Below are positions 1 through 64,000 of a stretch of 64,000 nucleotides of DNA, in pieces. Both the position numbers and the translations under genes were made by a program. The stretch comes from Minisyncoccota bacterium (lineage in GTDB: Archaea > Nanobdellota > Nanobdellia > Pacearchaeales > GW2011-AR1), in the NCBI GenBank assembly GCA_035453125.1, contig DAOTCN010000001.1, positions 233,634-297,633 on the forward strand. Reading direction: 5' to 3'. The stretch's first letter is position 1, and every line of letters begins with the position of its first letter. The notes beneath the pieces were generated by a model, which made no database searches, was not told the origin of the DNA, and saw nothing but the letters and a program-made list of their open reading frames with translations.

Positions 1-227
1 TTGTTGTCATTTTAAATGGACAAAATCTTTTTAAAGATATATAGTAAAAAATATACCTCATTTGATTATATACTTTATGTATCTACTAGGTTATAATAAA
101 AGATATTCTTTTTAATTTTTTATAATTTAATTATGTTTGTATAATAATTAATGTTTTAAAAAATATTTTATATTTTAGTTTTAGCAAAGTTTAAAAACCA
201 TTTTTTACTCAGAGAATTGATGTTAAT

Positions 228-650
228 ATGGGATTAATGAATGCTCGTAAATTAATGAATAGAAGAAAAAAGTTTAGATGGAAAGATGCTAAATATAAGT
301 CTAAAACACTTGATTTATATGCAAAAGCAGATCCATTAGAAGGAGCTAGTCAAGCAAAAGGACTTGTTGTTGAAAAAGTTCAAAAAGAGGCTAAACAGCC
401 AAATTCTGCTATGAGGAAATGTTGTAAAGTTCAATTAACTAAAAATGGAAAGTTTGTTACAGCATTTATTCCCGGAAACTTAGCACAAAAATTTATTGAT
501 GAACATGATGAAGTTTTGATTGAGAGAATTGGTGGAAAACAAGGAAGAACTAAAGGAGATATTCCAGGCGTTAGATTTCAAGTTATTAAAGTCAATGACC
601 AACCATTACAATTACTTAGAAAAGGAAAAATAGAGAAAGGAAGAAGATAA
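228..650 (+). CDS. rps12: ribosomal protein uS12 (S12/S23e)
   Basis: 140 aa with the conserved uS12 core [10 protein letters not shown]...[12 protein letters not shown]. uS7 follows 14 nt later, as in the str operon. Confidence 0.95.
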
Positions 651-664
651 TAAAAATAAATAAA

Positions 665-1300
665 ATGGAACAAGAAATAATTCAAGAAAAAAACAGAAAA
701 GAATCAGATGAAAATAAAATATTTAAATTATATAGTTTAAATGATATTATTGTTGTAGATCTGGGATTGAAAAATGTAATTAATCTTGACTACAAACTTC
801 TTTTAAAATCTCATGGAAGAAATGGTCAAAGATTTGGAAAAACAGAAGTTAACATAATTGAAAGACTTATAAATTATTTAGGAGTTCCAGGACATAGAGG
901 AAAAAAACATAAAGTTTGTACAAGTTGGTCTGCTGGAAAATATAATAAAAATGCCACAATAGTTCTTGAAGCATTTAAATTGATTAATGAAAAAACAGGT
1001 AAAAATCCAATTCAAGTTTTAGTTTCTGCTGTTGAAAAAGCAGCACCAAGGGATGAAATTACTACAATTCAATATGGTGGAGCAAGATATCCTCAGGCAG
1101 TTGATTGTGCACCATATAGAAGAGTGAGTATTGCACTTAGAAATATTGTTCATGGTTCTTATGATAAATCTTTTAATAAGAAAAAAACTATTGCCGAGGC
1201 TCTTGCAGATGAATTAATTGCTACTTCAAATGAAAGTGGTGATGGTTTTGCTTACGGAAAAAGAAATGAAATTGAAAAACAAGCTGATGGTGCTAGATAA
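665..1300 (+). CDS. rps7: ribosomal protein uS7 (S7/S5e)
   Basis: 211 aa with the uS7 core TIQYGGARYPQAVDCAPYRRVSIALRNIVHG. Directly downstream of uS12. Confidence 0.93.
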   Translation: MEQEIIQEKNRKESDENKIFKLYSLNDIIVVDLGLKNVINLDYKLLLKSHGRNGQRFGKTEVNIIERLINYLGVPGHRGKKHKVCTSWSAGKYNKNATIVLEAFKLINEKTGKNPIQVLVSAVEKAAPRDEITTIQYGGARYPQAVDCAPYRRVSIALRNIVHGSYDKSFNKKKTIAEALADELIATSNESGDGFAYGKRNEIEKQADGAR

Positions 1301-1372
1301 TTCTTTATTTTAATAAAAATAAAATTTATAATGTTCTTTTTTAATTTTTACAAAGTTAAATAAATTTAATAA

Positions 1373-1978
1373 TTATTTTTTTATTAAGCCTAGAGAATCA
1401 GCTACAATATAAATACCTCTTATTAAGATTTCTAGAATAAAAATAAATATTAAATAAATTGGAATAAGTGTAATTAATTCAGGTATTTCTTTAAATCTTG
1501 ATACTATAATTGTAATTGAAAAAAATGATGGGTCAAATAAGAATATTCCTAATAATGTAAATGGAAGAAGTTTTGCAAGTTCTTCTCCTAATTCTTGTGA
1601 ATAATAAGTACAAAGTCTTATTGCTGCAACTATTCCTGTTGAAATAAGAAGTATTTGTGATGAACTTTGGTTTTTTGACATTACCATTAAAAATAATGAA
1701 AGAATTGTAAACCAAATAAAAACAAATATTGGCATTAAGACTATATATTCGATAAATGTTAAAAAACCCTTAAAAGTATTATGAGATCCGTATTGACTCA
1801 GATTTATATCTAAAATATCTATTTTTGCAAGAAGTTTTGAAACTTTCCAAACAAAAATTGCATAAAAAAATGTTAAAATAGTATAAGAAAACAATGCAAG
1901 TATTAATTGATAATTACTTGGTAACTGGCTAACAGAATTTTGTATATTTAAAATTAGATTATTGAACAAAGATATCAT
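1373..1978 (-). CDS. hypothetical multi-pass membrane protein
   Basis: 201 aa with several long hydrophobic segments and no recognisable family. Lies antisense between uS7 and aEF-2. Confidence 0.5.
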   Translation of the reverse strand: MISLFNNLILNIQNSVSQLPSNYQLILALFSYTILTFFYAIFVWKVSKLLAKIDILDINLSQYGSHNTFKGFLTFIEYIVLMPIFVFIWFTILSLFLMVMSKNQSSSQILLISTGIVAAIRLCTYYSQELGEELAKLLPFTLLGIFLFDPSFFSITIIVSRFKEIPELITLIPIYLIFIFILEILIRGIYIVADSLGLIKK

Positions 1979-2038
1979 TTTTATTTTAATTATCTTTAGT
2001 TTAAATAACTTTTTAATTGGAAATAAAATACCTTAATG

Positions 2039-2046
2039 TTTAAAAA
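2039..2046 (+). promoter_or_regulatory. TATA box (TTTAAAAA) for the 2068 ORF
   Basis: The 8-mer ends 22 nt before the ATG at 2068. The same spacing recurs across the window. Confidence 0.6.
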
Positions 2047-2067
2047 TTATAATTATATTTAAGAATA

Positions 2068-2484
2068 ATGGTTGAAATAAAAAAAGAACAACTACTAATT
2101 GAAGAATATTCTAGAAGATTAATGCTAGGTGAATTGCCATTAGTTTCAAGTTCTGGCAGATACCAATACTATTTGATTGTTCCAGGAGAGAGGGTTTCTG
2201 GTGCTAAGATTATTAATTGCAGAAGAAATGTTATTAATGAAGTTAACTTTAATTTAAATCAAGATCGTTTAAAATTAGATTATAATTTAGTGGTTAGTTT
2301 AGGTTCTTGGATAGCTGTTCCAAAAACACTTGAAGAATTTAGTCCGAGCGATTTTGAATCTTTTACAAAGAGTATTGGAAGTTATGGAGTAAAATTAAAA
2401 ATTAGAGAAGATTTAGCTGAATTATCAAACTTTGAAAAAGAGCTAAGAAAAATTTTTGGTGATAAATATAGAAGACAATATTAA
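2068..2484 (+). CDS. hypothetical protein
   Basis: 138-aa ORF with a TATA box at the canonical -22 spacing. No motif recognised. Confidence 0.5.
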   Translation: MVEIKKEQLLIEEYSRRLMLGELPLVSSSGRYQYYLIVPGERVSGAKIINCRRNVINEVNFNLNQDRLKLDYNLVVSLGSWIAVPKTLEEFSPSDFESFTKSIGSYGVKLKIREDLAELSNFEKELRKIFGDKYRRQY

Positions 2485-2502
2485 TTGTCTTAAAAAGATA
2501 GT

Positions 2503-2510
2503 TTTAAAAA
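2503..2510 (+). promoter_or_regulatory. TATA box (TTTAAAAA) for the 2532 ORF
   Basis: Ends 22 nt before the ATG at 2532. Confidence 0.6.
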
Positions 2511-2531
2511 TAGTTTTTTTTAATTAATTGT

Positions 2532-2948
2532 ATGAAAAAGGCAATATTGTTTGATGATGAATCATGCAACAAAAGTTTGGAATTATATTATTTGAATGAT
2601 CTAAAAGATTATGACTATGCAACAAGATTAATTAGGAATCTTAAAGATTGTTTAAAAATTTTAAAAACTGAACAAATTGGGGTTGTGATTATTCATCATT
2701 TAGATTTTAAACAGGTTGATGTAATGAGGGAGGTTTCTCCAGATACAAAATATATTGGATATAGTTCAAATGTCAGTTTTTATCATAAGATTGGAACTAT
2801 AGGTTATGAATTTAATGAAACTATGGAGGCATATTATGATGGTGTAATTGGTCTTGGTTCTAAAAAACCACTAAGTCTTTTCGAGCTTTTAAATGAAATT
2901 AACAAATTTTCTGATTTAGACGAACCCATATTTAGGGAGGAAATTTGA
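2532..2948 (+). CDS. hypothetical protein, weakly receiver(CheY)-like
   Basis: 138 aa. ILFDDE...VVIIHHLDF...GYSS resembles the layout of a degenerate receiver domain. Weak call. Confidence 0.4.
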   Translation: MKKAILFDDESCNKSLELYYLNDLKDYDYATRLIRNLKDCLKILKTEQIGVVIIHHLDFKQVDVMREVSPDTKYIGYSSNVSFYHKIGTIGYEFNETMEAYYDGVIGLGSKKPLSLFELLNEINKFSDLDEPIFREEI

Positions 2949-3117
2949 ATTTTTTTAGATAAAAATTTTCATTGAATTTTTATTATACATATGATCTTTT
3001 GATATAGCTTAAATTTTGTTGAGCATAAGCTTTTTAAACTATATTTGTTAAAAGTTATTATCTGATGTTTGTGATATTTTATCATTTAGTTTATCAGATT
3101 ATTAGTTACATATTAAA

Positions 3118-5307
3118 ATGGCACAAGAAGAAAAAAAATTACATAAAATTGAAAGACTTATTAGTAATCAGAAAAATATTAGGAATATAGCTACTAGTGC
3201 ACATATTCATCATGGTAAAACAGCTTTTACAGATAATCTTCTTGCTGCAGCAGGTATGATGGCTGCAAAAAATGCTGGAGATCTTGAAGAGGGTATGGCA
3301 ACATGGCAACATTCAGATGAACAAGAAAGATTAATGACTGTTGATGCTGCAAATGTTTCTATGGTTCATGATTTTCAGGGAGAAGAATATCTGATTAATT
3401 TAATTGACACTCCAGGACATGTTGATTTTTCTGGAAATGTTACAAGAGCTATGAGAGCTATTGATGGAACAATTGTTTTAGTTTGTGCTAGTGAAGGGAT
3501 AATGCCTCAAACAGAAACAGTTTTAAAACAAGCTCTTAGAGAAAGAGTAAGACCTTTGCTTTTTATTAATAAAGTTGACAGATTAATTAAAGAATTAAAA
3601 TGCACTCCTGAACAGATGCAAGAAAGATTTATCAAGATTTACAAAGATTTCAATAAATTAATTGAGAGAATTGCAGAACCTGAATATAAAGAAAAATGGC
3701 AAGTTGATATTAATGATGGTGGTGTTGCATTTGGAAGTGCAAGAGATAATTGGGCATTATCATTACCTTTCATGAAAAAGAAAGGTGTTTCTTTTAAAGA
3801 TATTTTTAAGCTGTATGAAATGAATGAACAAGAAAGAAAGGACTGGACATGGAAAAATGCAGCTCTTTATGAAGTTGTTCTTGATATGGTTGTAAAACAT
3901 CTCCCAAGCCCTGTTGAAGCTCAAAAATATAGAATTCCTAAAATTTGGGACGGAGATTTAGAAAGTGATTTTGGAAAACAATTATTAAACTGTGATCCAA
4001 ATGGGGAAACTGCATTTGTAATAACTAGAATTGTTATTGATCCTAGATCTGGAAAAGAAATTTCTGCAGGAAGATTATTCTCCGGAAATTTGGTTCCTGG
4101 AATGGAAGTTTATCTGAATAATGAAAAGAAAACCCAAAGAGTTCAGCAAGTTTTGGTTTATAATGGAATCAAACCAGAGCAAGTTGAAACTGTAACTGCA
4201 GGAAATGTTTTAGCAATTGCAGGAATTGTTGGAGAAGTTGGAGAAACTGTTACAATAAAACCTCAAACACCTTTCTCAGAAATTAAACATATTTTTGAAC
4301 CTGTTATTACGAAGGCAATTGAACCAAAAAAAATAGCTGATTTACCTAAACTTGTTGAAGTATTAAGAAAAGTTGGAAAAGAAGATCCTAGTGTAAGAAT
4401 TGAGATTAATGAAGAAACTGGTGAAAATTTAATTTCAGGTATGGGTGAATTGCATTTAGAGATTATTGAAAATAGAATTGTAACTGAAAAAGGTATGGAA
4501 ATAAAAACATCTTCACCAATCGTTGTTTATAGAGAGACAGTAATTAAGAAATCTGAAGCTTCAGAGGGAAGATCACCAAACAAACACAACTCTTTTTTTA
4601 TTACAGTTGAACCTCTTGAAGATAATGTTTATGAGGCAATTAAACGAGGAGAATTAGCTGAGAGAAGGTATAAAAAAAGAGATGATAACATGTTTAAAAA
4701 ACTTTCAGAATTAGGAGTCTCAAATGATGAAATAAGAAATTATAGGGATATCTATAAAGGAAATGTTTTTTTGGATGATACAAGAGGAGAAGTTCATATG
4801 ATTGAAGTTATTGAACTGATACTTGATGCATTTGAACAAGTTATTGATGCTGGTCCTCTTGCAAGAGAACCTTGTATGAAGATGAAATTGAGACTTGCAG
4901 ATATTAAACTTCATGAAGATGCAATTCATAGAGGTCCTGCACAAGTTTATCCTGCTGTAAGAGATTCAATTTCTGACTCAATGAAACAGGTTGGAATTGT
5001 TTTATTTGAGCCATTGCAAACTCACTTGATTGAATCGCCATCAGATTATATGGGCGCTGTTACAAGATTAGTTTCAAGCAAGAGAGGACAGTTAATTGAT
5101 GTTTCTCAAGATGAATCTGGTGTTCAAATTAAAGCAAAAATTCCTGTATCTGAAATGTTGGGATGGGCAAGTGATTTAAGATCTGCAACAGAAGGTAGAG
5201 GAGTTTCATCTTTGATTGATCAGCAATTTGAGAAGATGCCTTTTGAACTTCAGAATGAGATTGTTAGAAAAATCAGATCAAGAAAAGGTTTGAGTGAGAA
5301 CCAGTAA
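3118..5307 (+). CDS. fusA: translation elongation factor aEF-2
   Basis: 729 aa. G domain AHIHHGKT, DTPGHVDF, NKVDR. Diphthamide-site region HEDAIHRGPAQ. Confidence 0.97.
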   Translation: MAQEEKKLHKIERLISNQKNIRNIATSAHIHHGKTAFTDNLLAAAGMMAAKNAGDLEEGMATWQHSDEQERLMTVDAANVSMVHDFQGEEYLINLIDTPGHVDFSGNVTRAMRAIDGTIVLVCASEGIMPQTETVLKQALRERVRPLLFINKVDRLIKELKCTPEQMQERFIKIYKDFNKLIERIAEPEYKEKWQVDINDGGVAFGSARDNWALSLPFMKKKGVSFKDIFKLYEMNEQERKDWTWKNAALYEVVLDMVVKHLPSPVEAQKYRIPKIWDGDLESDFGKQLLNCDPNGETAFVITRIVIDPRSGKEISAGRLFSGNLVPGMEVYLNNEKKTQRVQQVLVYNGIKPEQVETVTAGNVLAIAGIVGEVGETVTIKPQTPFSEIKHIFEPVITKAIEPKKIADLPKLVEVLRKVGKEDPSVRIEINEETGENLISGMGELHLEIIENRIVTEKGMEIKTSSPIVVYRETVIKKSEASEGRSPNKHNSFFITVEPLEDNVYEAIKRGELAERRYKKRDDNMFKKLSELGVSNDEIRNYRDIYKGNVFLDDTRGEVHMIEVIELILDAFEQVIDAGPLAREPCMKMKLRLADIKLHEDAIHRGPAQVYPAVRDSISDSMKQVGIVLFEPLQTHLIESPSDYMGAVTRLVSSKRGQLIDVSQDESGVQIKAKIPVSEMLGWASDLRSATEGRGVSSLIDQQFEKMPFELQNEIVRKIRSRKGLSENQ

Positions 5308-5341
5308 TTACTTAAGAATATTATTCTTTATAACAAATTTT

Positions 5342-5683
5342 TTATTCAAAAAATCTTGGACCTAAGTTTAATAATGTTTGTTTTATTTCATTAATTGTTT
5401 CTTGTTGGTCTTTTTTATCTGACATTCTTACAAATTTTATTAACAAATCAACTAATTTTGATTCATCCATTATTTTTAATTTATATCCGTCAGTTATAAA
5501 ATAAAATCTGAAAGATTTATATTTCAATTTTTTTATAACAATTCCTCCAACATTACCAATTAACTTTCCTTTATGTGAATTTTCTTCTAAAGAATATAAT
5601 AATTCAAATATTTCTATTGATTCTTTCTTAAACTTTTTATTAATTTCATTTTCCAGTTCTTCAGAAATGATTACTTTTGCCAT
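5342..5683 (-). CDS. putative RelE/ParE-like toxin
   Basis: 113 aa. FRFYFITDG beta-strand core. The C-terminal KKDQQETINEI motif is shared with the ORF at 50485-50802. Overlaps the upstream small ORF by 13 nt. Confidence 0.5.
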   Translation of the reverse strand: MAKVIISEELENEINKKFKKESIEIFELLYSLEENSHKGKLIGNVGGIVIKKLKYKSFRFYFITDGYKLKIMDESKLVDLLIKFVRMSDKKDQQETINEIKQTLLNLGPRFFE

Positions 5684-5877
5684 TTAGCTTTAGCCCTCTC
5701 TAAAGCATCTTTAACTGGAACAAATCCTTCATCAGACATTAAGAACTGTCTTAATTGCTCTTTAACTGCTAAAGAATATACTCTTCTAATTATGTCATCA
5801 TAACTTTCTCCCTTTAGCCCGAATGATGAAATCTTTTCTTTTGTTTCTTTGCTTAGTTGAATTGTTGTTATTTCCAT
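5671..5877 (-). CDS. putative antitoxin
   Basis: 68 aa. The N-terminal TTIQLS...SYDDIIRR pattern is shared with the antitoxin at 44373-44579. Overlaps the toxin gene. Confidence 0.5.
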   Translation of the reverse strand: MEITTIQLSKETKEKISSFGLKGESYDDIIRRVYSLAVKEQLRQFLMSDEGFVPVKDALERAKAKWQK

Positions 5878-5883
5878 TTTATT

Positions 5884-5907
5884 CTATAGCCACTATAGTA
5901 GCTATAG
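5884..5907. promoter_or_regulatory. three CTATAG palindromes at 9-bp spacing (candidate operator)
   Basis: CTATAG at 5884, 5893 and 5902. They lie between the palindromic TATA TTTATAAA (5908-5915) and the antitoxin ATG (5877). Confidence 0.45.
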
Positions 5908-5973
5908 TTTATAAACTTTTTGATTTTTTAATTTATATAAATATTTAAAAGCAAAATTTCTTTTTCTATAATT

Positions 5974-6321
5974 ATGAATGAAGAGAAACTAAAAAAAATT
6001 GAAATAGAGGGCTATATAATGAATTTGAAAGTGGCTGGAGCATGTCTATTACTTATTGGTTCTGCTTATATTGGTGGTTGTTTAGAAAGAGAAAACAAAA
6101 AACCAATAAATATTATTGAAAAAAGAATTGGTGATGAAAATTATATGTTTATTAAAACTAGTGATGATAGAATTTATCCAATGATTCAAAATAATAACGG
6201 ATTTTTTTTAAATTTAAGAGATTATTATAAGAGTAGATTAAACTATGAAAAAGAATCATCAAGACTTGTTAAAAAATTTTTAAGTGAAGAAGGTGAGTGT
6301 GAGGGAGAAGAAAATAACTAA
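5974..6321 (+). CDS. hypothetical protein with one membrane/signal segment
   Basis: 115 aa. Hydrophobic segment ending IGGC is lipobox-like. TATA TTTAAAAG at 5944-5951 ends 23 nt before the ATG. Confidence 0.45.
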   Translation: MNEEKLKKIEIEGYIMNLKVAGACLLLIGSAYIGGCLERENKKPINIIEKRIGDENYMFIKTSDDRIYPMIQNNNGFFLNLRDYYKSRLNYEKESSRLVKKFLSEEGECEGEENN

Positions 6322-6333
6322 TTCTTAGAAAGG

Positions 6334-6341
6334 TTTAAAAA
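6334..6341 (+). promoter_or_regulatory. BRE/TATA (GAAAGG-TTTAAAAA)
   Basis: Ends 22 nt before the in-frame ATG at 6363. This argues against the GTG at 6351 as start. Confidence 0.6.
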
Positions 6342-6362
6342 TTAAGCATTGTGGAGTGTGGA

Positions 6363-6965
6363 ATGAATTCAAGGAAGTATATTATTGGTGTTGAACATGA
6401 TGTTGGTAATGAAGGAGACATAATTCAACTTTTGAAAATTGTCAGCGCACCTAATGATTTAGTTGGTATTGAACTTGTAGAATGTTTAGTTCATGTATTT
6501 AAAAATTTTAGAGTTCCAATTGTTAAAAGTAATAATTATCTGAATAAAATATTAACTGATTTAGATGTTAATGATACAACACATAATTACTGGATGAATT
6601 TAATGAGACAATCTGAAATAGAAGGACTAAATCTTGATTTTGTTGGAATTGATAATAGTGAATTAATAAACAAAATTTCTAAAGATATCTCAAGAGTAGT
6701 TAATAAAGATGAAAATAGTGTTGATAATAAAACAAGAGATAGAATAATTCGAGGGTATTTGATTGATAGAGAAAATTATTTTGTTAAAAGAATTTTAGAG
6801 ACAAATCCGAACATATTAGTTGTTGGAGATTTTCATGTTGACTTTTTGAAAAATAAATTTCAAGAATATGAAATTATGGGAAGAACAATTAGAAAAAATA
6901 ATCATCTTCCAGAATCTTGGATGAATAGATATAAAGAATTAAGATATAATATAGAAAATAAATAA
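6363..6965 (+). CDS. hypothetical protein (faint TraB/PrgY-like pattern)
   Basis: IIGVEHDVG...PNDLVGIEL near the N-terminus and VVGDFHVDFL near the C-terminus resemble TraB-family motifs. Start moved to the ATG at 6363 by promoter spacing. Confidence 0.4.
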   Translation: MNSRKYIIGVEHDVGNEGDIIQLLKIVSAPNDLVGIELVECLVHVFKNFRVPIVKSNNYLNKILTDLDVNDTTHNYWMNLMRQSEIEGLNLDFVGIDNSELINKISKDISRVVNKDENSVDNKTRDRIIRGYLIDRENYFVKRILETNPNILVVGDFHVDFLKNKFQEYEIMGRTIRKNNHLPESWMNRYKELRYNIENK

Positions 6966-6982
6966 AAAATCTTTATTATGAA

Positions 6983-7013
6983 CTTTCGTCGATAAAACCA
7001 AATTAGACGAAAG
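6983..7013. promoter_or_regulatory. 8-bp perfect hairpin abutting the aEF-1alpha promoter
   Basis: CTTTCGTC (6983-6990) and GACGAAAG (7006-7013) with a 15-nt loop. The right arm overlaps the BRE-like GAAAGG. Confidence 0.4.
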
Positions 7014-7014
7014 G

Positions 7015-7022
7015 TTTATAAA
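7015..7022 (+). promoter_or_regulatory. TATA box (TTTATAAA) of aEF-1alpha
   Basis: Preceded by CGAAAGG. Ends 22 nt before the ATG at 7044. Confidence 0.65.
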
Positions 7023-7043
7023 CCTAAAATTTTACATCCTATT

Positions 7044-8330
7044 ATGGCAAGAGAAAAAACTATGATTAATGTTGTCTTTGTTGGACACGTTGATGCTGGA
7101 AAATCTACAACAATTGGAAGATTGATGTATGATAGTGGTAAACTTCCAGAACAAGAGTTACAAAAATTAAAAGCTGAAGCTCAAAGAGTTGGTAAATCTG
7201 GATTTGAATTTGCATTTGTTATGGATAAATTTAAAGAAGAAAGAGAGAGAGGTGTTACAATTGATCTTTCTTATCAGAAATTAATAACTTCTAAATATGA
7301 AATTACTATTATTGATGCTCCAGGTCATAGAGACTTTGTTAAAAATATGATTACTGGTGCAAGTCAAGCAGATGCTGCTTTCTTAGTTGTTGCTGCTAAA
7401 TCAGGTGTTGAACCTCAAACAAAAGAACACTTATGGTTATTGAAGACTATGGGTGTTTCGCAATTAAATGTTTTAATTAACAAAATGGATGATGCTGATT
7501 ATAAAGAAGAAAGATTTAATCAAGTTAAAGATGATGTTATAAAAGAATTAAAGGCTGTTGGTTACAAGCCTGAGAATGTTACATTCTTACCGGTTTCATC
7601 ATTGCATGGACAAAATATTGTAAAGAAACCTGATAAGATGTCTTGGTTTAAAGGACCAACTTTAATGGAAATGCTTGATAACTTAAGTCCACCTGAAAAA
7701 CCTACAAATTTACCAATGAGAATGCCTGTTCAAGATGTATATGAAATCACAGGTATTGGAACAGTTCCTGTTGGAAAAATTGAAACAGGTATTATGAAAG
7801 TTGCTCAAAAAGTAATGATTCTTCCTGGAAGATCTGGAAAAGGTATTCCTGGTGAAATTAAATCAATTGAAATGCATCATGAACAATTATCTGAAGGATT
7901 AGCAGGAGATAATGTTGGAATAAATATTCGTGGTGTTGGAAAAAAAGATATTGCAAGAGGAGATGTAATCTGTGATGCTGCAAGTCCAGCTACAATTGCT
8001 GAAGAATTTACAGCAAAAATAGCTGTTATTAATCATCCAACTGTAATAGCTAAAGGCTATACACCTGTATTTCATGTTCATACAGCTCAAGTACCTTGTC
8101 AATTTGTTGAACTAATTGAAAAATATGATCCTACATCTGGTGCTGTTGCACAAGCAAATCCAGATTTCTTAAAGAATGGAGATGTAGCTAAAGTTAGACT
8201 TAAGCCAATTGGAAATCTTGTAATTGAAAAACAAGCTGTAAATCCTCATATGGCAAGATTTGCAATAAGAGATGCTGGAGCAACTGTTGCTGCTGGTGTT
8301 TGTATTGATCTTGTTGCTAAAAAAATCTAA
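7044..8330 (+). CDS. tuf: translation elongation factor aEF-1alpha
   Basis: 428 aa. GHVDAGKST, DAPGHRDF, NKMD. Full-length EF-1A architecture. Confidence 0.97.
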   Translation: MAREKTMINVVFVGHVDAGKSTTIGRLMYDSGKLPEQELQKLKAEAQRVGKSGFEFAFVMDKFKEERERGVTIDLSYQKLITSKYEITIIDAPGHRDFVKNMITGASQADAAFLVVAAKSGVEPQTKEHLWLLKTMGVSQLNVLINKMDDADYKEERFNQVKDDVIKELKAVGYKPENVTFLPVSSLHGQNIVKKPDKMSWFKGPTLMEMLDNLSPPEKPTNLPMRMPVQDVYEITGIGTVPVGKIETGIMKVAQKVMILPGRSGKGIPGEIKSIEMHHEQLSEGLAGDNVGINIRGVGKKDIARGDVICDAASPATIAEEFTAKIAVINHPTVIAKGYTPVFHVHTAQVPCQFVELIEKYDPTSGAVAQANPDFLKNGDVAKVRLKPIGNLVIEKQAVNPHMARFAIRDAGATVAAGVCIDLVAKKI

Positions 8331-8350
8331 TTTTTTTCTATTTTAATAAT

Positions 8351-8557
8351 ATGACAAAAAATTATGTAATTTTAGAAATTGATAAAAATTTGATTGAACT
8401 AAAATATGAAGAATATTCTAATTTAATTAGTAATTATTCTTTAGATGTTATCAGAAATATGAATCCTTGTTTTGTAGAGGCATTAGCTAAAAATCGAGAT
8501 ATAGAAATTATGCTTGTTGAAAAAAGAAAAGATGAATTAAGAGATGATTATTTATAG
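8351..8557 (+). CDS. hypothetical small protein
   Basis: 68-aa ORF 20 nt after tuf. It sits where uS10 is usually found but is not uS10. Confidence 0.35.
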   Translation: MTKNYVILEIDKNLIELKYEEYSNLISNYSLDVIRNMNPCFVEALAKNRDIEIMLVEKRKDELRDDYL

Positions 8558-8636
8558 ATTTTTTAATTAATATTTAAAATTAGAACTATAATAAAATTTT
8601 TAAATGAGTTATGTTTAAGTAAAATGAGGAAAAAAG

Positions 8637-9257
8637 ATGGTATTAACAAAAAATGAGATTGATGCGGATATTTATGGAAAAGGTGATTTTGTTCAATTAG
8701 ATCATCTTAAGAGATTTTTAGGAAAAGCAGATAGTATGGATGTAAAAAAGTATATCTTGTTAAAGATAGCAGATATTAATGAAAAACATAAATTTTTTTC
8801 AGATGCTGCAAGAAGTTTAGATGAAGCTGCTGAAATTGCAATAACTTATAAAGAAAAAATCGAAATTTATTCTAAGATGGTTAAATTATTAATTAATTCT
8901 GAACAATTTGATTTAGCTGATAAAGCAGTATTAAAATCTATTGCTTTTTCAAATACTCTTCGAGAAAAATCGAATTTACAAGATAACTATATCAAGCTTT
9001 ATGAAGATTTGGCAGATAGATTGGTTAGTGAAAATAAACACAGAAAGGCAATTAATGTTTATAATAAACTTTATTCAATGCCTCAAAATCCTGAAAAAAA
9101 AGATTTTATTAAACAAAAACTTTTAACACTTTATTTAAAACTTGGTAAAACAAAAGAACATTCTTATCTAAGCAGACCTGAACCTCAACCACTTCCTGTT
9201 GAAAAAAAGGAAGATATCATGGGAGAGATTGGTGTTAAAAGATGGGGAGTTAGATAA
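8637..9257 (+). CDS. hypothetical protein (helical-repeat-like)
   Basis: 206 aa, helix-rich. GAGGA 7 nt upstream of the ATG. Confidence 0.45.
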   Translation: MVLTKNEIDADIYGKGDFVQLDHLKRFLGKADSMDVKKYILLKIADINEKHKFFSDAARSLDEAAEIAITYKEKIEIYSKMVKLLINSEQFDLADKAVLKSIAFSNTLREKSNLQDNYIKLYEDLADRLVSENKHRKAINVYNKLYSMPQNPEKKDFIKQKLLTLYLKLGKTKEHSYLSRPEPQPLPVEKKEDIMGEIGVKRWGVR

Positions 9258-9666
9258 TTATTTTCTAATATTAAAGATAACTTTCTAATGACTTTTTTAC
9301 GCTATTTGCAAAGTCCCTTAACTTTTTCTGACGAATCATTCCAAAAGCATTGTTGAAGATCTTTTTATTTTATTTTCATTTCCTGATTCTAAATCTTCTT
9401 TTAATAATGCCTTCACAATATCTGTATTGAGATTTACTTAATAAATTTATAAATTTTTCATAAGCTTCAGAATAATTGTATCAATATAATCTTCTTTTAT
9501 TGTTAGAAACCTATTGTTAACTTAGTTCACATTCTTGCGCAAGTGTATAATTGTTCTCTATGGTTTTAGTTGTTCTAATTAGTATTTAAACTTTTATTTC
9601 ATCTTCCGAAAGATTTAAATACACTCATTCTAATGAAATTAATTTAAAAAATCAAAAATCAAAAAA

Positions 9667-9888
9667 ATGTTAGAATCAATAAGAAAATTAACTTATGAAA
9701 TTCAAGAAAATCGACTATATCGAGGAATTGGACAAGCAGTTATTGCAATAGCTTTAGGTGTTGCTGTATTAAAAGGAATTGATTATGTTGATTCAATATA
9801 TAATATTCCTATAATTCAAGAAGAAACTCAGTTTCAAAGAAACATGAATTTTGAAGGATTAGAAGCATTTAATTACGAACTTGAGTAA
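9667..9888 (+). CDS. hypothetical small membrane protein
   Basis: 73 aa with one hydrophobic helix GIGQAVIAIALGVAVL. Confidence 0.35.
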   Translation: MLESIRKLTYEIQENRLYRGIGQAVIAIALGVAVLKGIDYVDSIYNIPIIQEETQFQRNMNFEGLEAFNYELE

Positions 9889-10088
9889 ATTATCCGAAAA
9901 CTTTTTAAAGTTATTATAATCTATTATACTAGTTTAATAGAAGTTTATCGTGATTTATTACGATTTGATAGTGTATTAAAATTCAATATCATAATTACTT
10001 TATGTTCAATAAAACAAGTAAATATTTATCTTGTTTTTTACGGTAGATTTCTGTTATTCTATTATAACCTAAACAAATTGGAGGAAAA

Positions 10089-11255
10089 ATGGCAAAAATA
10101 AGTCCCGTATCAATAAAATACATGATACATGCTAAGTTTGAAGCTGTTGGACCAGTAGAAAAACCAGATGTAATTGGAGCTTTATTTGGCCAAACTGAAG
10201 GACTTCTAGGATCTGATTTAGAAATAAGAGATCTTCAAAAAGAAGGCAAAATAGGCAGAATTGAAGTTGAAACTGATTCTAGTGGTGGAAGAACATCTGG
10301 AAAGATATTTATTCCTACTGCATTGGATAAGTCTGAAACAAGTTTAATTGCTGCTGCAATTGAAACAATTGATAAAATAGGGCCGACAGAAGCTAAAATT
10401 AGTGTTGAAAAAATTGAAGATGTTAGAGGAAATAAGAGAGATTATATTTTAGATAGAGCCAAAAGACTTTTAGAACAAATGGATAGTTCTACTAATTCAA
10501 GAGAGATCTCAGATAGTTTGAAAACAGCTTCTAGAACTTCAAGAGTGCAAGAATATGGAGAAGAAAAACTTGCATCTGGTGATTTATCAGGAGAAGAGAT
10601 TATTGTTGTTGAAGGAAGAGCAGATGTTATTAATCTTCTTGAGAATAGAGTTAATAATGTAATTTGTATGAATGGAACAAAACTTCCACCATCAATAATT
10701 GAGTTAAGTAAGAACAAATCAATTACTTTATTTTTAGATGGAGATAGAGGTGGAAAACTTATTGCTAAAAATGTAATTGAAAATGCAGACATTGATTTTA
10801 TTGCATTTGCACCTGATGGAAAAGAAGTTGAAGAACTTAGCGGAAAGGAAATTTTAGTAAGTTTAAGAAAGAAAATTCCTGCAAAGGAATTTTCTTCTTC
10901 TTTTTCTATAGATAATTTTAAAACAGAAAATCAAAATCAACGAAATATTGAAAAAGTTGAATCAAAAGAAATTAAAGAAATAAATATGGAAGCACTAAAA
11001 AAATTCTTAAAAGAAGAAGTTGAGGGTTCTGATAAAGCATTTTTATTAGATTATAACTTGAATATTTTTAAAACTGTTGCAAAAACAAGAGTTAATGTTG
11101 AACTATCGAGGTTAACTAATATATATGTTGTTGCTATAGACGGAAAGGCAACATTAACACTGGTAAAATCAGCAGAAGAAGCAGGTTGTAAATATCTTGC
11201 AGCTAAGAATTTTGTGGATGTAAAAGAAAGTATGATTAAGTTTGTTAGTTTTTAG
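10089..11255 (+). CDS. dnaG: archaeal DnaG (Toprim) primase-like protein
   Basis: 388 aa. Typical archaeal DnaG N-terminus KYMIHAKFEA.G.VEKPDVIGALFGQTEGLLG and Toprim IVVEGRADV...DGDRGG. GGAGG at 10080-10084. Confidence 0.9.
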   Translation: MAKISPVSIKYMIHAKFEAVGPVEKPDVIGALFGQTEGLLGSDLEIRDLQKEGKIGRIEVETDSSGGRTSGKIFIPTALDKSETSLIAAAIETIDKIGPTEAKISVEKIEDVRGNKRDYILDRAKRLLEQMDSSTNSREISDSLKTASRTSRVQEYGEEKLASGDLSGEEIIVVEGRADVINLLENRVNNVICMNGTKLPPSIIELSKNKSITLFLDGDRGGKLIAKNVIENADIDFIAFAPDGKEVEELSGKEILVSLRKKIPAKEFSSSFSIDNFKTENQNQRNIEKVESKEIKEINMEALKKFLKEEVEGSDKAFLLDYNLNIFKTVAKTRVNVELSRLTNIYVVAIDGKATLTLVKSAEEAGCKYLAAKNFVDVKESMIKFVSF

Positions 11256-11327
11256 ATTGAGTTTATTACATTAAAAAATTGTACTTTTTACAAACCTTTT
11301 TAAAATACATTAGCTTTTAATATTTGT

Positions 11328-11933
11328 ATGGAAATAAAAAAGGATGATAAATTTAGTCCAATTAGTTTAATGCATATTGAACAGAAAGAACATCATAAAC
11401 CTAAGTTTAATTTGATTAATTCAATAAAACAAAAGTTTATACATAAAGAAAATGGTGTTAAGACAACTAAAAAAGTCAATCCTAAAATTTTAGTTATTTT
11501 AGGAATTTTAATTTTTATTGTTTTTATCCTTGCAATGTACTTCACTTTTTTTTATAGTGTAAAATGTAAGAATATTGCTTGTTGGGACTATAAAATAGAA
11601 AGATGTTCAAGAGCAATTTATATTAATGACATTAAAGATATAAGCTGGAAATATAAAATAATTGGAAGAAAAGATAGTTTGTGTGAAGTAAAAGCTAAGG
11701 TTATTGAAGTTAGAGGTGGTTTAATTGATTCTAAAATATTAGAAGGAAAAGAAATGACTTGTATGTTACCTTTAAATATTGTGACTTTTCCAGAAAATGA
11801 CCCTAATCTTTGTTATGGAAGACTCAAAGAAGAGATGCAAGGATTAATAATTAAAAAATTACATCAATATATTTTAACTAATCTTGGTTCAATTAACCAA
11901 AATTTGACAAAGATTGAGGGAATTAGCAATTAA
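11328..11933 (+). CDS. hypothetical membrane-anchored Cys-containing protein
   Basis: 201 aa. One TM helix, then a domain with 6 Cys. TATA at 11299-11306 ends 22 nt before the ATG. Confidence 0.5.
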   Translation: MEIKKDDKFSPISLMHIEQKEHHKPKFNLINSIKQKFIHKENGVKTTKKVNPKILVILGILIFIVFILAMYFTFFYSVKCKNIACWDYKIERCSRAIYINDIKDISWKYKIIGRKDSLCEVKAKVIEVRGGLIDSKILEGKEMTCMLPLNIVTFPENDPNLCYGRLKEEMQGLIIKKLHQYILTNLGSINQNLTKIEGISN

Positions 11934-11968
11934 ATAATACTTTATAATCTTATCTTTTTTTTAATAAT

Positions 11969-12766
11969 ATGGCAATCAGATTTGGACCTGGAGGTTTAGG
12001 ACCTGTAAAAGAAGCAGTTCGTAATTTAGAAGAATACAATAAACTCGGATTAAAGGCTTGTGAAATTGAGTTTACTTATGGAGTTTATATCAAGCCAAGT
12101 CAGGCACCAGTTATAAGAGAAAGGGCAAAAGAGCTTGATATTAAGCTGAGTATTCACGCTCACTATTGGATAAATCTTAATTCTGAAGAAAAAGAGAAAG
12201 TTGAACAGAGTAAGAAAAGAATTATTGAATGTTGTAAAATAGGTGATTTATTGAGTTATGGAAATGAAGTAAGTATTGTGTTTCATCCGGGTTTTTATGG
12301 AAAGAAAGATAAAGAAGAGAGTTATGAAAATATAAAAAAAGAAGTTTTGGAATTGCAAGAAGAAATTGAAAGGAATAAGTGGAAGGTTAAATTATGTCCT
12401 GAAACAACTGGAAAAGTTAATGTTTTTGGAAGTGTGGAAGAAATTTTAAAACTTGTACATGATACTAACTGTGGTTTTACAATAGACTTTGCTCATTTGT
12501 TAGCTAGAAGTAATGGAAAGTTAAGCTATAAAGAAGCTTATAAGGACTTTAAAGACTTGAAAGTTAAAGAGCTACATTGCCATTTTTCAAGTATTGCTTA
12601 TGGTGAAAAAGGTGAAAAGAACCATATACTTACCTCTGAAAAAGAAATTGAAAAACTGCTTGAAGTTTTGAAAGGTTCTGGAAAAGAAATTACAATAATT
12701 AATGAATCTCCAGATCCGGTTGGAGATAGTGTTAAGAGTTTGAAAATTTGGAATAAACTGAACTAA
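11969..12766 (+). CDS. nfo: endonuclease IV / xylose-isomerase-like TIM-barrel family protein
   Basis: 265 aa. Metal-ligand pattern SIHAHY, VFHPG, CPETTG, DFAHL, HCHFS is typical of AP endonuclease 2 (Nfo) family. Confidence 0.75.
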   Translation: MAIRFGPGGLGPVKEAVRNLEEYNKLGLKACEIEFTYGVYIKPSQAPVIRERAKELDIKLSIHAHYWINLNSEEKEKVEQSKKRIIECCKIGDLLSYGNEVSIVFHPGFYGKKDKEESYENIKKEVLELQEEIERNKWKVKLCPETTGKVNVFGSVEEILKLVHDTNCGFTIDFAHLLARSNGKLSYKEAYKDFKDLKVKELHCHFSSIAYGEKGEKNHILTSEKEIEKLLEVLKGSGKEITIINESPDPVGDSVKSLKIWNKLN

Positions 12767-12807
12767 TAATTATAAGGTTTAGTAGTTTTAATCTTTTCTA
12801 TTTTCAT

Positions 12808-13227
12808 CTAAAAACCTGATTCTTTTTTTAGTTCAAATAAAAGCCGTTTGTTTAAAATTGTTTTAGCATCTCTTATTCTTTCTTTTGTTTGTTGTTTTTC
12901 TTTTATTGATTTTTTTAATAATTGAATTGGAACAATATCAATTTTATAATTTCCTTTTTGAACTGAGTTTGAGGTTGCAGATGAAACAGCTAAAATATCT
13001 ACTTTTTTATTTTCAATTTTGATTAGATATATGCCTAAAATATCTTCAAAAAAAGGTGCTAAGATTTTGATAATATCACGCTTTATATCAAGGGGGGGAC
13101 TTACAACTCTTACTACAACTTCTGCACCTAACAGTGATTTTGGCAGTAAAACACCTGCTGAATTTCCAACTTTAATTGTCCGACGATAAAACTGCTTTTT
13201 TTGGTTTTGTTTAACTGGTTCTTCCAT
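12808..13227 (-). CDS. AbrB/SpoVT-domain DNA-binding protein
   Basis: 139 aa. N-terminal RRTIKVGNSAGVLLPKSLLGAEVVV is a SpoVT-AbrB swapped-hairpin signature. Confidence 0.7.
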   Translation of the reverse strand: MEEPVKQNQKKQFYRRTIKVGNSAGVLLPKSLLGAEVVVRVVSPPLDIKRDIIKILAPFFEDILGIYLIKIENKKVDILAVSSATSNSVQKGNYKIDIVPIQLLKKSIKEKQQTKERIRDAKTILNKRLLFELKKESGF

Positions 13228-13229
13228 AT

Positions 13230-13248
13230 GTTATAACATTGTTATAAC
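13230..13248. promoter_or_regulatory. two palindromic GTTATAAC boxes 11 bp apart (candidate operator)
   Basis: GTTATAAC at 13230-13237 and 13241-13248. They lie between the ATG (13227) and the TATA (13251-13258, minus strand) of the AbrB-like gene. Confidence 0.45.
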
Positions 13249-13367
13249 AATATATAAACTTTTCCCATTATTCTAATTATAGTGTTACTTGCTAGTGATA
13301 TTCAAATTTGTTGTCACCATAAAGTTTATAAATAGTTAAAATGTCTAAATTTTAACCTAAATTTAAA

Positions 13368-14591
13368 ATGAAAAGTAAAAACAAAACCAATATGAAATCA
13401 AAAATATGTTTTGGTTTCTTGGTAGCAATTTTATCAATTGCTCTTTTGTCTTTTGCAAGTGCATCAACTCTTGATATTGTTAATCAATATGTTGAGATTG
13501 ATGGTTTACCTGCAACTGGAAATAACGCAGTTGTTTCTAGTGATAAGATTCCAGTAGTTGTTGATTTCACTGCAAATTCAAATGCAAGTGAAGTTCAAGT
13601 TTCTGCTTGGGTTCAAGGCTTTAGAAGTGATAGATCTGAAATTGAATTCGCAGACCTAATTGATGGAAGCGATTATTCAGCAAGACTTGCAGTTAATGTA
13701 CCATCAGATATAGATCCTGAAGAAGAGTTAACTCTTTTTGTAAGAATTGAAACTGATAACGGAAACTGGGAAGAATCTTACACTCTTAGAGCTCAAAGAC
13801 AATCAAATGCACTTGAAGTACTTCTAGTTGATATGGATAGTACTGTTAGTGCTGGAGCAAGTTTACCAATTGGTGTAGTTGTTAAAAACATTGGAAGACA
13901 TGAATCAGAAGATACAATGGTTACTGTTAGAATACCTGAATTAGGTATATCAAAAACAGCTTACCTTGAAGATCTTGCTATTTTAGACAGTTGTGATGAC
14001 AATTGTGATAACGAAGATTCTATAGAAAGGAAATTGTTAGTAACAATACCTTCAAATGCAGAATCAGGTGTTTACAAAGTAGAAATTTCAACTTTCAATG
14101 ATAAAACTGAAACAACAGTTGTAAAAACTTTGACTGTTTCTGAAAAAGAAATTGAAGGAAGAGTATTAGCTAATCCTTCTGCTAGATCTTTCGCTGTTGG
14201 CGAAGAAGCAGTTTATGAACTTGTACTTGTTAACTCAGGTGACAAGATGGAAATTTACAACTTAGCTTCAACATTATCTGACGCATTAACTATCACTTTA
14301 AGTGATTCAGTTGCTGCAGTTCCTGCTGGTTCAAGCAAGACTGTTAAGATATATGTAGATGCTAATAGAGAAGGTACTTTTGGATTTGCAGTTAATGTAA
14401 ATTCAGATAATGGATTCAGTGGAAAGGTTAACTACACAGCAATGGTTAAAGATAAGGCTATTACAAACAACAACTTAATTGTTTTGACTATTGCTCTTGC
14501 AATAATCTTTGTTGTTCTAGTAATTGTACTTGTTGTATTGCTTACAAGAAAACCACAAAAATCTGAAGAATTCGGAGAAAGTTACTACTAA
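13368..14591 (+). CDS. secreted, C-terminally anchored surface protein (S-layer/CARDB-like)
   Basis: 407 aa. Signal peptide, beta-rich repeats such as VVVKNIGRHESEDTMVTVRIPELG (CARDB-like), C-terminal TM plus basic tail. Confidence 0.6.
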   Translation: MKSKNKTNMKSKICFGFLVAILSIALLSFASASTLDIVNQYVEIDGLPATGNNAVVSSDKIPVVVDFTANSNASEVQVSAWVQGFRSDRSEIEFADLIDGSDYSARLAVNVPSDIDPEEELTLFVRIETDNGNWEESYTLRAQRQSNALEVLLVDMDSTVSAGASLPIGVVVKNIGRHESEDTMVTVRIPELGISKTAYLEDLAILDSCDDNCDNEDSIERKLLVTIPSNAESGVYKVEISTFNDKTETTVVKTLTVSEKEIEGRVLANPSARSFAVGEEAVYELVLVNSGDKMEIYNLASTLSDALTITLSDSVAAVPAGSSKTVKIYVDANREGTFGFAVNVNSDNGFSGKVNYTAMVKDKAITNNNLIVLTIALAIIFVVLVIVLVVLLTRKPQKSEEFGESYY

Positions 14592-14714
14592 TTAAATTTT
14601 TAACTTTTTTTTCTTTTTTAATTTAACTTTTTCCTTTTTCTTTTTTTTATTTATAATTATTAATGGGACAAATAAAAATATAAAATGAGTGGTATAGATA
14701 TATTGATTTTATAC

Positions 14715-15782
14715 TTAAACTTCTTTACAGTTACCTTCATGATTAAATATAAACTTTCTTGAAGCTAACTGAACTTTGTTTGATTTTCCTCTTCCATTTG
14801 GGAAAACTATTTGTTGTGTTTTAATTGATGCAACATAGTTTTCTTCATCTATTTCAAGTATATTAAAAAACCCATAATCTCCTGAGAATTTATTATCATC
14901 ACTGAATTGTCTGTAACCTCCAAGATTGCCTGATCCAGCTACAATTGAAAATGACTTTAATGAAGTATTAGTAATTTCAAAGCCATTTGTATGTGTATGA
15001 CCGCAAAGCATTAGTGTGGGTTTTGAAGCATACAAATAGTCTCTTAAGTACTTGTTTTCTGTTGGTTCATTATGATTATGCCTTGATTTTAACATAAACA
15101 AAGGAGGAGTGTGAGTTATTGCAACATCTTCTTGTCCATTTGTTGAAATAAGAGAATTAAAAGCTTCTTGTCCTGAAAAGGGAATTATCAAATCTTCAGG
15201 TATTGTTCCTGGCAGATATTCTACTGAACCACCGTATCCTATAAAGCTTAGTGACTGTTCATCATCAAGGCCCTTAATTTCTTTTAATTCAGCTGGTTTT
15301 AAGCAGCTTTCACCTAAAACATCATTGATTGTTGTTACATCCCAATTTCCTGGAACTAGAACAACTTTTTCAGGTGTTTGACCAAATTGTTCTAAAATAC
15401 CTTTAAAAAGTTGATAATTTTTTTTAGACATTTCTAATGCTTTATTATGCAAGGCAATATAATCTTCAGGCAAACCATTAAGAGGTTTATTTGCAGCACT
15501 TTCTTTTAGTTTTATAATAAAATCAATTAGGCTAAAATCATCTTCAGCTATCACAGTTTCAACTTGATGATTTTTTAACTGACCTATTTTTCCGAGATTA
15601 TAAAAGGATTCTGTTAAAGCTTTAAGCATTACACTCTCTTGCTGTGTATAAATTGGGCTGCAAATATCTCCAGAACAAGCAACTATATCAAAATAATTTG
15701 GATTACCTTTTAATGTTGCATTAAGTGCTATTTCAAGCATTCCAAAATCACCATGAATGTCTGAAATATGCAATATTTTCAT
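14715..15782 (-). CDS. metallophosphoesterase (calcineurin-like)
   Basis: 355 aa. MKILHISDIHGD, SGDI, PGNWD, ITHTPP, CGHTHTNG motifs. Confidence 0.8.
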   Translation of the reverse strand: MKILHISDIHGDFGMLEIALNATLKGNPNYFDIVACSGDICSPIYTQQESVMLKALTESFYNLGKIGQLKNHQVETVIAEDDFSLIDFIIKLKESAANKPLNGLPEDYIALHNKALEMSKKNYQLFKGILEQFGQTPEKVVLVPGNWDVTTINDVLGESCLKPAELKEIKGLDDEQSLSFIGYGGSVEYLPGTIPEDLIIPFSGQEAFNSLISTNGQEDVAITHTPPLFMLKSRHNHNEPTENKYLRDYLYASKPTLMLCGHTHTNGFEITNTSLKSFSIVAGSGNLGGYRQFSDDNKFSGDYGFFNILEIDEENYVASIKTQQIVFPNGRGKSNKVQLASRKFIFNHEGNCKEV

Positions 15783-15848
15783 AAAAACTATAATATATAA
15801 AGGTTTTTAAATGTTATTATATGTAATTACTTTGAAGTTACTAATAAA

Positions 15849-16202
15849 ATGACAAAAGAAAATCAAGAAGTTTACACCACTAAAGATTTGAGACACATAA
15901 TGAATAATTATCTTGGTAGTTATACTGGCTTAACTCTTAATGACTTAAATGTTCTTGAACAGGCTAAACTACTTGAAACATATAGATCACTTATACAAAA
16001 TCCTCAAATATATGGAAACACTAATGATTCAAGAATATTAGATTTAGAATCAGAAGCAGTATTCAGATTTTTTGACAGTTATTTTGATGTTGATTTAAAA
16101 GATATAATGATTGGATGTGAAAAACCTTTTTCTCAGGAGTTTAGAATGCTTGTAAAATATAGACTTCGGATGTGGAGAGACCAAAGTGAGATTGGGTGTT
16201 AA
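15849..16202 (+). CDS. hypothetical protein
   Basis: 117-aa ORF divergent from the phosphoesterase. No motif recognised. Confidence 0.4.
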   Translation: MTKENQEVYTTKDLRHIMNNYLGSYTGLTLNDLNVLEQAKLLETYRSLIQNPQIYGNTNDSRILDLESEAVFRFFDSYFDVDLKDIMIGCEKPFSQEFRMLVKYRLRMWRDQSEIGC

Positions 16203-16239
16203 GAGTTTAGATTTTTGAGATGATTGAAATACTATTTTA

Positions 16240-16986
16240 CTATTTCTTTGCAGTTTTCCAGAGACTTAAAAAAAAGGCTTTGTAGGATTCTGAGATTGGC
16301 TTGCTTTTTATTATGATTGCTTTAGGTATTTCTTCCCAACTATATATTATCACATTTTCTCGAAATATTGCTGTGTCCTGAGGAAACTTTACTGAACAAT
16401 ATCTTGTTTTTTTCTTAACATAATTTAAATCTTCTTTAGAAACACTTTTTTCAAATTCTTTTTTGCTATCTTGAGTAATTAAAAGCAAGTCTTTTATTCC
16501 AGCTATTCTCCTTAATTCTCCAAAAGTATGATAAAACTCATTTATTTCTTTAGAATAACCTATACCTTCAGAGTATCCATAAAATTCTTCTCCTTTTTTT
16601 GCTTTTTGTATTAATTCTGAATTAATTAGTCTTATAGCCTTCATTCCTTCAAATACATTGACTATTGTTTTTTCTTTTTCTCCTTTTTTAAAAGAGGCTA
16701 ATCTTTCTACTTCTTTTTTAATTTTATTTTCTCGTTCTTTATACATAAGATATATTTTTTCGGGATTGCTTGCTTGAAAGTATTTTATTTTACCCTTAAG
16801 AACATATGAGACTAATCCTTTGTTAATTAGAGATTCTAGTATAGAGTATATTTTGGATTGAGGTATTTTTGATTTTTCTACTAATGGACCTGTTGTTGTT
16901 TCTCCTAATTCGATTAGTGAAATAAATGCTCTTGATTCCCAATTTGTTAATCCAGCTTCATTTAAAATCTCTGTTTTTTCTGTCAT
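16240..16986 (-). CDS. TrmB-family transcriptional regulator
   Basis: 248 aa. N-terminal wHTH LTNWESRAFISLIELGETTTGPLVEKSKIPQSKIYSILESLINKGLV is typical of TrmB. Confidence 0.8.
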   Translation of the reverse strand: MTEKTEILNEAGLTNWESRAFISLIELGETTTGPLVEKSKIPQSKIYSILESLINKGLVSYVLKGKIKYFQASNPEKIYLMYKERENKIKKEVERLASFKKGEKEKTIVNVFEGMKAIRLINSELIQKAKKGEEFYGYSEGIGYSKEINEFYHTFGELRRIAGIKDLLLITQDSKKEFEKSVSKEDLNYVKKKTRYCSVKFPQDTAIFRENVIIYSWEEIPKAIIIKSKPISESYKAFFLSLWKTAKK

Positions 16987-17010
16987 TTTACTACCTACTT
17001 TAGTAGTAAA
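16987..17010. promoter_or_regulatory. inverted repeat TTTACTAC-N8-GTAGTAAA (candidate TrmB operator)
   Basis: Perfect 8-bp arms starting 1 nt upstream of the TrmB ATG, between it and a TATA at 17014-17021. Contains TACT/AGTA-type half-sites. Confidence 0.45.
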
Positions 17011-17091
17011 TAATATATAAATATATTTATTTTATTTAATTATTATTAAGTAGTTACAAATAACTATATAATAAAATAAGGAAAAAATAAA

Positions 17092-17535
17092 ATGAAAACA
17101 AAAATATTGGTTGTTGAAGACATGGATTTACCTTTAGAAGCATTGAACATTGCTATAAGGCTTAGTGTACTTAGAGAACCAAAACCTATTGAGCTTAGTG
17201 GAGATAGTCAAAGAGAATTAGAAGAAAGAGGAATTGATGTAGTTAGAACCCTTGAAGAAGCTAGAAATTATGTTGAAAAGTCACTGTATGATTTAGTTTT
17301 GTTAGATCATAATCTTCCTGCAAGAGTTGGTTCTCCTGCTGAAGATATTGGGTATACTCTTATCCCAAAGATTAAGGAAAGAAATCCTGAAACTTACATA
17401 GTTGGAACATCAAGTAACGATAGACTTCCAAGCTATTTAGTTCCTGATTGCGCTATTCGTAAATCTAGCATGACTTTAGATGAAGATATTGGAAATATTT
17501 ATGATAAACTTGAAAGGAGATATGAACAAAAATGA
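17092..17535 (+). CDS. stand-alone response-regulator receiver domain protein
   Basis: 147 aa. ILVVEDMD acidic pocket, DLVLLDHNLP phospho-acceptor Asp, GTSS and a later Lys. No output domain. Confidence 0.8.
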   Translation: MKTKILVVEDMDLPLEALNIAIRLSVLREPKPIELSGDSQRELEERGIDVVRTLEEARNYVEKSLYDLVLLDHNLPARVGSPAEDIGYTLIPKIKERNPETYIVGTSSNDRLPSYLVPDCAIRKSSMTLDEDIGNIYDKLERRYEQK

Positions 17536-17960
17536 AAACACAAACATTAAACAGATACTTAGAAAGAAAACAAGCAGGAGAAGTTGTTAGAGGAAGTGCT
17601 CTTGCTGAATTGCTTGATTCTCCTGAAATGGAAAAAGAAGAAAGTAAAAACGAATTAAGAGACTTAAATATACCAAATGATGAAAAATCAGCTTGTTTCT
17701 CATGGTTATGGACAACTCACAATTATGACTCAATAAAAAAACTTAGAGAATTATTAGGATATAAACTTACTAAAGAGAATATTTGGTTTAAAAAAAATTC
17801 TACTAGTATTGCTAAGGAATATTGTAAATATCTGGAGTATGGATATAAAAAAGAAGCGGAAAATATAGAAGAATGTACAGGTATTAGAGATCTTTGTATT
17901 AATATAGCAGATATAGGATTACATAAATCAATTCAAGGTTCAGATGAAGAAAATTATTAA
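17532..17960 (+). CDS. hypothetical protein
   Basis: 142 aa. ATGA start/stop overlap with the receiver gene implies translational coupling. Confidence 0.5.
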   Translation: MKTQTLNRYLERKQAGEVVRGSALAELLDSPEMEKEESKNELRDLNIPNDEKSACFSWLWTTHNYDSIKKLRELLGYKLTKENIWFKKNSTSIAKEYCKYLEYGYKKEAENIEECTGIRDLCINIADIGLHKSIQGSDEENY

Positions 17961-17965
17961 ATGAA

Positions 17966-18394
17966 TTGAAAGAAGATGAGAGAACAGAAGTAACATTAAA
18001 TCTTAGTGCTAAAGTAACTTATGGAATTGGAATCCCTCTTGAAAATTATGATGATAATTATGAGAAAGTTATGCTTGATGATGACTCTAAAGAATTTGAT
18101 TTAGGACAGATTAAATCAGGAGTATGGAAAACAAAAGCTTGCTATACTGGTTACCCTACATTAGTATATAGTGCTTTATGTGCTGAAGAAGGTGATAAGT
18201 TATACAAACAGATGTCTAAACAAGTTTCTTCAAAATTAAGAAAAAATACTGATAGATTTACAATAGACCAGAGTTGTACAATGAGCAGTCAGGATTCTTA
18301 TAATTGGATGGAAAGTCATCTTGAGAGATACAATAATAGAGTAAGAGAATTCTTAGAAGCAACACTTAAAAATAAGGGTTTTAAGAAATTATAA
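17966..18394 (+). CDS. hypothetical protein (TTG start as drawn)
   Basis: 142 aa if the TTG at 17966 is used. The first in-frame ATG is about 35 codons in. Starts 6 nt after the previous stop. Confidence 0.4.
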   Translation: MKEDERTEVTLNLSAKVTYGIGIPLENYDDNYEKVMLDDDSKEFDLGQIKSGVWKTKACYTGYPTLVYSALCAEEGDKLYKQMSKQVSSKLRKNTDRFTIDQSCTMSSQDSYNWMESHLERYNNRVREFLEATLKNKGFKKL

Positions 18395-18403
18395 TAAAAA
18401 ATC

Positions 18404-21268
18404 TTACACTTTTAAACTCAACACTTTACTTACACCTTGATTCATGCTAACTCCATACAAGACATTTGCACTTGAGATTACAGAGTCATTATGGCTTATT
18501 ACAAGATACTGACCTGATTTCATGTATTGTTTTAATAGATTTGACAATAGTTCAGAGTTTCTTTTATCAAGTGCTGCATCTATTTCATCAAGTATATAGA
18601 AGCAGTATGGTTTGTATTCTTGTATTGCAAATATTAGTGAAAGTGCAATTAAAGTTTGTTCTCCACCTGATAAAGAAGTTACATCAAAGTATTTTCCTTG
18701 ACTAACTTTAATTGTTATTGAAACTCCACCCTCAAACATATCTTCTTTGTTTTCAATTTCAAGGAAAGCTTTTCCTTTTACACTCAAATGACTAAAATTA
18801 CGTGTAAATAGCTCATTTATTGAATTAAAAGTCTTCATAAACGTCTTTTTCTTTTTAATGTCAATTTCATGGATTATTTTTAGTATTTCATCTCTTTCTT
18901 TTTCAAGCTGTTCAACTTTTTCAGCAATTTTTTCATACTCTTCTTTTATTGAATCATACATTTCAAGAGCTCTAAGATTAACTGAACCAATTTCTGAAAG
19001 AGTTCTTTCACTTTTTTCAAGCCTTTCTTGAAGTGATGCTTTACTTCCTTGAAGAAGTTCTATTTCTCCAAATTCTTTTATTTCGATTTCAAGAGATTCT
19101 TTTGCAGCAGCTATTCCTGCTTGATTGATCTTAAGTAGGTTTATTGATTCTTCAACACGGTTCAAGCCATTCTGTTGATTAACCAGCAAAATATTTTTAT
19201 TTTTTATTTTTTCTTGTATTGAAGTTCTTTCATCAAAAAGCTTATTGAATTTTTCTGAAAGAAGTTTTGAAGCTTTTTCTTTTTCAGAAAGTGATTTTTC
19301 ACTAGCTTTTAGATCAGTTGATAAACGGGCAATTTCATCTTCGATTTCTTTTTTGTCTTTAAATATATTCTTTATTACATTTTTCATATTTTCAAGCTCT
19401 CTTTCCTTATATAAAACAGTTGTATCTAAATTTTCATCTGTTCTCGAAGATAATTCTTGCATTTCAAAAAATAAAGACTGGTATCTTTTCTCAATAACTT
19501 CTTTTTCACTAAGCTTTTTCTCAATTTTATCTCTTGATTCTTGAATTTCAGCTATTTCTTTTTTAATTTGCTCTTCATCAGCCATAATCTTTTTCATTTG
19601 AATTTTTTTATCTTCAATTATGTTTAACTTCATAAGATCTTTTGTTTTTTCACCAAGTTCAGCTTCAAGTGATCTTATCATTGAATTTATTTCATTGCTC
19701 TTATTAAAATATTTTTCAAGTTCAAAGTTTATTGAAGCTATTTCTTCCTGAGATTTTTTTATTCTTTTATCAGAATATGATAAAACATGATTTACATGTT
19801 CTTGAGTTAATTTTGTTTGACATAAGGGACAAATATCGTTTTTAGGCATTCTATTCTTAAGATTCTTGTTTTTTTCAATTTCAGATTCTGATATAGAAAG
19901 TTTTTTATCAAGTTCGGATTTATTCTTAATTATTTCAGATATTGATTTATTCAAATTTTCTATTTGATTTTTTATTTTAATTACTGACTCATTGCATTCT
20001 GAAATTGATTTTGAAGAAATTTCAATTTCAATTTCTTTTATTTGATTAAATATGAATTTTGAATCACCCTGTAATTTTTGAAGATGCTTTTCCCGGTCAA
20101 ATAAACGGTTTCTTAAACTGCTGAACTCGATTTGCATTGTTGAAAATTTATCTCTTTCATCCTGAACCTTCTCAAGTTCTTGCTTCTTTTTTTTAAGATC
20201 TTCCTGACGTTTTGACATTTTAGGAGTTTGTTTTTTAAGTTCTTCAAGTTCTTTCTCAAGCTCTTTTATGTTATTTTCAAGTTCTTTAAATCGAATATTG
20301 TTTTCAGATATTTTCTTTTCAAAATTTTCTTTTCTTGCTTTGTTTGAAGCTATTTTAACATTAAGATCTGTAATTTCTTCATTTAATGTCTCTCTTTCAA
20401 AACCAGTTGTCTTTTGAATATATTGATTTATCTCATTAATCCTATTTTCCATTTGAAGAATTTCAGTATTAATTAACTCTATTTCTTTCTTTATTTTATT
20501 CTTGTAATCTTTGTTTTTTTCAATGTCTTTTTCAAATCTTTCAACTTCTTTTAATTTTTCTTCAATTGTTTTGCTTATTATTGTTGCTTTACACTGTTTT
20601 ACGGTTTGTTCAAGTTCTTTAAATTTTAGTGCTTGTTTTCTTTCATTTTCAAGATTTTTCATATAAATTGTTCTTTCTCTTAAAACAGCTCCAACTTCTT
20701 TTAACTTTTGTTCTGTTTTTTCAATTTCAGAAAGAGCTTTTTGTTTTCTTGACTCATAAATAGAAATGCCTGCAACTTCTTCTATTATCTCTCTTCTTTC
20801 TTCTCCTTTCATTTTGATAAATCTTGCAATTTCTCCCTGAAGAACTATATTAAACCCATTTGGGTCAATTCCAACTTGCGAAAGAAGCTCTAACATTTCC
20901 TGTCTTGTTTTTGTTTCACCATTAATCTTGTATATACTCATTCCATTTTTTCTTACAATTCTTTTTATTGAAACTTCTTCTGGATGATTGGGGAACATTT
21001 TGTCAGAATTGTCAAATACAAGTTCTACAAATGCTTCGTGACATGGTTTTTTTTCTGCACTTCCTTGAAATAATAGATTTGCAGATTTAGCAGCCCTCAT
21101 ACTTTTTATGCTCAATCTTCCAAGAACAAAACATAACGCATCTGAGATATTGCTCTTTCCTGAACCATTTGGACCTATAATTACATTAATCCCAGGATCA
21201 AAAGGAAGTTCTGTTCGAGAAGCAAAACTCTTGAATCCGTGTATCACCAGCTTTTTAATATAACCCAT
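18404..21268 (-). CDS. smc: SMC-family chromosome segregation ATPase, hinge-less, with central CPLC hook motif
   Basis: 954 aa. SMC head motifs are GFKSF, GPNGSGKSN, SMRAAKSANLLFQG, QGEIARFIKMKGEERREIIEEVAGI and LSGGEQTLIALSLIFAIQEYKPYCFYILDEIDAALD. The long coiled coil has CPLCQTKLTQEH at aa 480-491. Confidence 0.9.
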   Translation of the reverse strand: MGYIKKLVIHGFKSFASRTELPFDPGINVIIGPNGSGKSNISDALCFVLGRLSIKSMRAAKSANLLFQGSAEKKPCHEAFVELVFDNSDKMFPNHPEEVSIKRIVRKNGMSIYKINGETKTRQEMLELLSQVGIDPNGFNIVLQGEIARFIKMKGEERREIIEEVAGISIYESRKQKALSEIEKTEQKLKEVGAVLRERTIYMKNLENERKQALKFKELEQTVKQCKATIISKTIEEKLKEVERFEKDIEKNKDYKNKIKKEIELINTEILQMENRINEINQYIQKTTGFERETLNEEITDLNVKIASNKARKENFEKKISENNIRFKELENNIKELEKELEELKKQTPKMSKRQEDLKKKKQELEKVQDERDKFSTMQIEFSSLRNRLFDREKHLQKLQGDSKFIFNQIKEIEIEISSKSISECNESVIKIKNQIENLNKSISEIIKNKSELDKKLSISESEIEKNKNLKNRMPKNDICPLCQTKLTQEHVNHVLSYSDKRIKKSQEEIASINFELEKYFNKSNEINSMIRSLEAELGEKTKDLMKLNIIEDKKIQMKKIMADEEQIKKEIAEIQESRDKIEKKLSEKEVIEKRYQSLFFEMQELSSRTDENLDTTVLYKERELENMKNVIKNIFKDKKEIEDEIARLSTDLKASEKSLSEKEKASKLLSEKFNKLFDERTSIQEKIKNKNILLVNQQNGLNRVEESINLLKINQAGIAAAKESLEIEIKEFGEIELLQGSKASLQERLEKSERTLSEIGSVNLRALEMYDSIKEEYEKIAEKVEQLEKERDEILKIIHEIDIKKKKTFMKTFNSINELFTRNFSHLSVKGKAFLEIENKEDMFEGGVSITIKVSQGKYFDVTSLSGGEQTLIALSLIFAIQEYKPYCFYILDEIDAALDKRNSELLSNLLKQYMKSGQYLVISHNDSVISSANVLYGVSMNQGVSKVLSLKV

Positions 21269-21289
21269 AAAGCTAATAATTTCAGAGTA

Positions 21290-21297
21290 TATTTAAA
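21290..21297 (-). promoter_or_regulatory. TATA box (TTTAAATA on minus strand) of smc
   Basis: Ends 22 nt upstream of the smc ATG at 21268. Confidence 0.6.
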
Positions 21298-21331
21298 TCT
21301 TAAGATATTAATTAGGTAGAAATAAAGTTGT

Positions 21332-21592
21332 TTATCTCTTAAAAATTGCATAAATATATTTTGTTCCAATAGGATGAAGAAACTCATACGACTCTGAAGA
21401 ATTTTCATTACCTGTTCTAAGAACAGCAAAATCTTCACCAGTGCAAACAATAGAATATTCTTGATTTTTGTCAATTTTTTTAAAACTGATTTTATAACTT
21501 TTTCCAATAAAAGTATTAAACACACTAATTAAGCTAATATTTTCTATTTGACCTTCAACTTGAATCAATTCAGGGAGTTTTACTCGTTCCAT
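21332..21592 (-). CDS. hypothetical protein
   Basis: 86 aa. TTTAAATA ends 22 nt upstream of its ATG. Preferred over the overlapping low-complexity ORF 21244-21525. Confidence 0.5.
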   Translation of the reverse strand: MERVKLPELIQVEGQIENISLISVFNTFIGKSYKISFKKIDKNQEYSIVCTGEDFAVLRTGNENSSESYEFLHPIGTKYIYAIFKR

Positions 21593-21630
21593 AAAAATGC
21601 AATTACATATCCTTATTTAAAGTTTTTTAT

Positions 21631-22296
21631 TTAGAATAATTTTTTTTGGGTTGAATAAGTCTTGTGCTTTTTTATTGTTTTCCAGGACTCTCTGAAAATG
21701 CCCTTGTCCTTGTATTTATCATAGTTTTCATAAATGAATTTTCTTGTTATTGGGTCACTTGTATAGCCTGAACCAAAATCTATGTCTAAATCTTTTTTTA
21801 TTTTTTCAATTTCTTTATCTCTTGTTGTTTTCGCAATTATACTTGCTGCTGAAACAGAAATATGATAAACATCTGCTTTATGTTCGCAGGAAATTATTAA
21901 GTTTGATTTTCCGATGATGTATTTTTCAAGATATTCCTTCCAGGCATTTATGTTTGTTGATGGGCAATCAACAATTACTTTTATTTTTTCTTTGTTTTTG
22001 TTTAGCTTGTTTATTATCTGAGCTGATGCAACTGCCTCTCTTTCATTTAAATTTAAATTGTCATTGTCTTTTCCATCAATTTCATAGACTGGAATTATCA
22101 CTGTATGGAATGCTTTAACTCTTAACTTTATTTCTTCTGCTAATTTGTATCTTTTTTTTGGCAGAATTGTCTTTGAGTCTCTTATTCCGAGTTTTACAAA
22201 TTCCTTCTCGGTTTCTTCATCAATTAAAACCCCTGCCAATACCATTGGACCTATTACTGGCCCTCTTCCTGCATCATCAATTCCTAAGATTAACAT
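21631..22296 (-). CDS. rnhB: ribonuclease HII
   Basis: MLILGIDDAGRGPVIGPMVLAGV catalytic N-terminus and DSK, ASIIAK motifs. Start moved to the ATG at 22296. The 28 upstream codons are hydrophobic junk, and a TATA-like box precedes 22296 by about 21 nt. Confidence 0.9.
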   Translation of the reverse strand: MLILGIDDAGRGPVIGPMVLAGVLIDEETEKEFVKLGIRDSKTILPKKRYKLAEEIKLRVKAFHTVIIPVYEIDGKDNDNLNLNEREAVASAQIINKLNKNKEKIKVIVDCPSTNINAWKEYLEKYIIGKSNLIISCEHKADVYHISVSAASIIAKTTRDKEIEKIKKDLDIDFGSGYTSDPITRKFIYENYDKYKDKGIFRESWKTIKKHKTYSTQKKLF

Positions 22297-22378
22297 GATT
22301 AAATTAAATATGCTTAGTATAAAAAGTTTTACTGATAGAATAAGAAATATTTTTAAGCTTAAAACAATTAAATAGACC

Positions 22379-22900
22379 ATGGCTAAAAAAGGGGAAAGAG
22401 TTTTGTTAATTTGGAAGATTAAAAATTACAGAAGTATTTATGTGCCAAAAGCAATGTATCCAAAACTTTTAGCTACTATATTGGTTATTTTTGTTGTATT
22501 ATTAATGATAATTAATTATTCTCTTCATAATTTACTTACATCTTTAATATTAACTGTTATCTTTTTTTCTTTGTTTATAATTTGGTTTTTGATTATATAT
22601 TTAGTTGATAATATGTTTGTAACTAGAAATAGAAGTAAAAATGTTAAATATTTTATAACAAACAAAGCAATTTATGTAATGAGTGATAAGTCAAAGAGTT
22701 ATAGCTTTCTTAGAGCAATTCAAATGCTTAGACTTAGTTTAGTTTCAAGATATTATGTTAAAGATGGATTTGTGTATGTTATAACAAGAAGTTGGTTGTT
22801 GCCTTTGGACATATCTAAGTTCAGAATTGAACCAAACAATAACATAAATCAAATAATTTCTGTTTTGAATAAGCTAAAAATTCCGAGAGCTAAAAGTTAG
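22379..22900 (+). CDS. hypothetical membrane protein (possible bacterial-PH/DUF304-like C-terminus)
   Basis: 173 aa. Two TM helices followed by KYFITNKAIYV-type strands. Confidence 0.45.
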   Translation: MAKKGERVLLIWKIKNYRSIYVPKAMYPKLLATILVIFVVLLMIINYSLHNLLTSLILTVIFFSLFIIWFLIIYLVDNMFVTRNRSKNVKYFITNKAIYVMSDKSKSYSFLRAIQMLRLSLVSRYYVKDGFVYVITRSWLLPLDISKFRIEPNNNINQIISVLNKLKIPRAKS

Positions 22901-22906
22901 GGAAGT

Positions 22907-23980
22907 TTAACAAAAAGGTATTTCCTTTTCTTCATCAGCGTCTTCTTGAGGAATTTGAATTGAATCTACGGTTTCAATATTTTCAACTGTTCTTTCAGTT
23001 ATTGATTCTAAGTCTTGAGTATTTTCTGGAAGATAATCTCCCGAACCTATTGGGTTATCACAATTTGGATTAAAAAGTGGAAGAGAATTATTATCTTGAA
23101 GTTCTGACATAAACAAAAAGTCATTTTTTATTTTATCTCTTGTTTGTTCTAGCCAAGAAAGATAGTCTTTTTGTTCTATTACTAAAAGGGGAAACCAAGA
23201 AATTGTTTTTTGATTAACTTTTAAGCCCGAGACTTTTTTTCTTTTAAATGTGTAATTTTCTGGGTTTAAGCCCATTTTTTCAAGTGTTTCTTCAGGGTTA
23301 ATTGTAAGTTCATTCAAAAAATCTGATGAAATGCTTGTTGTGTGTTGTGATTTGAAACCTCTTCCAGGAAGTGATTCAGCATAGTTATATTCATTATGCA
23401 AAAAATCACTGTTGTTTCTTGTTTTGTTGGGATTTAAATAAAATTGCAATGGAACTGAAAAAGGTGTTTGAACACAGTATATTATATTCTTTCTTATTTC
23501 TTCAATTAAATCCTCTTGAGAAAGCTTTCTTCTTTGCATTCCTTGAACATTGTGCCTGTAGAAATGAAAGTAAATTTTTGGAGTTGGATTTACATCAAGC
23601 AATTGCAACTGAGCAAACCGCTCAAATTGCTCTCTTATAATTTTTAACTGCTGCCCGGCAGCTATTGATTTTGCCTCGTGATATATTCTTCTTTTATGAT
23701 CTGAAACATCTGGCTGAATTTTGCCATTTGAGTAAGATATATCCATTATGCTACCATTGTGGATGTAACCTCCGACTCTTGCAGCAGTAACATTTTCAAA
23801 AAATCTCCCACTAAATGTCTTTAAACAACTACAATAACCTAGATTTATGTTTTCAAAATAAAAATTCTGCTGGTCTTTATCAGCACAAAATTGAGTAAAT
23901 CCTCTTTTCTTAATTTTCTCTGGACAAGTTTTTCTATGCTCTTTTTTTAACAAATTTGAAATAGCTTCATACCTCTTCAT
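22907..23980 (-). CDS. hypothetical protein with candidate PD-(D/E)XK nuclease motif
   Basis: 357 aa. IQPDVSD-x8-YHEAKS fits a PD...ExK spacing. Acidic C-terminal tail. No other recognisable domain. Confidence 0.4.
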   Translation of the reverse strand: MKRYEAISNLLKKEHRKTCPEKIKKRGFTQFCADKDQQNFYFENINLGYCSCLKTFSGRFFENVTAARVGGYIHNGSIMDISYSNGKIQPDVSDHKRRIYHEAKSIAAGQQLKIIREQFERFAQLQLLDVNPTPKIYFHFYRHNVQGMQRRKLSQEDLIEEIRKNIIYCVQTPFSVPLQFYLNPNKTRNNSDFLHNEYNYAESLPGRGFKSQHTTSISSDFLNELTINPEETLEKMGLNPENYTFKRKKVSGLKVNQKTISWFPLLVIEQKDYLSWLEQTRDKIKNDFLFMSELQDNNSLPLFNPNCDNPIGSGDYLPENTQDLESITERTVENIETVDSIQIPQEDADEEKEIPFC

Positions 23981-24097
23981 TTTAGCCCCTTATACAATTG
24001 CCTAAGAAAATTATGGTTTAAAAACATTCAATCTTTTCGAAGTATATATTAGAAGACTTTAAAAAAGTATTAATAGAAGTTGAGATTTGGGTTTATA

Positions 24098-24479
24098 ATG
24101 ATGGAATTACAAAATTCAATAGACTTCAATTATATTGTTGGTTTTACAGATGGAGAAGGAACATTTAATGTTGTAAATTACCCCGATGGAAGAATTAGAC
24201 CTCAATTTCTGTTATTTAATACAAATAAGGCTATTTTAGAGCAAATAAAGTTAACATTAAATTTAAATTGCCCAATATTTGAAGTATCAAGGGTTAGTGA
24301 CTTTATTTTTAAAAGAAAAAAGTGTTATAGACTGCAGGTTCGTTCAAGAGGATATTGAAAAAGTTATATGTTTGTTTGATAAACATTCACCAATTGTTAA
24401 ATTAAATGACTATAAAAAGTTTAAAGAATGTTATGAAGATTGGATAAATAATCAACGGAAACATTTAAAAGTATCTTAG
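24098..24479 (+). pseudogene. frameshifted single-motif LAGLIDADG homing endonuclease
   Basis: YIVGFTDGEGTFNV is a LAGLIDADG motif. The reading frame breaks near 24343-24352 (..RLQVRSRGY* versus ..QEDIEKVICLFDKHSPIVKLNDYKKF in the next frame). The two pieces together give a typical ~125-aa enzyme. Confidence 0.7.
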
Positions 24480-24492
24480 CTTAAAGATTATC

Positions 24493-24605
24493 AGCGGAGT
24501 GGAGCAGAAATTGTAAATGTATTAAATTATATTCAATTGCTCAGTCTGGAGTGCTCGCAAGGCCCATAACCTTGAGGTCGCATGGTTCAAATCCTGCCTC
24601 CGCTA
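24493..24605 (+). tRNA. tRNA-Met (anticodon CAT), intron-containing; possibly initiator (A1:U72)
   Basis: Acceptor AGCGGAG/CTCCGCT, D stem GAGC/GCTC, anticodon arm CAAGG-CCCATAA-CCTTG, T loop TTCAAAT. TATA at 24464-24471 ends 22 nt before +1. A T-run follows. Confidence 0.8.
24508..24544 (+). other. 37-nt non-canonical tRNA intron in the D loop (position 15/16)
   Basis: Removal restores a 10-nt D loop. The precursor can form the 4-bp helix GAGC/GCTC flanked by 3-nt bulges AGA and AGT, plus an inner helix AATTG/CAATT. Boundaries are ambiguous by 2 nt. Confidence 0.65.
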
Positions 24606-24634
24606 TTTTTTATTTTTTTGGAATTTGAATTAAA

Positions 24635-25129
24635 ATGAAAAACAAAAAAAGTTATGATATTGTTCTGATTGTGTTGGTCATAGTAATTATATTACTTGTT
24701 GCAGGTGTATTATTTTTAGCTAAAGAACTTAAGTCAATTGATGAATTTGAAAAAGAACATGCTAATTTAGATGATGCAAGTTTTTCAGATAATTATGTTA
24801 TTAAAGTTATTGATGGAGACACTTTTGTAATGAAAAATGGGCAGACAGTTAGATTAATATGTATAGATGCTCCTGAAAGAGGAGAAACGAATTTTACTGA
24901 TTCTAAAGAATTTCTTGAATCTTTAATTTTGCATAAAGAAGTTCGACTTGAAAAAGATGTTTCTGAAACAGATGATTATGGAAGATTGTTGAGATATGTC
25001 TATAGAAATGCTACTATTAATGGAGAAACAAATGAATATTTTATAAATAAAATTATGGTTAATCAGAATTATGCCTATGTTTGGGCTTATGGAAATGATA
25101 CTAAAAGATGTAGTGAAATTGCAGGTTAA
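24635..25129 (+). CDS. membrane-anchored thermonuclease (SNase-like)
   Basis: 164 aa. N-terminal TM, then VIDGDTFVMKNGQTVRLICIDAPE...DDYGRLLRYVY, typical of staphylococcal nuclease homologues. Confidence 0.85.
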   Translation: MKNKKSYDIVLIVLVIVIILLVAGVLFLAKELKSIDEFEKEHANLDDASFSDNYVIKVIDGDTFVMKNGQTVRLICIDAPERGETNFTDSKEFLESLILHKEVRLEKDVSETDDYGRLLRYVYRNATINGETNEYFINKIMVNQNYAYVWAYGNDTKRCSEIAG

Positions 25130-25157
25130 AAGGCCTAATCTATTTTTATTAATAAAT

Positions 25158-25583
25158 CTAATCAATAACATGAGTAAATAAATAAAATATCTTTTCTGGA
25201 GTATATTTCTTTCTGATTTCTGAATCAAGATAATTATAATTTTCTTTTATTTTATTAAATAAATAACTATTCAATTGACCTTCTTCTTGAGAACCAACTC
25301 CAATTTGGTCTTCTTTTATCCAAGTACCTGTTTTTTTGTTGAGTTTTCGAATACCATGAGGAATTATGTTAGGATTTAAACTTCTTCCTTCTTCAAAATC
25401 TGATTTACTAAAATTAAAAATAATATACTCCTCTTTTATCCTTTTTCTTGCGCCATTTCCAGATGCAACATACCATCCCTTTCTTTCAATATTAAAAACA
25501 ACTCTTTTTTCACCCTTGTCGATAAGTAATATTTCTTCAAGTGCCCTTGTTTCTTCTTTACGAGTTAATCTATATGACACCAT
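25158..25583 (-). CDS. hypothetical protein
   Basis: 141-aa ORF. No motif recognised. Confidence 0.4.
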   Translation of the reverse strand: MVSYRLTRKEETRALEEILLIDKGEKRVVFNIERKGWYVASGNGARKRIKEEYIIFNFSKSDFEEGRSLNPNIIPHGIRKLNKKTGTWIKEDQIGVGSQEEGQLNSYLFNKIKENYNYLDSEIRKKYTPEKIFYLFTHVID

Positions 25584-25638
25584 AAAAATAGCACATTTAG
25601 TCTATATAAAAGCATAATTATGCTTTAGAATATAAATT

Positions 25639-26733
25639 TTATTTAGCTCTTATTGTGCTTAACAAACAGTTCTGATTAAGTATCTCAGACATTAAACTTT
25701 CAGATTCATTTAATCCTGAAATTTTTATTAGTATATCTTTTTCAGTTGGTTGTTTATTAAAAATATCAGATAACTCATCCTGATTATTTACTAACGCATC
25801 ATAAACTGCAGCTCTTATTACTAAACAAATTCCACTTAAATCTTGATTTGTTTCTTCAATAAATCTTGCACATTTTATTAGTCTGTCATGCTGTCTTAAT
25901 TTTCTTAGAGGATCTCTACCAACTCTTGAAATTGGGTCAAACAAAAGTTCGTCCTTGAATCTTTCAATTTCTTTTTCTGCATAAAAATCAATAAAATCAC
26001 TTTCTGCAAGGTTCTTTATTTTCATTGCATTTTTCATTGATTCCATTACTGATTTAACGGTTTGTTCAATTTCTTGTATTTTCATTGATTCGTGCAAATA
26101 TTTACAGCTAAACAACTTTCCAAGAAAAGCAGCTGTTGCGTGGGGTGTATTGTGAAGGTAAAACTTACAGTGCCAGTATTTTTCAAGATTTTCTTTTGAG
26201 TAAACATGAATTTGCTTTGGAAGTTTAAAGTTTCCTTTTTCAACTGCAATTTCTCCAGATTCTGAAATTAAGCATAAAGAATCAATTTTTCTTAGTTCAG
26301 GGCAGCATGAATTAGAGGTTATAACATCTGGAATTCCAAAATAGCAGTTTTTATTCCCACTTAATTTCTTAAGATTATCAACAGATTCAGATTCATTTTC
26401 AAAAGAAATTATTGTCTTCGCATTTTTCAGTTTTTTTGCAAATTCAGCTATGTTTCTTGGACCAACACAAGAAAAGACAAAATCAACTTTGTTGATTAAT
26501 TTGTCTTCTTCACCTGGAAAAAAAGCTCCAGAATACTTGACTTTTTTAATATGATATTTATGATCTTTTACAAAGGCAGTTTTATATTGATTTCGTGTTT
26601 TTAACTCATTTATTAATATTGGATCTTTGTCTACAAAAAATATTTCATAACTTAAATCGTAAAAAATAGGTGCAAGAAATCCTCTCCCAATTGCTCCTGC
26701 ACCATAAATAATAATTCTCGGTTTTCTCATCAT
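25639..26733 (-). CDS. mtlD: mannitol-1-phosphate 5-dehydrogenase family protein
   Basis: 364 aa. GAGAIGRGF Rossmann motif, LHNTPHATAAFLGKL and RVGRDPLRKLRQHDRLIK closely parallel E. coli MtlD motifs as I recall them. Confidence 0.8.
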   Translation of the reverse strand: MMRKPRIIIYGAGAIGRGFLAPIFYDLSYEIFFVDKDPILINELKTRNQYKTAFVKDHKYHIKKVKYSGAFFPGEEDKLINKVDFVFSCVGPRNIAEFAKKLKNAKTIISFENESESVDNLKKLSGNKNCYFGIPDVITSNSCCPELRKIDSLCLISESGEIAVEKGNFKLPKQIHVYSKENLEKYWHCKFYLHNTPHATAAFLGKLFSCKYLHESMKIQEIEQTVKSVMESMKNAMKIKNLAESDFIDFYAEKEIERFKDELLFDPISRVGRDPLRKLRQHDRLIKCARFIEETNQDLSGICLVIRAAVYDALVNNQDELSDIFNKQPTEKDILIKISGLNESESLMSEILNQNCLLSTIRAK

Positions 26734-27121
26734 AAACCTTTGAAAACAATATACTTATTTCTAATCAATAAACAATATATTTGGTATATTGTAGTGTATA
26801 TTTAATGTGAGAATAAAGTTGATCGATAAGTTTTACTAAAGTTCGACCATTTTAGTATTAATTAAATTTGTTTTTTTAAGTAGAGCTAATTCCTTCTTAA
26901 TAATTTCTATATGACTTTTTCTTTCAATTTCTAAAGCATAAATAGATAAAAAGAAAAAAATAAAGAAAAAAATAAAAAACTGACAAAAATACCTTTTAAA
27001 AATCTTTTAAATGAACTTCTAAAAGAATAAATCAGTACCATTATTGATAATATTAAATGTTATATTTAAAGTTTTATAAAAAAGTTTATATATTTAAAAA
27101 ATATCGAATTTATATAAAAAG

Positions 27122-28543
27122 ATGGCAAAAAGTTGGGTTTTTTTGTTTGCAATATTATTGTTAGCTGGCTTTGTTGCTGCTTCTGATGTTGCTTACATAT
27201 ATAAAAGTGAATCAAAAATTGATCAGAATGTTGTTGATGTTTTAGAATCACTTGGTTTGGAAGTTGATTATGTTCATCAATCAGAATTATCTGGTTTGTC
27301 AGATTATAGATTCATTGTTATTGGTGATGAATATTTTACTGAAGATATTCCAATAACAAAGTATCGAAGTCTTGTTATGAATTATTATTTAGGTGAAGAA
27401 AGTGGGCTTACAAACCGAAATGGTGTAAGCTCGATTAGTTCCGTTAATCCTCTTGAGGTTGCTACTAACTTTGGAGAAATTATAGTTTATAATTCTGAAA
27501 AAGATGTTAGAGGAGATTATTTAGTTTATTATTTTTTAGCAGATGAAAATAAGGCAAAAACATTAATTCCTTATGCCCATACATTTGCAATTGGCTCAGG
27601 AAGAGAGGGAGATGTTATTGCCTTTGCTCCTAAAGGAACTAAACTAGTAAATGGAGAAATTTCTAAAGGAGAAATTTGTTTTTTTGGAATTGTAAAAAGT
27701 AATTATTGGACAGATGATGCAAAAAAATTATTTAATGAATGTGTTAAATATGTTAATGTTATTGATTCAGAAAGTTTTGAAGGTGATGATGATTCATTAA
27801 ATAATTCTGATTCATTAAATAATTCAGGAACTAGAATTGGTTCATTAAAAGCTAATCCGGGAGTAAATAATATACTATTAAATTTTTCAGTGATTATTGA
27901 AAATAATTCTCAATTAAATTATTATGTAAGCAAAGATGGAATTGAATATACTTTTGTTTCTGGAAATGAAACAGGATATAATTTTGAAAACCTTAGTGCT
28001 TCAACAGATTATAATTTTGTTGTTAAATTAATTGATAGTTCTAATATCAGTTTAGATGAAAAAACTATTTCTACAAAAACATTATCTGAAGATGCAGTTA
28101 ATTCAGGAAGTAGTAGTTCTGGAGGTAGTAGTTCTGGAAGTTCTAATACTGGCTCAGATAGTTCTATACCTGGAAATAATAATGAAGCAATAGTAAGTCT
28201 TGGTATTGGGTATTGTGCTAATGAATGGACTTGTACTGAATGGTCAGAATGTAACAATGGAAAACAGACTAGAACTTGCTCATATCTTACACAATATTGT
28301 AAGCCTGAATATGAAAAACCATCTGAATATCAATCTTGTATTGAGAGTAAAGTCAATATTTTAGATATAGGATCAAATTCAACAATTGAAGAACAAGTTA
28401 AATCGAACAATAAACTAACTGGAAGAGTAATTAATGATTTTGGAAAGATTTTTGGAAAGTATTATTGGTTAATTTTTGCTTTTGTTTTCTTACTGATAAT
28501 TTTGTTTTTCTTTTTAGTATTTAGAAAAAAAAATAAAAAATAA
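27122..28543 (+). CDS. secreted, C-terminally anchored surface protein with FN3-like and Cys/Trp-rich modules
   Basis: 473 aa. Signal peptide, DSLNNS tandem duplication, Ser/Gly linker, CANEWTCTEWSECNNGKQTRTC module, C-terminal TM plus KKNKK. Confidence 0.6.
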   Translation: MAKSWVFLFAILLLAGFVAASDVAYIYKSESKIDQNVVDVLESLGLEVDYVHQSELSGLSDYRFIVIGDEYFTEDIPITKYRSLVMNYYLGEESGLTNRNGVSSISSVNPLEVATNFGEIIVYNSEKDVRGDYLVYYFLADENKAKTLIPYAHTFAIGSGREGDVIAFAPKGTKLVNGEISKGEICFFGIVKSNYWTDDAKKLFNECVKYVNVIDSESFEGDDDSLNNSDSLNNSGTRIGSLKANPGVNNILLNFSVIIENNSQLNYYVSKDGIEYTFVSGNETGYNFENLSASTDYNFVVKLIDSSNISLDEKTISTKTLSEDAVNSGSSSSGGSSSGSSNTGSDSSIPGNNNEAIVSLGIGYCANEWTCTEWSECNNGKQTRTCSYLTQYCKPEYEKPSEYQSCIESKVNILDIGSNSTIEEQVKSNNKLTGRVINDFGKIFGKYYWLIFAFVFLLIILFFFLVFRKKNKK

Positions 28544-28591
28544 TCTTTTGATTACATATATTCTTAAAAATTAAAAAAAGTCTGTTTTATC

Positions 28592-28822
28592 ATGAATTAT
28601 AATACTATAAATTACCAAGTATTAAGGGGTTCACCAAAAGAGTATGAAGATCTTGGAATAATAGCAATTTATGTGCCTGAACAAATAAATATCAATGCAC
28701 ATTATGCTTTATTGAATACAAAAGGCATTGAAGTGTTTAAATCGACAAATCTTGATGATATTGTAGATGAGGGAAAAAAGATAATAAAAAAGCATTTTCT
28801 TGAAATATCAAAGAAGATTTGA
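28592..28822 (+). CDS. hypothetical small protein
   Basis: 76-aa ORF. No motif recognised. Confidence 0.35.
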   Translation: MNYNTINYQVLRGSPKEYEDLGIIAIYVPEQININAHYALLNTKGIEVFKSTNLDDIVDEGKKIIKKHFLEISKKI

Positions 28823-28841
28823 GAGAATTTTGGTTAGAATA

Positions 28842-28857
28842 AAACGCCCGGACCAAG
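28842..28857 (-). repeat. 16-nt duplicate of the tRNA-Ser 3' end
   Basis: AAACGCCCGGACCAAG (plus strand) is identical to 28971-28986, which covers the T-stem 3' strand, acceptor 3' strand, discriminator and 3 trailing nt of tRNA-Ser. Confidence 0.85.
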
Positions 28858-28973
28858 CACTAAAAAATCATAGATTTTTGGTGACCATTCGCATTTACAT
28901 GCTCAGGTATTTGAACTTCCAAGTTCAAAGTCAGAATATTAAATGATATTTCACCAAGTTCAATATCATGAAA

Positions 28974-29058
28974 CGCCCGGACCAAGATTTGAACTTGGGA
29001 ATCGCTTGCGCGAAACAGGTTTAGCAAACCTGCGCCGTAACCGCTGGGCCATCCGGGC
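28974..29058 (-). tRNA. tRNA-Ser (anticodon GCT)
   Basis: Acceptor GCCCGGA/TCCGGGC, anticodon arm CAGGT-TTGCTAA-ACCTG, long variable arm TCGC-GCAA-GCGA, T arm CCAAG-TTCAAAT-CTTGG. Confidence 0.92.
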
Positions 29059-29109
29059 ATGTAATATGATGAAACTTAAGGAATTTAAAGGTTTTTATTA
29101 TCATATTTT

Positions 29110-29526
29110 TCACTTTAATAGTGGGAGAATATATGTTGTAAACAAAGTTGTTAGACCAAACGAAATTGTTCCCCAAGCCATATCAATTAAGGCTATTTTT
29201 AAAGTAAATTTTTCAAGAATTGCATAATTTGTTAAATCATAAACTCCATAAATAATAAGTCCCATAAAAGCTCCAACCAAAACTTTTGTAACTAATGATT
29301 CTTGATTTGAAATTGCTGGAAGAATAAATAAAACAACTGCTAAAGCAAGCAAGTGATAAACAAGAAGGGCTGCTGGCCAGTTGGGTATTATTGATTTGCC
29401 GTCTGTCCGGACAATTGGTTTCATTTCTGAAAAATAAATATTTTTTGATATTAAACCAAGCCAAATAAAGTCCATTAGTGCAATAAAAATAAGAACAATA
29501 AAAAACATTTTTATTTCAAGCATCAT
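29110..29526 (-). CDS. membrane protein (DUF2177-like)
   Basis: 138 aa, 4 TM segments. MDFIWLG...YDLTNYAIL...DMAWG pattern recalled for DUF2177. Confidence 0.5.
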   Translation of the reverse strand: MMLEIKMFFIVLIFIALMDFIWLGLISKNIYFSEMKPIVRTDGKSIIPNWPAALLVYHLLALAVVLFILPAISNQESLVTKVLVGAFMGLIIYGVYDLTNYAILEKFTLKIALIDMAWGTISFGLTTLFTTYILPLLK

Positions 29527-29603
29527 TTTGTTTAATAGAATTTAGTGTTTATATATTTTGACTTTTCAATAAGTTTATATATTAATAATTAATTAATTTA
29601 ACA

Positions 29604-30116
29604 ATGGCTAAGGTGAATAGACTTAAAAAAGAGATTAAAAAAAATAAGAGAAATTCTAAGATTAACATACCTATCTTAATTTTATCATTTTTGCTTGTGA
29701 TAATTACTGCAACTATTGGCAGTTCAGTGACTGTAATTGATGAATGGTATGATTCAGTTAGACCTTCAATTACTCCTCCAAGCATTGCATTTCCAATTGT
29801 CTGGACCATACTTTTTTTTATGATGGGTCTTTCAATGTATTTTGCATGGACAAACACAAACAAAAAGAAAGAAAAAATAAAAATATTTTTGTTATTTGGA
29901 ATAAATTATATTCTTAATGTTCTTTGGAGTTTCCTATTTTTTGGCATAAGAAAACCAATTTATGCTTTTTATGAAATAATAGTCTTATGGATTTCAATAC
30001 TTGTAATGGTTATTTATTTAAGAAAAATTGACAAAAAAGCATCTTGGTTGTTAGTTCCTTATTTATTATGGGTTAGCTTTGCTTCTTTGCTTACAGGATT
30101 AGTTGCATTTGCGTAA
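29604..30116 (+). CDS. tspO: TspO/MBR family tryptophan-rich sensory protein
   Basis: 170 aa, 5 TM. WYDSVRPSITPPSIAFPIVWTILFFMMG and LWVSFA motifs. TATA at 29574-29581. Confidence 0.85.
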   Translation: MAKVNRLKKEIKKNKRNSKINIPILILSFLLVIITATIGSSVTVIDEWYDSVRPSITPPSIAFPIVWTILFFMMGLSMYFAWTNTNKKKEKIKIFLLFGINYILNVLWSFLFFGIRKPIYAFYEIIVLWISILVMVIYLRKIDKKASWLLVPYLLWVSFASLLTGLVAFA

Positions 30117-30158
30117 GCAATAATGAAAGAATTTGAAAATCAAATTATAACAAATATA

Positions 30159-30166
30159 TTTATAAA
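30159..30166 (+). promoter_or_regulatory. TATA box (TTTATAAA) of the dut operon
   Basis: Ends 22 nt before the ATG at 30188. Confidence 0.6.
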
Positions 30167-30187
30167 AGAAGTTTTATTCATATAAAA

Positions 30188-30733
30188 ATGGCAAAAAAAG
30201 TGGTGAAAAAAAGATATAATGAAAATGTTAGTTTTAATAGTAATATCCTAAAAGTAATGAAATTATCAAAAACTGCTGAACTTCCAGAATATGCATTGGA
30301 ATGTGATGTTGCTTTTGATATTCGTTCTAATGAATCAAAAGAATTAAAACCTTTTGAACAAGAAGCAATAAGAACTGGAATTGCAATTGAAATTCCTAAG
30401 GGATATATTGGACTAATAAGAGACAGAGCAGGAATTGTAACAAAATTAGGAGTTCATGCAATTGCTGGAACGTTTGATGAAAATTATCGTAAGGAAGTAA
30501 CTATTTTTTTAATTAATTTTTCAGATGATCCTATATTCATTGAAAGGGGTATGAGAATTGCACAAATGATACTTGTACCAATAAATAAAGTAAAGATTGT
30601 TGAGGTAAAAAATCTTTCAGAAACGCAAAGAAGTGATAGAGAAATAGGTTCAACAGGAATGAATGAACTATTAAGTGAACTTAATATGATAGCTTCTCAA
30701 GGAGAAAAGAATTTAAGGAAGAAAAAACATTGA
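30188..30733 (+). CDS. dut: dUTP diphosphatase
   Basis: 181 aa. Trimeric dUTPase motifs AFDIRS, GLIRDRAGI, GTFDENYRKEV, RIAQMILVPI, R..GSTG. Confidence 0.88.
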   Translation: MAKKVVKKRYNENVSFNSNILKVMKLSKTAELPEYALECDVAFDIRSNESKELKPFEQEAIRTGIAIEIPKGYIGLIRDRAGIVTKLGVHAIAGTFDENYRKEVTIFLINFSDDPIFIERGMRIAQMILVPINKVKIVEVKNLSETQRSDREIGSTGMNELLSELNMIASQGEKNLRKKKH

Positions 30734-30738
30734 TTATT

Positions 30739-31158
30739 ATGAAAAAGAGAAAGTTTAACTGGTCAATATTTTTATGGCTTCTTATTTCAATAAGTATTAT
30801 TTATAGCATACATAATATAATTACATTCATTTTAAGTAAATATAATCTACCCATAATAATGGTATCATTTTTACCTTATATTTTTGATTTAACATTAATT
30901 ATAATAATATTTGCTTATATTAAATATATAAAAGAGAAAAAATTTGAGAGATTGTTAAAAATATTTATCTGGGCTCCATTTTTAGATATTGCAATTAATT
31001 TTTTTATTTTTTTAATTAGTTTATTTTTTAATTATGAAAATGAAATAACTTTAATTTTTAAACAAGGGTATGGAATATTTTTTATAGCTTTAGTTATGAT
31101 TGCTGATTGGTTATGGTGGAAAGTAATAAATATTAAAAAAACAAAAAATGCAATTTAA
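30739..31158 (+). CDS. hypothetical multi-pass membrane protein
   Basis: ATG 5 nt after the dut stop. 4 hydrophobic helices. Overlaps the next gene by 11 nt. Confidence 0.5.
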   Translation: MKKRKFNWSIFLWLLISISIIYSIHNIITFILSKYNLPIIMVSFLPYIFDLTLIIIIFAYIKYIKEKKFERLLKIFIWAPFLDIAINFFIFLISLFFNYENEITLIFKQGYGIFFIALVMIADWLWWKVINIKKTKNAI

Positions 31159-31807
31159 ACTTTCAACCTCTTCTATTTCATTAATGGAAGATTGTCCAAG
31201 ATGTTTTTGGTTAGATAAGCATAATGTATGGAAAAGGCCTACTGGAATTTTTCCAAGTTTACCTAATGGTATGGATAGAATTTTAAAAAAACATTTTGAT
31301 AATTTCCGAGACAAAGGAAAATTACCTCCAGAACTATGTGCAACCAGTCATTGTAGTGAAATGAGATTGTTTGGAATAAATGAAGAAGAAAAAGAGTTAT
31401 TAAGAATCTGGAGAGATAATCGTTCAGGTATAGAATATGAGGATGATGAAGGAAATAGATTAATGGGTGCAGTTGATAATGTACTTGTTAAAGATGATAA
31501 GTTGATTGTCTTAGATTATAAAACTAGGGGATATCCTTGCAAAGAAGATACTCATGAACACTACCAAAAACAGTTAGATATTTACAATTTTTTGTTGGAA
31601 AAAAATGGTTTTAATATTGAAGACTATGGATTCTTGCTTTTTTATGTTCCAAAAGAGGTTTTAGAAACAGGAGAAGTTATTTTTGATACTGAACTTATAA
31701 AAATGAAAATAAACACAGAAGAAGCAGAAAAGATATTTAATCGTGCTTTAAAAATTCTTAATGGTAAATGTCCTAGTGAAGTTTGTGAATGGTGTAAGGG
31801 TGTTTAA
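31148..31807 (+). CDS. Cas4/RecB-like PD-(D/E)XK nuclease with 4-Cys cluster (stand-alone)
   Basis: 219 aa. N-terminal CPRCFWL, GAVDNV, LDYKT (D/ExK), QLDIY (QxxxY), C-terminal CPSEVCEWC. Confidence 0.75.
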   Translation: MQFKLSTSSISLMEDCPRCFWLDKHNVWKRPTGIFPSLPNGMDRILKKHFDNFRDKGKLPPELCATSHCSEMRLFGINEEEKELLRIWRDNRSGIEYEDDEGNRLMGAVDNVLVKDDKLIVLDYKTRGYPCKEDTHEHYQKQLDIYNFLLEKNGFNIEDYGFLLFYVPKEVLETGEVIFDTELIKMKINTEEAEKIFNRALKILNGKCPSEVCEWCKGV

Positions 31808-31828
31808 TAAATTTATTTTTTGTAAAAA

Positions 31829-32206
31829 TTAATTATTTAATATTCCACCCCATTCAACTACTACAAATCCTTTTCTTTCAGGTTTTATTATAACTGGTTC
31901 ATTTATTTGTTTAATATTTTCTAAAGGGTTGAAATAAAAGTTAGCTCTTATAATTGTGTCTGGTTGGGGTGAAATAATAAGGCCCATATTATTATTTAAG
32001 AATTCTTTACTTAATAATTTAATTTCATAATAATTTGATTCAGGTAATTCATTAAGCCAGTATTCCTTAAACTGATAAATCTCTTTTTCATTTAAGCCTA
32101 ATTCTTTTAGATTAGTATCAAACCAATCATTAAGATTATTATAACTAACAACCCATCCTTCATTTGGAAGAACTAAATCATTTAATTCTGCTTTAGTGTA
32201 ACGTGT
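31829..32206 (-). pseudogene. start-less (5'-truncated) gene remnant
   Basis: 125 sense codons run from an in-frame TGA (32207-32209) to TAA (31829-31831), with normal-looking protein sequence (..EGWVVSYNNLNDWFDTNLKELGLNEKEIYQFKEYWLNELP..). The first ATG/GTG/TTG is only at 31987. Confidence 0.4.
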
Positions 32207-32241
32207 TCAAATTTTATTCTAGAAATAGTGATTAAAAAATT

Positions 32242-32388
32242 CTAAAATAAATTTACACCAAATTGTATCAGACCCCACAATATTAGATATAGACCAATAC
32301 CCCATCTCAAAAGCTTAGGGAATATCAATACCAAAATTCCAACTAAAATTGCAAGTCCTGCTGAAATCGCTAAACTTATTGCTACCAT
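32242..32388 (-). CDS. small membrane protein (DUF3096-like), absent from the ORF track
   Basis: 48 aa: MVAISLAISAGLAILVGILVLIFPKLLRWGIGLYLILWGLIQFGVNLF. Strong GGAGGTG (32392-32398) lies 3 nt upstream of the ATG. Confidence 0.55.
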   Translation of the reverse strand: MVAISLAISAGLAILVGILVLIFPKLLRWGIGLYLILWGLIQFGVNLF

Positions 32389-32419
32389 TTTCACCTCCGT
32401 TTTATTAAATGATTAAAGG

Positions 32420-32427
32420 TTTATATA
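32420..32427 (+). promoter_or_regulatory. TATA box (TTTATATA) of the GDPD gene
   Basis: AAAGG-TTTATATA ends 22 nt before the ATG at 32449. Confidence 0.6.
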
Positions 32428-32448
32428 TATTATTAATTTAAAATAGTT

Positions 32449-33408
32449 ATGAAAATAAAAAATAAAGTTATGATTAGTACTATTCCTCCTTTATTGATTA
32501 TTGTTTTATTTGTATTATTTACTCTTTTTATCTTAGTACCTGTTGAAAATTTAGGTGATAATTACATTCTAGGAGCACATAGGGGAAATTCTATTGATTT
32601 TATTGAAAATACTCTTCCTGCTTTTGAATCTGCAGTCAATAATGAAAAATATAAGTTCATAGAATTTGATATTCAATATACTAAAGATAAACATATAATT
32701 TTACATCATGACTTAAGTTTAGCTAGATTGCAACAAAAACCATATAAAATACAAAATTTAAATTATGAAGAATTACTTATAAAAAGTAATTATTATATTC
32801 CTAATTATTCTGAAGTTATGAATATTGTTTCTAAAAAGAAACCACTTAATATTGAAATTAAATCTCAAGGAAATTTTGAAGATGATAAAAAACTTGCTGA
32901 TTTTATAATTTCTGATTTGACTGAAAGGAATTTGATTAATTCGACTTTAATTAGTTCTGTATCAAAAGAAATAATTAGATATATTAATGAAAAGTATAAC
33001 AATTACTCATATTATACTGAAAATTTATCAAAAGAAGAGGTTGTTTATTTTGAGGAATATTATAACAAAGATAAGTGGATTGATACGGGGGTCGTATATT
33101 ATATTGAAAAAAGTACTTTTTTTCATGGTGTTTGTGATTGGTTTAAAGAAACAGAGTTATATCACTGCGCTAGTAATGAAATGATTCAAGGATTAACATG
33201 GTCTGGAGCGAATTATTTAATGGTACATGGAAGTAACATGAGAGATAATTATAACTTACAGGTTTTTTTACCAAAAAATTCTGCAATTGTATTTTGGAAT
33301 TTTGATGATAAAATGTATTTAATTCTTCCTAATAAAGAAAATTGGAAAAAGAAATATAATATAAATATAGAAAAATTTGGTGAAATAAAACCTTGGTGGA
33401 TTGATTAA
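32449..33408 (+). CDS. glycerophosphodiester phosphodiesterase family protein, membrane-anchored
   Basis: 319 aa. N-terminal TM, then GAHRGNS..ENTLPAFESAV..FEFDIQYTKDKHIILHHD, typical of GDPD. Confidence 0.8.
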   Translation: MKIKNKVMISTIPPLLIIVLFVLFTLFILVPVENLGDNYILGAHRGNSIDFIENTLPAFESAVNNEKYKFIEFDIQYTKDKHIILHHDLSLARLQQKPYKIQNLNYEELLIKSNYYIPNYSEVMNIVSKKKPLNIEIKSQGNFEDDKKLADFIISDLTERNLINSTLISSVSKEIIRYINEKYNNYSYYTENLSKEEVVYFEEYYNKDKWIDTGVVYYIEKSTFFHGVCDWFKETELYHCASNEMIQGLTWSGANYLMVHGSNMRDNYNLQVFLPKNSAIVFWNFDDKMYLILPNKENWKKKYNINIEKFGEIKPWWID

Positions 33409-33761
33409 TAATTTAATAATCTCAATTCTTCTTCAAGGTCCGATATTCTTTCTTTATTTACTTTGTAAACAGGTCTAGATTCATTACCTTTTTTATAATC
33501 CATTTCTATAATCCCTTTTTGTACATAAACCTCTAAAGCTTCTTTAATCCTTTTACCAGTAGCTTTTATTTTAACATCATTTAATGAACGATTAATTATT
33601 TGAGCGATAGCTGATGGTGCAAATGATTTTGGATAATCTTTATTAAAATAAAGTTGTTTTAATGCATTAAAAGTAATTTCATTATCTGAAAAAGGGTCTC
33701 CTCTACCCTTATAAACATAAAGACTACTATTCTTTAAAAATCTTGATTTTCTAATTCTCAT
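33405..33761 (-). CDS. hypothetical protein (possible wHTH)
   Basis: 118 aa. Last gene of the Lhr-MPE string. TATA ends about 22 nt upstream. Confidence 0.4.
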   Translation of the reverse strand: MRIRKSRFLKNSSLYVYKGRGDPFSDNEITFNALKQLYFNKDYPKSFAPSAIAQIINRSLNDVKIKATGKRIKEALEVYVQKGIIEMDYKKGNESRPVYKVNKERISDLEEELRLLNY

Positions 33762-33802
33762 ATAAAATGTTAAAAAAGAGGTTTTATAAAAGTTTATATG
33801 TT

Positions 33803-34552
33803 CTATTTTTTAATTAAATCTCTGAGTTTTCCAAAATTAAAAATTGAACTATTTCCCAATGCAAAAACTTCAAAATTTTTTAAATTATTTGGAGGTATTA
33901 TACATGCATTTTCTGAGATATACTCATTTATGCTGGTACCTTCAATAAGAGGAAAGAAGCTCGGAAGAATAAAAAATTGTTTTGATTTATAATTTCCTAT
34001 CAAAAAACATTTGTATTTCTCAGACCGTATATTTTGATAATCTGAAATATTAATCGCAGGATGCAAATGACCCATTACAACTCTTTTAATTTTCTTTGTG
34101 AATATCTCAGGAAAAATTTTATCTCCATGAATAAAGGCAATGTCTTGATATACATAATAAAAAACAAATGTTCTCTCTAAACTTTCTAGCTTTTCATGAT
34201 TTCCTCTTATGAATACAATATCTTCTTTGTTAATATGTTTTTCAATAAGATTAAGCAATTCAATGAATATATTTCTTTCTTGTTTCTTATAGCTAAAATA
34301 ATGTTTGATATCTCCAAGAAATATTAATTTATTTAATTTTATCTTTCTTTGTTCTAACTTTTTTATAACATCTTCAAGCTCTTCAAGTGTCTGATTAATC
34401 TGAGATAAAGGCATATTTGTTCCAGATTCTTTAAGCATTAATTCATATCCTAAATGAAGATCTCCGACTACAAGTATTTTTTCATTTTTAAAAAATAATG
34501 TTTTTCCAATGAATTCATATTCAATATTTTCATTTTTAAATTTAGTTTTCAT
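33803..34552 (-). CDS. Lhr-associated metallophosphoesterase (MPE/PdeM-like)
   Basis: 249 aa. VVGDLHLGYE, GDIKH, RGNHE, GHLHP. Immediately downstream of the Lhr-type helicase. Confidence 0.8.
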   Translation of the reverse strand: MKTKFKNENIEYEFIGKTLFFKNEKILVVGDLHLGYELMLKESGTNMPLSQINQTLEELEDVIKKLEQRKIKLNKLIFLGDIKHYFSYKKQERNIFIELLNLIEKHINKEDIVFIRGNHEKLESLERTFVFYYVYQDIAFIHGDKIFPEIFTKKIKRVVMGHLHPAINISDYQNIRSEKYKCFLIGNYKSKQFFILPSFFPLIEGTSINEYISENACIIPPNNLKNFEVFALGNSSIFNFGKLRDLIKK

Positions 34553-34598
34553 TTAAAATTATATAAATAGTAGTTTATTAAAGTTATTTATCAAAAAA

Positions 34599-37184
34599 TT
34601 AATTTTCTCTTCCTTCAATTGCTTTGATATGAAGTTCGTGCATTCTCTGTAAGAATGCTTGCTTATCTTCAATTTTTATCAAGTCTGTGTGGCCCTGCAA
34701 AATCAAATTTAATGCAAATGGTGATGGCAATGGTGTTGGCTTGATCTTTATTTTGACTTCTCCTGATTTTATTAATTTAAGCACTTTCTTTGTACTTTCA
34801 ATATCCATCAAATCTTCTAGAACTTCTCTTCTTGCTTCTTTTAATATTGGAAAATTTTTTGATATCTTTCTTACTGCAGAAATTAAAAAATGACTTTTTA
34901 ATTGTTGACGACCTACGCTTCTATTATCTCCTTTATAATTTCTTAGAATCATAAGTGAACGAGTAGCACAATGTCTGAATCTTCTTGTTAATATATCTGT
35001 TTTTTCTATTGCTTCAACAAGAGCTTCATTTATATTCTCCGGGGTCAAGTATTCAATAGCTTTTTCTAATTGTAAATTTTCTCCTGCAAAGTAAAATCCG
35101 TTATCATTTATTCCTATCTCAATATCTCTTCCGCCTATACTTCCCATTAACAGACCAAGCGCTCTTGAAAGAGCATCATTTACTCTTCTTCCATACATAC
35201 TATGAACAAGCAGATAATTTTTCTCACCCTTATATTTTTCTACTAAAATTAATTTTGAATTTGGAATTTCTGAAAATTCAAATTGTTCTTTAAAATAATT
35301 ATATATTAAATTTGAAACAATTTCATCAACATATAAATATTCTTGAATTAATTTCTTTATCTCATTTTCACTTTTTTTCTTCGAAAAATGTTCATTCATT
35401 AAATGTCTAAACCTATTTATCTCATTTGCTGAATCAAAACTTAATGGAAGCATTTCGGAAAACCATGAAGGAATTGTTGGATTTCTATTTATAGCAGGTT
35501 TTACATAAATATTCATTCCTCTTGAATATAAATACATATATTTGTTTCCACCTAAAACAAAAACATCTCCTTTTTTCATTCTCTCCATAAAATTTTCATC
35601 AATGACTCCTATTTTTTCTCCTGAGGGGGATAATTTTACATTTATAAATGACTCATCTGGAATTGTTCCGATATTTGTTAAGTAAATTACTCTTGCCATT
35701 TTACCCCTTTTTCCAATTTGTTTTGTTTCTTGGTCATACCAAATTTTTCCATATACATGACTTTTTTCAAGTGCATATTCTCCTGCAAGATAACTGATTA
35801 TATCATAGTAATCATTTTTTGATAGTTCATGGTAGCAATAGCTTTTTCTAATTATTGAAAATAATTCTTCAACATCCCAATTTTGATAAATTGCCATCCC
35901 AAATATTTGTTGTGCAAGAACATCTAAACAATTTTTTGGAAATACAACTTTATCAATTTTTTTCTCAATCATTTCTTTTTGTATTACTGAACATTCAATT
36001 AAATCATCTCTATCCATTACAACAAAGTTTCCTCTTGCAACTTCATTTAATTTGTGCCCTGCTCTTCCAATTCTTTGAAGCGCACGAGAACTAGCTTTTG
36101 GTGAGCCTAACATTAAAACTAAATCAATATAACCAATATCAATTCCTAGTTCTAAGCTTGTTGAACAGACAACAACTTTTAATTCACCTTTCCTTAGCCT
36201 CTCTTCTATATTAAAACGATGTAACTTGCTAAGTGAAGAATGATGTGCTGCAATATTCTCATCGTATTCTGTTGGAAATCTTTCTTTTAGTTTATTTACA
36301 ACTCTTTCTGTTCCAGCTCTTGTATTTGTAAATATTAATGTTGTTTTATACTCTTTGATTAGACGGTGTAATAAACTGTATGTATCTTCAAGAATATTTT
36401 TTTCGTTAATTAAATTTTTTGCAGGACTTAAAACTTTTATTTGGAGTTCCTTTTGCATTGGAACTTTTGCAATGTAAACTTCTCTGTCATTATCAATTCC
36501 AACTAAAAATTTTGCAACCTCTTCTGCTGGTTCCATTGTTGCACTTAAACCAATCTTAACTGGCCAAACTAAGCTAATACTGTTTAATCTTTCTAAACTT
36601 AAGCTTAAATATGTACCTCTTTTATTGTCCATTGCATGAATTTCATCTATTATACAAAATTCAACAAGTTTCATATAATCTACTACTTTTTTTGATGTAA
36701 GGATTATTGCCAGAGATTCAGGTGTTGTTACTAGTATATGCGGTGCTTTCTTTGCCATCTTTGCCCTTTCACTGTCTGTTGTATCTCCTGTTCTCAAACC
36801 AACTCTTATCTCTTGTAATTTAATATTTTTTGAATCTGCAAGTTTATTTATCTCTTCTAACGGTTCTATAAGATTTTTATAAATATCATTACTAAGTGCT
36901 TTTAATGGAGAAATATAAACTGCATATGTTCTATTTCCTAATTCATTTCTTTCAGCAATTGTTACCAGATAATTGATTATTGAAAGAAAAGCAGTTAATG
37001 TTTTTGTTCCTCCTGTTGGTGCTGAAATTAAGATATTTTTTCTTTCCCAGATTGCTGGTACACCATATCTTTGAGGAAGTGAAAAATCATTAAATTTTGT
37101 GAAAAACCACTCTCTAACTAATGGATGTAAGACTAATTCTATATCTTTCTTTTCTCGTATTAAAGCTTCCACTATATTAGTCAT
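34599..37184 (-). CDS. lhr: Lhr-type DEAD/DEAH-box (superfamily 2) helicase
   Basis: 861 aa. APTGGTKT, IIDEIHAM, SAT, helicase C motifs QRIGRAGH. Lhr-core-like C-terminal extension. Confidence 0.9.
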   Translation of the reverse strand: MTNIVEALIREKKDIELVLHPLVREWFFTKFNDFSLPQRYGVPAIWERKNILISAPTGGTKTLTAFLSIINYLVTIAERNELGNRTYAVYISPLKALSNDIYKNLIEPLEEINKLADSKNIKLQEIRVGLRTGDTTDSERAKMAKKAPHILVTTPESLAIILTSKKVVDYMKLVEFCIIDEIHAMDNKRGTYLSLSLERLNSISLVWPVKIGLSATMEPAEEVAKFLVGIDNDREVYIAKVPMQKELQIKVLSPAKNLINEKNILEDTYSLLHRLIKEYKTTLIFTNTRAGTERVVNKLKERFPTEYDENIAAHHSSLSKLHRFNIEERLRKGELKVVVCSTSLELGIDIGYIDLVLMLGSPKASSRALQRIGRAGHKLNEVARGNFVVMDRDDLIECSVIQKEMIEKKIDKVVFPKNCLDVLAQQIFGMAIYQNWDVEELFSIIRKSYCYHELSKNDYYDIISYLAGEYALEKSHVYGKIWYDQETKQIGKRGKMARVIYLTNIGTIPDESFINVKLSPSGEKIGVIDENFMERMKKGDVFVLGGNKYMYLYSRGMNIYVKPAINRNPTIPSWFSEMLPLSFDSANEINRFRHLMNEHFSKKKSENEIKKLIQEYLYVDEIVSNLIYNYFKEQFEFSEIPNSKLILVEKYKGEKNYLLVHSMYGRRVNDALSRALGLLMGSIGGRDIEIGINDNGFYFAGENLQLEKAIEYLTPENINEALVEAIEKTDILTRRFRHCATRSLMILRNYKGDNRSVGRQQLKSHFLISAVRKISKNFPILKEARREVLEDLMDIESTKKVLKLIKSGEVKIKIKPTPLPSPFALNLILQGHTDLIKIEDKQAFLQRMHELHIKAIEGREN

Positions 37185-37251
37185 TTTAAGAATAAGTTAT
37201 TTAATCAGATAATTATAAATGCTCTCTTTTTAAAACTTATGATTACTTGTG

Positions 37252-37725
37252 TTACAAGAATAAATTCTTTTCCACAATCAATTGCATATGTTCTATGTAA
37301 TTATTCCAACCATTAACCGGTAATGGAAGTAAATCATCAGGATAAGTTTTATTTTCTAAACCAATATAACAAAGCTGTTCACCTTTTTTTTCATTTACAA
37401 TAACATTTTTTGTAGGACCAACCCATAATGTCTTATTATCTTCTACCAAAGGTAATGCATAATTTGATTTAATAAAATCTACAATAGAAATATGATAGTC
37501 TAAAAGTTCAATTAAATTATCCCTTTTTTCTCTCTTTTGAGCAGGACTTTCTTCTTGAAAACTTCCGGAATAAAACTCTGACATTGCTTTTGCAAGTAAT
37601 GTTGAATGTCTTATTTGAGCATTATAACTGTCTAAAGCTACACCAAAAGGTTTTAGCTCAGTACTTATTTTATTATCTGAAGTTGAAACATTCACACTTT
37701 TATTTGATTTTCTTATTAATATCAT
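37252..37725 (-). CDS. hypothetical protein
   Basis: 157-aa ORF upstream of lhr. No motif recognised. Confidence 0.4.
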   Translation of the reverse strand: MILIRKSNKSVNVSTSDNKISTELKPFGVALDSYNAQIRHSTLLAKAMSEFYSGSFQEESPAQKREKRDNLIELLDYHISIVDFIKSNYALPLVEDNKTLWVGPTKNVIVNEKKGEQLCYIGLENKTYPDDLLPLPVNGWNNYIEHMQLIVEKNLFL

Positions 37726-37886
37726 TTTTATTTAAACTAATTTTTTAAGAAAAGGTTAGTTTATAAATCTTTCGTTTTTAGTAATTGATTAGTAGTAACA
37801 ATTTATTCAATAAATGACCTTTAATGATTAAATCTATGTTTGTCTCAATGATAAAGTTAAAAATTAATAAATAAATTTAAAACTAA

Positions 37887-38195
37887 TTATTCTAATTCTC
37901 TAATCTGATTTTTAATAATATCTTCTTGATCTTTAGAAATATAATTATTGTCTTTTTCGGTTATCTCCTCTTCTTGTTTTTTAATCTTTTGTTCTTTTTC
38001 TTTTGAATTTGATGAATTTAATTCTTCTAGTAACTTTTTCTTTTTTTCAAGGGTTTCTTTTGAAATAACAAGCTTTTGCTCAATAAATGAATTACCTTTG
38101 AACATGTTTGCTAAATCATACTCAGTATTCTTAATTTTTGACTTTAGTTCTTCTATTTCTTCTATTAGCTTTTCTTTTTCTGATTTTTCGGTCAT
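37887..38195 (-). CDS. hypothetical coiled-coil protein
   Basis: 102 aa, K/E-rich heptads. Preferred over the antisense S/F-rich ORF 37948-38220. Confidence 0.4.
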   Translation of the reverse strand: MTEKSEKEKLIEEIEELKSKIKNTEYDLANMFKGNSFIEQKLVISKETLEKKKKLLEELNSSNSKEKEQKIKKQEEEITEKDNNYISKDQEDIIKNQIRELE

Positions 38196-38312
38196 TTTTT
38201 TTATTTTTTTAAATACATAGTTTAATTAAATTTTGTTAAAAAACGGTAATTTTTAGAGACCTTGAAGGTATATATACTTTTAGTTTTGTATAAAATCCTT
38301 TCAATAATAAAC

Positions 38313-38320
38313 TTTAAATA
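38313..38320 (+). promoter_or_regulatory. TATA box (TTTAAATA) of the receptor gene
   Basis: Ends 23 nt before the ATG at 38343. Confidence 0.55.
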
Positions 38321-38342
38321 GGATTTTGTATACAATAATAAC

Positions 38343-40625
38343 ATGGTAAAAAAGGGAGGAAAATTTTATTTTGTAATAGTTTTGATTTTTTCAATAATTA
38401 CTCTTATTTTTCCGTTTGTTTCAGCAGATATCTTTCTTGCAAAATCTCCTGAATCAACTTATAATCTAGGTGATGTAATGAGTGTAGTACTTGGTTCAGA
38501 TGGAAGTGAAGGTTGGGCAAGTGTTGATCTTGCTTGTAGTAATGAATCAAAAATGATATATTTTAGATATCTAACAGATGAACAAGCTATTGAAATTCTT
38601 ACTCCTTTTAATAAAGAATTTTTAAGAAGTATGCTAGGGGATTGTATTTTAAAACTTAGTTTTAATGGTAAACAAAAAGATAGTCTCCCATTTTTTATAT
38701 CAGATGTATTAGATGTTTCAGTTTATACTGAAATAACAGAATTTAATCCGGGTGAAACTGTTGTTTTTAGTGGAAGTGTAACAAAACCTAATGGAAAAAT
38801 AGTAAACTCTGCAACTGTTGATTTAAAGTTTACAAGTATAAATCTTGGAACAATTGTTGAAGTAAACGAAGGCTCTTTTTCTGGCAGTTTTGTGTTGCCT
38901 GAAAATTTAAAATCTGGAAGTTATGAATTTAGTGTATTCGCTTCTGAAAAAGATTCTTTGGGAGATGTAACAAATTATGGAGAATCTAAAAATAGTATAA
39001 CAATTAAACAAATGCCAACAATCTTGAACATTTCAAGTTCAGAAAAAGCAATTCCTGGAAATAACTTTGATTTTAGTTCATTATTATATGATCAAATTGG
39101 AGAGATTATTAATTCAAAAGTTGTTGATTATACTATAACTGACATTAATGATACTATTATTTTAAGTAGATTGTCCAATGTTGGGGATAATGGAGTATTA
39201 AGCTTACCAAAAAATGCTCCCTTTGGAGCTTGGAAAATAATTGCTGAATCTGAAGGAATTAATAATGAAAAAATATTTTATGTTGAAAAAAATATGGAAG
39301 CAACTTTTGAATTAATTGATGGAACTCTTAAAATAACTAATGTAGGTAACATACCTTATACTAGAAAAATTGAAATGAATATTGGCAATGAAACAAACGT
39401 TACTTATGTTAATTTAAGCTTAGGAAAATCAGTAGAGTTTAAACTTTCAGCTCCTAGTGGTGTTTATGACATTGGTGTAAATGATGGTACTAAAAGTGAA
39501 AATTGGTCTGGTGTTTCATTAACAGGCAATGCAATTTCATTTGGAACATCGAAAAAAGGTGCAATTGGTTTTTTTAATAGAAGTGCTTTTGTTTGGGGAT
39601 TTTTAATTACTTTATTACTATTATTTGCAATTGTTCTTGGAACAAAAAAGTATATGAATAAAAACTATTATTTTAATTCAAAAGATAAAAACTCAAATAT
39701 TTCTAAAAAACAGGTAATGCCAATTATAAGTACTCCTAGCGTTTCTAAAAATGGAGGAATTGTTAAAATCACTTCTGAGAATGATAGAAAACCTGGAATT
39801 GAAATTGATAATGGTTTCTTAACTTATTCTCCAACAATTGATGGAGTAAGACAGGTAGCAGCAATAATTGCTATTAAAATAAAGAACTATTCTGAAATAA
39901 AACAAAACCCTGGAATGACTGAAGAATATTTAAAAAAATTGTCTGAAAGCATTATAAATAATAAAGGTAAGGTTTACAAGGTAAATGATTCTATAATTGG
40001 AGTATTCACTTCTAGTTATACTAAAAGTTCTGATAATGAAATGATTGCAATAAAAACTGCAAAAAGAATTAGTGAAATACTTAAAGATTATAATTCCAAA
40101 TTTAGTCAAAAGATTATTTTTGGTATTGGACTAAATACTGGTGAAGTAATTATAAAACCAGATAATGGAAAATTATTATTTAATGGAATTGGAAATGTTC
40201 TAACAAATGCAAAAAGAGTTGCAGAATTATCTGATAATGAACTTTTGCTTAGTGAAGACTTTCAGAGAAAGGTTTCTTCGAGAGTTAGAACAACACTAAA
40301 TGAAGTTGGAAGTGGAATAATAAAAACTTACAAATTAAATGAAATAATTAGTAGAAATGAGAATAGTCAATTTATTGAATCATTCTTAAAAAGAAATCAA
40401 GAATATAATTCTTTAAGAGCTTATAGAAGTGAAAGACCAAATACAATAAGAACACCATCCCCAATTACTCCTGTAGCTGACAAACCATTTAAAACAACAA
40501 TTTCTCCTCAAAGTTATCCAAATGAAAGAAGTATTGTAACAAAAGAGGATTTTCAAAAAGGACATGCAGGTTATAGTTCAAAGACCGAAAATAATCCTGC
40601 TAAAAAAAGTGCGATTGACTGGTAA
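38343..40625 (+). CDS. single-pass surface receptor with cytoplasmic divergent class III cyclase-homology domain
   Basis: 760 aa. Signal peptide, ~385-aa beta-rich ectodomain, TM at aa ~414-433. Aa ~503-650 align by eye to the class III cyclase pattern (IFGIGLNTGEVII, GIGNVLTNAKRVAELS..ELLLSEDF). Confidence 0.55.
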   Translation: MVKKGGKFYFVIVLIFSIITLIFPFVSADIFLAKSPESTYNLGDVMSVVLGSDGSEGWASVDLACSNESKMIYFRYLTDEQAIEILTPFNKEFLRSMLGDCILKLSFNGKQKDSLPFFISDVLDVSVYTEITEFNPGETVVFSGSVTKPNGKIVNSATVDLKFTSINLGTIVEVNEGSFSGSFVLPENLKSGSYEFSVFASEKDSLGDVTNYGESKNSITIKQMPTILNISSSEKAIPGNNFDFSSLLYDQIGEIINSKVVDYTITDINDTIILSRLSNVGDNGVLSLPKNAPFGAWKIIAESEGINNEKIFYVEKNMEATFELIDGTLKITNVGNIPYTRKIEMNIGNETNVTYVNLSLGKSVEFKLSAPSGVYDIGVNDGTKSENWSGVSLTGNAISFGTSKKGAIGFFNRSAFVWGFLITLLLLFAIVLGTKKYMNKNYYFNSKDKNSNISKKQVMPIISTPSVSKNGGIVKITSENDRKPGIEIDNGFLTYSPTIDGVRQVAAIIAIKIKNYSEIKQNPGMTEEYLKKLSESIINNKGKVYKVNDSIIGVFTSSYTKSSDNEMIAIKTAKRISEILKDYNSKFSQKIIFGIGLNTGEVIIKPDNGKLLFNGIGNVLTNAKRVAELSDNELLLSEDFQRKVSSRVRTTLNEVGSGIIKTYKLNEIISRNENSQFIESFLKRNQEYNSLRAYRSERPNTIRTPSPITPVADKPFKTTISPQSYPNERSIVTKEDFQKGHAGYSSKTENNPAKKSAIDW

Positions 40626-40695
40626 AAATTATATAAGAATATTAAAACTTAATAATTTTAAACATGTTTATAAATAAAGGGTTGTTTATATCTTA

Positions 40696-41142
40696 ATGAA
40701 AAAGAGAGTATTTATCTTCTTAGAATTTTTAATTTGGGGGGTTTTATTTGGTATTTTTGAAGATTTTATCTTGATTAAATTAGCATCTAATGAATATTTT
40801 ACTTTTAATGTTTTATGGATTGTTCTGTTAGTTACAATACCTTTTGCTTTTGTTGGAGAGTATGTAGTTGATAAAATTAATTTTTTAAAGTTATTCAATC
40901 TAGGAAAAAAATATACTTCTGCAGAAGTTTTTTTTGAATTCTTAATTTTTGGTGTTCTTCTTGGAATTATTGAAGATTTAACTGCATTTTATTTTGCGAT
41001 TGGCAATCAAATAACGTTTAATGTTGTTTTAATTGCAACAATTGTATCAATACCTTTTGCTTTTGTTGGAGAATTTTTGATTGACGGGATAAACTTTTCA
41101 AAATCATTTGAAATAAAAAGAATTGTTATGAAGAGAAAATGA
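40696..41142 (+). CDS. membrane protein made of two tandem ~70-aa repeats
   Basis: FLEFLIWGVLFGIFEDF...TIPFAFVGEYVVDKINF is repeated as FFEFLIFGVLLGIIEDL...SIPFAFVGEFLIDGINF. Confidence 0.55.
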   Translation: MKKRVFIFLEFLIWGVLFGIFEDFILIKLASNEYFTFNVLWIVLLVTIPFAFVGEYVVDKINFLKLFNLGKKYTSAEVFFEFLIFGVLLGIIEDLTAFYFAIGNQITFNVVLIATIVSIPFAFVGEFLIDGINFSKSFEIKRIVMKRK

Positions 41143-41507
41143 AGAGAAAATTAACCTTCTTGATACCAAGAATATTAATTATATTATTTGCAGTATTTTT
41201 AGCTTTGTTTTCGCTTGATGTTTTTGATTCTTGTTCAGGATTTAATTGTGTTTTAGGACTGTTTATACACAATATTCCTTCAATATTCTTGATAGTTCTT
41301 TTGATAATCTCTTGGAAACATGATTTAGCTGGAGCAATAATATTTGGGTGTCTTGGAATTCTTGGATTTATTGGTCTTTTGTTTGTTGGATTAATATATA
41401 ATGAAAACAGATCTAACTTCATGTTAGCTATAATTGGAGTTGTATTCCTTTTAGCCGGGATATTGTTTTTTATTAGATGGAAAAGAGATAATAGAAAAAA
41501 GAAATAG
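41139..41507 (+). CDS. hypothetical membrane protein
   Basis: 122 aa, 4 TM. ATGA overlap with the previous gene. Confidence 0.5.
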   Translation: MKRKLTFLIPRILIILFAVFLALFSLDVFDSCSGFNCVLGLFIHNIPSIFLIVLLIISWKHDLAGAIIFGCLGILGFIGLLFVGLIYNENRSNFMLAIIGVVFLLAGILFFIRWKRDNRKKK

Positions 41508-41535
41508 TTATAAAGCTGGGGTTTCTCTTTTAATT

Positions 41536-42015
41536 ATGGAAGAAGAATGTTGTCCGAAGTTTGATCCAAAAAAATGGGATGAAAAAACATTTCATTGGAA
41601 GGAAAAAAAGTTTATCAGAGATTCTATGACTACTTTGTTTCATATACCTCTTTCTTCAGTTTTAACTAAAAAAATAACTCGGATTTGTAGTGTTGCTGAA
41701 AAAGAAAAAAAAGTTTCAGCAAAAAAAGATGAAGTTTTATTGTTATTCCGAGATCCAAGTGCATTTAAATCAGAGATATATCTTTCTGTAATTGATGAAA
41801 TTCCTGGAGAAGAAAATGTAAAAATTTCTGGAACATTCATAGCTAAAGTTTATTCGGGACCATATAAAGCCGTTCCAAAATTTATAAAAGAATTCAATGA
41901 GTATCTTGCAAATAATGGAAAAAAAGCAAAAGACTATTACATACATTATGCTTACTGTCCAAAATGTGCAAAGAAATATGGTGATAATTATATGATAATC
42001 TTTGCAGAAATTTGA
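41536..42015 (+). CDS. hypothetical protein
   Basis: 159 aa. N-terminal CC and C-terminal CPKC. No family recognised. Confidence 0.45.
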   Translation: MEEECCPKFDPKKWDEKTFHWKEKKFIRDSMTTLFHIPLSSVLTKKITRICSVAEKEKKVSAKKDEVLLLFRDPSAFKSEIYLSVIDEIPGEENVKISGTFIAKVYSGPYKAVPKFIKEFNEYLANNGKKAKDYYIHYAYCPKCAKKYGDNYMIIFAEI

Positions 42016-43416
42016 TTATTTGATTATCTTAACATCTTGAAGTCTTTTTCTACCCATATGGCCGTGGATTGGCTTGGAGTCAATAAAATGCTTAAATTCT
42101 CTAAGGTAAAAGAACATATTTTCTTTTGGAGGTGCAACATTTTTTACTTCATGAATTTTTTTGAACATTATTAAGACAACAATTCCTCTTGCAATTCCTG
42201 AAATCAAAAAGACAAACAAGAATATGTTCATGAAATTTATTTGAGCAAACTGAGTTATTAAACCTCCAAGACTTGCTCCTAAAAATACGCCAATACCATT
42301 TAACAAACTGTAATATGCAACACATATAGCTCTTCTCTGAACTGTTACAGCATCATAAATGAAATTTGAAGCTCCAAGATTAAATGCAGCCCACCCAATA
42401 CCTGAAACAAGCTGAGGAACAACTATTAAAAATATAGGATTTGAAGAAATTAACCACCAAAATGGAAGTGTTACAATAAGAATTGAACCAATTCTCATCA
42501 TTTCTCTATTTCCATATTTTGTTGCAAATTTTCCCCACATTGGTAAAAAGATTATTGTAAATATTGAAGCTGAAATATTAACTATCATAAACCAAATAGG
42601 ATTAAACCCTAAATCTTTCCACATATAAACTGAGAAAAATGGACCTGCAATATTTACTGAAAGATGAATTAAAGCAACAAAAATTGCAAACTTCCCAAAG
42701 TTATTGAATGGTGCTTTTTTTATAAACTGCCAGAAAGAAAAATAATAGTCTTTATCAAATTTAATTTTACTTACATAATGTTTTGTAAAAAAATATGCTG
42801 AAATATATCTTCCTACAGCTGCAATTGCAAACAATACAATAAACCCATAAATAATAATTCCTTGTTCTCTAAAATAGTAAAGAAGAATTGCTCCAAATAT
42901 TGTAGCTGTAATTGAAAATGTTCCAGTTATCTTACTTCTATTTGAAAAATATTTGCTTCTCATATGTTCAGGTACAATATCTCCCATTAGTGAAAACCAT
43001 GCTGGATTTCCAAATGAACCAAAAACCGCAAATAAAACATATGAAAGAATTAAAAGAGGTATGAGATAGCTTGTTTGACCTTGTTTTAGAAAAATAAAGC
43101 CAAGAACTAACATTACGAGCCAAGTTGTTGCCTGAAGTGAAACTGCAAGGGTAATTAATTTCTTTCTGTGATATCTTTCAATTGCTTTGCTTCCAAATAA
43201 CTGTGCAATTGGACCTAGAAGACCTGCTAGACTTGTTAATAATCCTATCTCACCATTATTTGCTTTTAATTCAACTGCATAAGGGGTTACATAAGAATCT
43301 CCTGCACCAGTCATTACAGCTGCAGATGAACCTTCTACAATTGAGTATTTTCTTGTTTTTGCTTTTTGATAATCATTAAGCTTTTCTATTTTATAACTAC
43401 TATTTTTTTTAACCAT
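42016..43416 (-). CDS. MFS transporter
   Basis: 466 aa with about 12 TM segments in a 6+6 layout. Confidence 0.75.
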   Translation of the reverse strand: MVKKNSSYKIEKLNDYQKAKTRKYSIVEGSSAAVMTGAGDSYVTPYAVELKANNGEIGLLTSLAGLLGPIAQLFGSKAIERYHRKKLITLAVSLQATTWLVMLVLGFIFLKQGQTSYLIPLLILSYVLFAVFGSFGNPAWFSLMGDIVPEHMRSKYFSNRSKITGTFSITATIFGAILLYYFREQGIIIYGFIVLFAIAAVGRYISAYFFTKHYVSKIKFDKDYYFSFWQFIKKAPFNNFGKFAIFVALIHLSVNIAGPFFSVYMWKDLGFNPIWFMIVNISASIFTIIFLPMWGKFATKYGNREMMRIGSILIVTLPFWWLISSNPIFLIVVPQLVSGIGWAAFNLGASNFIYDAVTVQRRAICVAYYSLLNGIGVFLGASLGGLITQFAQINFMNIFLFVFLISGIARGIVVLIMFKKIHEVKNVAPPKENMFFYLREFKHFIDSKPIHGHMGRKRLQDVKIIK

Positions 43417-43506
43417 ATAAAATTCCTCTTTATAGTAATTAATAAGGAAAAAGTTGTTTAAAAATTTGATGATTAGCTTTTTATACTTTAATATTTGAAT
43501 AGTAAT

Positions 43507-44124
43507 ATGCCAAACATGAAATATTACAGTATATGGATAGGGATAGTAGCAATAATAGTGTATGTCTTTCAGTATTTTGTTTCAGGATTTAGTGATATTT
43601 TTCTTTTAAAACAATCTGCTATGCTTGAAATATGGAGATACATTACAGCTATTTTTTTACATGGCTCTATTCCCCATTTATTATTTAATCTATTTGCACT
43701 CTTTATGTTTGGTTTAATACTTGAGAAAAAAATTGGAAGCAATAAGTTTTTACTTATATTTTTTGTTTCAGGTGTATTCGCTAATTTAATTGCAGTTAAT
43801 TTTTACCCTGAATCATTAGGAATGTCGGGAGCTATATTTGGAATTATTGGTGTACTTGTTGTAATAAACCCTATGATGGGTGTATTTGTTTTTGGAATGG
43901 TTGTTCCAATGTTTATTGCTGCAATAATTTGGGCAGCAGTTGATATTATTGGTTTATTTATCGCTGATAACACCGGGCATATTGCTCATTTGTCTGGAAT
44001 AATAATTGGTCTTGGTTTTGGGATATTCTTACGAGTTAATCACGAAACAAGAAAGAAAAAACACACAATTGAAATTCCTGAACATATTCTTAGAAAGTGG
44101 GAAACTTTGTATATTGGTGGATAA
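43507..44124 (+). CDS. rhomboid-family intramembrane serine protease
   Basis: HGSIPHLLFNLFALFMFG, GMSGAIFG (catalytic Ser), AHLSG (catalytic His). The ATG at 43507 is preferred over the TTG at 43495. Confidence 0.85.
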   Translation: MPNMKYYSIWIGIVAIIVYVFQYFVSGFSDIFLLKQSAMLEIWRYITAIFLHGSIPHLLFNLFALFMFGLILEKKIGSNKFLLIFFVSGVFANLIAVNFYPESLGMSGAIFGIIGVLVVINPMMGVFVFGMVVPMFIAAIIWAAVDIIGLFIADNTGHIAHLSGIIIGLGFGIFLRVNHETRKKKHTIEIPEHILRKWETLYIGG

Positions 44125-44376
44125 CTAACGATCATAAATATGCTGTCTATGACCTACTTTAAGGATTTGAATCGAATCTCCTTCAATATAAAAAATTACT
44201 CTATAATCTCCAACTCTTAATCTAAAATCATTAGTTCTTTTTAATCTTTTAATATCTTTAGAAAATGGTTCAATTGATAACTCTTCTACTTTTTTGATAA
44301 TTCTTCTTGCAATAGAACTTTCAAGTTTTTCAAGATTTTGTAAAGCATGTTCTTTCCATTCTATTGAATACATCAT
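44125..44376 (-). CDS. RelE/ParE-family toxin
   Basis: 83 aa. ..KRLKRTNDFRLRVGDYRVIFYIEGDSIQILKVGHRQHIY is a classic RelE/ParE C-terminal pattern. 4-nt overlap with the upstream ORF. Confidence 0.85.
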   Translation of the reverse strand: MMYSIEWKEHALQNLEKLESSIARRIIKKVEELSIEPFSKDIKRLKRTNDFRLRVGDYRVIFYIEGDSIQILKVGHRQHIYDR

Positions 44377-44579
44377 AAGCCAAATCTTTTTTTAACTTCT
44401 GAATGAGGAATACTTTTTCCTTTTCTTGATTCTTCAATTTCAAGTTTTGTTTTTTTATTTAGTTCCATATCATCCTCTATCATTCTCTCAATAACCTCAT
44501 TATAAGTTTCTCTTTCAATCATCTTCATCCTATCTAAAATAGATTTTACACTATCAGATATTTGTATTGTAGTTGGCAT
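44373..44579 (-). CDS. putative antitoxin
   Basis: MPTTIQISDSVKSILDRMK..ETYNEVIERM is similar to the 5671-5877 product. The ATG at 44579 is preferred over the TTG at 44600. Confidence 0.55.
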   Translation of the reverse strand: MPTTIQISDSVKSILDRMKMIERETYNEVIERMIEDDMELNKKTKLEIEESRKGKSIPHSEVKKRFGL

Positions 44580-44580
44580 T

Positions 44581-44620
44581 TTATAATATATTATAATCAA
44601 TTATAACTAATTATAGTATT
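44581..44620. repeat. four TTATAAY-type boxes with exact 10-bp periodicity upstream of the antitoxin
   Basis: TTATAATATA / TTATAATCAA / TTATAACTAA / TTATAGTATT, starting 2 nt upstream of the ATG at 44579. Confidence 0.5.
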
Positions 44621-44633
44621 TAAACTTTTGGTT

Positions 44634-44984
44634 TTACAAATATCTCAAAAACTTGTTATCCTTATCAACTAGAATTATTTTTGGTTTGATTGGCTTGTTT
44701 GTTAGTTCAAAACCCATTATAATTATCTCTTCTCCTTTTTTTATTAAATGAGCTGCAGCTCCATTCATACAGATTATGCCTGAATTCTTTTCACCTTTTA
44801 CTACATAGGTTTCAAGTCTTGCTCCGCTTGTATTACTTACAACTAAAACTTTTTCACCATTCAAAAGCCCACATTTTTCAATTAATTCTTCGTCAATTGT
44901 TATACTTCCCATATAATTTACATTAGCTTCAGTAACTGTTGCTTTATGTATTTTAGATCTTAATAAAAACCTCATGAAAGACAC
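44634..44984 (-). CDS. panD: aspartate 1-decarboxylase (pyruvoyl-dependent, bacterial type)
   Basis: 116 aa. LRSKIHKATVTEANVNYMGSITIDEEL includes the G-S self-cleavage site. ...ICMNGAAAH. Confidence 0.9.
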   Translation of the reverse strand: MSFMRFLLRSKIHKATVTEANVNYMGSITIDEELIEKCGLLNGEKVLVVSNTSGARLETYVVKGEKNSGIICMNGAAAHLIKKGEEIIIMGFELTNKPIKPKIILVDKDNKFLRYL

Positions 44985-45123
44985 AATTGATTAAATAATT
45001 TAAATATTGTGAAAGAAAATTTGAAATGTTATTTTACATGAATTTATTCCAGCAGTCATTAAATATTTTTTAGGATAAATTAGTCACAAGATATTTAAAT
45101 TAGAAAAGTTGATTTAATCATGA

Positions 45124-45378
45124 ATGAAAAGATCAAAATTGAACAATAAAATTATTTTAATAGTATCTTTAATTTTATCTTTTTTAATTACTCTAGGTTT
45201 GAAGATATTTACGTTAACCTCTAAGGGATATTGTTACGATAGAGACTGTCTTAGGGGTATATACCATCATTATCAAATGCCTATTATTATCATGATAATA
45301 ATTTTTATTATTGCATTTATAATAATCTCTTTACTTTTGTACTTCATTAAATTTATAGCTCGACTATTATCTAAGTAG
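45124..45378 (+). CDS. hypothetical small membrane protein
   Basis: 84 aa, two TM helices. Confidence 0.35.
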   Translation: MKRSKLNNKIILIVSLILSFLITLGLKIFTLTSKGYCYDRDCLRGIYHHYQMPIIIMIIIFIIAFIIISLLLYFIKFIARLLSK

Positions 45379-45438
45379 TCCAAATTCTGATATTTTTTTA
45401 TACAAAGTATATCAAAAAGGATATGCTTTCTAAATTTA

Positions 45439-46134
45439 TTATTTTATATCTCCTGATAAAGCTTCAAACAATTTTTTAGCAAATTCAATTTGTTTTTTAT
45501 CATAAGCTTGAATTCCAAATATTCCTTTAAAGCTATCATCAAATTGTGACTTTTCGATGAATGTGGTTTGGTTTTTTATTGATGCTTTCAAATTGCTTAA
45601 ATTTCCTCTTAATAAAAATTCTTTTAATTTATCTTTATTACAGGGCATTAGCGCAATAATATCTCTCACATCTGATAATCTTCCACTATGCATTTTCATG
45701 GACACTAATAATTCTCTAATAGGAGTTAAAAATTCTAAATTATACAATTTTCTTTTTTGAGAATTTTTGTATATACTCTCAAAGCTCCATGTTGCATCAG
45801 TAGTTCTTGAAACTAATCCATTTATCAACAAGTCTACATCTACTGGCAAATCATTCATCTTTTTTCTAAAACGCTTGAAGTTTTCACCATACAAAAGAGC
45901 AATCTCTTTTTCATATCCCATAGAAAAGCCTTGTTTTTCCAATACTTTTTCAAATTTTATTAAATCATCTTCTTTTATTACAATGTCTAAATCAACTGAA
46001 AATCTCTTCTTGTATGTTGATACAGCATATCCCCCAATAACTATAAATTTGAGATTATTTTCTTTAAAAATATCAATTAGTCTTAACACTTCTTTTTCTC
46101 TTTCAAGTAAACTTGTTTTTGAATCAACTTTCAT
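45439..46134 (-). CDS. minimal nucleotidyltransferase, AbiEii-like
   Basis: 231 aa. The GGYAVSTYKKRFSVDLDIVI plus VDVDLL pattern matches pol-beta-fold NTases (GG-x10-DxD). Overlaps the upstream wHTH gene by 11 nt. Confidence 0.55.
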   Translation of the reverse strand: MKVDSKTSLLEREKEVLRLIDIFKENNLKFIVIGGYAVSTYKKRFSVDLDIVIKEDDLIKFEKVLEKQGFSMGYEKEIALLYGENFKRFRKKMNDLPVDVDLLINGLVSRTTDATWSFESIYKNSQKRKLYNLEFLTPIRELLVSMKMHSGRLSDVRDIIALMPCNKDKLKEFLLRGNLSNLKASIKNQTTFIEKSQFDDSFKGIFGIQAYDKKQIEFAKKLFEALSGDIK

Positions 46135-46783
46135 AATTTGTATAAACCTCTGAATATCTTTTATTTAATCCTAAATTATATAATAAATCTAACTGCTCCA
46201 AAACATTATCTAAATATAATTCCTTGCAATAATCAACCAATTCTTTTAAGGGCATTACTGGTAACTCCTCCATATTATCAATTTTAAAATTTTCTTTTGC
46301 AATTATATAAACTAAAGGTCTTTTTGATATTAATATCTCTTCTGTCCAGGATATATTTCTTTTATCTAAATCATTTTTTAATAAATCTGAATCATTCTTT
46401 GAAACTTCTAAAAAATAAATTTTATCAGAAAAATCCCCTGTGATAAATCCTCCCTTTGTCCAGATAACTATTGCAGATCCTCTTACAAATCTTATATTTA
46501 ACTTCGTATTTTTAATAAACTCCCAGAAGTCTTTATCTTTGTCTATAACAGAAACAACATTATCTAACTCTCTAAATTTGTTATATATAATGTTTTTATT
46601 ACTAATCTTTATAATATTTTTGTTGCCTTTTCTTATTATCCTGATTACTTCGTATTTTTCCAACTCCAATATCCATCCATAAACAGCAGAATAAGCAAAT
46701 CCTATTTTATTAGCCAAGCTACGGATGCTTTCTCCATCTTTAGCATTTCTTATTATTTTTATGGTTATTTCATTTATTATCAT
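46124..46783 (-). CDS. wHTH protein, AbiEi-like partner
   Basis: 219 aa. N-terminal wHTH SIRSLANKIGFAYSAVYGWILELEKYEVIRI. Operonic with the NTase. Confidence 0.5.
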   Translation of the reverse strand: MIINEITIKIIRNAKDGESIRSLANKIGFAYSAVYGWILELEKYEVIRIIRKGNKNIIKISNKNIIYNKFRELDNVVSVIDKDKDFWEFIKNTKLNIRFVRGSAIVIWTKGGFITGDFSDKIYFLEVSKNDSDLLKNDLDKRNISWTEEILISKRPLVYIIAKENFKIDNMEELPVMPLKELVDYCKELYLDNVLEQLDLLYNLGLNKRYSEVYTNYES

Positions 46784-46800
46784 TATCTTTTAAAAGATAA
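46783..46800. promoter_or_regulatory. perfect 18-bp palindrome TTATCTTTTAAAAGATAA (candidate operator)
   Basis: Fills the interval between the wHTH gene ATG (46783) and its TATA (46805-46812, 22-nt spacing). Confidence 0.55.
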
Positions 46801-46939
46801 TAAGTATTTAAAGGTTTCTACAAATTTTCAGGAGTTTGATCCTGCATAGACCATATAAACTAAATTTTTAGTTTAGGATTAAAGTATGCACATTACATAG
46901 AGTTTAAATAACCTATTTATATTGAAAAGATAATTTAAA

Positions 46940-47170
46940 ATGGATAAATCAAAAGAATTAATTATGAAGGGTGATTGGTATTTTAAGGGATACCTAACAA
47001 GAATCTTAGGTTATATAATAATTCTTGGAGGAATATTAATTGGGATCTATATGTATATTTTTAAAGATTTCAAGGGAATTGAACTTTTTTGGATAATAAT
47101 CTTATCACTAATTTTTGGTGGGCTATTTTTGCTTATCAGTTGGATTTACCTTCCATTTAAGAAAAAATAA
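46940..47170 (+). CDS. hypothetical small membrane protein
   Basis: 76 aa, two TM helices. Confidence 0.35.
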   Translation: MDKSKELIMKGDWYFKGYLTRILGYIIILGGILIGIYMYIFKDFKGIELFWIIILSLIFGGLFLLISWIYLPFKKK

Positions 47171-47246
47171 GATTAAGCAACAATTAAAAAAAATACAAAA
47201 AGAGTAGTTCATTAAGAATGTAACTAAAAGAATATCTTTATTTACA

Positions 47247-47281
47247 CCAAGGACTCAGCAGTTCGATTCTGGTATCACCTA
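47247..47281 (+). other. tRNA 3'-half-like fragment
   Basis: CAG-TTCGATT-CTG T-arm-like element followed by GTATCACC. No matching 5' acceptor strand or anticodon arm nearby. Confidence 0.25.
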
Positions 47282-47321
47282 TTTTATCAAAATGAAAAAA
47301 CAACTTAAAAAAGAGAATTTT

Positions 47322-49043
47322 TTAGTTAAACTCACCCTTGGCTTGCTTTATCTCTACAATTTTTTGAAGAGCTGAAAGCTCATCACTCGACAACAAATCT
47401 TTGTTTTCTTTGAATTTTTTCAGCTGTTTTTCAGTTATGTTTGAATAAAGATATTTTACGTCTTTCAAATGTCTGTCAAATGTAATTCCTGGAACAGAAA
47501 TTGCAACTTCCATACCTTGATTTGCTTCTTCAACTGATTTTTTATCTGCTTGAACATTTTTAACTCTTCCAATAATTTCTCCTTTTTCATCTATCAATTC
47601 TTGACCGACTATTAATGATCCTGCTGCAACCCTAACTCCAAATATTGCCGGATTTGAATTTCTGAAAACATATTGTGACAGAATTTCAACTTTAACAATT
47701 TTTGAAAGTTCCATTAATCTATTTCTTTCAATTTCCCTTACTTTTTCCTCTCTGAATTTCTGCAAATTTTCAATTAATTTATAGACTACTTCCTCTTTCA
47801 TTATTTTAATTCCATAAGTATCTTTTACTTCTTCATCAACTTCAACATTAAAACCGAGAACAATTGCATTTATTGGATCAATCTCAAGGTTTGCACGAGC
47901 TGCTAATATATCTGATTTATTTATTTGACCAATTCCTGCTTTAACAATTTGAACATTTGATTGTTTTAATAAAGTAATCATTGCTTCTAAGCTTCCAAGA
48001 GAATCTGCTTTTATGATAACTCCTGATTTATCTAAAACAATGTTTTCAGAGACTTCTTTTTTAAATTCTTTAATGATTTCTTCAATGTTGTTATTGAATG
48101 AAATAAAGGGCATACCTGGAAGAATATCTTCTTTTTCAGATATCTGCATTCTTATTCCAGATGCTGCTGATACAAACTCTTTTGGTGCAAATTTTGTTGA
48201 GAGTGGGAGAATTTCCTGAATCATTTTTACTTTTGCAATAATTGGTTTATCAAAACTTGCTATTGCAATTTCATCATTAACCTTTAATGTTCCATCATAA
48301 AGAATAGCTTCAATAAAGTTCATTGCTTTTTCTTTTTTTATTTCAAGTATAACTCCTTTTGCTTTTTCACCAAGAGTTAATTGTTCTTTCAAGAATTTTT
48401 GTGACAAACCACAAAGCATCATAAGTAACTCTGGAATTCCTTCTTTTGTTCTTGCTGAACAAGGAATTAAAGCAATCTTTTTTGTAAAATCTGTTATTTT
48501 GAAGTATAATTCTGCATCAAAGCCATAACTATTTAATGCAGACATTAAAGTGTAAAGTTTTTCATCAAATTCTTGTTTAACATGTAATGGTTGGCGTTCA
48601 ATATTTTCATTTAAATTTTCTGAAATTTTATTCCAACCTCTTAACCTATCAATTTTATTAAGAGCTATAATAAATGGAGTTTTATTTGATTTTAAAATTT
48701 GAATAACTTCTGCTGTCTGAGGTTTTATTCCTTCATTTATATCTATAACTAAAATTGCTAAATCAGCCAAACTTCCTCCTCTTTTTCTTAAATTGTTAAA
48801 GGCTGCGTGACCAGGAGTATCAATAAATAAAAATCCTGGAATTTCCAATGCAATTTTATTTTTTTCAATTAAGGGGCATGATTTCATTAAATGTTCACAG
48901 GTGAAAAGTGTGAATGATATTTTTTGTGTGATGTTTCCAGCTTCTCCTTCAGCAACACAGCTACACCTAATTGCATCTAAAATTGATGTTTTTCCGTGGT
49001 CAACATGACCTGCTACTGTCACGATTGGCTGTCTTATTGTCAT
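47322..49043 (-). CDS. infB: translation initiation factor aIF5B (IF-2 homologue)
   Basis: RQPIVTVAGHVDHGKTSILD, DTPGHAAF, NKID. Start moved to the ATG at 49043, where a TATA box ends 22 nt upstream. The longer ORF would overlap the SET gene. Confidence 0.93.
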   Translation of the reverse strand: MTIRQPIVTVAGHVDHGKTSILDAIRCSCVAEGEAGNITQKISFTLFTCEHLMKSCPLIEKNKIALEIPGFLFIDTPGHAAFNNLRKRGGSLADLAILVIDINEGIKPQTAEVIQILKSNKTPFIIALNKIDRLRGWNKISENLNENIERQPLHVKQEFDEKLYTLMSALNSYGFDAELYFKITDFTKKIALIPCSARTKEGIPELLMMLCGLSQKFLKEQLTLGEKAKGVILEIKKEKAMNFIEAILYDGTLKVNDEIAIASFDKPIIAKVKMIQEILPLSTKFAPKEFVSAASGIRMQISEKEDILPGMPFISFNNNIEEIIKEFKKEVSENIVLDKSGVIIKADSLGSLEAMITLLKQSNVQIVKAGIGQINKSDILAARANLEIDPINAIVLGFNVEVDEEVKDTYGIKIMKEEVVYKLIENLQKFREEKVREIERNRLMELSKIVKVEILSQYVFRNSNPAIFGVRVAAGSLIVGQELIDEKGEIIGRVKNVQADKKSVEEANQGMEVAISVPGITFDRHLKDVKYLYSNITEKQLKKFKENKDLLSSDELSALQKIVEIKQAKGEFN

Positions 49044-49064
49044 GTTTAAACAACCAAATATCAA

Positions 49065-49072
49065 GTTAAAAA
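49065..49072 (-). promoter_or_regulatory. TATA box (GG-TTTTTAAC on minus strand) of aIF5B
   Basis: Ends 22 nt upstream of the ATG at 49043. Confidence 0.55.
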
Positions 49073-49092
49073 CCTTGTGATATCTGGGAGAA

Positions 49093-49635
49093 CTATTCAA
49101 AACTTTTTTGAATGTGATTTGGAACAAGCTTGTTCTTTAGATAATAATCTTTTAGTTTTTTTGGAAGTGTTTTAAACTGGTTAATTATTCCTCTGCAATT
49201 TTTTGAACCGCAATTGCATTTGCAAGTCCATACATAATCTTCATCACCACCTTCATTTATTATCTCAGCATTATCATTCATTGTTGTTGAATAATCATAA
49301 GTGATTTCTTCTCCTTTTTTTATGTCTTTCATTGCTTTTAGTGTATTTTTTCCGGAAATAAATGCATTTGGATCACAAGAATGATTAAATGATCTTGGAA
49401 CTTCGGTTAAATCAATATATTTATTGTTGTCAATTTGTAATGGATCTGAACCTTCTTCTGATTCTTCTTCATCAACTCGCCTTATCATTTCGTTAATTGT
49501 CATTTCTTCTCCATCCATTATACAAAGATATTCACCTTTCTTAATGTCTTTAACTGCAAAAACACCTTTTCCAGAAATACCTGACTTTTCAACTTTAAAC
49601 TTACTTACCTCTTTTTTACTCTTTTCTTTTTTCAT
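49093..49635 (-). CDS. SET-domain protein lysine methyltransferase
   Basis: 180 aa. GKGVFA, FNHSCDPNA, GEEITYDY, post-SET CKCNCGSKNCRG. Confidence 0.85.
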   Translation of the reverse strand: MKKEKSKKEVSKFKVEKSGISGKGVFAVKDIKKGEYLCIMDGEEMTINEMIRRVDEEESEEGSDPLQIDNNKYIDLTEVPRSFNHSCDPNAFISGKNTLKAMKDIKKGEEITYDYSTTMNDNAEIINEGGDEDYVWTCKCNCGSKNCRGIINQFKTLPKKLKDYYLKNKLVPNHIQKSFE

Positions 49636-49729
49636 GTTAGTATTATAATAAATAAAACAAAGCTGTTTTTAAATCTTAACTAAGCTATATTTAGAATAAT
49701 TTATAAATCAGCACAAACCATAAAGAAGC

Positions 49730-50221
49730 ATGGATCAACAAAGAAAATTAGAGATTTTAGTTCAATGTGATTTTAGCGAATGGAGAGAGTGGAAAAGAAT
49801 TGAGCAAAGAGGAGGGGATGTATCTAAAGCTCATGGATTTGGAAATGTTTTTTTTGGGGTTTGTGGTGCATTATCTAACCTTGCAGATAATCTTGCAGAG
49901 ATAAATAATACTTATTCATCTAAGGATAATTTAGAACTTGTAATGTTTGGTTATAGACTTTTGTCAGATAAATATTCAACAATTCCATTTAGTGAAATGG
50001 AACCTTCTGATGAAGACTTTAAATTTCTTTTTGATTATAAAGAAAAATTAGATATGTTTGGTGAGAAAATTCAAGCATTTACACAAAGACTTAAGGCAGA
50101 AAATATGAATGGTTCAAGAGAGTGGCCTGAATACATTCAAATGGAAGAAATACTAAAAGACTTAGCACAAAGAGATTATAGAAAAACAATTCTTCAAAAA
50201 CATGGCATTGCTTTAGATTAA
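49730..50221 (+). CDS. hypothetical protein
   Basis: 163 aa. TATA at 49700-49707 ends 23 nt upstream of the ATG. Confidence 0.45.
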   Translation: MDQQRKLEILVQCDFSEWREWKRIEQRGGDVSKAHGFGNVFFGVCGALSNLADNLAEINNTYSSKDNLELVMFGYRLLSDKYSTIPFSEMEPSDEDFKFLFDYKEKLDMFGEKIQAFTQRLKAENMNGSREWPEYIQMEEILKDLAQRDYRKTILQKHGIALD

Positions 50222-50276
50222 AAATCAAGAGATATAAGCCGAAAGGTTTAAAAATAAGAATTTCTTACTTTCTTAC

Positions 50277-50483
50277 ATGGAAATAACAAAAATAAGCTCA
50301 AAAGGACAGTTAGTTATACCTTCAAAGATTAGAAATGAACTAGAAATAGAAGATGGTAATTTGTTAGTTGTTGACAGAGTTAAAGATATGATAGTAATAA
50401 AAAAAGTTGATATTAATTTAGTTCAACAATTTAAAAATAGCTTAGAAGATTTAAAGAGAGGTAGAATTAAAAGAGTTGCATAA
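50277..50483 (+). CDS. AbrB/MazE/SpoVT-family antitoxin-like protein
   Basis: 68 aa. KISSKGQLVIPSKIRNELEIEDGNLLVV. GAAAGG-TTTAAAAA at 50241-50254 ends 23 nt upstream. Confidence 0.75.
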   Translation: MEITKISSKGQLVIPSKIRNELEIEDGNLLVVDRVKDMIVIKKVDINLVQQFKNSLEDLKRGRIKRVA

Positions 50484-50484
50484 A

Positions 50485-50802
50485 TTAACTTTCATGCATT
50501 ATTTTAGTTATATATTCCTTAAATTCGGGTAATAGTTCTATTATTTTATCAATTGTTTCTTGCTGTGTTTTTTTATTGCCAATTGCAACAATTAATACAC
50601 AATTTAATTCATCATAAATAAGATAATAAATTCTTTTTTCCCTTAATCTTTTTTCACGAAAAAAATGATATCTTAAAATATCTCCAACAAATGGATTTTC
50701 TTTAAGTTGGACAAATAATTTTTCAATTATTTTCCTATCAGAATCGGAAAGCTTCATCATCTCTTTTTCAAAGCTTTCAGTCATATAAACTGCATAAGCC
50801 AT
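50485..50802 (-). CDS. putative RelE/ParE-like toxin (paralogue of 5342-5683)
   Basis: 105 aa. RIYYLIYDELNCVLIVAIGNKKTQQETIDKI. Shares the KKxQQETI tail with the 5342 ORF. Own TATA box. Confidence 0.5.
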   Translation of the reverse strand: MAYAVYMTESFEKEMMKLSDSDRKIIEKLFVQLKENPFVGDILRYHFFREKRLREKRIYYLIYDELNCVLIVAIGNKKTQQETIDKIIELLPEFKEYITKIMHES

Positions 50803-50822
50803 AATAATTGATGATTTAAAAA

Positions 50823-50840
50823 TTTATAAACTTTTATAAA
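50823..50840. promoter_or_regulatory. two palindromic TTTATAAA boxes 10 bp apart serving divergent genes
   Basis: 50823-50830 lies 21 nt from the minus-strand ATG at 50802. 50833-50840 lies 22 nt from the plus-strand ATG at 50862. Confidence 0.55.
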
Positions 50841-50861
50841 TAACCTTAGCTTATGTTATTC

Positions 50862-51983
50862 ATGGCTAAAAAAGAAGAGATGAGTGTAACACCCTGGGAT
50901 GTTTCAGGAGAGGTTGACTATGATAAACTTATTAAAGAATTTGGAACAAAGCCAATTCCTGAAAAAGTAAAGAAAAGATTTTCGAGTATGCATCCGTTAC
51001 TTAGAAGAGGAGTTTATTTTTCACATCGTGATTTTGATAAGTGGTTAGATATGTATGATAAAAAAAAGAAAGTTTCAGTAATAACTGGAAGAGGACCAAG
51101 TGAAAAAATGCATTTAGGTCATTTAGTTCCGTTTTTAGTTGCAAAATCACTTCAAGATGAATTTGATTGTTATGTATTTATACCTATTTCTGATGATGAA
51201 AAGTTTTTTGTAAAACAAAACTTGAGTTTTGATCAAGCATTAAAATACTCTGAAGATAATATTATTGATTTAATTGCACTCGGATTTAAACCTGGAAAGA
51301 CATTTATCTTTGAGGATTTTGTTTATACGGACATTTACAAATATGCTGCACAAATTGCAAAAAGAATTACATATTCTACTGCTAAAGCTTCATTCGGACT
51401 AGTTCCTGAGAATAATATTGGATGGAGTTTTTATCCTGCAATGCAAGCTGCACATATTTTATTTCCACAATTTTATAGTGGAAAACATTTATCTGTAGTT
51501 CCTGTTGGAATTGATCAGGATCCTTTTATTAGACTGACAAGAGATGTTGCTTCTTACCCTGAATTTAATTTTGAAAAACCTGCTGCAATTCATGCAAAAT
51601 TTATACCTTCACTTCAAGGTGATGATAAGATGTCATCATCTGGCGAGGGAATAATATTTCTTTCAGATTCTCCAAAAGAAGTTGAGAAAAAAATAAAGAA
51701 ATATGCTTTTTCAGGTGGAAGAGCAACTGTTGAAGAACATAGAAGACTTGGTGGAAATCCGGATATTGATGTTTGTTTTCAGTATTTAAAGATATTTTTT
51801 GAACAAGATGATAAAAAGCTTGAACAAATTGAGCAAGATTACAGAAGCGGTAAGATGTTAAGCGGAGAGCTAAAAGAATATACTATATCAAAAATAAACA
51901 AATTTCTTGCAGAACATCAGCAAAATAGAGAGTTAGCTAAAAAGCAACTTGATAAGTTTATATTGAAAAATAAGTGCAACTAA
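50862..51983 (+). CDS. trpS: tryptophanyl-tRNA synthetase (archaeal/eukaryal type)
   Basis: VTPWDV..DYDKLIKEFG, HIGH-type HLGHLVPF, KMSSS. Start set to MAKKEE (50862) by promoter spacing. Confidence 0.9.
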   Translation: MAKKEEMSVTPWDVSGEVDYDKLIKEFGTKPIPEKVKKRFSSMHPLLRRGVYFSHRDFDKWLDMYDKKKKVSVITGRGPSEKMHLGHLVPFLVAKSLQDEFDCYVFIPISDDEKFFVKQNLSFDQALKYSEDNIIDLIALGFKPGKTFIFEDFVYTDIYKYAAQIAKRITYSTAKASFGLVPENNIGWSFYPAMQAAHILFPQFYSGKHLSVVPVGIDQDPFIRLTRDVASYPEFNFEKPAAIHAKFIPSLQGDDKMSSSGEGIIFLSDSPKEVEKKIKKYAFSGGRATVEEHRRLGGNPDIDVCFQYLKIFFEQDDKKLEQIEQDYRSGKMLSGELKEYTISKINKFLAEHQQNRELAKKQLDKFILKNKCN

Positions 51984-52264
51984 AAATAGCAATGGTAGTT
52001 ATCAATAGCTCTTCCAATATTCTTAATTATACTTTGGTAAATAATTTCATCAACCTTTTTTAATCTAATAAAATTAACATTATCTCCATATAATCTTCCA
52101 GTAATCTGTCGATCGTTTGATAAACGATGTCTTATTTCGTCTTTTGTATGTGTTCTTATTGAATCTCCGCATGGAAGAATATTATTTAATTGAGCTTCAA
52201 TTGAGATTATAGTAGTTCTTACATTCTTATCATTTAATTCTTCTATTTGTTCTAAGTTAAGCAT
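51980..52264 (-). CDS. hypothetical protein
   Basis: 94-aa ORF. No motif recognised. Confidence 0.35.
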   Translation of the reverse strand: MLNLEQIEELNDKNVRTTIISIEAQLNNILPCGDSIRTHTKDEIRHRLSNDRQITGRLYGDNVNFIRLKKVDEIIYQSIIKNIGRAIDNYHCYF

Positions 52265-52322
52265 AAAACTTCGTTAATAGTTTAATTAATAAATATTTTG
52301 GTTTATACAAAAGTAAGTGCAA

Positions 52323-53207
52323 CTAACTAAGTTCTTTAGGTAAAAAATAAAAGAACATTTTACTCAATGGGCTCTTTGCAACATGTCTTGGTTTTATTCC
52401 TATTGCCCATGTAGGATTTACTGAATCATCATGAAAATGAGTTACACCTAGATTATCTGATAGTGGTCCTTGATTTAATCTTTCAAGTGCTACCATATAA
52501 CATTTTTCCCATGCAACTCTTTCTGTAGGATGTTGTTTAGCATTATATAAAGGATTAACAAATTTTCTGTAACCACTTGAATTTTTATTCAAAAAACTAT
52601 ATTGATTCGGTTGCAGAATAACATCTTTAACTGTTTTACCTTTTCTTGAACTTCTCTGAATAACTGAATCAGCTACCAGTTCTAGAGCAGTTGGTTTATT
52701 TGGTTTAGATTCCAATCTATAAAATTCTCTTCCTTCACAATAAAGTGTTTTTGCTAACAATAAAACATCTGATTCTTGACCAATCGAAATACTTCCTGGA
52801 TTTTCATATTCTGTTTGGTTAAATTGATATTTTAAGTTTAATTTTTGATTTAGCTGTTTTTCATTAAGGTTTATTTTTTCTTCAATGTTTTCATAACTAT
52901 TATTTACACTTAATCCTCTATTTCTAGAACCTTTTTTTTCAAGCAGACTATCTTCATTAGATTTATAATTATTTTTTATCTTCAATCTATCTCTTGATTC
53001 CTGAATAGACTCATTTTTAACAGTTTCTTCAAGATTACTTCCATAATTTGGTTCAATATCATTCAATATGATTGGGGGATTTTCATCAATTGTTTGATAA
53101 TTATTTGATATACATGAGTTTAATACAGTTGTAGCAGCAATAGTTCCAGCTAAATATTTTAAAAATTCTCTTCTGTTAATTTCTGTATCTTCTTTATAGT
53201 TTTTCAT
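52323..53207 (-). CDS. Tat-signal lipoprotein with SleB/CwlJ-like cell-wall hydrolase domain
   Basis: 294 aa. NRREFLKYLAGTIAATTVLNSC (twin-arginine motif plus lipobox). C-terminal LLLAKTLYCEGR..VADSVIQRS..VILQPNQYSF..THFH matches the Hydrolase_2 pattern. Confidence 0.65.
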   Translation of the reverse strand: MKNYKEDTEINRREFLKYLAGTIAATTVLNSCISNNYQTIDENPPIILNDIEPNYGSNLEETVKNESIQESRDRLKIKNNYKSNEDSLLEKKGSRNRGLSVNNSYENIEEKINLNEKQLNQKLNLKYQFNQTEYENPGSISIGQESDVLLLAKTLYCEGREFYRLESKPNKPTALELVADSVIQRSSRKGKTVKDVILQPNQYSFLNKNSSGYRKFVNPLYNAKQHPTERVAWEKCYMVALERLNQGPLSDNLGVTHFHDDSVNPTWAIGIKPRHVAKSPLSKMFFYFLPKELS

Positions 53208-53439
53208 GTTTTTTCCGTTGGTGATATTGTCACTAACTCTTAATTTTAAATTAAGTTTCGTATAGGGTATGGTATTTAAACTTTTCTATAATTTCAAGTT
53301 TAATTGTTCAATAGTTTACCTTCTTGATATTGCATTTATTTATGATCATCCTTTTTAAAACATTTAAACCAAAAATAAACTACAACTTAAAAACCAGGTA
53401 CATTTACGGTTTTTTGATTTTTTATACATGACAGGTAAT

Positions 53440-53447
53440 TTTATAAA
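53440..53447 (+). promoter_or_regulatory. TATA box (TTTATAAA) of thrS
   Basis: Ends 22 nt before the ATG at 53469. Confidence 0.6.
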
Positions 53448-53468
53448 TTAGAGAGATTAGTTAGCAGT

Positions 53469-55211
53469 ATGAAAATACTAACACTTCATTGTGATTATTT
53501 GAAGTTTAAGCCATTAAAAAAGGCAATAAAAAATCCTGAAGAGTTATCAAAAGAACGTGGAGAAGAAAAAAAAATTGAAGAAGTTCTTGCTGTTTTTACA
53601 GCTGTTGAAAAAAATGATGAAACAAATCCAAAGGTTGTAAATGATTTGATTGTAAATATTAAAGATATAGCAAAACAAGTTGGTACAAAAAATATTGTTC
53701 TTTATCCTTATGCTCATTTATCTTCAAATTTGTCAAATCCTTTATTTGCACAAAAAGTTTTAGAACAAGCAGAAGAACAATTGAAAAAAGAAAGATATAA
53801 TGCTGACCGAGCACCTTTCGGATATTATAAAGAGTTTGAATTAAAATGTAAAGGGCATCCTCTTTCAGAATTAAGTAGGGAAATTAAACTCGAAACAGAT
53901 GATGATAAATTACAGAAAGAAGTTAAGTTTAAAAAAATTGAAAAAGAAGAGGTTTATGATTATAAGAAAATATTAAGTCAATTATCAAAAACAAAATTAG
54001 ATACTTCTAAATTAAAAGAAAATGATCATAGAATTGTTGGGCAAAAACTAGATTTGTTTAGTTTTAGTGAAGTTGCACCGGGCATGGTGTTTTGGCATAA
54101 TAATGGCCTTATAATTTATAATGAATTAATCAATTATTGGAGAGATGAACATAGAAAGGCAGGTTATCAAGAAATTTCTACACCACAAATTTTAGATAAA
54201 AGGTTGTGGTTAATTTCTGGACATTGGGATAAGTATAAGGAAAATATATTTTTAACAGAGTATGAAGGAAGGGATTTTGCAGTTAAGCCAATGAATTGTC
54301 CTGGTGGAATGTTAGTTTATAAAAATTCACCAAAATCATACAAAGATTTACCATTAAGAGTTGGAGAACTTGGAATTGTTCATCGACAAGAGTTATCAGG
54401 AGTATTGGGTGGATTGTTCAGAGTAATTAAGTTTACACAAGATGATGCGCATATATTTTGTACAGAAGAACAGCTTGAAGATGAGATTATTAACATTATT
54501 GAGATAATTGATACATTTTTTAAAAAGTTTGATTTAAAATTTGATCATGTTGAGCTTTCAACTAGACCTGAAAAAAGAATTGGAGATGATAAAGTTTGGG
54601 ATAAAGCTGAAAATACTTTGGAAAATGTTCTAAAAAAAAGAAAGATAAATTATAAGATAAATAAAGGTGATGGTGCTTTTTACGGACCTAAAATTGATTT
54701 TCATGCTAAAGATTCTCAAGGAAGAACTTGGCAGTTGTCAACAATACAGCTTGATTTTGCAATGCCTGAAAGATTTGAACTTGAGTATACTGATACTGAT
54801 AACAAAAAAAGAGCACCTATTATGTTGCATAGAGTTGTTTATGGTAGTATGGAAAGATTTATTGGAATTTTACTTGAACATACAAATGGCGCGTTACCAA
54901 CATGGTTATCTCCAATACAAGTAAGAGTGATTAACTTCACGGATAGAAATAACAAGGCATGCGAGAAACTTGTTAAAAAATTAAAAGAAAGTAACATTCG
55001 AGTAGATTTTGATTTTAATAGTGTTCCTTTAGCAGGTAAAATCCGGGAAGCAGAAATGCAAAAAATACCTTATGTAATTGTAATTGGTGATAAAGAAGAA
55101 AAAGAAAGGAAAATAGCTGTTAGAGTAAGAGGTGAGAAAAAAATTTTTTCTGAAAGTGAGGATAAATTTATTCAAAAGATTAAAGGAGAAATAGATAATA
55201 GACTAAAATGA
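53469..55211 (+). CDS. thrS: threonyl-tRNA synthetase (archaeal type with N-terminal editing domain)
   Basis: 580 aa. MKILTLHCDYLKFKP archaeal editing-domain start. Class II core FRVIKFTQDDAHIF, GAFYGPKID, and an anticodon-binding C-terminus. Confidence 0.95.
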   Translation: MKILTLHCDYLKFKPLKKAIKNPEELSKERGEEKKIEEVLAVFTAVEKNDETNPKVVNDLIVNIKDIAKQVGTKNIVLYPYAHLSSNLSNPLFAQKVLEQAEEQLKKERYNADRAPFGYYKEFELKCKGHPLSELSREIKLETDDDKLQKEVKFKKIEKEEVYDYKKILSQLSKTKLDTSKLKENDHRIVGQKLDLFSFSEVAPGMVFWHNNGLIIYNELINYWRDEHRKAGYQEISTPQILDKRLWLISGHWDKYKENIFLTEYEGRDFAVKPMNCPGGMLVYKNSPKSYKDLPLRVGELGIVHRQELSGVLGGLFRVIKFTQDDAHIFCTEEQLEDEIINIIEIIDTFFKKFDLKFDHVELSTRPEKRIGDDKVWDKAENTLENVLKKRKINYKINKGDGAFYGPKIDFHAKDSQGRTWQLSTIQLDFAMPERFELEYTDTDNKKRAPIMLHRVVYGSMERFIGILLEHTNGALPTWLSPIQVRVINFTDRNNKACEKLVKKLKESNIRVDFDFNSVPLAGKIREAEMQKIPYVIVIGDKEEKERKIAVRVRGEKKIFSESEDKFIQKIKGEIDNRLK

Positions 55212-55423
55212 AATGTCATATTAGAGAAATTGGTAAAAAGAAGTTTGTTAAAGGAGTAGATAGCTGTTATAGAATACTTGGACTTACTGAAAATCCAAAT
55301 GAAGCAGATGTTTATAGAAAATCAACGGGAAGGCATATATCTGATATGATAAACATACTTGATTATGTTGATGAAAATGAAAATGTAAGTAATTTTAGAA
55401 CAACAAAATCTATATTTTATTAA
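55208..55423 (+). CDS. hypothetical small protein
   Basis: 71 aa. ATGA overlap with the thrS stop. Confidence 0.35.
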   Translation: MKCHIREIGKKKFVKGVDSCYRILGLTENPNEADVYRKSTGRHISDMINILDYVDENENVSNFRTTKSIFY

Positions 55424-55969
55424 TTGTATAAACATTTAAAAAACATATTTTCTTTAAGTAATTATAAAAAAGAGAATATGAAAATTCAACCTTACATATC
55501 AAAATTAAATAAGTCACCTAAGTTTAAAAGATTTATAGAGGAAAATCCTAAATCTTATTTTGCAGCTGGTTTCTTTGTTTTGGATTTTGAAAAGGGAAAT
55601 AATATACATCAAATAGATTATTATATTCCTACAAAGAAAAAAATGGGCACTTTTGCACTTGACAAAGGAGTTATTGTAAAAGAGTCTGAGCTATCAAATC
55701 AAACAATACCTAAAAAAATTCAAGGAAAAATAAAATTAGACTTGGATAATTTAAAAGGAATTGTTGAAGATGAGATGAAAAATAATACTGTGACTGCAAA
55801 AGTAAACAAAATAATTGCAGTTATTCAAAACATAGAAAATAAACTTGTTTGGAATTTAAACTGTTTAACAAATGATATGGGAATAATTAAAATTCATATA
55901 GATGATGATACTCATTCTGTTTTAAAATTTGAAAAAATAAATCTTTTTGATATAATTCGAAAGGTTTAG
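55424..55969 (+). CDS. hypothetical protein (start uncertain: TTG at 55424 or ATG at 55478)
   Basis: 181-aa ORF. No motif recognised. Confidence 0.4.
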   Translation: MYKHLKNIFSLSNYKKENMKIQPYISKLNKSPKFKRFIEENPKSYFAAGFFVLDFEKGNNIHQIDYYIPTKKKMGTFALDKGVIVKESELSNQTIPKKIQGKIKLDLDNLKGIVEDEMKNNTVTAKVNKIIAVIQNIENKLVWNLNCLTNDMGIIKIHIDDDTHSVLKFEKINLFDIIRKV

Positions 55970-55972
55970 AAA

Positions 55973-56422
55973 ATGAAAAATTTTAGATATAGGAAAGGAG
56001 TTTTTGTTGTAGTTTATAGATTTGAAAAAAAGAAAAAGTTAGAATATCTTATTCTTAAAAGAAAATTACACTGGAAAGGGTGGGAATTTACTAAAGGTGG
56101 TGTGGAAAATGGAGAGAATTTAGTTGAAGCTGTAAAAAGGGAGATTAAAGAAGAATGCGGTTTAAAAACACTAAAAATAAAAAAATACAATTTAAAGGGA
56201 AAATTCAGGTATGATAAAAAAACTCTGGAAGATAGACAGTATATTGGACAAAGCTATAATTTATTCTCTGCTCAAGTAAAAAATAAAATTAAAAAGGTAA
56301 AAATTGACAAAAGAGAGCATTCAGATTATAAGTGGGTTGATTATAATACTGCTATTAAAATTTTAACTTGGGAAAATCAAAGAAAAGCATTGAGATTAGT
56401 TAATGATTTTTTGTCTGTATAA
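55973..56422 (+). CDS. NUDIX hydrolase
   Basis: 149 aa. Nudix box GWEFTKGGVENGENLVEAVKREIKEECGL. Confidence 0.85.
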   Translation: MKNFRYRKGVFVVVYRFEKKKKLEYLILKRKLHWKGWEFTKGGVENGENLVEAVKREIKEECGLKTLKIKKYNLKGKFRYDKKTLEDRQYIGQSYNLFSAQVKNKIKKVKIDKREHSDYKWVDYNTAIKILTWENQRKALRLVNDFLSV

Positions 56423-56493
56423 GTATCTTTTGAAATAAAACATTACTTTTCTATAACAAATAAGTTTATATATTTGATCAAACATTAAATTTA

Positions 56494-56751
56494 ATGGATC
56501 AAGATATTGGAAAAATAAAAAAGAATGATACAACTGAAGTTATTGTTAGAGTTGATGAATATAAAGGAAAAAAAGGTCTTACAATAAGAGAGTTTACAAG
56601 AAGTGATAAGTATACTGGTTTTACAAAGTCTGGAACAAGAATACCTGGACATAAGTTTAAAGAATTCAGAGACATGATTAATTCTATAGATGAATCAGCA
56701 TTTGAAGGTTCAGAAGTACCTGAAGATTCAATAGATCCTGAAGATTACTAA
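56494..56751 (+). CDS. hypothetical protein, possibly PC4/YdbC-like ssDNA-binding
   Basis: 85 aa. EVIVRVDEYKGKKGLTIREF..GFTKSGTRIPGHKFKEF resembles the PC4-like fold pattern. Acidic tail. TATA at 56465-56472. Confidence 0.4.
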   Translation: MDQDIGKIKKNDTTEVIVRVDEYKGKKGLTIREFTRSDKYTGFTKSGTRIPGHKFKEFRDMINSIDESAFEGSEVPEDSIDPEDY

Positions 56752-56842
56752 AATTCTTAATCTTTGGGAGTAGTATTAAAATTTGGTTTATCATTCTAAC
56801 GTTTTATTTAAGCTCGAGTTTTGAGAAGAACTTAACTAAAAG

Positions 56843-58411
56843 TTAGATAATAGCCAAAAGAATATGTTGGAATAAAAATATTAAAACTAAAAATAATATT
56901 GTAAATAATATGATAAACTTCATTACCTTTCTATTGTTATAATATCCCCAGACAAATGGTGAAATAAATAAACAAAATATCCCATAGTAGAAAAGAACAA
57001 TAGTAAATATCAAATATAATACACCTAGAAGTATATCTAGTATATCTTCCAATCTAGAATGTCCTAACATATCTCTGAACATAAATGTAAAGAATATTAT
57101 TGGAATGACCAAACCCCACAAAAGAGTCCTACCTATAACTTTTTTCATACCTACATCTTCTTGAGTATTTTGTTTAGCTTCAGTGAATCTTTTATCAATT
57201 TTCATTACATAAGAAGCAATAGTGAATCCTACAAAACTCAATAAATTCCAGAAGCCCATTAAACTAAATTTAAACAAAGATGGAGAGTCTTTTCTAAAAA
57301 TAATCAATCCTGAAATTAAACTTGCTAAACATGAAGCAATTAGAAAGATAACTAAAGCTGGATAAAACCAATATCTATTTATTGTATCTGCCATCTGTAT
57401 TTTAGCTGGAGTCGAAATATCCATCCATAAGTCTTGAGTTAAATATTTTGAAGGAGGATTTATCTTAATTTTTGTATACTTCAAATCATTAATGATTTCT
57501 TGATTATTAAAAAAATCCCTTAATTCTTCTGAGGGGCTGTAATATTCTTTGAAAAAATAGTTAACTTGGCTGTCTGCTTTTATTTCATTATACAAATTAG
57601 GCTCTACATAATCCATTACATAAATCACTGCTGGAACTCTTTCGCTTCCATAAACTGATGTTGGTTTTAGAGGGAAATATAATCTATCTGTTGGAAAAGT
57701 AATGAAAACACCGATGCTGTTACCTCTTCTCATCCCCATATATAAATTAGTTTGGTTTCCTTGCTCTTGCTTAAATTTTTCAACATCTGAAATCCAAGAT
57801 ACAACAAAAGAGTATTCTTGTCCAATATATTCTTCTAAGATTGCTTTTGAAGAAGTCTCAAGAATCAATCCTTTGTTAGTTAAATAATTTGTTAAAGAAT
57901 CTCCATTTGTAGCAGAAATTAGTTCAGTTGTTAAACCAAGTTTTTCTATACTTTCATAAACAGTCACACCTTGCATTCCAAGAGTCTCCTTGTTACTCGT
58001 CCCCATACCTATAGAACCAAATGAACCAAATAATATCCATGGAATAGTATAAGTTTGTGTTAACCTCATCGCAGTAAAAGCATTTGAGATTGTTCTATCA
58101 ACTTGTTCTTCAACATCATATCCATTAAGACTTGGAAACCCTTTGATTATATTGATAACTGTTTTTTCAGGTTTTGCTGGAACAGGAAAAATCCAAACTG
58201 CTTTCTCCCCTCTTAATTCTTCTCCAGTATCTACTGTTAGAATCATATTTTGAATTCCATCTTTATAATTTATTGCACAAAACTGTTGCTCTTCTGTAAA
58301 CAAACCCCACATATCTTTATCATAAACATGAATCATTCCATCTGCAAAAACAGAAGTTGCACTAATTGATATTAAGAATAAAAATACAAAACCTAAAAAT
58401 AATTTCTTCAT
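56843..58411 (-). CDS. large membrane protein (DUF2330-like N-terminal ectodomain)
   Basis: 522 aa. Signal peptide, AVWIFPVPAKPEKT-type motif, C-terminal multi-TM region. Confidence 0.45.
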   Translation of the reverse strand: MKKLFLGFVFLFLISISATSVFADGMIHVYDKDMWGLFTEEQQFCAINYKDGIQNMILTVDTGEELRGEKAVWIFPVPAKPEKTVINIIKGFPSLNGYDVEEQVDRTISNAFTAMRLTQTYTIPWILFGSFGSIGMGTSNKETLGMQGVTVYESIEKLGLTTELISATNGDSLTNYLTNKGLILETSSKAILEEYIGQEYSFVVSWISDVEKFKQEQGNQTNLYMGMRRGNSIGVFITFPTDRLYFPLKPTSVYGSERVPAVIYVMDYVEPNLYNEIKADSQVNYFFKEYYSPSEELRDFFNNQEIINDLKYTKIKINPPSKYLTQDLWMDISTPAKIQMADTINRYWFYPALVIFLIASCLASLISGLIIFRKDSPSLFKFSLMGFWNLLSFVGFTIASYVMKIDKRFTEAKQNTQEDVGMKKVIGRTLLWGLVIPIIFFTFMFRDMLGHSRLEDILDILLGVLYLIFTIVLFYYGIFCLFISPFVWGYYNNRKVMKFIILFTILFLVLIFLFQHILLAII

Positions 58412-58496
58412 TTTTTAAAGTTGTTCTTACCTCTTCTTAAAGCTTATAATAATTTAAAGAAAAGCACATATAAAAAGCTATCTTCTTTATACTGCT

Positions 58497-58712
58497 TTAT
58501 TGCTTATTTTCAAGATTTACACCTAATTTCTTTAGCTCTTCAATATGTGCTTTGATAAGAGCTTCAGTGACCTGTACAAGTCTTATTAATTCATTTCTTT
58601 CATTTACTAATGTTTGTATAGCCCCTTTATGGAATCCAATTTGCTGTTCTCTAGGCAAGATTGATTTAGGTGAATGTTCTGCTTTTTTAGTTGCCATATT
58701 TTTAATAGACAT
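58497..58712 (-). CDS. hypothetical small helical protein
   Basis: 71-aa ORF. Confidence 0.35.
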   Translation of the reverse strand: MSIKNMATKKAEHSPKSILPREQQIGFHKGAIQTLVNERNELIRLVQVTEALIKAHIEELKKLGVNLENKQ

Positions 58713-58813
58713 TAATAGTTTATAAATTATACTTTTAGTCTAAACTTTATAATAGCATAACTTTTTAAAGCAAGATTTATTGTAAAAATTATAAATATAT
58801 TCAGGAGGACAAA

Positions 58814-59023
58814 ATGAAAAACTTTGGAAACAATAGAAGTGGCGGATTCAACCGAGGATTTAATAGAGGATTTAGTAGTGGACCAAAAGAAATGCATAAA
58901 GCTACATGTAGCGAATGTGGTAAAGAATGCGAAGTTCCATTTAAACCAAGTAATGATTCTGAGGGTAAACCAAGACCAGTTTACTGTAAAGAATGTTATG
59001 CAAAAAAGAAACCAAGATATTAA
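58814..59023 (+). CDS. CxxC-x17-CxxC-type zinc-ribbon protein with RG/FNRGF N-terminus
   Basis: 69 aa. GGFNRGFNRGF, then CSECGKECEVPFKP...RPVYCKECY. AGGAGG at 58803-58808. Confidence 0.7.
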   Translation: MKNFGNNRSGGFNRGFNRGFSSGPKEMHKATCSECGKECEVPFKPSNDSEGKPRPVYCKECYAKKKPRY

Positions 59024-59084
59024 TTAATACTTAATGTCTTAAAATTTTATTTTTTATTTTTTAATTAAACCTTTTAGTTATTTT

Positions 59085-59684
59085 TCATTTCTCAACAATC
59101 AAAATTATATTTGAGCATGGATCAAAATGCTTTGTTATTTTAAAACCGACATTTTCAAGTTCAGATTTAAACTCTTCATAATCATAAAGATAATAATTTC
59201 TATATAGTTTTTTACCATTAACATTCCAGGAAACTTTCATTTTCTTCTTTTCTTTTTTGAATCTTCTTGCATCTTTGTCCCATACAGTTATTAACATTTG
59301 AGCTTTTGGTTTCATTATTCTATAGAGTTCTTTTATTGTTTTTTTTCTCTGAAATTTATACTTCATGCAATGAATTAAAGCTATACAAATAACACTGTCA
59401 AAAAAATTATCTTTAAATGGTAGCTTTGTTGCTTTTGCAACAAACAAATTCGTTTTTATGTTATCTTGTTTTGATTTTTTTTCTGCTAATTTAATCATTT
59501 CATCCGAAAAATCAACTCCATAAATTGTTCCTTTTGTTTCGACAAAATTTCTTCCACTACCACAACCTAAATCAAGAATATTTCCTTTTTTGTTTTTAAG
59601 AAAATCTATAACCATTCCTGGAGGTTCTTTTTTATACTCGCTCCATTTTGGAGCTATTTTATTCCATACTTTAAGCTGATTCAT
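59085..59684 (-). CDS. class I SAM-dependent methyltransferase
   Basis: 199 aa. Motif I ILDLGCGSGRN, then the post-I acidic residue YGVDFS. Confidence 0.85.
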   Translation of the reverse strand: MNQLKVWNKIAPKWSEYKKEPPGMVIDFLKNKKGNILDLGCGSGRNFVETKGTIYGVDFSDEMIKLAEKKSKQDNIKTNLFVAKATKLPFKDNFFDSVICIALIHCMKYKFQRKKTIKELYRIMKPKAQMLITVWDKDARRFKKEKKKMKVSWNVNGKKLYRNYYLYDYEEFKSELENVGFKITKHFDPCSNIILIVEK

Positions 59685-59741
59685 AATTAATTGAACAAAA
59701 AGCTGTTTAAAAAATAATCTTTTTTAAGAGTTTTAAAGAAA

Positions 59742-60179
59742 TCAGTCAACTAAATTAAAAAAAGTTTTAAGTTTATCTGAGAAAAAATTCATTTTTTCTT
59801 TACCACTTAATCCTCTTTGTATTTCATCTAAACCTATAAACGTATTTTCAATAGTATTATCAAGATTATATATAATTCGTTTATGATTACAATTAAACGG
59901 ACTGAAACATTCATCAAAAGACATTGAAGGTTTTAGAACATAAAGATAATCAGTAGAAACATTAATCCTATTATTTACTGTATGATCTTCAAAAATAACT
60001 GAATCTATTATAGTTATAGTTCCTTTTGAAGAAAGTAACTGTCTTGGTCTAAATTCTTTTACCTTAAATATGATTGGATAATTTCCATATATTTCATTTC
60101 TACCAAATAGCATGACAATATCATTTTCATTAAACATTTTTAAGTTGTAATGTTTATTTTTTGTATAATCTTTTACCAT
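59742..60179 (-). CDS. hypothetical protein
   Basis: 145-aa ORF. No motif recognised. Confidence 0.4.
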   Translation of the reverse strand: MVKDYTKNKHYNLKMFNENDIVMLFGRNEIYGNYPIIFKVKEFRPRQLLSSKGTITIIDSVIFEDHTVNNRINVSTDYLYVLKPSMSFDECFSPFNCNHKRIIYNLDNTIENTFIGLDEIQRGLSGKEKMNFFSDKLKTFFNLVD

Positions 60180-60240
60180 AATTTTAATAGGATGATTAAT
60201 TTTAAAAGCATTTTTATAGTTAAGTCAATCTATTACTTAC

Positions 60241-61674
60241 ATGAAGCCTGCTGGAAAGAATGAAGTAAGAAAACCAACAAAAACACTTTCAGGTGTTACA
60301 CCTATAGCTGTTATGTTAAAGCCAAGAAAATGCAAGCATGGAGTTTGCAGATATTGTCCTAGCCTTAATGTTCCACAAAGTTACACCCCTTTAAGTCCGC
60401 CAGTTATACGAGCTAAATTATTAAAATATAATGCTTATGATCAAGTTCTTTCAAGGTTGAAAGCATTCAAGTTAATGAATCATCCGACAGACAAAATAGA
60501 GTTAATTGTTATGGGTGGAACATTTCTTTCTTATCCTGATAAATATCAAACAGATTTTATTAAAAAATGCTATGATGCTTTAAATGGAAAAGTTTCTAAA
60601 AATTTAGAAAGTGCAAAAAAACTAAATGAAAAATCTAAAAATAGATGTGTTGCACTTTGTATAGAGACTAGACCAGACTATTGTACTGAAAAACATATTA
60701 AAAAAATGCTAGAATTTGGTGCAACACGAGTTGAGCTTGGTGTTCAAGCAATTGATGATACTATCTATAAAAAAGTAAATAGAGGTCATACAGTTAAAGA
60801 TGTAATTAATGCTACAAAAAGACTAAGAAGTGCAGGATTTAAAATAGGATATCATTTAATGCCTGGATTGCCTGGAAGTAGTCCTGAAAAAGATATTGAA
60901 ATGTTTAAAGAAATATTCTCAAATCCTAATTTTAAGCCAGATCAGATAAAAATATATCCTTGTCAGGTAATTAAGGGTTCAATCTTAGAAGAGGACTATA
61001 AGAAAGGATTGTATAAACCCTATTCCGAAATTCAGATAAAAAATTTACTAATTGAGATTTTTAAAATTGTTCCGAAATATTGTAGAGTTATGAGAGTAAT
61101 GAGGGAACTTCCACCTAATTTTATTGTAGCTGGAACAACAAGAATTTCTCTAAGAAAGGATGTTGAAGAGTATCTTAGAAGTTCAAATTTAGAGATTAAT
61201 GAAATAAGATTCAGGGAAATTGGATTTGCGCAACAACATGGTAAAAAATTGAATAGCAAAATTTCAATTGAGAAAATAATTTACGAAACAAATGGAGGAG
61301 TTGAAATATTTATTCAGGCCGTTAACAAACAAGGTATCTTATTTGGATTATTAAGGTTAAGGATTCCTTATTTTAATTCAGATAATAAAGTTTTTATTAA
61401 AGAGTTAAATAACTGTGCAATAATAAGAGAGTTACATGTTTATGGAAAAAGTGTTGGTATTGGAAAAAAAGCAAAAACAAAAATTGACCAACATAGGGGT
61501 ATTGGAAAGAGATTAATGAAAGAAGCTGAAAATTATATTAAATCTATTTCTAAAGATAAATCTATAACAAAAATAGCTGTTATCTCTGGTGTTGGTGTAA
61601 GAGAGTATTATAAAAAGCTAGGATATAGCCTTAAATCAGGCTATATGATAAAAAAAATAAAATTTAAAAAATAA
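60241..61674 (+). CDS. elp3: Elp3-type radical SAM / GNAT tRNA-modification enzyme
   Basis: 477 aa. Radical-SAM Cys cluster CKHGVCRYCP, ETRPDY, VELGVQ. C-terminal GNAT HRGIGKRLM. Confidence 0.9.
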   Translation: MKPAGKNEVRKPTKTLSGVTPIAVMLKPRKCKHGVCRYCPSLNVPQSYTPLSPPVIRAKLLKYNAYDQVLSRLKAFKLMNHPTDKIELIVMGGTFLSYPDKYQTDFIKKCYDALNGKVSKNLESAKKLNEKSKNRCVALCIETRPDYCTEKHIKKMLEFGATRVELGVQAIDDTIYKKVNRGHTVKDVINATKRLRSAGFKIGYHLMPGLPGSSPEKDIEMFKEIFSNPNFKPDQIKIYPCQVIKGSILEEDYKKGLYKPYSEIQIKNLLIEIFKIVPKYCRVMRVMRELPPNFIVAGTTRISLRKDVEEYLRSSNLEINEIRFREIGFAQQHGKKLNSKISIEKIIYETNGGVEIFIQAVNKQGILFGLLRLRIPYFNSDNKVFIKELNNCAIIRELHVYGKSVGIGKKAKTKIDQHRGIGKRLMKEAENYIKSISKDKSITKIAVISGVGVREYYKKLGYSLKSGYMIKKIKFKK

Positions 61675-61698
61675 AATTTAAAAAATAAAATTTAAAAA
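61657..61698. repeat. 3 x 14-nt tandem repeat (ATAAAATTTAAAAA)
   Basis: Three exact copies spanning the elp3 stop codon and the convergent intergenic spacer. Confidence 0.8.
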
Positions 61699-61703
61699 AT
61701 TTA

Positions 61704-62129
61704 TTAAGCAACAGCAGTTCTTGAACTACCATCTTTTTTCGGACATGTTTTACCAGCGATTATTGCTGTTACATCTACATCATCACCAGCAGAAAGGGTC
61801 ACACCTAAATCAGTAGAAGGATTAAGAGTATCATATCCCCCAGTTACGATATCACCCGTAACTTTGTACTCGATACCTTTAACAAAAACATAATAACCAT
61901 CTATTTTTCCACCACCTGTTTTTCTTGCAACCCTAATTTCATCAGCACTAACATCAGCTTTTGAAACATCTAAAATAGTGTTCATACAATCAGCTACACT
62001 TGCAACTTCACCAGTTCCTTTAGATACAAAATTCTGAATTACAACCCATAATACTGCAATAGCTGCAATTACTAACAAGATCATTAATACTGTAGTAATA
62101 ATGTCTGAAAGACCTTTTTTACTTTTCAT
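61704..62129 (-). CDS. archaeal type IV pilin-like protein (class III signal peptide)
   Basis: MKSKKGLSDIITTVLMILLVIAAIAVLWVVI fits a KG-cleaved class III signal. The ATG at 62129 is favoured over 62156, but the start is ambiguous. Confidence 0.6.
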   Translation of the reverse strand: MKSKKGLSDIITTVLMILLVIAAIAVLWVVIQNFVSKGTGEVASVADCMNTILDVSKADVSADEIRVARKTGGGKIDGYYVFVKGIEYKVTGDIVTGGYDTLNPSTDLGVTLSAGDDVDVTAIIAGKTCPKKDGSSRTAVA

Positions 62130-62237
62130 TATAAAAATTTCTATACCTCCTTTCATTAAATATAAAGTATATTATACAACCTAAACTTTATATTTTAATA
62201 ATAGAAAATAGTATTTAAATATGTTGTGGTTAAGAAC

Positions 62238-63941
62238 TTAGTTATGAGTAAACCAGAATTCATATTCTTTTTTCTTTTTATCAAAATTGTCTAATCTGCA
62301 AAAGCCAAATCTCTCAAACTGAATAATTTCTCCAATTTTTAATTTTGAAATATTCTCTTCAGATAATCCAAAAACATAAGTTCCTTCAGGCATCATAACC
62401 TTTGTTTTAAGACCTTTTGAAACCCAATGAATTTTTGGTATTTCAGGTTTGTTTTCTTCAAAAGTAAATTCAGATTGTTTGTCTAGCTTAATATTATAAA
62501 GATACATAAGTCTAATCTGTTTTCCCTTGAATTTATTAAAATCTTTAAGTGAAACAAAAATTTCTTTTCCAACTAAAAGGTCTTTTGTTTTTGGTTTTTC
62601 TGGGTGATATTTTGTCTGAACTCTTTTTATTTGTGGGGCATTAGTTATTTCAATAGATACTGGATCTTGAACAAAAAAATATCTTTTTGCTTCACTGTCT
62701 AATTTTTTTCGATTTATTGAATATAAATCATCTACTGGAACAGTTATTTCATTTTGGTTTAATCCAATTTTTTCAACAAACTCTCTTATTGACTCTTGAA
62801 GAATACCTCTTCTTCTTAAACTTTGAACACTCCAAGTTCTGGGATCATCCCAACCTGAATAATCTCCGCTTAAAACCTCTCTTTGTGCTTTACTTTTGCT
62901 TAATTTTCCACCAATACCCTCTAATTTAATTAAACCACAGTGTATCAAATTTGGCCTTTTCCAACCAAAAATATCCCAAATATAATTCTCCATATCACCT
63001 TCAATCATAAGCTCTTTTCCACGAATTATATGAGTTACACCGAGAAGATGATCATCAATAGCCCAAGAAAATTCAAGCATTGGCCATACTTTATACTTAT
63101 TACCAACTTTAGGATGATATCTTTCTGAAATTCTGAATAATACTCTATCCCTAAATGCAGGATTTGGGTCTTGCATTGAAGTTTTAATTCTTAGAACATA
63201 TTCTCCTTGTTTTGACTTAAACATCTTTTTCCATCTTAATAACTGCTCACTTACTGGAAATTGTCTACAGGAACATTCTCTTTGAGCAACTCTATTCTCT
63301 TTTATTTCTTCTTGTTTACAACTGCAAACATATGCTTTATTTTTTTTAATAAGATCTTCTGCATATTTATAATAAATTTCAAGTCTATCTGATTTGTAAA
63401 TAATTGGTTTTTTATACTTAACTTTTAACCACTGAAAAGCTTCTTGAATTAATTTATAAGCTTCGGGCATAATTTTCTTTTCTTCACTTCCAACAGTATC
63501 ATCCATTACAAGAAGAACCTTTGCATTATATTTTTCAGCATATAAAGCATTTAACAAATAAGTTTTTGTATTTCCAAGGTGTAATGCTCCGGATGGAAAT
63601 GGAGCTAAACGAAAAACCATATTTTTAGAAACATTAGGGAGTTCTTTTAATGCTGGACTAAAATAAACTCTGTCTTTAACATATTCGCTATATTTCTCAA
63701 ATTCTTTTTTAACCTGGTCTTTGGGCATTTTATTTACTAAGTTAACAATTTCATTTATCTTAGGTAATATATCTTTAATCTGTTCTTTTTCCAGACCATG
63801 TTGAAATAATTTTGGTAAAATTATATTTGGTGCAGCTATTGGGTGTTCTAGTGCATTTTCAAGAGAATAGGCAAATATGTGATTTGTAAAATCTTTTTTT
63901 GTTTGAGATTTAGACTCTTTTTTAATTTCTTTTTTAACCAT
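62238..63941 (-). CDS. gltX: glutamyl-tRNA synthetase (archaeal type)
   Basis: 567 aa. FRLAPFPSGALHLGN (HIGH region), KLSKS, and a Glx-RS C-terminal beta-barrel region. Confidence 0.9.
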   Translation of the reverse strand: MVKKEIKKESKSQTKKDFTNHIFAYSLENALEHPIAAPNIILPKLFQHGLEKEQIKDILPKINEIVNLVNKMPKDQVKKEFEKYSEYVKDRVYFSPALKELPNVSKNMVFRLAPFPSGALHLGNTKTYLLNALYAEKYNAKVLLVMDDTVGSEEKKIMPEAYKLIQEAFQWLKVKYKKPIIYKSDRLEIYYKYAEDLIKKNKAYVCSCKQEEIKENRVAQRECSCRQFPVSEQLLRWKKMFKSKQGEYVLRIKTSMQDPNPAFRDRVLFRISERYHPKVGNKYKVWPMLEFSWAIDDHLLGVTHIIRGKELMIEGDMENYIWDIFGWKRPNLIHCGLIKLEGIGGKLSKSKAQREVLSGDYSGWDDPRTWSVQSLRRRGILQESIREFVEKIGLNQNEITVPVDDLYSINRKKLDSEAKRYFFVQDPVSIEITNAPQIKRVQTKYHPEKPKTKDLLVGKEIFVSLKDFNKFKGKQIRLMYLYNIKLDKQSEFTFEENKPEIPKIHWVSKGLKTKVMMPEGTYVFGLSEENISKLKIGEIIQFERFGFCRLDNFDKKKKEYEFWFTHN

Positions 63942-64000
63942 AATATTAATACTTAAAAAGCATTAATAAAGGTTTTGAAAATAAACAAAAACCTTGATTT

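What the first reader, a model, noticed from the sequence alone, without database searches (positions are those of the whole stretch)
38343..40625. Single-pass surface receptor fused to a degenerate class III nucleotide-cyclase homology domain
The architecture is a signal peptide, a ~385-aa beta-rich ectodomain, one TM (aa ~414-433), a cytoplasmic domain (aa ~503-650; nt ~39849-40300) and a Pro/Ser-rich tail. By eye the cytoplasmic domain follows the class III adenylyl/guanylyl cyclase pattern: VAAIIAIKIKNYSEI ... KVNDSIIGVF ... IFGIGLNTGEVII ... GIGNVLTNAKRVAELSDNELLLSEDF. The first metal-binding Asp of the usual DIxGFT motif appears replaced (IKIKNYS). The second Asp and the Asn/Arg transition-state pair seem retained. 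This suggests a pseudo-enzyme, an obligate heterodimer, or altered chemistry. Receptor-type class III cyclases are rare in Archaea, and no cNMP-binding partner is visible in the window.
Basis: partly seen in the sequence, partly recalled or inferred. Interest (0 to 1): 0.6.

Follow-up and report, generated by a model that had tools for sequence, protein, structure and literature searches.

The report
Dead-cyclase surface receptor of Pacearchaeota
This gene encodes a single-pass surface protein of a tiny-genome (DPANN, Pacearchaeota-type) archaeon: the outside is four macroglobulin-like domains, and the inside has the fold of a cAMP/cGMP-making enzyme but lacks its catalytic residues, so it is most likely a conserved, undescribed "pseudo-cyclase" and not a working cyclase.

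Summary
The ORF (38343-40625, 760 aa) and its architecture are real. It has a signal peptide, four MG-type beta-sandwich domains, one TM helix, a variable linker, a ~200-aa cytoplasmic domain and a lineage-specific Pro/Ser/Thr tail.

The cytoplasmic domain is a true class III cyclase homology domain (CHD):
- A family profile hits cyclase structures (2w01, E=1.6e-5).
- The AF2 model (pLDDT 94) matches only class III cyclases (E to 1e-12).
- Orthologues pass Pfam's PF00211 threshold, although P0001 alone does not.

The catalytic set is lost family-wide. Metal Asp1 is Lys512 (conserved LKIKN), Asp2 varies, the transition-state Asn position is Thr621, and only the Arg position stays basic.

The gene is a near-universal single-copy gene of the lineage (143/151 genomes). 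The own genome has no second CHD and no cNMP-binding domain, so a heterodimer is unlikely.

New here: a rare sister group has the same ectodomain joined to a fully intact CHD and a transducer-like helix (hhalign E=1.8e-48). It marks the likely ancestor and gives a positive control.

The function of the dead domain is unknown. The family appears unpublished, though this scan has met it before.

The parts
38314..38321 (+). TTTAAATA, an archaeal TATA-box-like element about 22 nt upstream of the ATG. It suggests the gene has its own promoter and a leaderless or short-leader mRNA.
   Evidence: Read directly from the sequence. Its function is inferred, not tested.
38343..40625 (+). Complete ORF of 760 aa (P0001), including the stop codon.
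38343..38423 (+). Signal peptide (aa 1-27; KK n-region, hydrophobic core, VSA|D).
   Evidence: Sequence. The SA(E/D)I start of the mature protein is conserved in the family. Cleavage is inferred.
38427..38705 (+). Ectodomain beta-sandwich 1 (aa ~29-121) with invariant Y40 and G43 and the invariant Cys pair C65/C101.
   Evidence: AF2 model; invariant columns.
38712..39008 (+). Ectodomain beta-sandwich 2 (aa ~124-222), the Pfam MG2 domain.
   Evidence: PF01835 at aa 127-202, E=2.6e-9, above the cut-off. AF2. Foldseek matches to C3/C4/C5, A2M, TEP1 and CD109.
39015..39287 (+). Ectodomain beta-sandwich 3 (aa ~225-315), with the conserved PG...YDQ motif.
39300..39548 (+). Ectodomain beta-sandwich 4 (aa ~320-402), membrane-proximal, with the conserved NxTLxIxNxGNxPY...APxGxY motif.
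   Evidence: An orthologue hits DUF7407 weakly here.
39582..39650 (+). Single transmembrane helix (aa ~414-436), followed by KKY on the cytoplasmic side.
   Evidence: AF2 helix at A2 residues 384-413, equal to aa 409-438; sequence.
39651..39806 (+). Variable cytoplasmic linker (aa 437-488). It is not conserved and P0001 carries a ~23-aa insertion. It has no cyclase-transducer or coiled-coil element.
   Evidence: Mostly gap or unconserved columns. In contrast, the intact sister group has the MFGSYVD helix.
39807..40355 (+). Cyclase homology domain (aa 489-671), class III fold, catalytically degenerate.
   Evidence: The A1 profile hits 2w01 at E=1.6e-5. AF2 gives pLDDT 94.3. The Foldseek top 50 are all class III cyclases. 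hhalign to the intact sister family gives E=1.8e-48.
39873..39887 (+). IKIKN (aa 511-515), replacing the canonical (F)xDIxG(FT) motif. K512 sits in the metal-Asp1 column and N515 in the Gly column.
   Evidence: Column counts are K512 104/149, K514 126/149 and N515 137/149. Alignments.
39987..39989 (+). D549, in the metal-Asp2 column. It is present in P0001 but not conserved in the family.
   Evidence: D63/N31/G19 of 149; alignments.
40203..40217 (+). T621-N-A-K-R625. T621 is in the transition-state Asn column and R625 in the Arg column. K624 is nearly invariant.
40356..40409 (+). Family-specific C-terminal helix (aa 672-689) with near-invariant F677, I678, F681 and R684. It is absent from canonical CHDs and from the intact sister group.
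   Evidence: AF2 helix at residues 184-201; conservation; alignment.
40410..40622 (+). Pro/Ser/Thr/Lys-rich C-terminal tail (aa 690-760), lineage-specific and probably disordered.
   Evidence: It falls in gap columns in the family. It is the longest tail of 97 members.

Best explanation
P0001 is a non-catalytic 'pseudo-cyclase' surface receptor. It is the core, single-copy member in this genome of a large, unannotated Pacearchaeota-type family.

Shown:
- An exported, acidic rod of four macroglobulin (MG)-type beta-sandwiches is anchored by one TM helix.
- A flexible, unconserved linker tethers a class III cyclase-fold domain in the cytoplasm.
- That domain has lost the two-metal catalytic apparatus. 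Asp1 is a conserved Lys, Asp2 and the transition-state Asn columns are unconstrained, and the Lys-bearing beta7-beta8 'KGK' loop is shortened.
- The beta4-beta5 'arm' (FGIGxNxGE...KF..xG) is kept.
- The domain has gained strongly conserved new residues (LKIKN, TKTFxNE, HN, AKK) and an extra C-terminal helix (FIxxFLxR).
- The family shares full-length ancestry with a rare group of MG-ectodomain receptor cyclases that keep every catalytic motif and a transducer-like helix.

Inferred:
- The protein descends from such an active receptor cyclase and no longer makes cNMP.
- The retained arm keeps it a head-to-tail dimer.
- Because the rigid transducer helix is gone, any signal would pass by ligand- or contact-induced clustering, not by helix rotation.
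- The remodelled, basic former active-site cleft and/or the new C-terminal helix then bind an anionic ligand or a cytoplasmic partner.
- The ectodomain most plausibly recognises a partner-cell or environmental surface.
For: Architecture.

CHD homology:
- Profile against PDB: 2w01 at 1.6e-5 and 6fht at 1.7e-4, with further cyclases next and two unrelated chains also below E=1.
- The AF2 model has pLDDT 94.3, and the top 50 Foldseek hits are all class III cyclases, E down to 9.5e-13.
- The A1 profile finds canonical CHASE2- and GAF-cyclases of related genomes at 1e-12 to 1e-16.
- PF00211 passes its own cut-off on several orthologues (33.5, 26.3, 24.8 bits and others) and on the order-level relative L017 (27.0 bits).

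Loss of catalytic residues: column counts over 149 sequences and three independent alignments.

No partner or reader: the own genome has no PF00211 hit and no PF00027 hit. Only 14 of 151 family genomes have a strong canonical CHD, and 1 of 151 has a cNMP_binding domain.

Importance: 143 of 151 genomes in 143 of 150 genera carry it, almost always in one copy, as do 182 of 201 genomes in the order.

Intact sister group:
- L043 and P0152-P0163 have the same ectodomain (BLASTP colinear, E=3e-23).
- hhalign gives probability 100%, E=1.8e-48, over 611 columns.
- PF00211 scores 77 bits on L043.
- FTDIRGFS, KFIGDSVM and GxPVNIAxR are present in all full-length members.

The pseudo family is monophyletic on a long branch (100/99). 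The ectodomain is acidic (-17) and richer in N-x-S/T than the cytoplasmic part.
Against:
- P0001 alone gives no Pfam or NCBIfam cyclase hit.
- P0001 itself still has D549, K546 and R625 in canonical columns, so residual or altered nucleotide chemistry cannot be excluded by sequence.
- Dimerisation, the basic pocket and clustering are inferences. No multimer model or model coordinates were available.
- Conserved neighbours are housekeeping genes (TrpRS, ThrRS). Context therefore gives no functional partner.
- The CHD tree does not place the intact group as the direct sister of the pseudo family. A domain swap, rather than in-place decay, is therefore possible.
- A purely structural envelope role would fit most of the data equally well.
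Confidence: 0.6

Rival explanations
1. Structural envelope protein. The MG-domain rod is a cell-surface or S-layer-associated stalk or adhesin. The cytoplasmic cyclase-fold domain is only a dimerisation or anchoring plug with no signalling or ligand-binding role.
For: - It is a near-universal single-copy gene in very small genomes.
- The ectodomain is acidic and sequon-rich.
- The linker is floppy, with no transducer element.
- No signalling partner or reader is seen in the genome or the neighbourhood.
Against: - The cytoplasmic domain is more conserved than the ectodomain.
- Several former active-site columns are fixed to new residues: N515 in 137/149 and K624 as K/R in 149/149.
- A new near-invariant C-terminal helix has been added.
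- This pattern suggests a specific interaction, not a passive plug.
Confidence: 0.25
2. Active enzyme with altered chemistry. The Lys-substituted site still turns over nucleotides or another phosphate ester by a metal-independent or one-metal mechanism.
For: - The motif that replaces the first metal Asp is conserved, not decayed: K512 104/149, K514 126/149, N515 137/149.
- The Arg column stays basic: K101/R40 of 149.
- P0001 keeps D549 and K546.
Against: - Asp2, the transition-state Asn and both substrate-specifying columns are unconstrained in the family.
- The Lys-bearing beta7-beta8 KGK loop is shortened.
- To my knowledge no class III cyclase works without both Asp residues (my own knowledge, not tested here).
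- 150 of 151 genomes lack a cNMP_binding reader.
Confidence: 0.07
3. Obligate heterodimer. The degenerate domain pairs with a catalytically competent CHD to form one active and one regulatory site, as in mammalian AC C1/C2 or soluble guanylyl cyclase.
For: - The heterodimer principle is well known for class III cyclases.
- The arm region is conserved.
- A few genomes of the lineage do carry both forms, for example G218.
Against: - The own genome has no other CHD at E<=1 and only one A1 match.
- Only 14 of 151 family genomes have a strongly matching (E<1e-14) PF00211 domain, against 143 of 151 with this protein.
Confidence: 0.02

Closest known systems
Class III adenylyl/guanylyl cyclase catalytic domains (Pfam PF00211). 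Nearest solved examples: Cya2 (2w01), the phytochrome-cyclase chimera (6fht), RhoGC (6aob, 5oyh), Rv1625c (7yz9) and CyaC (1wc0).
   Same: It has the same fold: TM-score 0.6-0.77 and Foldseek E to 1e-12. The beta4-beta5 arm motif GIGxNTGE is retained, the alpha4 Arg column stays basic, and the secondary-structure order is the same.
   Different: Metal Asp1 is replaced by Lys and the neighbouring Gly by Asn. Asp2, the transition-state Asn and the specificity residues are unconstrained. The KGK loop is shortened. An extra C-terminal helix is present. P0001 alone is below Pfam detection.
The MG-ectodomain receptor cyclases found here (L043 in genome G218; clusters P0152-P0163). They are unnamed and known only from metagenomes.
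   Same: The full-length architecture is colinear: signal peptide, MG-type ectodomain, one TM helix and a CHD. hhalign gives probability 100%, E=1.8e-48, over 611 columns. L043 comes from a genome of the window's own GTDB family.
   Different: They keep FTDIRGFS, KFIGDSVM and GxPVNIAxR, and a transducer-like MFGSYVD helix. PF00211 scores 77 bits on L043. They lack the FIxxFLxR helix. They are rare: about 12 clusters, against 610 representative clusters for the pseudo family.
Single-pass receptor-type class III cyclases of eukaryotes: trypanosomatid ESAG4/GRESAG4 adenylyl cyclases and the natriuretic-peptide receptor GC-A (9bcv).
   Same: The layout is the same: extracellular ligand-binding domain, one TM helix and an intracellular CHD. 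The GC-A cyclase domain is among the Foldseek hits.
   Different: The ectodomain fold differs (MG beta-sandwiches, not periplasmic-binding-protein-like). There is no kinase-homology domain or coiled-coil transducer. The CHD is catalytically degenerate. The comparison of ectodomain types rests on my own knowledge of those families.
Pseudo-symmetric degenerate sites of heterodimeric cyclases: the mammalian AC C2/forskolin site and the soluble guanylyl cyclase alpha subunit.
   Same: They are a precedent for a CHD active-site half that has lost catalytic residues and serves regulation or ligand binding (my own knowledge).
   Different: Those sites always work beside a catalytic half-site. Here no catalytic partner exists in the genome.
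MG domains of alpha-2-macroglobulin, complement C3/C4/C5, TEP1 and CD109.
   Same: The ectodomain is a chain of MG-type beta-sandwiches. Pfam MG2 matches at E=2.6e-9, and Foldseek gives E about 1e-12 to C4b, C5, A2M and TEP1.
   Different: There are only four domains. In the 386-aa ectodomain Pfam finds only MG2 and the AF2 model is all-beta, so there is no thioester domain, bait region, CUB or anaphylatoxin domain. It is membrane-anchored and has a cytoplasmic CHD.

Membership tests
Class III nucleotidyl cyclase homology domain (PF00211) | Cyclase-type palm fold (beta-alpha-beta-beta-alpha-beta core plus the beta4-beta5 arm) | tested here: met
   The AF2 model has pLDDT 94.3 and pTM 0.86. The top 50 Foldseek PDB hits are all class III cyclases, E from 9.5e-13 to 4.7e-9.
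Class III nucleotidyl cyclase homology domain (PF00211) | Significant sequence-profile match of this protein itself to PF00211 | tested here: not met
   P0001 gives no hit at E<=10. The six-frame PF00211 search of the own genome gives none at E<=1. Single-sequence phmmer against PDB gives cyclases only at E 0.2-1.5.
Class III nucleotidyl cyclase homology domain (PF00211) | Significant profile-level homology of the protein's family to cyclases | tested here: met
   The A1 profile hits 2w01 at E=1.6e-5. A1 hits canonical DPANN cyclases at 1e-12 to 1e-16. PF00211 is above its cut-off on orthologues and on L017. hhalign to the intact sister family gives E=1.8e-48.
Class III nucleotidyl cyclase homology domain (PF00211) | Two metal-binding aspartates (beta1 DIxGFT and the beta2-beta3 GD) | tested here: not met
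   The Asp1 column is K512 (K in 104/149). The Asp2 column is D549 in P0001 but D63/N31/G19 across the family.
Class III nucleotidyl cyclase homology domain (PF00211) | Transition-state Asn and Arg on alpha4 (GDxVNxAxR) | tested here: not met
   The Asn column is T621 (family T34/S30/I19), and N622 is one residue off. The Arg column is R625 (family K101/R40), so only that position is retained.
Class III nucleotidyl cyclase homology domain (PF00211) | Substrate-specifying pair (Lys/Asp-Thr for ATP, Glu/Cys for GTP) and the triphosphate-binding Lys of the beta7-beta8 loop | tested here: not met
   The first column is K546, but the family has E50/K25/S15. The second is N614, with family T83/M37/A11. 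The KGK loop is shortened and holds no conserved Lys.
Class III nucleotidyl cyclase homology domain (PF00211) | Head-to-tail dimer and cyclase activity | not testable with these tools
   Only single-chain prediction is offered, and there is no biochemistry. The conserved arm motif is only suggestive.
Receptor-type (single-pass) class III cyclases | Extracellular domain, one TM helix and an intracellular CHD | tested here: met
Receptor-type (single-pass) class III cyclases | Helical or coiled-coil transducer element directly N-terminal of the CHD | tested here: not met
   The linker aa 437-488 is unconserved and gap-rich. The intact sister group has the invariant MFGSYVD...ILxK segment, which has no counterpart in the pseudo family.
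Alpha-2-macroglobulin / complement (thioester-containing proteins) | MG (macroglobulin) beta-sandwich domains | tested here: met
   PF01835 scores 37.8 bits against a cut-off of 32.8. Foldseek matches C4b, C5, A2M, TEP1 and CD109 at about 1e-12 to 1e-10.
Alpha-2-macroglobulin / complement (thioester-containing proteins) | Thioester domain, bait region, 7-8 MG domains | tested here: not met
   The 386-aa ectodomain models as four beta-sandwiches only. Pfam finds no other domain.

The most novel reading that the evidence does not exclude
The LKIKN/AKK-remodelled cleft of the dimeric dead cyclase domain may be a metal-independent pocket for an anionic ligand, such as a nucleotide, a cyclic oligonucleotide, polyphosphate or a lipid head group. 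Together with the new FIxxFLxR helix, it would form the output of a lineage-defining contact receptor of Pacearchaeota. MG-rod binding to a partner-cell surface would cluster receptors and switch ligand or partner binding inside. This would be a new signalling principle derived from, but no longer using, cNMP synthesis.
Probability: 0.15. Interest if true: 0.8.

Novelty: new variant of a known kind. Interest (0 to 1): 0.5.

Why it matters
DPANN archaea have very small genomes, and what they retain is informative. This protein is kept as a single copy in about 95% of genomes across some 150 genera, yet it is annotated only as 'hypothetical protein' with an MG2 domain. It is a candidate for the surface-recognition machinery of a very abundant, uncultivated lineage.

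It is also a clean natural example of a pseudo-enzyme in the class III cyclase superfamily that stands alone, with no catalytic partner. Its ex-active-site residues are re-fixed, not decayed.

The catalytically intact sister proteins with the same ectodomain make the question testable. They supply a matched positive control and an evolutionary before-and-after pair.

Tried and rejected
1. Direct Pfam and NCBIfam scans of P0001 and of the cytoplasmic piece found only MG2 and no cyclase hit.
2. The word-indexed homologue search on the cytoplasmic region found just one relative. The full HMMER scan was needed to reveal the family.
3. The search for related loci with the A1 alignment failed because no stretch was conserved enough.
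4. Conserved gene neighbourhood was examined. In 16 of 18 other genomes the gene lies divergent to TrpRS, with ThrRS, HtpX-like and LemA-like genes nearby. This is housekeeping colinearity. The window's own locus is rearranged (Lhr helicase side). Operon-partner ideas were therefore rejected.
5. A heterodimer partner or second CHD in the genome was searched for and none was found.
6. cNMP_binding readers are absent from the genome and from 150 of 151 family genomes. This does not discriminate well, because even the genomes with canonical cyclases lack PF00027.
7. The CHD-only tree shows the pseudo family monophyletic on a long branch, but it does not resolve whether the intact MG-receptor group is its direct sister.
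8. Literature searches for this family gave nothing relevant.
10. Conserved residues could not be mapped in 3D because model coordinates are not exposed. The statements about a 'basic pocket' rest on topology reasoning only.
Full report
**1. The observation**

The window has about 27% G+C. It lies in an 872-kb, 12-contig genome that is about 90% complete. An orthologue is named 'Candidatus Pacearchaeota archaeon, hypothetical protein' by NCBI.

ORF 38343-40625 (+) encodes 760 aa. A TTTAAATA box sits about 22 nt upstream of the ATG. The overall layout is confirmed:
- a signal-like N-terminus ending in VSA|D;
- an all-beta ectodomain;
- one TM helix;
- a cytoplasmic globular domain;
- a Pro/Ser/Thr-rich tail.

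**2. The cytoplasmic domain is a genuine cyclase homology domain**

On its own, P0001 is invisible to Pfam and NCBIfam cyclase models. It gives only sub-threshold phmmer hits to cyclase structures, at E 0.2-1.5.

A full HMMER scan of 1.84 billion representatives found 610 relatives at E<=1e-3 and 483 at E<=1e-10. Most are 630-750 aa with the domain at the C-terminus.

- **Profile against PDB.** A 42-sequence profile (A1) hits Cya2 (2w01) at E=1.6e-5 and 6fht at 1.7e-4, followed by rhodopsin guanylyl cyclases. Two unrelated chains (ribosomal eS1) also fall below E=1.
- **Profile against genomes.** In related genomes the same profile finds textbook CHASE2- and GAF-linked cyclases at 1e-12 to 1e-16.
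- **Pfam on relatives.** PF00211 itself passes its gathering cut-off on several orthologues of P0001: 33.5, 26.3, 24.8 and 24.3 bits, among others. It also passes on an order-level relative with the same architecture, L017, at 27.0 bits.
- **Structure.** AlphaFold2 on A1 gives pLDDT 94.3. The top 50 Foldseek PDB matches are all class III cyclase domains, with E down to 9.5e-13 and TM up to 0.77.

Neither is met.

**3. The catalytic residues are gone, family-wide**

Three independent alignments agree: HMMER to 2w01, MAFFT with canonical DPANN cyclases and hhalign to the intact sister family.

| Canonical position | P0001 | Family counts (of 149) |
|---|---|---|
| Metal Asp1 | K512 | K 104 |
| Residue two after Asp1 | K514 | K 126 |
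| Gly of DIxGFT | N515 | N 137 |
| Metal Asp2 | D549 | D 63, N 31, G 19 |
| Transition-state Asn | T621 | T 34, S 30, I 19 |
| Transition-state Arg | R625 | K 101, R 40 |
| Specificity residue 1 | K546 | E 50, K 25, S 15 |
| Specificity residue 2 | N614 | T 83, M 37, A 11 |

The Lys-bearing beta7-beta8 KGK loop is shortened. N622 is one residue out of register.

What is conserved instead:
- the arm motif FGIGxNxGE...KF..xG;
- TKTFxNE (T560 and N565 near-invariant);
- H583-N584;
- A-K624-K/R625;
- an added C-terminal helix with F677, I678, F681 and R684.

Re-fixation of LKIKN and AKK suggests a new constraint on the old cleft, not free decay. This is an inference.

**4. No partner and no reader**

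The own genome has a single A1 match, no PF00211 match at E<=1 and no cNMP_binding domain.

Across 151 genomes of the same GTDB family:
- 143 carry this protein, almost always as one copy, in 143 of 150 genera;
- only 14 carry a strongly matching (E<1e-14) PF00211 domain;
- only 1 carries a PF00027 domain.

In the order, 182 of 201 genomes hit. The matches in other families of the order are weaker. An obligate catalytic heterodimer is therefore very unlikely.

**5. The ectodomain**

AF2 on a 28-sequence alignment (A2) gives pLDDT 90.5. The model shows four beta-sandwiches followed by the TM helix.

Foldseek matches the MG domains of complement C4b, C5 and C3, of alpha-2-macroglobulins, and of TEP1 and CD109, at E about 1e-12. 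The low global TM-scores are expected for a beads-on-a-string rod. Pfam MG2 is above threshold on domain 2. In this 386-aa, all-beta ectodomain Pfam finds nothing but MG2, so there is no thioester or bait region.

The N-terminal domain carries an invariant Cys pair (C65/C101) and the YNLGD motif. The membrane-proximal domain carries NxTLxIxNxGNxPY. The ectodomain is acidic (net -17) and has 8 N-x-S/T sequons, against 3 in the cytoplasmic part. The cytoplasmic part is basic.

**6. A catalytically intact sister group**

Genome G218 belongs to the same family and has a second A1 hit. It encodes a 679-aa protein (L043) that is colinear with P0001 from the signal peptide to the end of the CHD: BLASTP 25% identity, E=3e-23.

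Its CHD scores 77 bits on PF00211. It has FTDIRGFS, KFIGDSVM and GSPVNIAFR, and is preceded by a transducer-like MFGSYVDNKILDKE helix. About a dozen metagenomic clusters (P0152-P0163) share this form, and all full-length members keep the motifs.

Profile-profile comparison of the two full-length families gives probability 100%, E=1.8e-48, over 611 aligned columns. In the CHD tree the pseudo family is monophyletic (100/99) on a long branch. L017 lies between it and the canonical sequences, and the intact MG-receptor group clusters with the canonical CHDs.

The simplest reading is that an MG-ectodomain receptor cyclase was the ancestor. The widespread form then lost catalysis and the transducer helix and gained the C-terminal helix. 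A domain swap cannot be excluded.

**7. Context**

In 16 of 18 other genomes the gene is divergent from TrpRS, with ThrRS, HtpX-like and LemA-like genes nearby. This is housekeeping colinearity, not an operon. The window's locus is rearranged. An Lhr helicase, an MPE phosphoesterase and small ORFs lie upstream. Small membrane proteins, a PF20603 hydrolase and an MFS transporter lie downstream.

The 76-aa tail of P0001 is the longest in the family. It is shared only in part with its closest relative, P0002.

**8. How it most likely works**

Shown:
- an exported MG-domain rod, one TM helix, a floppy linker and a class III-fold domain without the two-metal site;
- lineage-wide purifying selection.

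Inferred:
- it forms a dimer through the retained arm;
- it does not synthesise cNMP;
- any signalling would work by clustering, not by helix rotation;
- the basic remodelled cleft and/or the C-terminal helix bind an anion or a partner;
- the ectodomain recognises a surface.

A purely structural role is the main rival. Altered chemistry and heterodimerisation are minor rivals.

**9. Novelty**

No paper in the searchable library describes this family. Earlier AI notes of this scan reached the same 'dead cyclase receptor' reading on orthologues in other genomes. I re-derived it independently here.
- the genome-wide and family-wide absence of partners and readers;
- the quantified distribution;
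- the intact sister group.

It is a new variant of a known kind, of moderate interest.

Noticed in passing
L043 (G218:C23:3000-7600), protein of 679 aa; clusters P0152-P0163: A rare group of MG-ectodomain, single-pass receptor cyclases with a fully intact class III catalytic domain and a transducer-like helix. L043 lies in a genome of the window's own GTDB family, where it is a paralogue of the dead form. Receptor-type class III cyclases in DPANN archaea may be worth a finding of their own.
   Followed up: partly
window 40696-41507: A 148-aa internally duplicated small membrane protein is followed, with a 4-nt overlap, by a 122-aa DUF7670 membrane protein (PF24709, E=2.9e-22). They lie directly downstream of the receptor on the same strand. 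They are not among the conserved neighbours in the 18 other genomes compared.
   Followed up: partly
window 41536-42015: A 159-aa protein with a full-length match to Pfam 'Bacterial hydrolase' (PF20603, E=7e-52) in an archaeal genome.
   Followed up: no
window 37887-38195 (-): A 102-aa, Glu/Lys-rich, probably coiled-coil protein is encoded divergently just upstream of the receptor. It has no family match, and no counterpart next to the orthologues in the other genomes compared.
   Followed up: partly
window 34599-40625 versus L021-L038: The receptor's usual neighbourhood (divergent TrpRS, with ThrRS, HtpX-like and LemA-like genes nearby) is conserved in 16 of 18 related genomes. It is absent at the window's locus, which instead abuts an Lhr-type helicase and an MPE phosphoesterase pair. 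This is a local rearrangement in this genome.
   Followed up: partly
151 genomes of the window's GTDB family: A canonical cNMP_binding domain (PF00027) is found in only 1 of 151 genomes, although 14 genomes carry strongly matching (E<1e-14) class III cyclase domains. Those cyclases must be read by something else (GAF or unknown).
   Followed up: no
L017 / L038 (G267:C1, a different family of the same order): A 706-aa relative has the same architecture, but its CHD has degenerated differently (FIHLGISS instead of LKIKN; GDTTYLAKA instead of GDxVNxAxR). It still passes the PF00211 cut-off at 27 bits.
   Followed up: partly
G237 and G568 (same genus as the window's genome): Two genomes of the window's own genus, 93% and 86% complete, show no match to the family profile, while seven others of the genus do. 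I did not determine whether this is real loss or an assembly gap.
   Followed up: no

What the first reader, a model, noticed from the sequence alone, without database searches (positions are those of the whole stretch)
52323..53207. Tat-exported lipoprotein with a bacterial SleB/CwlJ-type peptidoglycan hydrolase domain in an archaeon
The N-terminus NRREFLKYLAGTIAATTVLNSC combines a textbook twin-arginine motif with a lipobox Cys. The C-terminal ~150 aa carry motifs that follow the cell-wall hydrolase family 2 pattern, including the conserved Glu: LLLAKTLYCEGR, VADSVIQRS, VILQPNQYSF, THFH. Archaea have no murein, so an exported murein hydrolase implies action on bacterial cell walls (feeding, attachment or antagonism). 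Alternatively the fold has been repurposed. An Asn/Glu/Ser-rich low-complexity linker separates the signal from the domain.
Basis: partly seen in the sequence, partly recalled or inferred. Interest (0 to 1): 0.65.

Follow-up and report, generated by a model that had tools for sequence, protein, structure and literature searches.

The report
Exported SleB-like wall hydrolase in Pacearchaeota
A tiny-genome (DPANN, Pacearchaeota-like) archaeon, which has no bacterial-type cell wall of its own, carries a conserved, exported enzyme of the SleB/CwlJ family that cuts bacterial cell walls. This fits the already published idea that these archaea attack, attach to or feed on bacteria, so it is real but not a new kind of thing.

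Summary
It has three parts:
- a twin-arginine-type signal (NRREFLK plus a short h-region)
- an Asn/Glu-rich linker of about 100 aa
- a C-terminal Hydrolase_2 (SleB/CwlJ) domain

Alone, the protein scores just under Pfam's cut-off (25-26.5 bits against 27). The assignment holds because relatives reach E=5e-20, a family profile hits SleB crystal-structure sequences, and an AlphaFold model (pLDDT 96) matches phage SleB-like endolysins. The catalytic Glu (E158) is present in 140 of 140 aligned relatives.

The window is archaeal and the gene has host-like composition. The gene sits between thrS and trpS in a block conserved across related metagenome contigs, where neighbours are 60-78% identical but the hydrolase only about 30%. 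Contamination and recent transfer are therefore excluded. Every relative that carries an organism name is Pacearchaeota, Woesearchaeota or Nanoarchaeota.

The RR motif recurs in orthologues. The lipobox Cys does not, so the lipoprotein claim is weak.

The most likely function is an extracellular muramidase or lytic transglycosylase acting on bacterial peptidoglycan. Murein-degrading enzymes in these archaea are already published, but they are GH23 proteins or modular peptidoglycan hydrolases. This is a new member of a known kind.

The parts
52323..53207 (-). Complete ORF, 294 aa plus stop: exported SleB/CwlJ-like hydrolase
   Evidence: ORF. GC 27.8% and GC3 11.9%, like the rest of the window.
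53112..53207 (-). Signal region, residues 1-32. It consists of an n-region, the twin-arginine motif N-R-R-E-F-L-K (RR at 53169-53174), an h-region of about 13 residues (YLAGTIAATTVL), and then N-S-C.
   Evidence: PF10518 scores 17.9 bits, below the cut-off of 22.7. TIGR01409 scores 12.5 bits, below the cut-off of 16.7. The motif is conserved in orthologues. The mean hydropathy of residues 15-33, calculated by hand from the Kyte-Doolittle scale, is about 1.2, and the segment fell below the TM cut-off of 1.6 used.
53112..53114 (-). Cys32, the candidate lipobox cysteine (V-L-N-S-C)
   Evidence: Seen directly in the sequence. Not conserved in RR-type relatives. The -2 Asn is atypical against the lipobox definition in PMC12462473.
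52806..53111 (-). Low-complexity Asn/Glu/Lys/Ser linker, residues 33-134
   Evidence: composition. Orthologues have charged, coiled-coil-like linkers of 60-120 aa in the same place.
52326..52805 (-). Hydrolase_2 (SleB/CwlJ-like) catalytic domain, residues 135-294
   Evidence: profiles. AF2 model with pLDDT 96.2. Foldseek hits to phage SleB-like hydrolases at prob 1.0 and TM 0.55-0.61.
52734..52736 (-). Codon of Glu158, the predicted catalytic glutamate (LYC-E-GRE)
   Evidence: Aligned to the Glu of YGESRGE in SleB 4FET/4F55. Present in 140 of 140 aligned relatives.
53469..55211 (+). thrS (archaeal ThrRS with editing domain), divergent neighbour and synteny anchor
   Evidence: The adjacency is conserved in L011, L013, L014, L016 and L017; in L019 thrS lies about 1.6 kb upstream with three small genes between.
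50853..51983 (+). trpS, convergent neighbour and synteny anchor
   Evidence: trpS lies downstream of the hydrolase and convergent in L011 and L014-L021, directly adjacent in most and with one or two ORFs between in L011 and L014.

Best explanation
The gene encodes an extracellular muralytic enzyme of a DPANN (Pacearchaeota-type) archaeon.

The preprotein carries a twin-arginine-type signal peptide and is exported, probably already folded via Tat. After export it is either released or stays tethered: by Cys32 if that residue is lipidated, otherwise through its signal or linker. The flexible linker of about 100 residues holds the C-terminal SleB/CwlJ-fold domain away from the membrane.

That domain uses Glu158 as the general acid. 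It cleaves the MurNAc-GlcNAc glycan backbone of bacterial peptidoglycan, a lytic-transglycosylase or muramidase type of reaction.

The archaeon has no murein, so the target is foreign. The enzyme would open the wall of a bacterial partner or prey at the contact site, or liberate muropeptides from bacterial necromass for scavenging.

Shown here:
- homology and fold
- the conserved catalytic residue
- the presence of an export signal
- archaeal ancestry and long vertical retention of the gene

Inferred:
- the substrate
- the reaction chemistry
- the Tat route
- the mode of anchoring
- the ecological role
For: Domain:
- PF07486 E=3e-5.
- 21 of 40 relatives hit PF07486, down to E=5e-20.
- The family profile hits SleB 4FET and 4F55 with the catalytic Glu aligned.
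- Relatives hit TIGR02869 (spore_SleB) at domain level, down to E=8e-16.
- PHROG 'endolysin' E=3e-7.
- AF2 model pLDDT 96.2. Its best BFVD matches are phage 'cell wall hydrolase SleB' proteins, prob 1.0 and TM 0.55-0.61.

Active site:
- E158 in 140 of 140 aligned relatives
- R185 in 140 of 140
- W267 in 138
- H257 in 129
- PMC12331253 states that this glutamate is essential for SleB's lytic transglycosylase activity.

Export:
- N-R-R-E-F-L-K matches the Tat consensus, and the h-region is short and only weakly hydrophobic.
- The same RR-x-F-L/V signal occurs in positional orthologues L012, L013, L015, L017, L011 and L020, in Woesearchaeota P0196, and in 26 of the 143 relatives.
- Among 277 ORFs of 100 aa or more in about 235 kb of related DNA, the pattern is nearly confined to this family plus two textbook Tat+lipobox proteins.

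Host and ancestry:
- Archaeal ThrRS editing domain, aEF1A, EF2, aIF5B-like and Elp3-like genes in the window.
- The gene's GC and GC3 equal those of the genome.
- The block GluRS-...-Elp3-...-Nudix-...-ThrRS-hydrolase-TrpRS is conserved in L011 and L017. Neighbours are 60-78% identical, the hydrolase about 30-33%.
- The hydrolase-trpS pair is also found in a Pacearchaeota genome (GCA_016188825.1) and on an 886-kb contig.
- All organism-named relatives are Pace-, Woese- or Nanoarchaeota.

Precedents:
- Hydrolase_2 proteins act on ordinary peptidoglycan as phage endolysins.
- A SleB-like T6SS effector depends on the same Glu (PMC11148199).
- Ladybird cwh proteins are antibacterial (PMC7807722).
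- GH23 murein transglycosylases in Pace- and Woesearchaeota are read as a sign of interaction with bacteria (PMC8204110, PMC9723730).
- Archaeal Tat-secreted peptidoglycan hydrolases kill bacteria (PMC12352652).
Against: - No enzymatic or localisation data exist for any member of this archaeal clade.
- The protein alone scores below Pfam's gathering threshold, and several close orthologues give no Pfam hit at all.
- Foldseek against the PDB did not recover the SleB structures; all E-values were above 1.
- The Tat HMMs are below threshold. No TatA or TatC gene is in the window, so the machinery is unverified.
- There is no peptidoglycan-binding domain, so substrate specificity is not independently indicated.
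- Bacillus SleB needs muramic-delta-lactam, so family chemistry need not transfer directly.
- Fast divergence (about 30% identity among positional orthologues) could also mean relaxed or shifted function.
- The L011 orthologue carries an in-frame TGA.
Confidence: 0.62

Rival explanations
1. The fold has been repurposed. The exported enzyme cleaves a non-murein glycan: pseudomurein of a methanogen host, a glycan of an archaeal host envelope or S-layer, or an unknown polymer of the archaeon's own surface. In that case it says nothing about bacteria.
For: - The positional orthologues are only about 30% identical while neighbours are 60-78%.
- This subfamily often falls below the Pfam threshold.
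- The domain is about 160 aa, against about 125 aa in phage SleB-like models, and TM is only 0.55-0.61.
- No peptidoglycan-binding module is present.
- Cultivated DPANN hosts known so far are archaea (background in PMC11537232).
Against: - The catalytic Glu and the family's other invariant residues (R185, W267, H257) are all kept.
- All characterised Hydrolase_2 members act on peptidoglycan.
- Pace- and Woesearchaeota also carry GH23 murein transglycosylases and muropeptide carboxypeptidases (PMC8204110, PMC11537232), which suggests a coherent murein-directed toolkit.
Confidence: 0.15
2. The protein is a Tat-exported lipoprotein exactly. Cys32 is modified with archaeol by an AliA-type enzyme, the signal is cut before Cys32, and the enzyme stays tethered to the archaeal membrane. 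This concerns only the anchoring step and is compatible with the best explanation.
For: - V-L-N-S-C follows the h-region at the expected distance from RR.
- Textbook Tat+lipobox N-termini exist in related DPANN contigs: L020 16660-17313 'SRRDFIRTAGGIILVGGC' and L023 12318-13067 'SRRDFLKTGLGLIIASSIPPFIITGC'.
- Some family members have lipobox-like signals, namely P0076 'LFGC', P0051 'LTGC' and P0190 'TIGCC'.
- AliA is reported to be present in DPANN (PMC12462473).
Against: - Asn at -2 violates the lipobox consensus (PMC12462473).
- The Cys is not conserved in RR-type orthologues, many of which end in A-x-A-like sites (AYA, ARA, ANA, AQA) that suggest signal peptidase I.
- No close (>50% identity) full-length relative is available to test conservation.
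- AliA is not seen in the window.
Confidence: 0.3
3. The domain is catalytically inactive or mainly a binding module. It would act as an adhesin that grips peptidoglycan or another glycan at the contact site without cutting it.
For: - There is no separate binding domain, so the catalytic fold itself must supply affinity.
- The long stalk-like linker resembles surface adhesins.
- The sequence evolves rapidly.
Against: - Conservation of E158 (140/140), R185 (140/140) and W267 (138/143) across relatives is what purifying selection on catalysis would produce.
Confidence: 0.07
4. The gene is not native: bacterial contamination or a chimeric assembly, a very recent horizontal transfer, or the endolysin of an integrated virus.
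For: - The family is bacterial or phage in origin.
- The best PHROG hit is 'endolysin'.
Against: - It lies between archaeal thrS and trpS in a block conserved across at least 10 independent contigs or genomes.
- GC and GC3 are identical to host genes.
- It carries an export signal, which endolysins of this type normally lack.
- The scan of viral contigs found no relative.
- Named relatives are all DPANN archaea.
Confidence: 0.01

Closest known systems
Bacillus SleB / CwlJ spore cortex-lytic enzymes (Pfam Hydrolase_2, PF07486; structures 4FET, 4F55)
   Same: Same catalytic domain family and the same catalytic glutamate in the N-terminal helix (YGE in SleB, YCE here). The family profile hits the SleB sequences. 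SleB is a lytic transglycosylase that depends on this Glu (PMC12331253).
   Different: - About 20-25% identity.
- No SleB N-terminal PG_binding_1 domain.
- Far below the TIGR02869 equivalog cut-off; relatives score 23-58 bits against 236.5.
- No sporulation context and no YpeB partner.
- The host is an archaeon without murein.
- Foldseek against the PDB did not retrieve these structures.
Phage SleB-like endolysins (PHROG phrog_938 / phrog_15649; e.g. Pseudomonas phage pf16, Escherichia phages SU10 and Goslar)
   Same: These are the best structural matches to the AF2 model, with prob 1.0 and TM 0.55-0.61. The PHROG hit is E=3e-7. They are single-domain enzymes acting on ordinary, non-spore peptidoglycan.
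   Different: Phage enzymes act from within the host at lysis and lack Tat signals and long linkers. This gene is chromosomal, syntenic and exported. The scan of viral contigs found no relative.
Large extracellular GH23 (SLT) murein-transglycosylase-domain proteins of Pacearchaeota and Woesearchaeota (Castelle 2021, PMC8204110; Vigneron 2022, PMC9723730)
   Same: Same lineages and the same proposed biology: an extracellular, murein-cleaving enzyme of bacterial origin in small-genome DPANN, suggesting interaction with bacteria. Both are predicted to cleave the glycan strand.
   Different: - An unrelated catalytic family (Hydrolase_2, not GH23).
- Small (about 170-320 aa) rather than up to 3,000 aa.
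- Tat-type signal.
- Fixed genomic position next to trpS in Pacearchaeota.
- Not mentioned in those papers or in any paper I could find.
Haloarchaeal secreted peptidoglycan hydrolases Woldo and Danwoldo, and the archaeal 'modular PGH' survey (Strock 2025, PMC12352652)
   Same: Archaeal enzymes of bacterial origin, with Tat signal peptides, directed at bacterial peptidoglycan. That survey found peptidoglycan hydrolases especially prominent in Nanoarchaeota.
   Different: - Those have M23 or glucosaminidase domains plus peptidoglycan-binding domains.
- The survey required a binding domain, so this single-domain family was excluded by design.
- Those genes are patchy and enriched on plasmids, whereas this one is positionally conserved in the core chromosome.
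Hydrolase_2 genes used outside bacterial housekeeping: ladybird beetle cwh1/cwh2 (PMC7807722) and the SleB-like T6SS effector T6EC3 (PMC11148199)
   Same: The same domain is retained with its catalytic Glu, in an organism or role where the target is another organism's wall. Antibacterial activity has been shown experimentally for these proteins.
   Different: Different hosts and delivery routes (eukaryotic secretion, T6SS). There is no evidence here for killing as opposed to attachment or feeding.
Bacterial Tat-exported cell-wall amidases AmiA and AmiC of E. coli (from my own knowledge, not checked here)
   Same: A precedent for a folded peptidoglycan hydrolase being exported through Tat.
   Different: Amidase_3 fold, and the enzymes act on the producer's own wall during division.

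Membership tests
Pfam Hydrolase_2 (PF07486, SleB/CwlJ-type cell wall hydrolase) | Profile match at or above the curated gathering score (27 bits) | tested here: inconclusive
   The window protein scores 25.0 bits (E=3e-5) for the whole protein and 26.5 bits (E=1.1e-5) for the domain alone, just under 27. The database's precomputed annotation lists PF07486.18 for it. Of its 40 aligned relatives, 21 match, down to E=5e-20. All 120 listed hits carry PF07486.
Pfam Hydrolase_2 (PF07486, SleB/CwlJ-type cell wall hydrolase) | Catalytic glutamate in the first helix (the Glu of Y-G-E-x-R-G in SleB) | tested here: met
   E158 (LYC-E-GRE) aligns with the Glu of YGESRGE in 4FET and 4F55. It is present in 140 of 140 aligned relatives.
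Pfam Hydrolase_2 (PF07486, SleB/CwlJ-type cell wall hydrolase) | SleB-like three-dimensional fold | tested here: inconclusive
   The AF2 model has pLDDT 96.2. Against BFVD, the top hits are mostly phage 'cell wall hydrolase SleB' proteins with prob 1.0, TM 0.55-0.61 and E down to 2.7e-4. Against the PDB, Foldseek found nothing below E=1 and did not recover 4F55 or 4FET.
Pfam Hydrolase_2 (PF07486, SleB/CwlJ-type cell wall hydrolase) | Cleavage of the peptidoglycan glycan strand (lytic transglycosylase or muramidase activity) | not testable with these tools
   This needs an enzyme assay on sacculi.
SleB proper (NCBIfam TIGR02869 equivalog, spore cortex-lytic enzyme) | Equivalog score of 236.5 bits or more, an N-terminal peptidoglycan-binding domain, and a sporulation context | tested here: not met
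   The window protein has no NCBIfam hit apart from a weak Tat signal. Relatives score 23-58 bits. The N-terminus is a signal plus a low-complexity linker, and the host is an archaeon.
Twin-arginine (Tat) substrates | S/T-R-R-x-F-L-K consensus followed by a weakly hydrophobic h-region | tested here: met
   N-R-R-E-F-L-K occupies residues 11-17, followed by the h-region YLAGTIAATTVL (about 13 aa). This region is below the TM threshold used. RR-x-F-[LV] is conserved in orthologues.
Twin-arginine (Tat) substrates | Match to curated Tat-signal HMMs above threshold | tested here: not met
   PF10518 scores 17.9 bits against a cut-off of 22.7. TIGR01409 scores 12.5 bits against 16.7.
Twin-arginine (Tat) substrates | TatA and TatC encoded in the genome | not testable with these tools
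   Only 64 kb of a contig of at least 754 kb is available. The ten membrane-protein ORFs picked as TatA/TatC candidates were not Tat components: three matched other families (Rhomboid, TspO, weak PrgI) and seven matched nothing. The gene lists of L019-L024 show no PF00902 or PF02416. No literature on Tat in Pacearchaeota was found.
Archaeal lipoproteins (lipobox [L/V/I][A/S/T/V/I][G/A/S]C; PMC12462473) | Lipobox matching the consensus at the end of the signal peptide | tested here: inconclusive
   In V-L-N-S-C32, positions -3 (L), -1 (S) and +1 (C) fit, but -2 (N) does not.
Archaeal lipoproteins (lipobox [L/V/I][A/S/T/V/I][G/A/S]C; PMC12462473) | Conservation of the lipobox Cys among orthologues | tested here: not met
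   None of the positional orthologues L011-L017 has a Cys after the h-region, and neither do the RR-type relatives apart from a doubtful 'NNAC' in P0010. Lipobox-type signals do occur in more distant family members and in other DPANN proteins.
'Modular' archaeal peptidoglycan hydrolases as defined by Strock et al. 2025 | Catalytic domain plus at least one cell-wall-binding domain (LysM, PG_binding_1, SH3 and others) | tested here: not met
   Pfam finds only Hydrolase_2 and a weak Tat signal in the protein.

The most novel reading that the evidence does not exclude
A SleB-like, Tat-exported muralytic enzyme is a vertically inherited, core-chromosome component of the Pacearchaeota. It is fixed beside trpS and thrS and diverges about twice as fast as its neighbours. 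It is also widespread in Woesearchaeota and Nanoarchaeota. On this reading, these ultra-small archaea are obligately tied to bacteria, as cross-domain episymbionts or predators that breach murein at the contact site. The fast evolution would then reflect adaptation to different bacterial partners.
Probability: 0.3. Interest if true: 0.7.

Novelty: new member of a known kind. Interest (0 to 1): 0.45.

Why it matters
No Pacearchaeota or Woesearchaeota host has been identified. A murein-cleaving enzyme that is exported, keeps its catalytic residue and has been held at one chromosomal position through deep divergence of the lineage is a second, independent line of evidence that these archaea deal physically with bacterial cell walls. 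The first line is the GH23 giant proteins.

The protein is small and single-domain, and models with high confidence. That makes it a much easier experimental handle than the 3,000-aa GH23 proteins. Its lytic spectrum on sacculi of co-occurring bacteria could point to the hosts or prey.

The result also shows that surveys restricted to modular peptidoglycan hydrolases undercount archaeal muralytic enzymes.

It does not reveal a new mechanism or a new enzyme class.

Tried and rejected
1. Word-indexed homologue searches with the single protein and with full-length alignment A1 returned only the protein itself plus one other. A search with a domain-only alignment (A4) then worked.
2. Both genome-contig scans were wasted. 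The single-protein scan found nothing. A degenerate GKTTRFYxxP pattern gave 10 bacterial loci, L001-L010, which tblastn showed to be chance matches. As a result, no GTDB-labelled genome could be tied to the window.
3. Alignments A1 and A2 were too divergent for the search for related loci.
4. The viral-contig scan found no relatives.
5. Single-sequence AlphaFold failed, with pLDDT 37.
6. Foldseek against the PDB gave only noise.
7. phmmer of the protein against PDB sequences found nothing. Only the family profile reached SleB.
8. The look-up of encoding contigs could not locate the window's own protein.
9. The search for Tat components among membrane ORFs of the window found Rhomboid, TspO and others, but no TatA or TatC.
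10. Literature searches for SleB or PF07486 in DPANN, and for Tat in Pacearchaeota, found nothing specific.
11. Contamination, a prophage endolysin and recent HGT were considered and rejected on synteny and composition.
12. A bacterial donor could not be identified. Every named close relative is archaeal, and no taxon-labelled bacterial set was available.
Full report
**1. The observation**

One search shows a single ATG ORF at 52323..53207 on the minus strand (294 aa), with nothing competing on the other strand.

- NRREFLKYLAGTIAATTVLNSC at residues 11-32
- LLLAKTLYCEGR at 149-160
- VADSVIQRS at 178-186
- VILQPNQYSF at 196-205
- THFH at 256-259

Residues 33-134 are low-complexity: 19% Asn, 13% Glu, 10% Lys and 9% Ser.

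**2. Is it a SleB/CwlJ-type domain?**

On its own the protein is marginal:
- Pfam Hydrolase_2 (PF07486) gives E=3e-5 and 25 bits for the whole protein. The domain alone gives 26.5 bits. The gathering score is 27.
- phmmer against PDB sequences finds nothing.

The family context settles it:
- An exhaustive HMMER search of 1.8 billion representatives with residues 135-294 found 143 relatives at E<=1e-3.
- In a 40-sequence alignment (A1), 21 members hit PF07486, down to E=5e-20.
- A profile of A1 hits the two SleB crystal-structure sequences, 4FET at E=1.4e-5 and 4F55 at E=4.6e-5. It places the family's invariant Glu on the Glu of SleB's Y-G-E-S-R-G-E. By chain numbering, this is the residue published as catalytic (E151 and E157, recalled from memory). 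PMC12331253 and PMC11148199 confirm that SleB has an essential catalytic glutamate.
- Relatives also hit TIGR02869 (spore_SleB) at domain level, far below the equivalog cut-off.
- The window domain hits PHROG 'endolysin' phrog_938 at E=3.3e-7.

Structure prediction gave mixed support:
- With alignment A1, AlphaFold2 gave a very confident model, pLDDT 96.2 and pTM 0.91. The single-sequence run had given pLDDT 37.
- Foldseek against BFVD returns a long list dominated by phage 'cell wall hydrolase SleB' proteins at probability 1.0 and TM 0.55-0.61.
- Foldseek against the PDB did not recover SleB; all E-values were above 1. I report this as an unexplained negative. The domain is about 35 residues longer than the phage and SleB cores.

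Across all 143 relatives the key residues are conserved:
- E158 in 140 of 140 aligned sequences
- R185 in 140 of 140
- W267 in 138
- H257 in 129

The window protein has all of them. The domain assignment and an intact active site are therefore well supported.

**3. Is the host an archaeon, and is the gene native?**

The window is archaeal:
- It encodes a ThrRS with the archaea-specific editing domain (E=1.4e-49) and a TrpRS.
- It encodes EF-2, an eEF1A-type EF-1α and an aIF5B-like GTPase.
- It encodes an Lhr helicase, an Elp3-like radical-SAM protein, RNase HII and a GluRS.
- GC is 27.6%. The hydrolase gene has GC 27.8% and GC3 11.9%, indistinguishable from its neighbours.
- The database records the protein on a 753,673-bp contig.

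A metagenome scan with a subfamily alignment (A3) brought in eight loci. tblastn of window proteins against them gave these results:
- The block GluRS - o61704 - Elp3 - methyltransferase - Nudix - o55424 - ThrRS - hydrolase - TrpRS is collinear in L011 and L017.
- Partial versions of the block occur in L013-L018.
- The housekeeping neighbours are 60-78% identical, while the hydrolase domain is only 29-33% identical.

More distant family members (28-30% identity) were traced with the look-up of encoding contigs:
- They again lie convergent with trpS in an NCBI Pacearchaeota genome (GCA_016188825.1, L020) and on an 886-kb contig (L019, with thrS nearby).
- In two Woesearchaeota contigs and one other, the family member sits elsewhere, but still among archaeal genes such as FEN1, TYW2, LonB and Kae1.

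Every relative that carries an organism name is DPANN:
- Candidatus Pacearchaeota (P0003, P0009, P0124, P0168)
- Nanoarchaeota or Nanoarchaeia (P0013, P0091, P0172, P0190)
- Woesearchaeota (P0076, P0196)
- 'archaeon' (P0164)

A domain-only profile (A4) retrieves 1285 clusters at E<=1e-3. The 120 listed all carry PF07486.

Contamination, a prophage endolysin and recent transfer are therefore excluded. The gene is an old, vertically transmitted and fast-evolving resident of the Pacearchaeota chromosome. It belongs to a large DPANN-wide family.

**4. The N-terminus**

N-R-R-E-F-L-K matches the Tat consensus S/T-R-R-x-F-L-K at six of seven positions. It is followed by a short h-region of about 13 residues with modest hydrophobicity, too short for a transmembrane helix and below the TM threshold.

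The curated HMMs are sub-threshold: PF10518 scores 17.9 against 22.7, and TIGR01409 scores 12.5 against 16.7.

Conservation argues that the motif is functional:
- The positional orthologues carry PNRREFL (L012), IPRRDFV (L013), VSRRNFL (L015), AGRRDFV (L017), ITRRGFL (L011) and STRRKVL (L020). Woesearchaeotal P0196 has YTRREIL.
- 26 of the 143 relatives are of this type.
- Among 277 ORFs of 100 aa or more in about 235 kb of related DNA, the pattern is almost restricted to this family.

The lipobox is another matter:
- V-L-N-S-C has Asn at -2, outside the published archaeal and bacterial consensus (PMC12462473).
- None of the RR-type orthologues has a Cys there.
- Several end in A-x-A-like sites (AYA, ARA, ANA, AQA) typical of signal peptidase I.

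On the other side:
- Two unrelated proteins in related contigs have textbook Tat+lipobox signals: L020 16660-17313 'SRRDFIRTAGGIILVGGC' and L023 12318-13067 'SRRDFLKTGLGLIIASSIPPFIITGC'.
- Some distant family members have lipobox-type signals.
- AliA is reported in DPANN (PMC12462473).

Export is therefore well supported and the Tat route is likely but unproven. No TatA or TatC is in the 64 kb available. I give lipidation of this particular protein about a 30% chance.

**5. Mechanism proposed**

The preprotein is exported by its RR signal. It is then released or remains tethered. The linker of about 100 residues acts as a spacer; orthologues have charged, coiled-coil-like linkers of 60-120 aa in the same place. 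The SleB-fold domain uses Glu158 to cleave the glycan backbone of peptidoglycan.

DPANN archaea make no murein, so the substrate must be foreign. It would be either the wall of a bacterial partner or prey at the contact site, or bacterial necromass.

The window also encodes other exported-looking hydrolases, consistent with a scavenging lifestyle:
- an SNase-type nuclease at 24635-25129
- a glycerophosphodiesterase at 32449-33408
- an MG2 (α2-macroglobulin-like) protein

Homology, the active-site residues, the export signal and the ancestry are shown here. Substrate, chemistry, route and role are inferred.

**6. Comparison with what is known**

Closest relatives by sequence and fold:
- SleB and CwlJ share the family and the catalytic Glu. 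This protein is not an orthologue, since it lacks a PG-binding domain and a spore context and falls far below the equivalog score.
- Phage SleB-like endolysins are the best structural matches.

Closest relatives by biology:
- The large GH23 lytic-transglycosylase-domain proteins of Pace- and Woesearchaeota have been taken as evidence for interaction with bacteria (PMC8204110, PMC9723730, PMC10936187, PMC11537232).
- The archaeal modular peptidoglycan hydrolases, some of them Tat-secreted, have been shown to kill bacteria (PMC12352652). That survey required a wall-binding domain, so it would have missed this single-domain family. Its hydrolases are patchy and plasmid-enriched, whereas this gene is positionally fixed.

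Other precedents:
- Hydrolase_2 genes acquired by ladybird beetles are antibacterial (PMC7807722).
- A SleB-like T6SS effector depends on the same Glu (PMC11148199).

I found no paper that mentions PF07486 or SleB in DPANN. However, NCBI and JGI pipelines already name relatives 'cell wall hydrolase' or 'CwlJ-like'.

**7. Verdict**

It fits an already published picture and is a new member of a known kind.

Three points go beyond the literature I could search:
- the size of the DPANN Hydrolase_2 family
- its Tat-type signals
- its fixed position beside trpS and thrS in Pacearchaeota, combined with rapid divergence

I score interest at 0.45. The protein is a convenient experimental handle on the unknown hosts of Pacearchaeota, but it is not a surprise to a specialist.

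Noticed in passing
L011 9671-10495 (+), stop codon at 9848-9850: The positional orthologue on a 140-kb contig has its RR signal part (MREKF...ITRRGFL...) separated from the hydrolase domain by a single in-frame TGA. It could be a pseudogene, an assembly error or read-through. Gene callers took only the downstream 196 aa (P0005).
   Followed up: partly
L020 16660-17313 (-) and L023 12318-13067 (-): Two unrelated proteins with no Pfam hit, from a Pacearchaeota genome and a Woesearchaeota genome, have textbook Tat+lipobox N-termini: 'SRRDFIRTAGGIILVGGC' and 'SRRDFLKTGLGLIIASSIPPFIITGC'. This hints that Tat-dependent lipoproteins exist in these DPANN lineages.
   Followed up: partly
window 24635-25129 (+), 32449-33408 (+), 38343-40625 (+): Three other probably exported proteins, each with an N-terminal hydrophobic segment: an SNase-type nuclease, a glycerophosphodiester phosphodiesterase and a 760-aa MG2 (α2-macroglobulin-like) protein. 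An MG2 (faint) protein also lies 1-3 kb from the hydrolase-trpS pair in L019, L020 and L021.
   Followed up: partly
window 51980-52264 (-): A 94-aa ORF lies 58 nt downstream of the hydrolase on the same strand and overlaps the trpS stop by 4 nt. It has no Pfam or NCBIfam hit and no tblastn match in the syntenic loci. It may be spurious or lineage-specific.
   Followed up: partly
window 50277-50483 (+) and 50485-50802 (-): A MazE/AbrB-type antitoxin-like 68-aa ORF (PF04014, E=1e-8) sits next to a convergent 105-aa ORF with no family hit. This is a possible toxin-antitoxin remnant just upstream of trpS.
   Followed up: no
window 56843-58411 (-): A 522-aa membrane protein with a weak DUF2330 match (26.3 bits, whole-protein cut-off 24.7, but no single matched stretch passed the E-value limit). 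Pfam describes this family as 'conserved in bacteria'. It may be another bacterial-type envelope gene in this archaeon.
   Followed up: no
window 49093-49635 (-): A SET-domain protein (PF00856, E=5e-16) overlaps the start of the aIF5B-like gene by about 35 nt.
   Followed up: no
model mfd875694ebfc (window 52326-52805): Foldseek against the PDB returned only noise and missed SleB 4F55 and 4FET. A sequence profile of the family does hit those entries, and Foldseek against BFVD finds many SleB-like phage proteins. The cause was not established; it may be the prefilter, the insertions in the archaeal domain, or the library content.
   Followed up: no
window 1-64000: Rfam found no RNA family at gathering threshold, and only one tRNA (Ser-GCT, 28973-29059) is present in 64 kb.
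   Followed up: no
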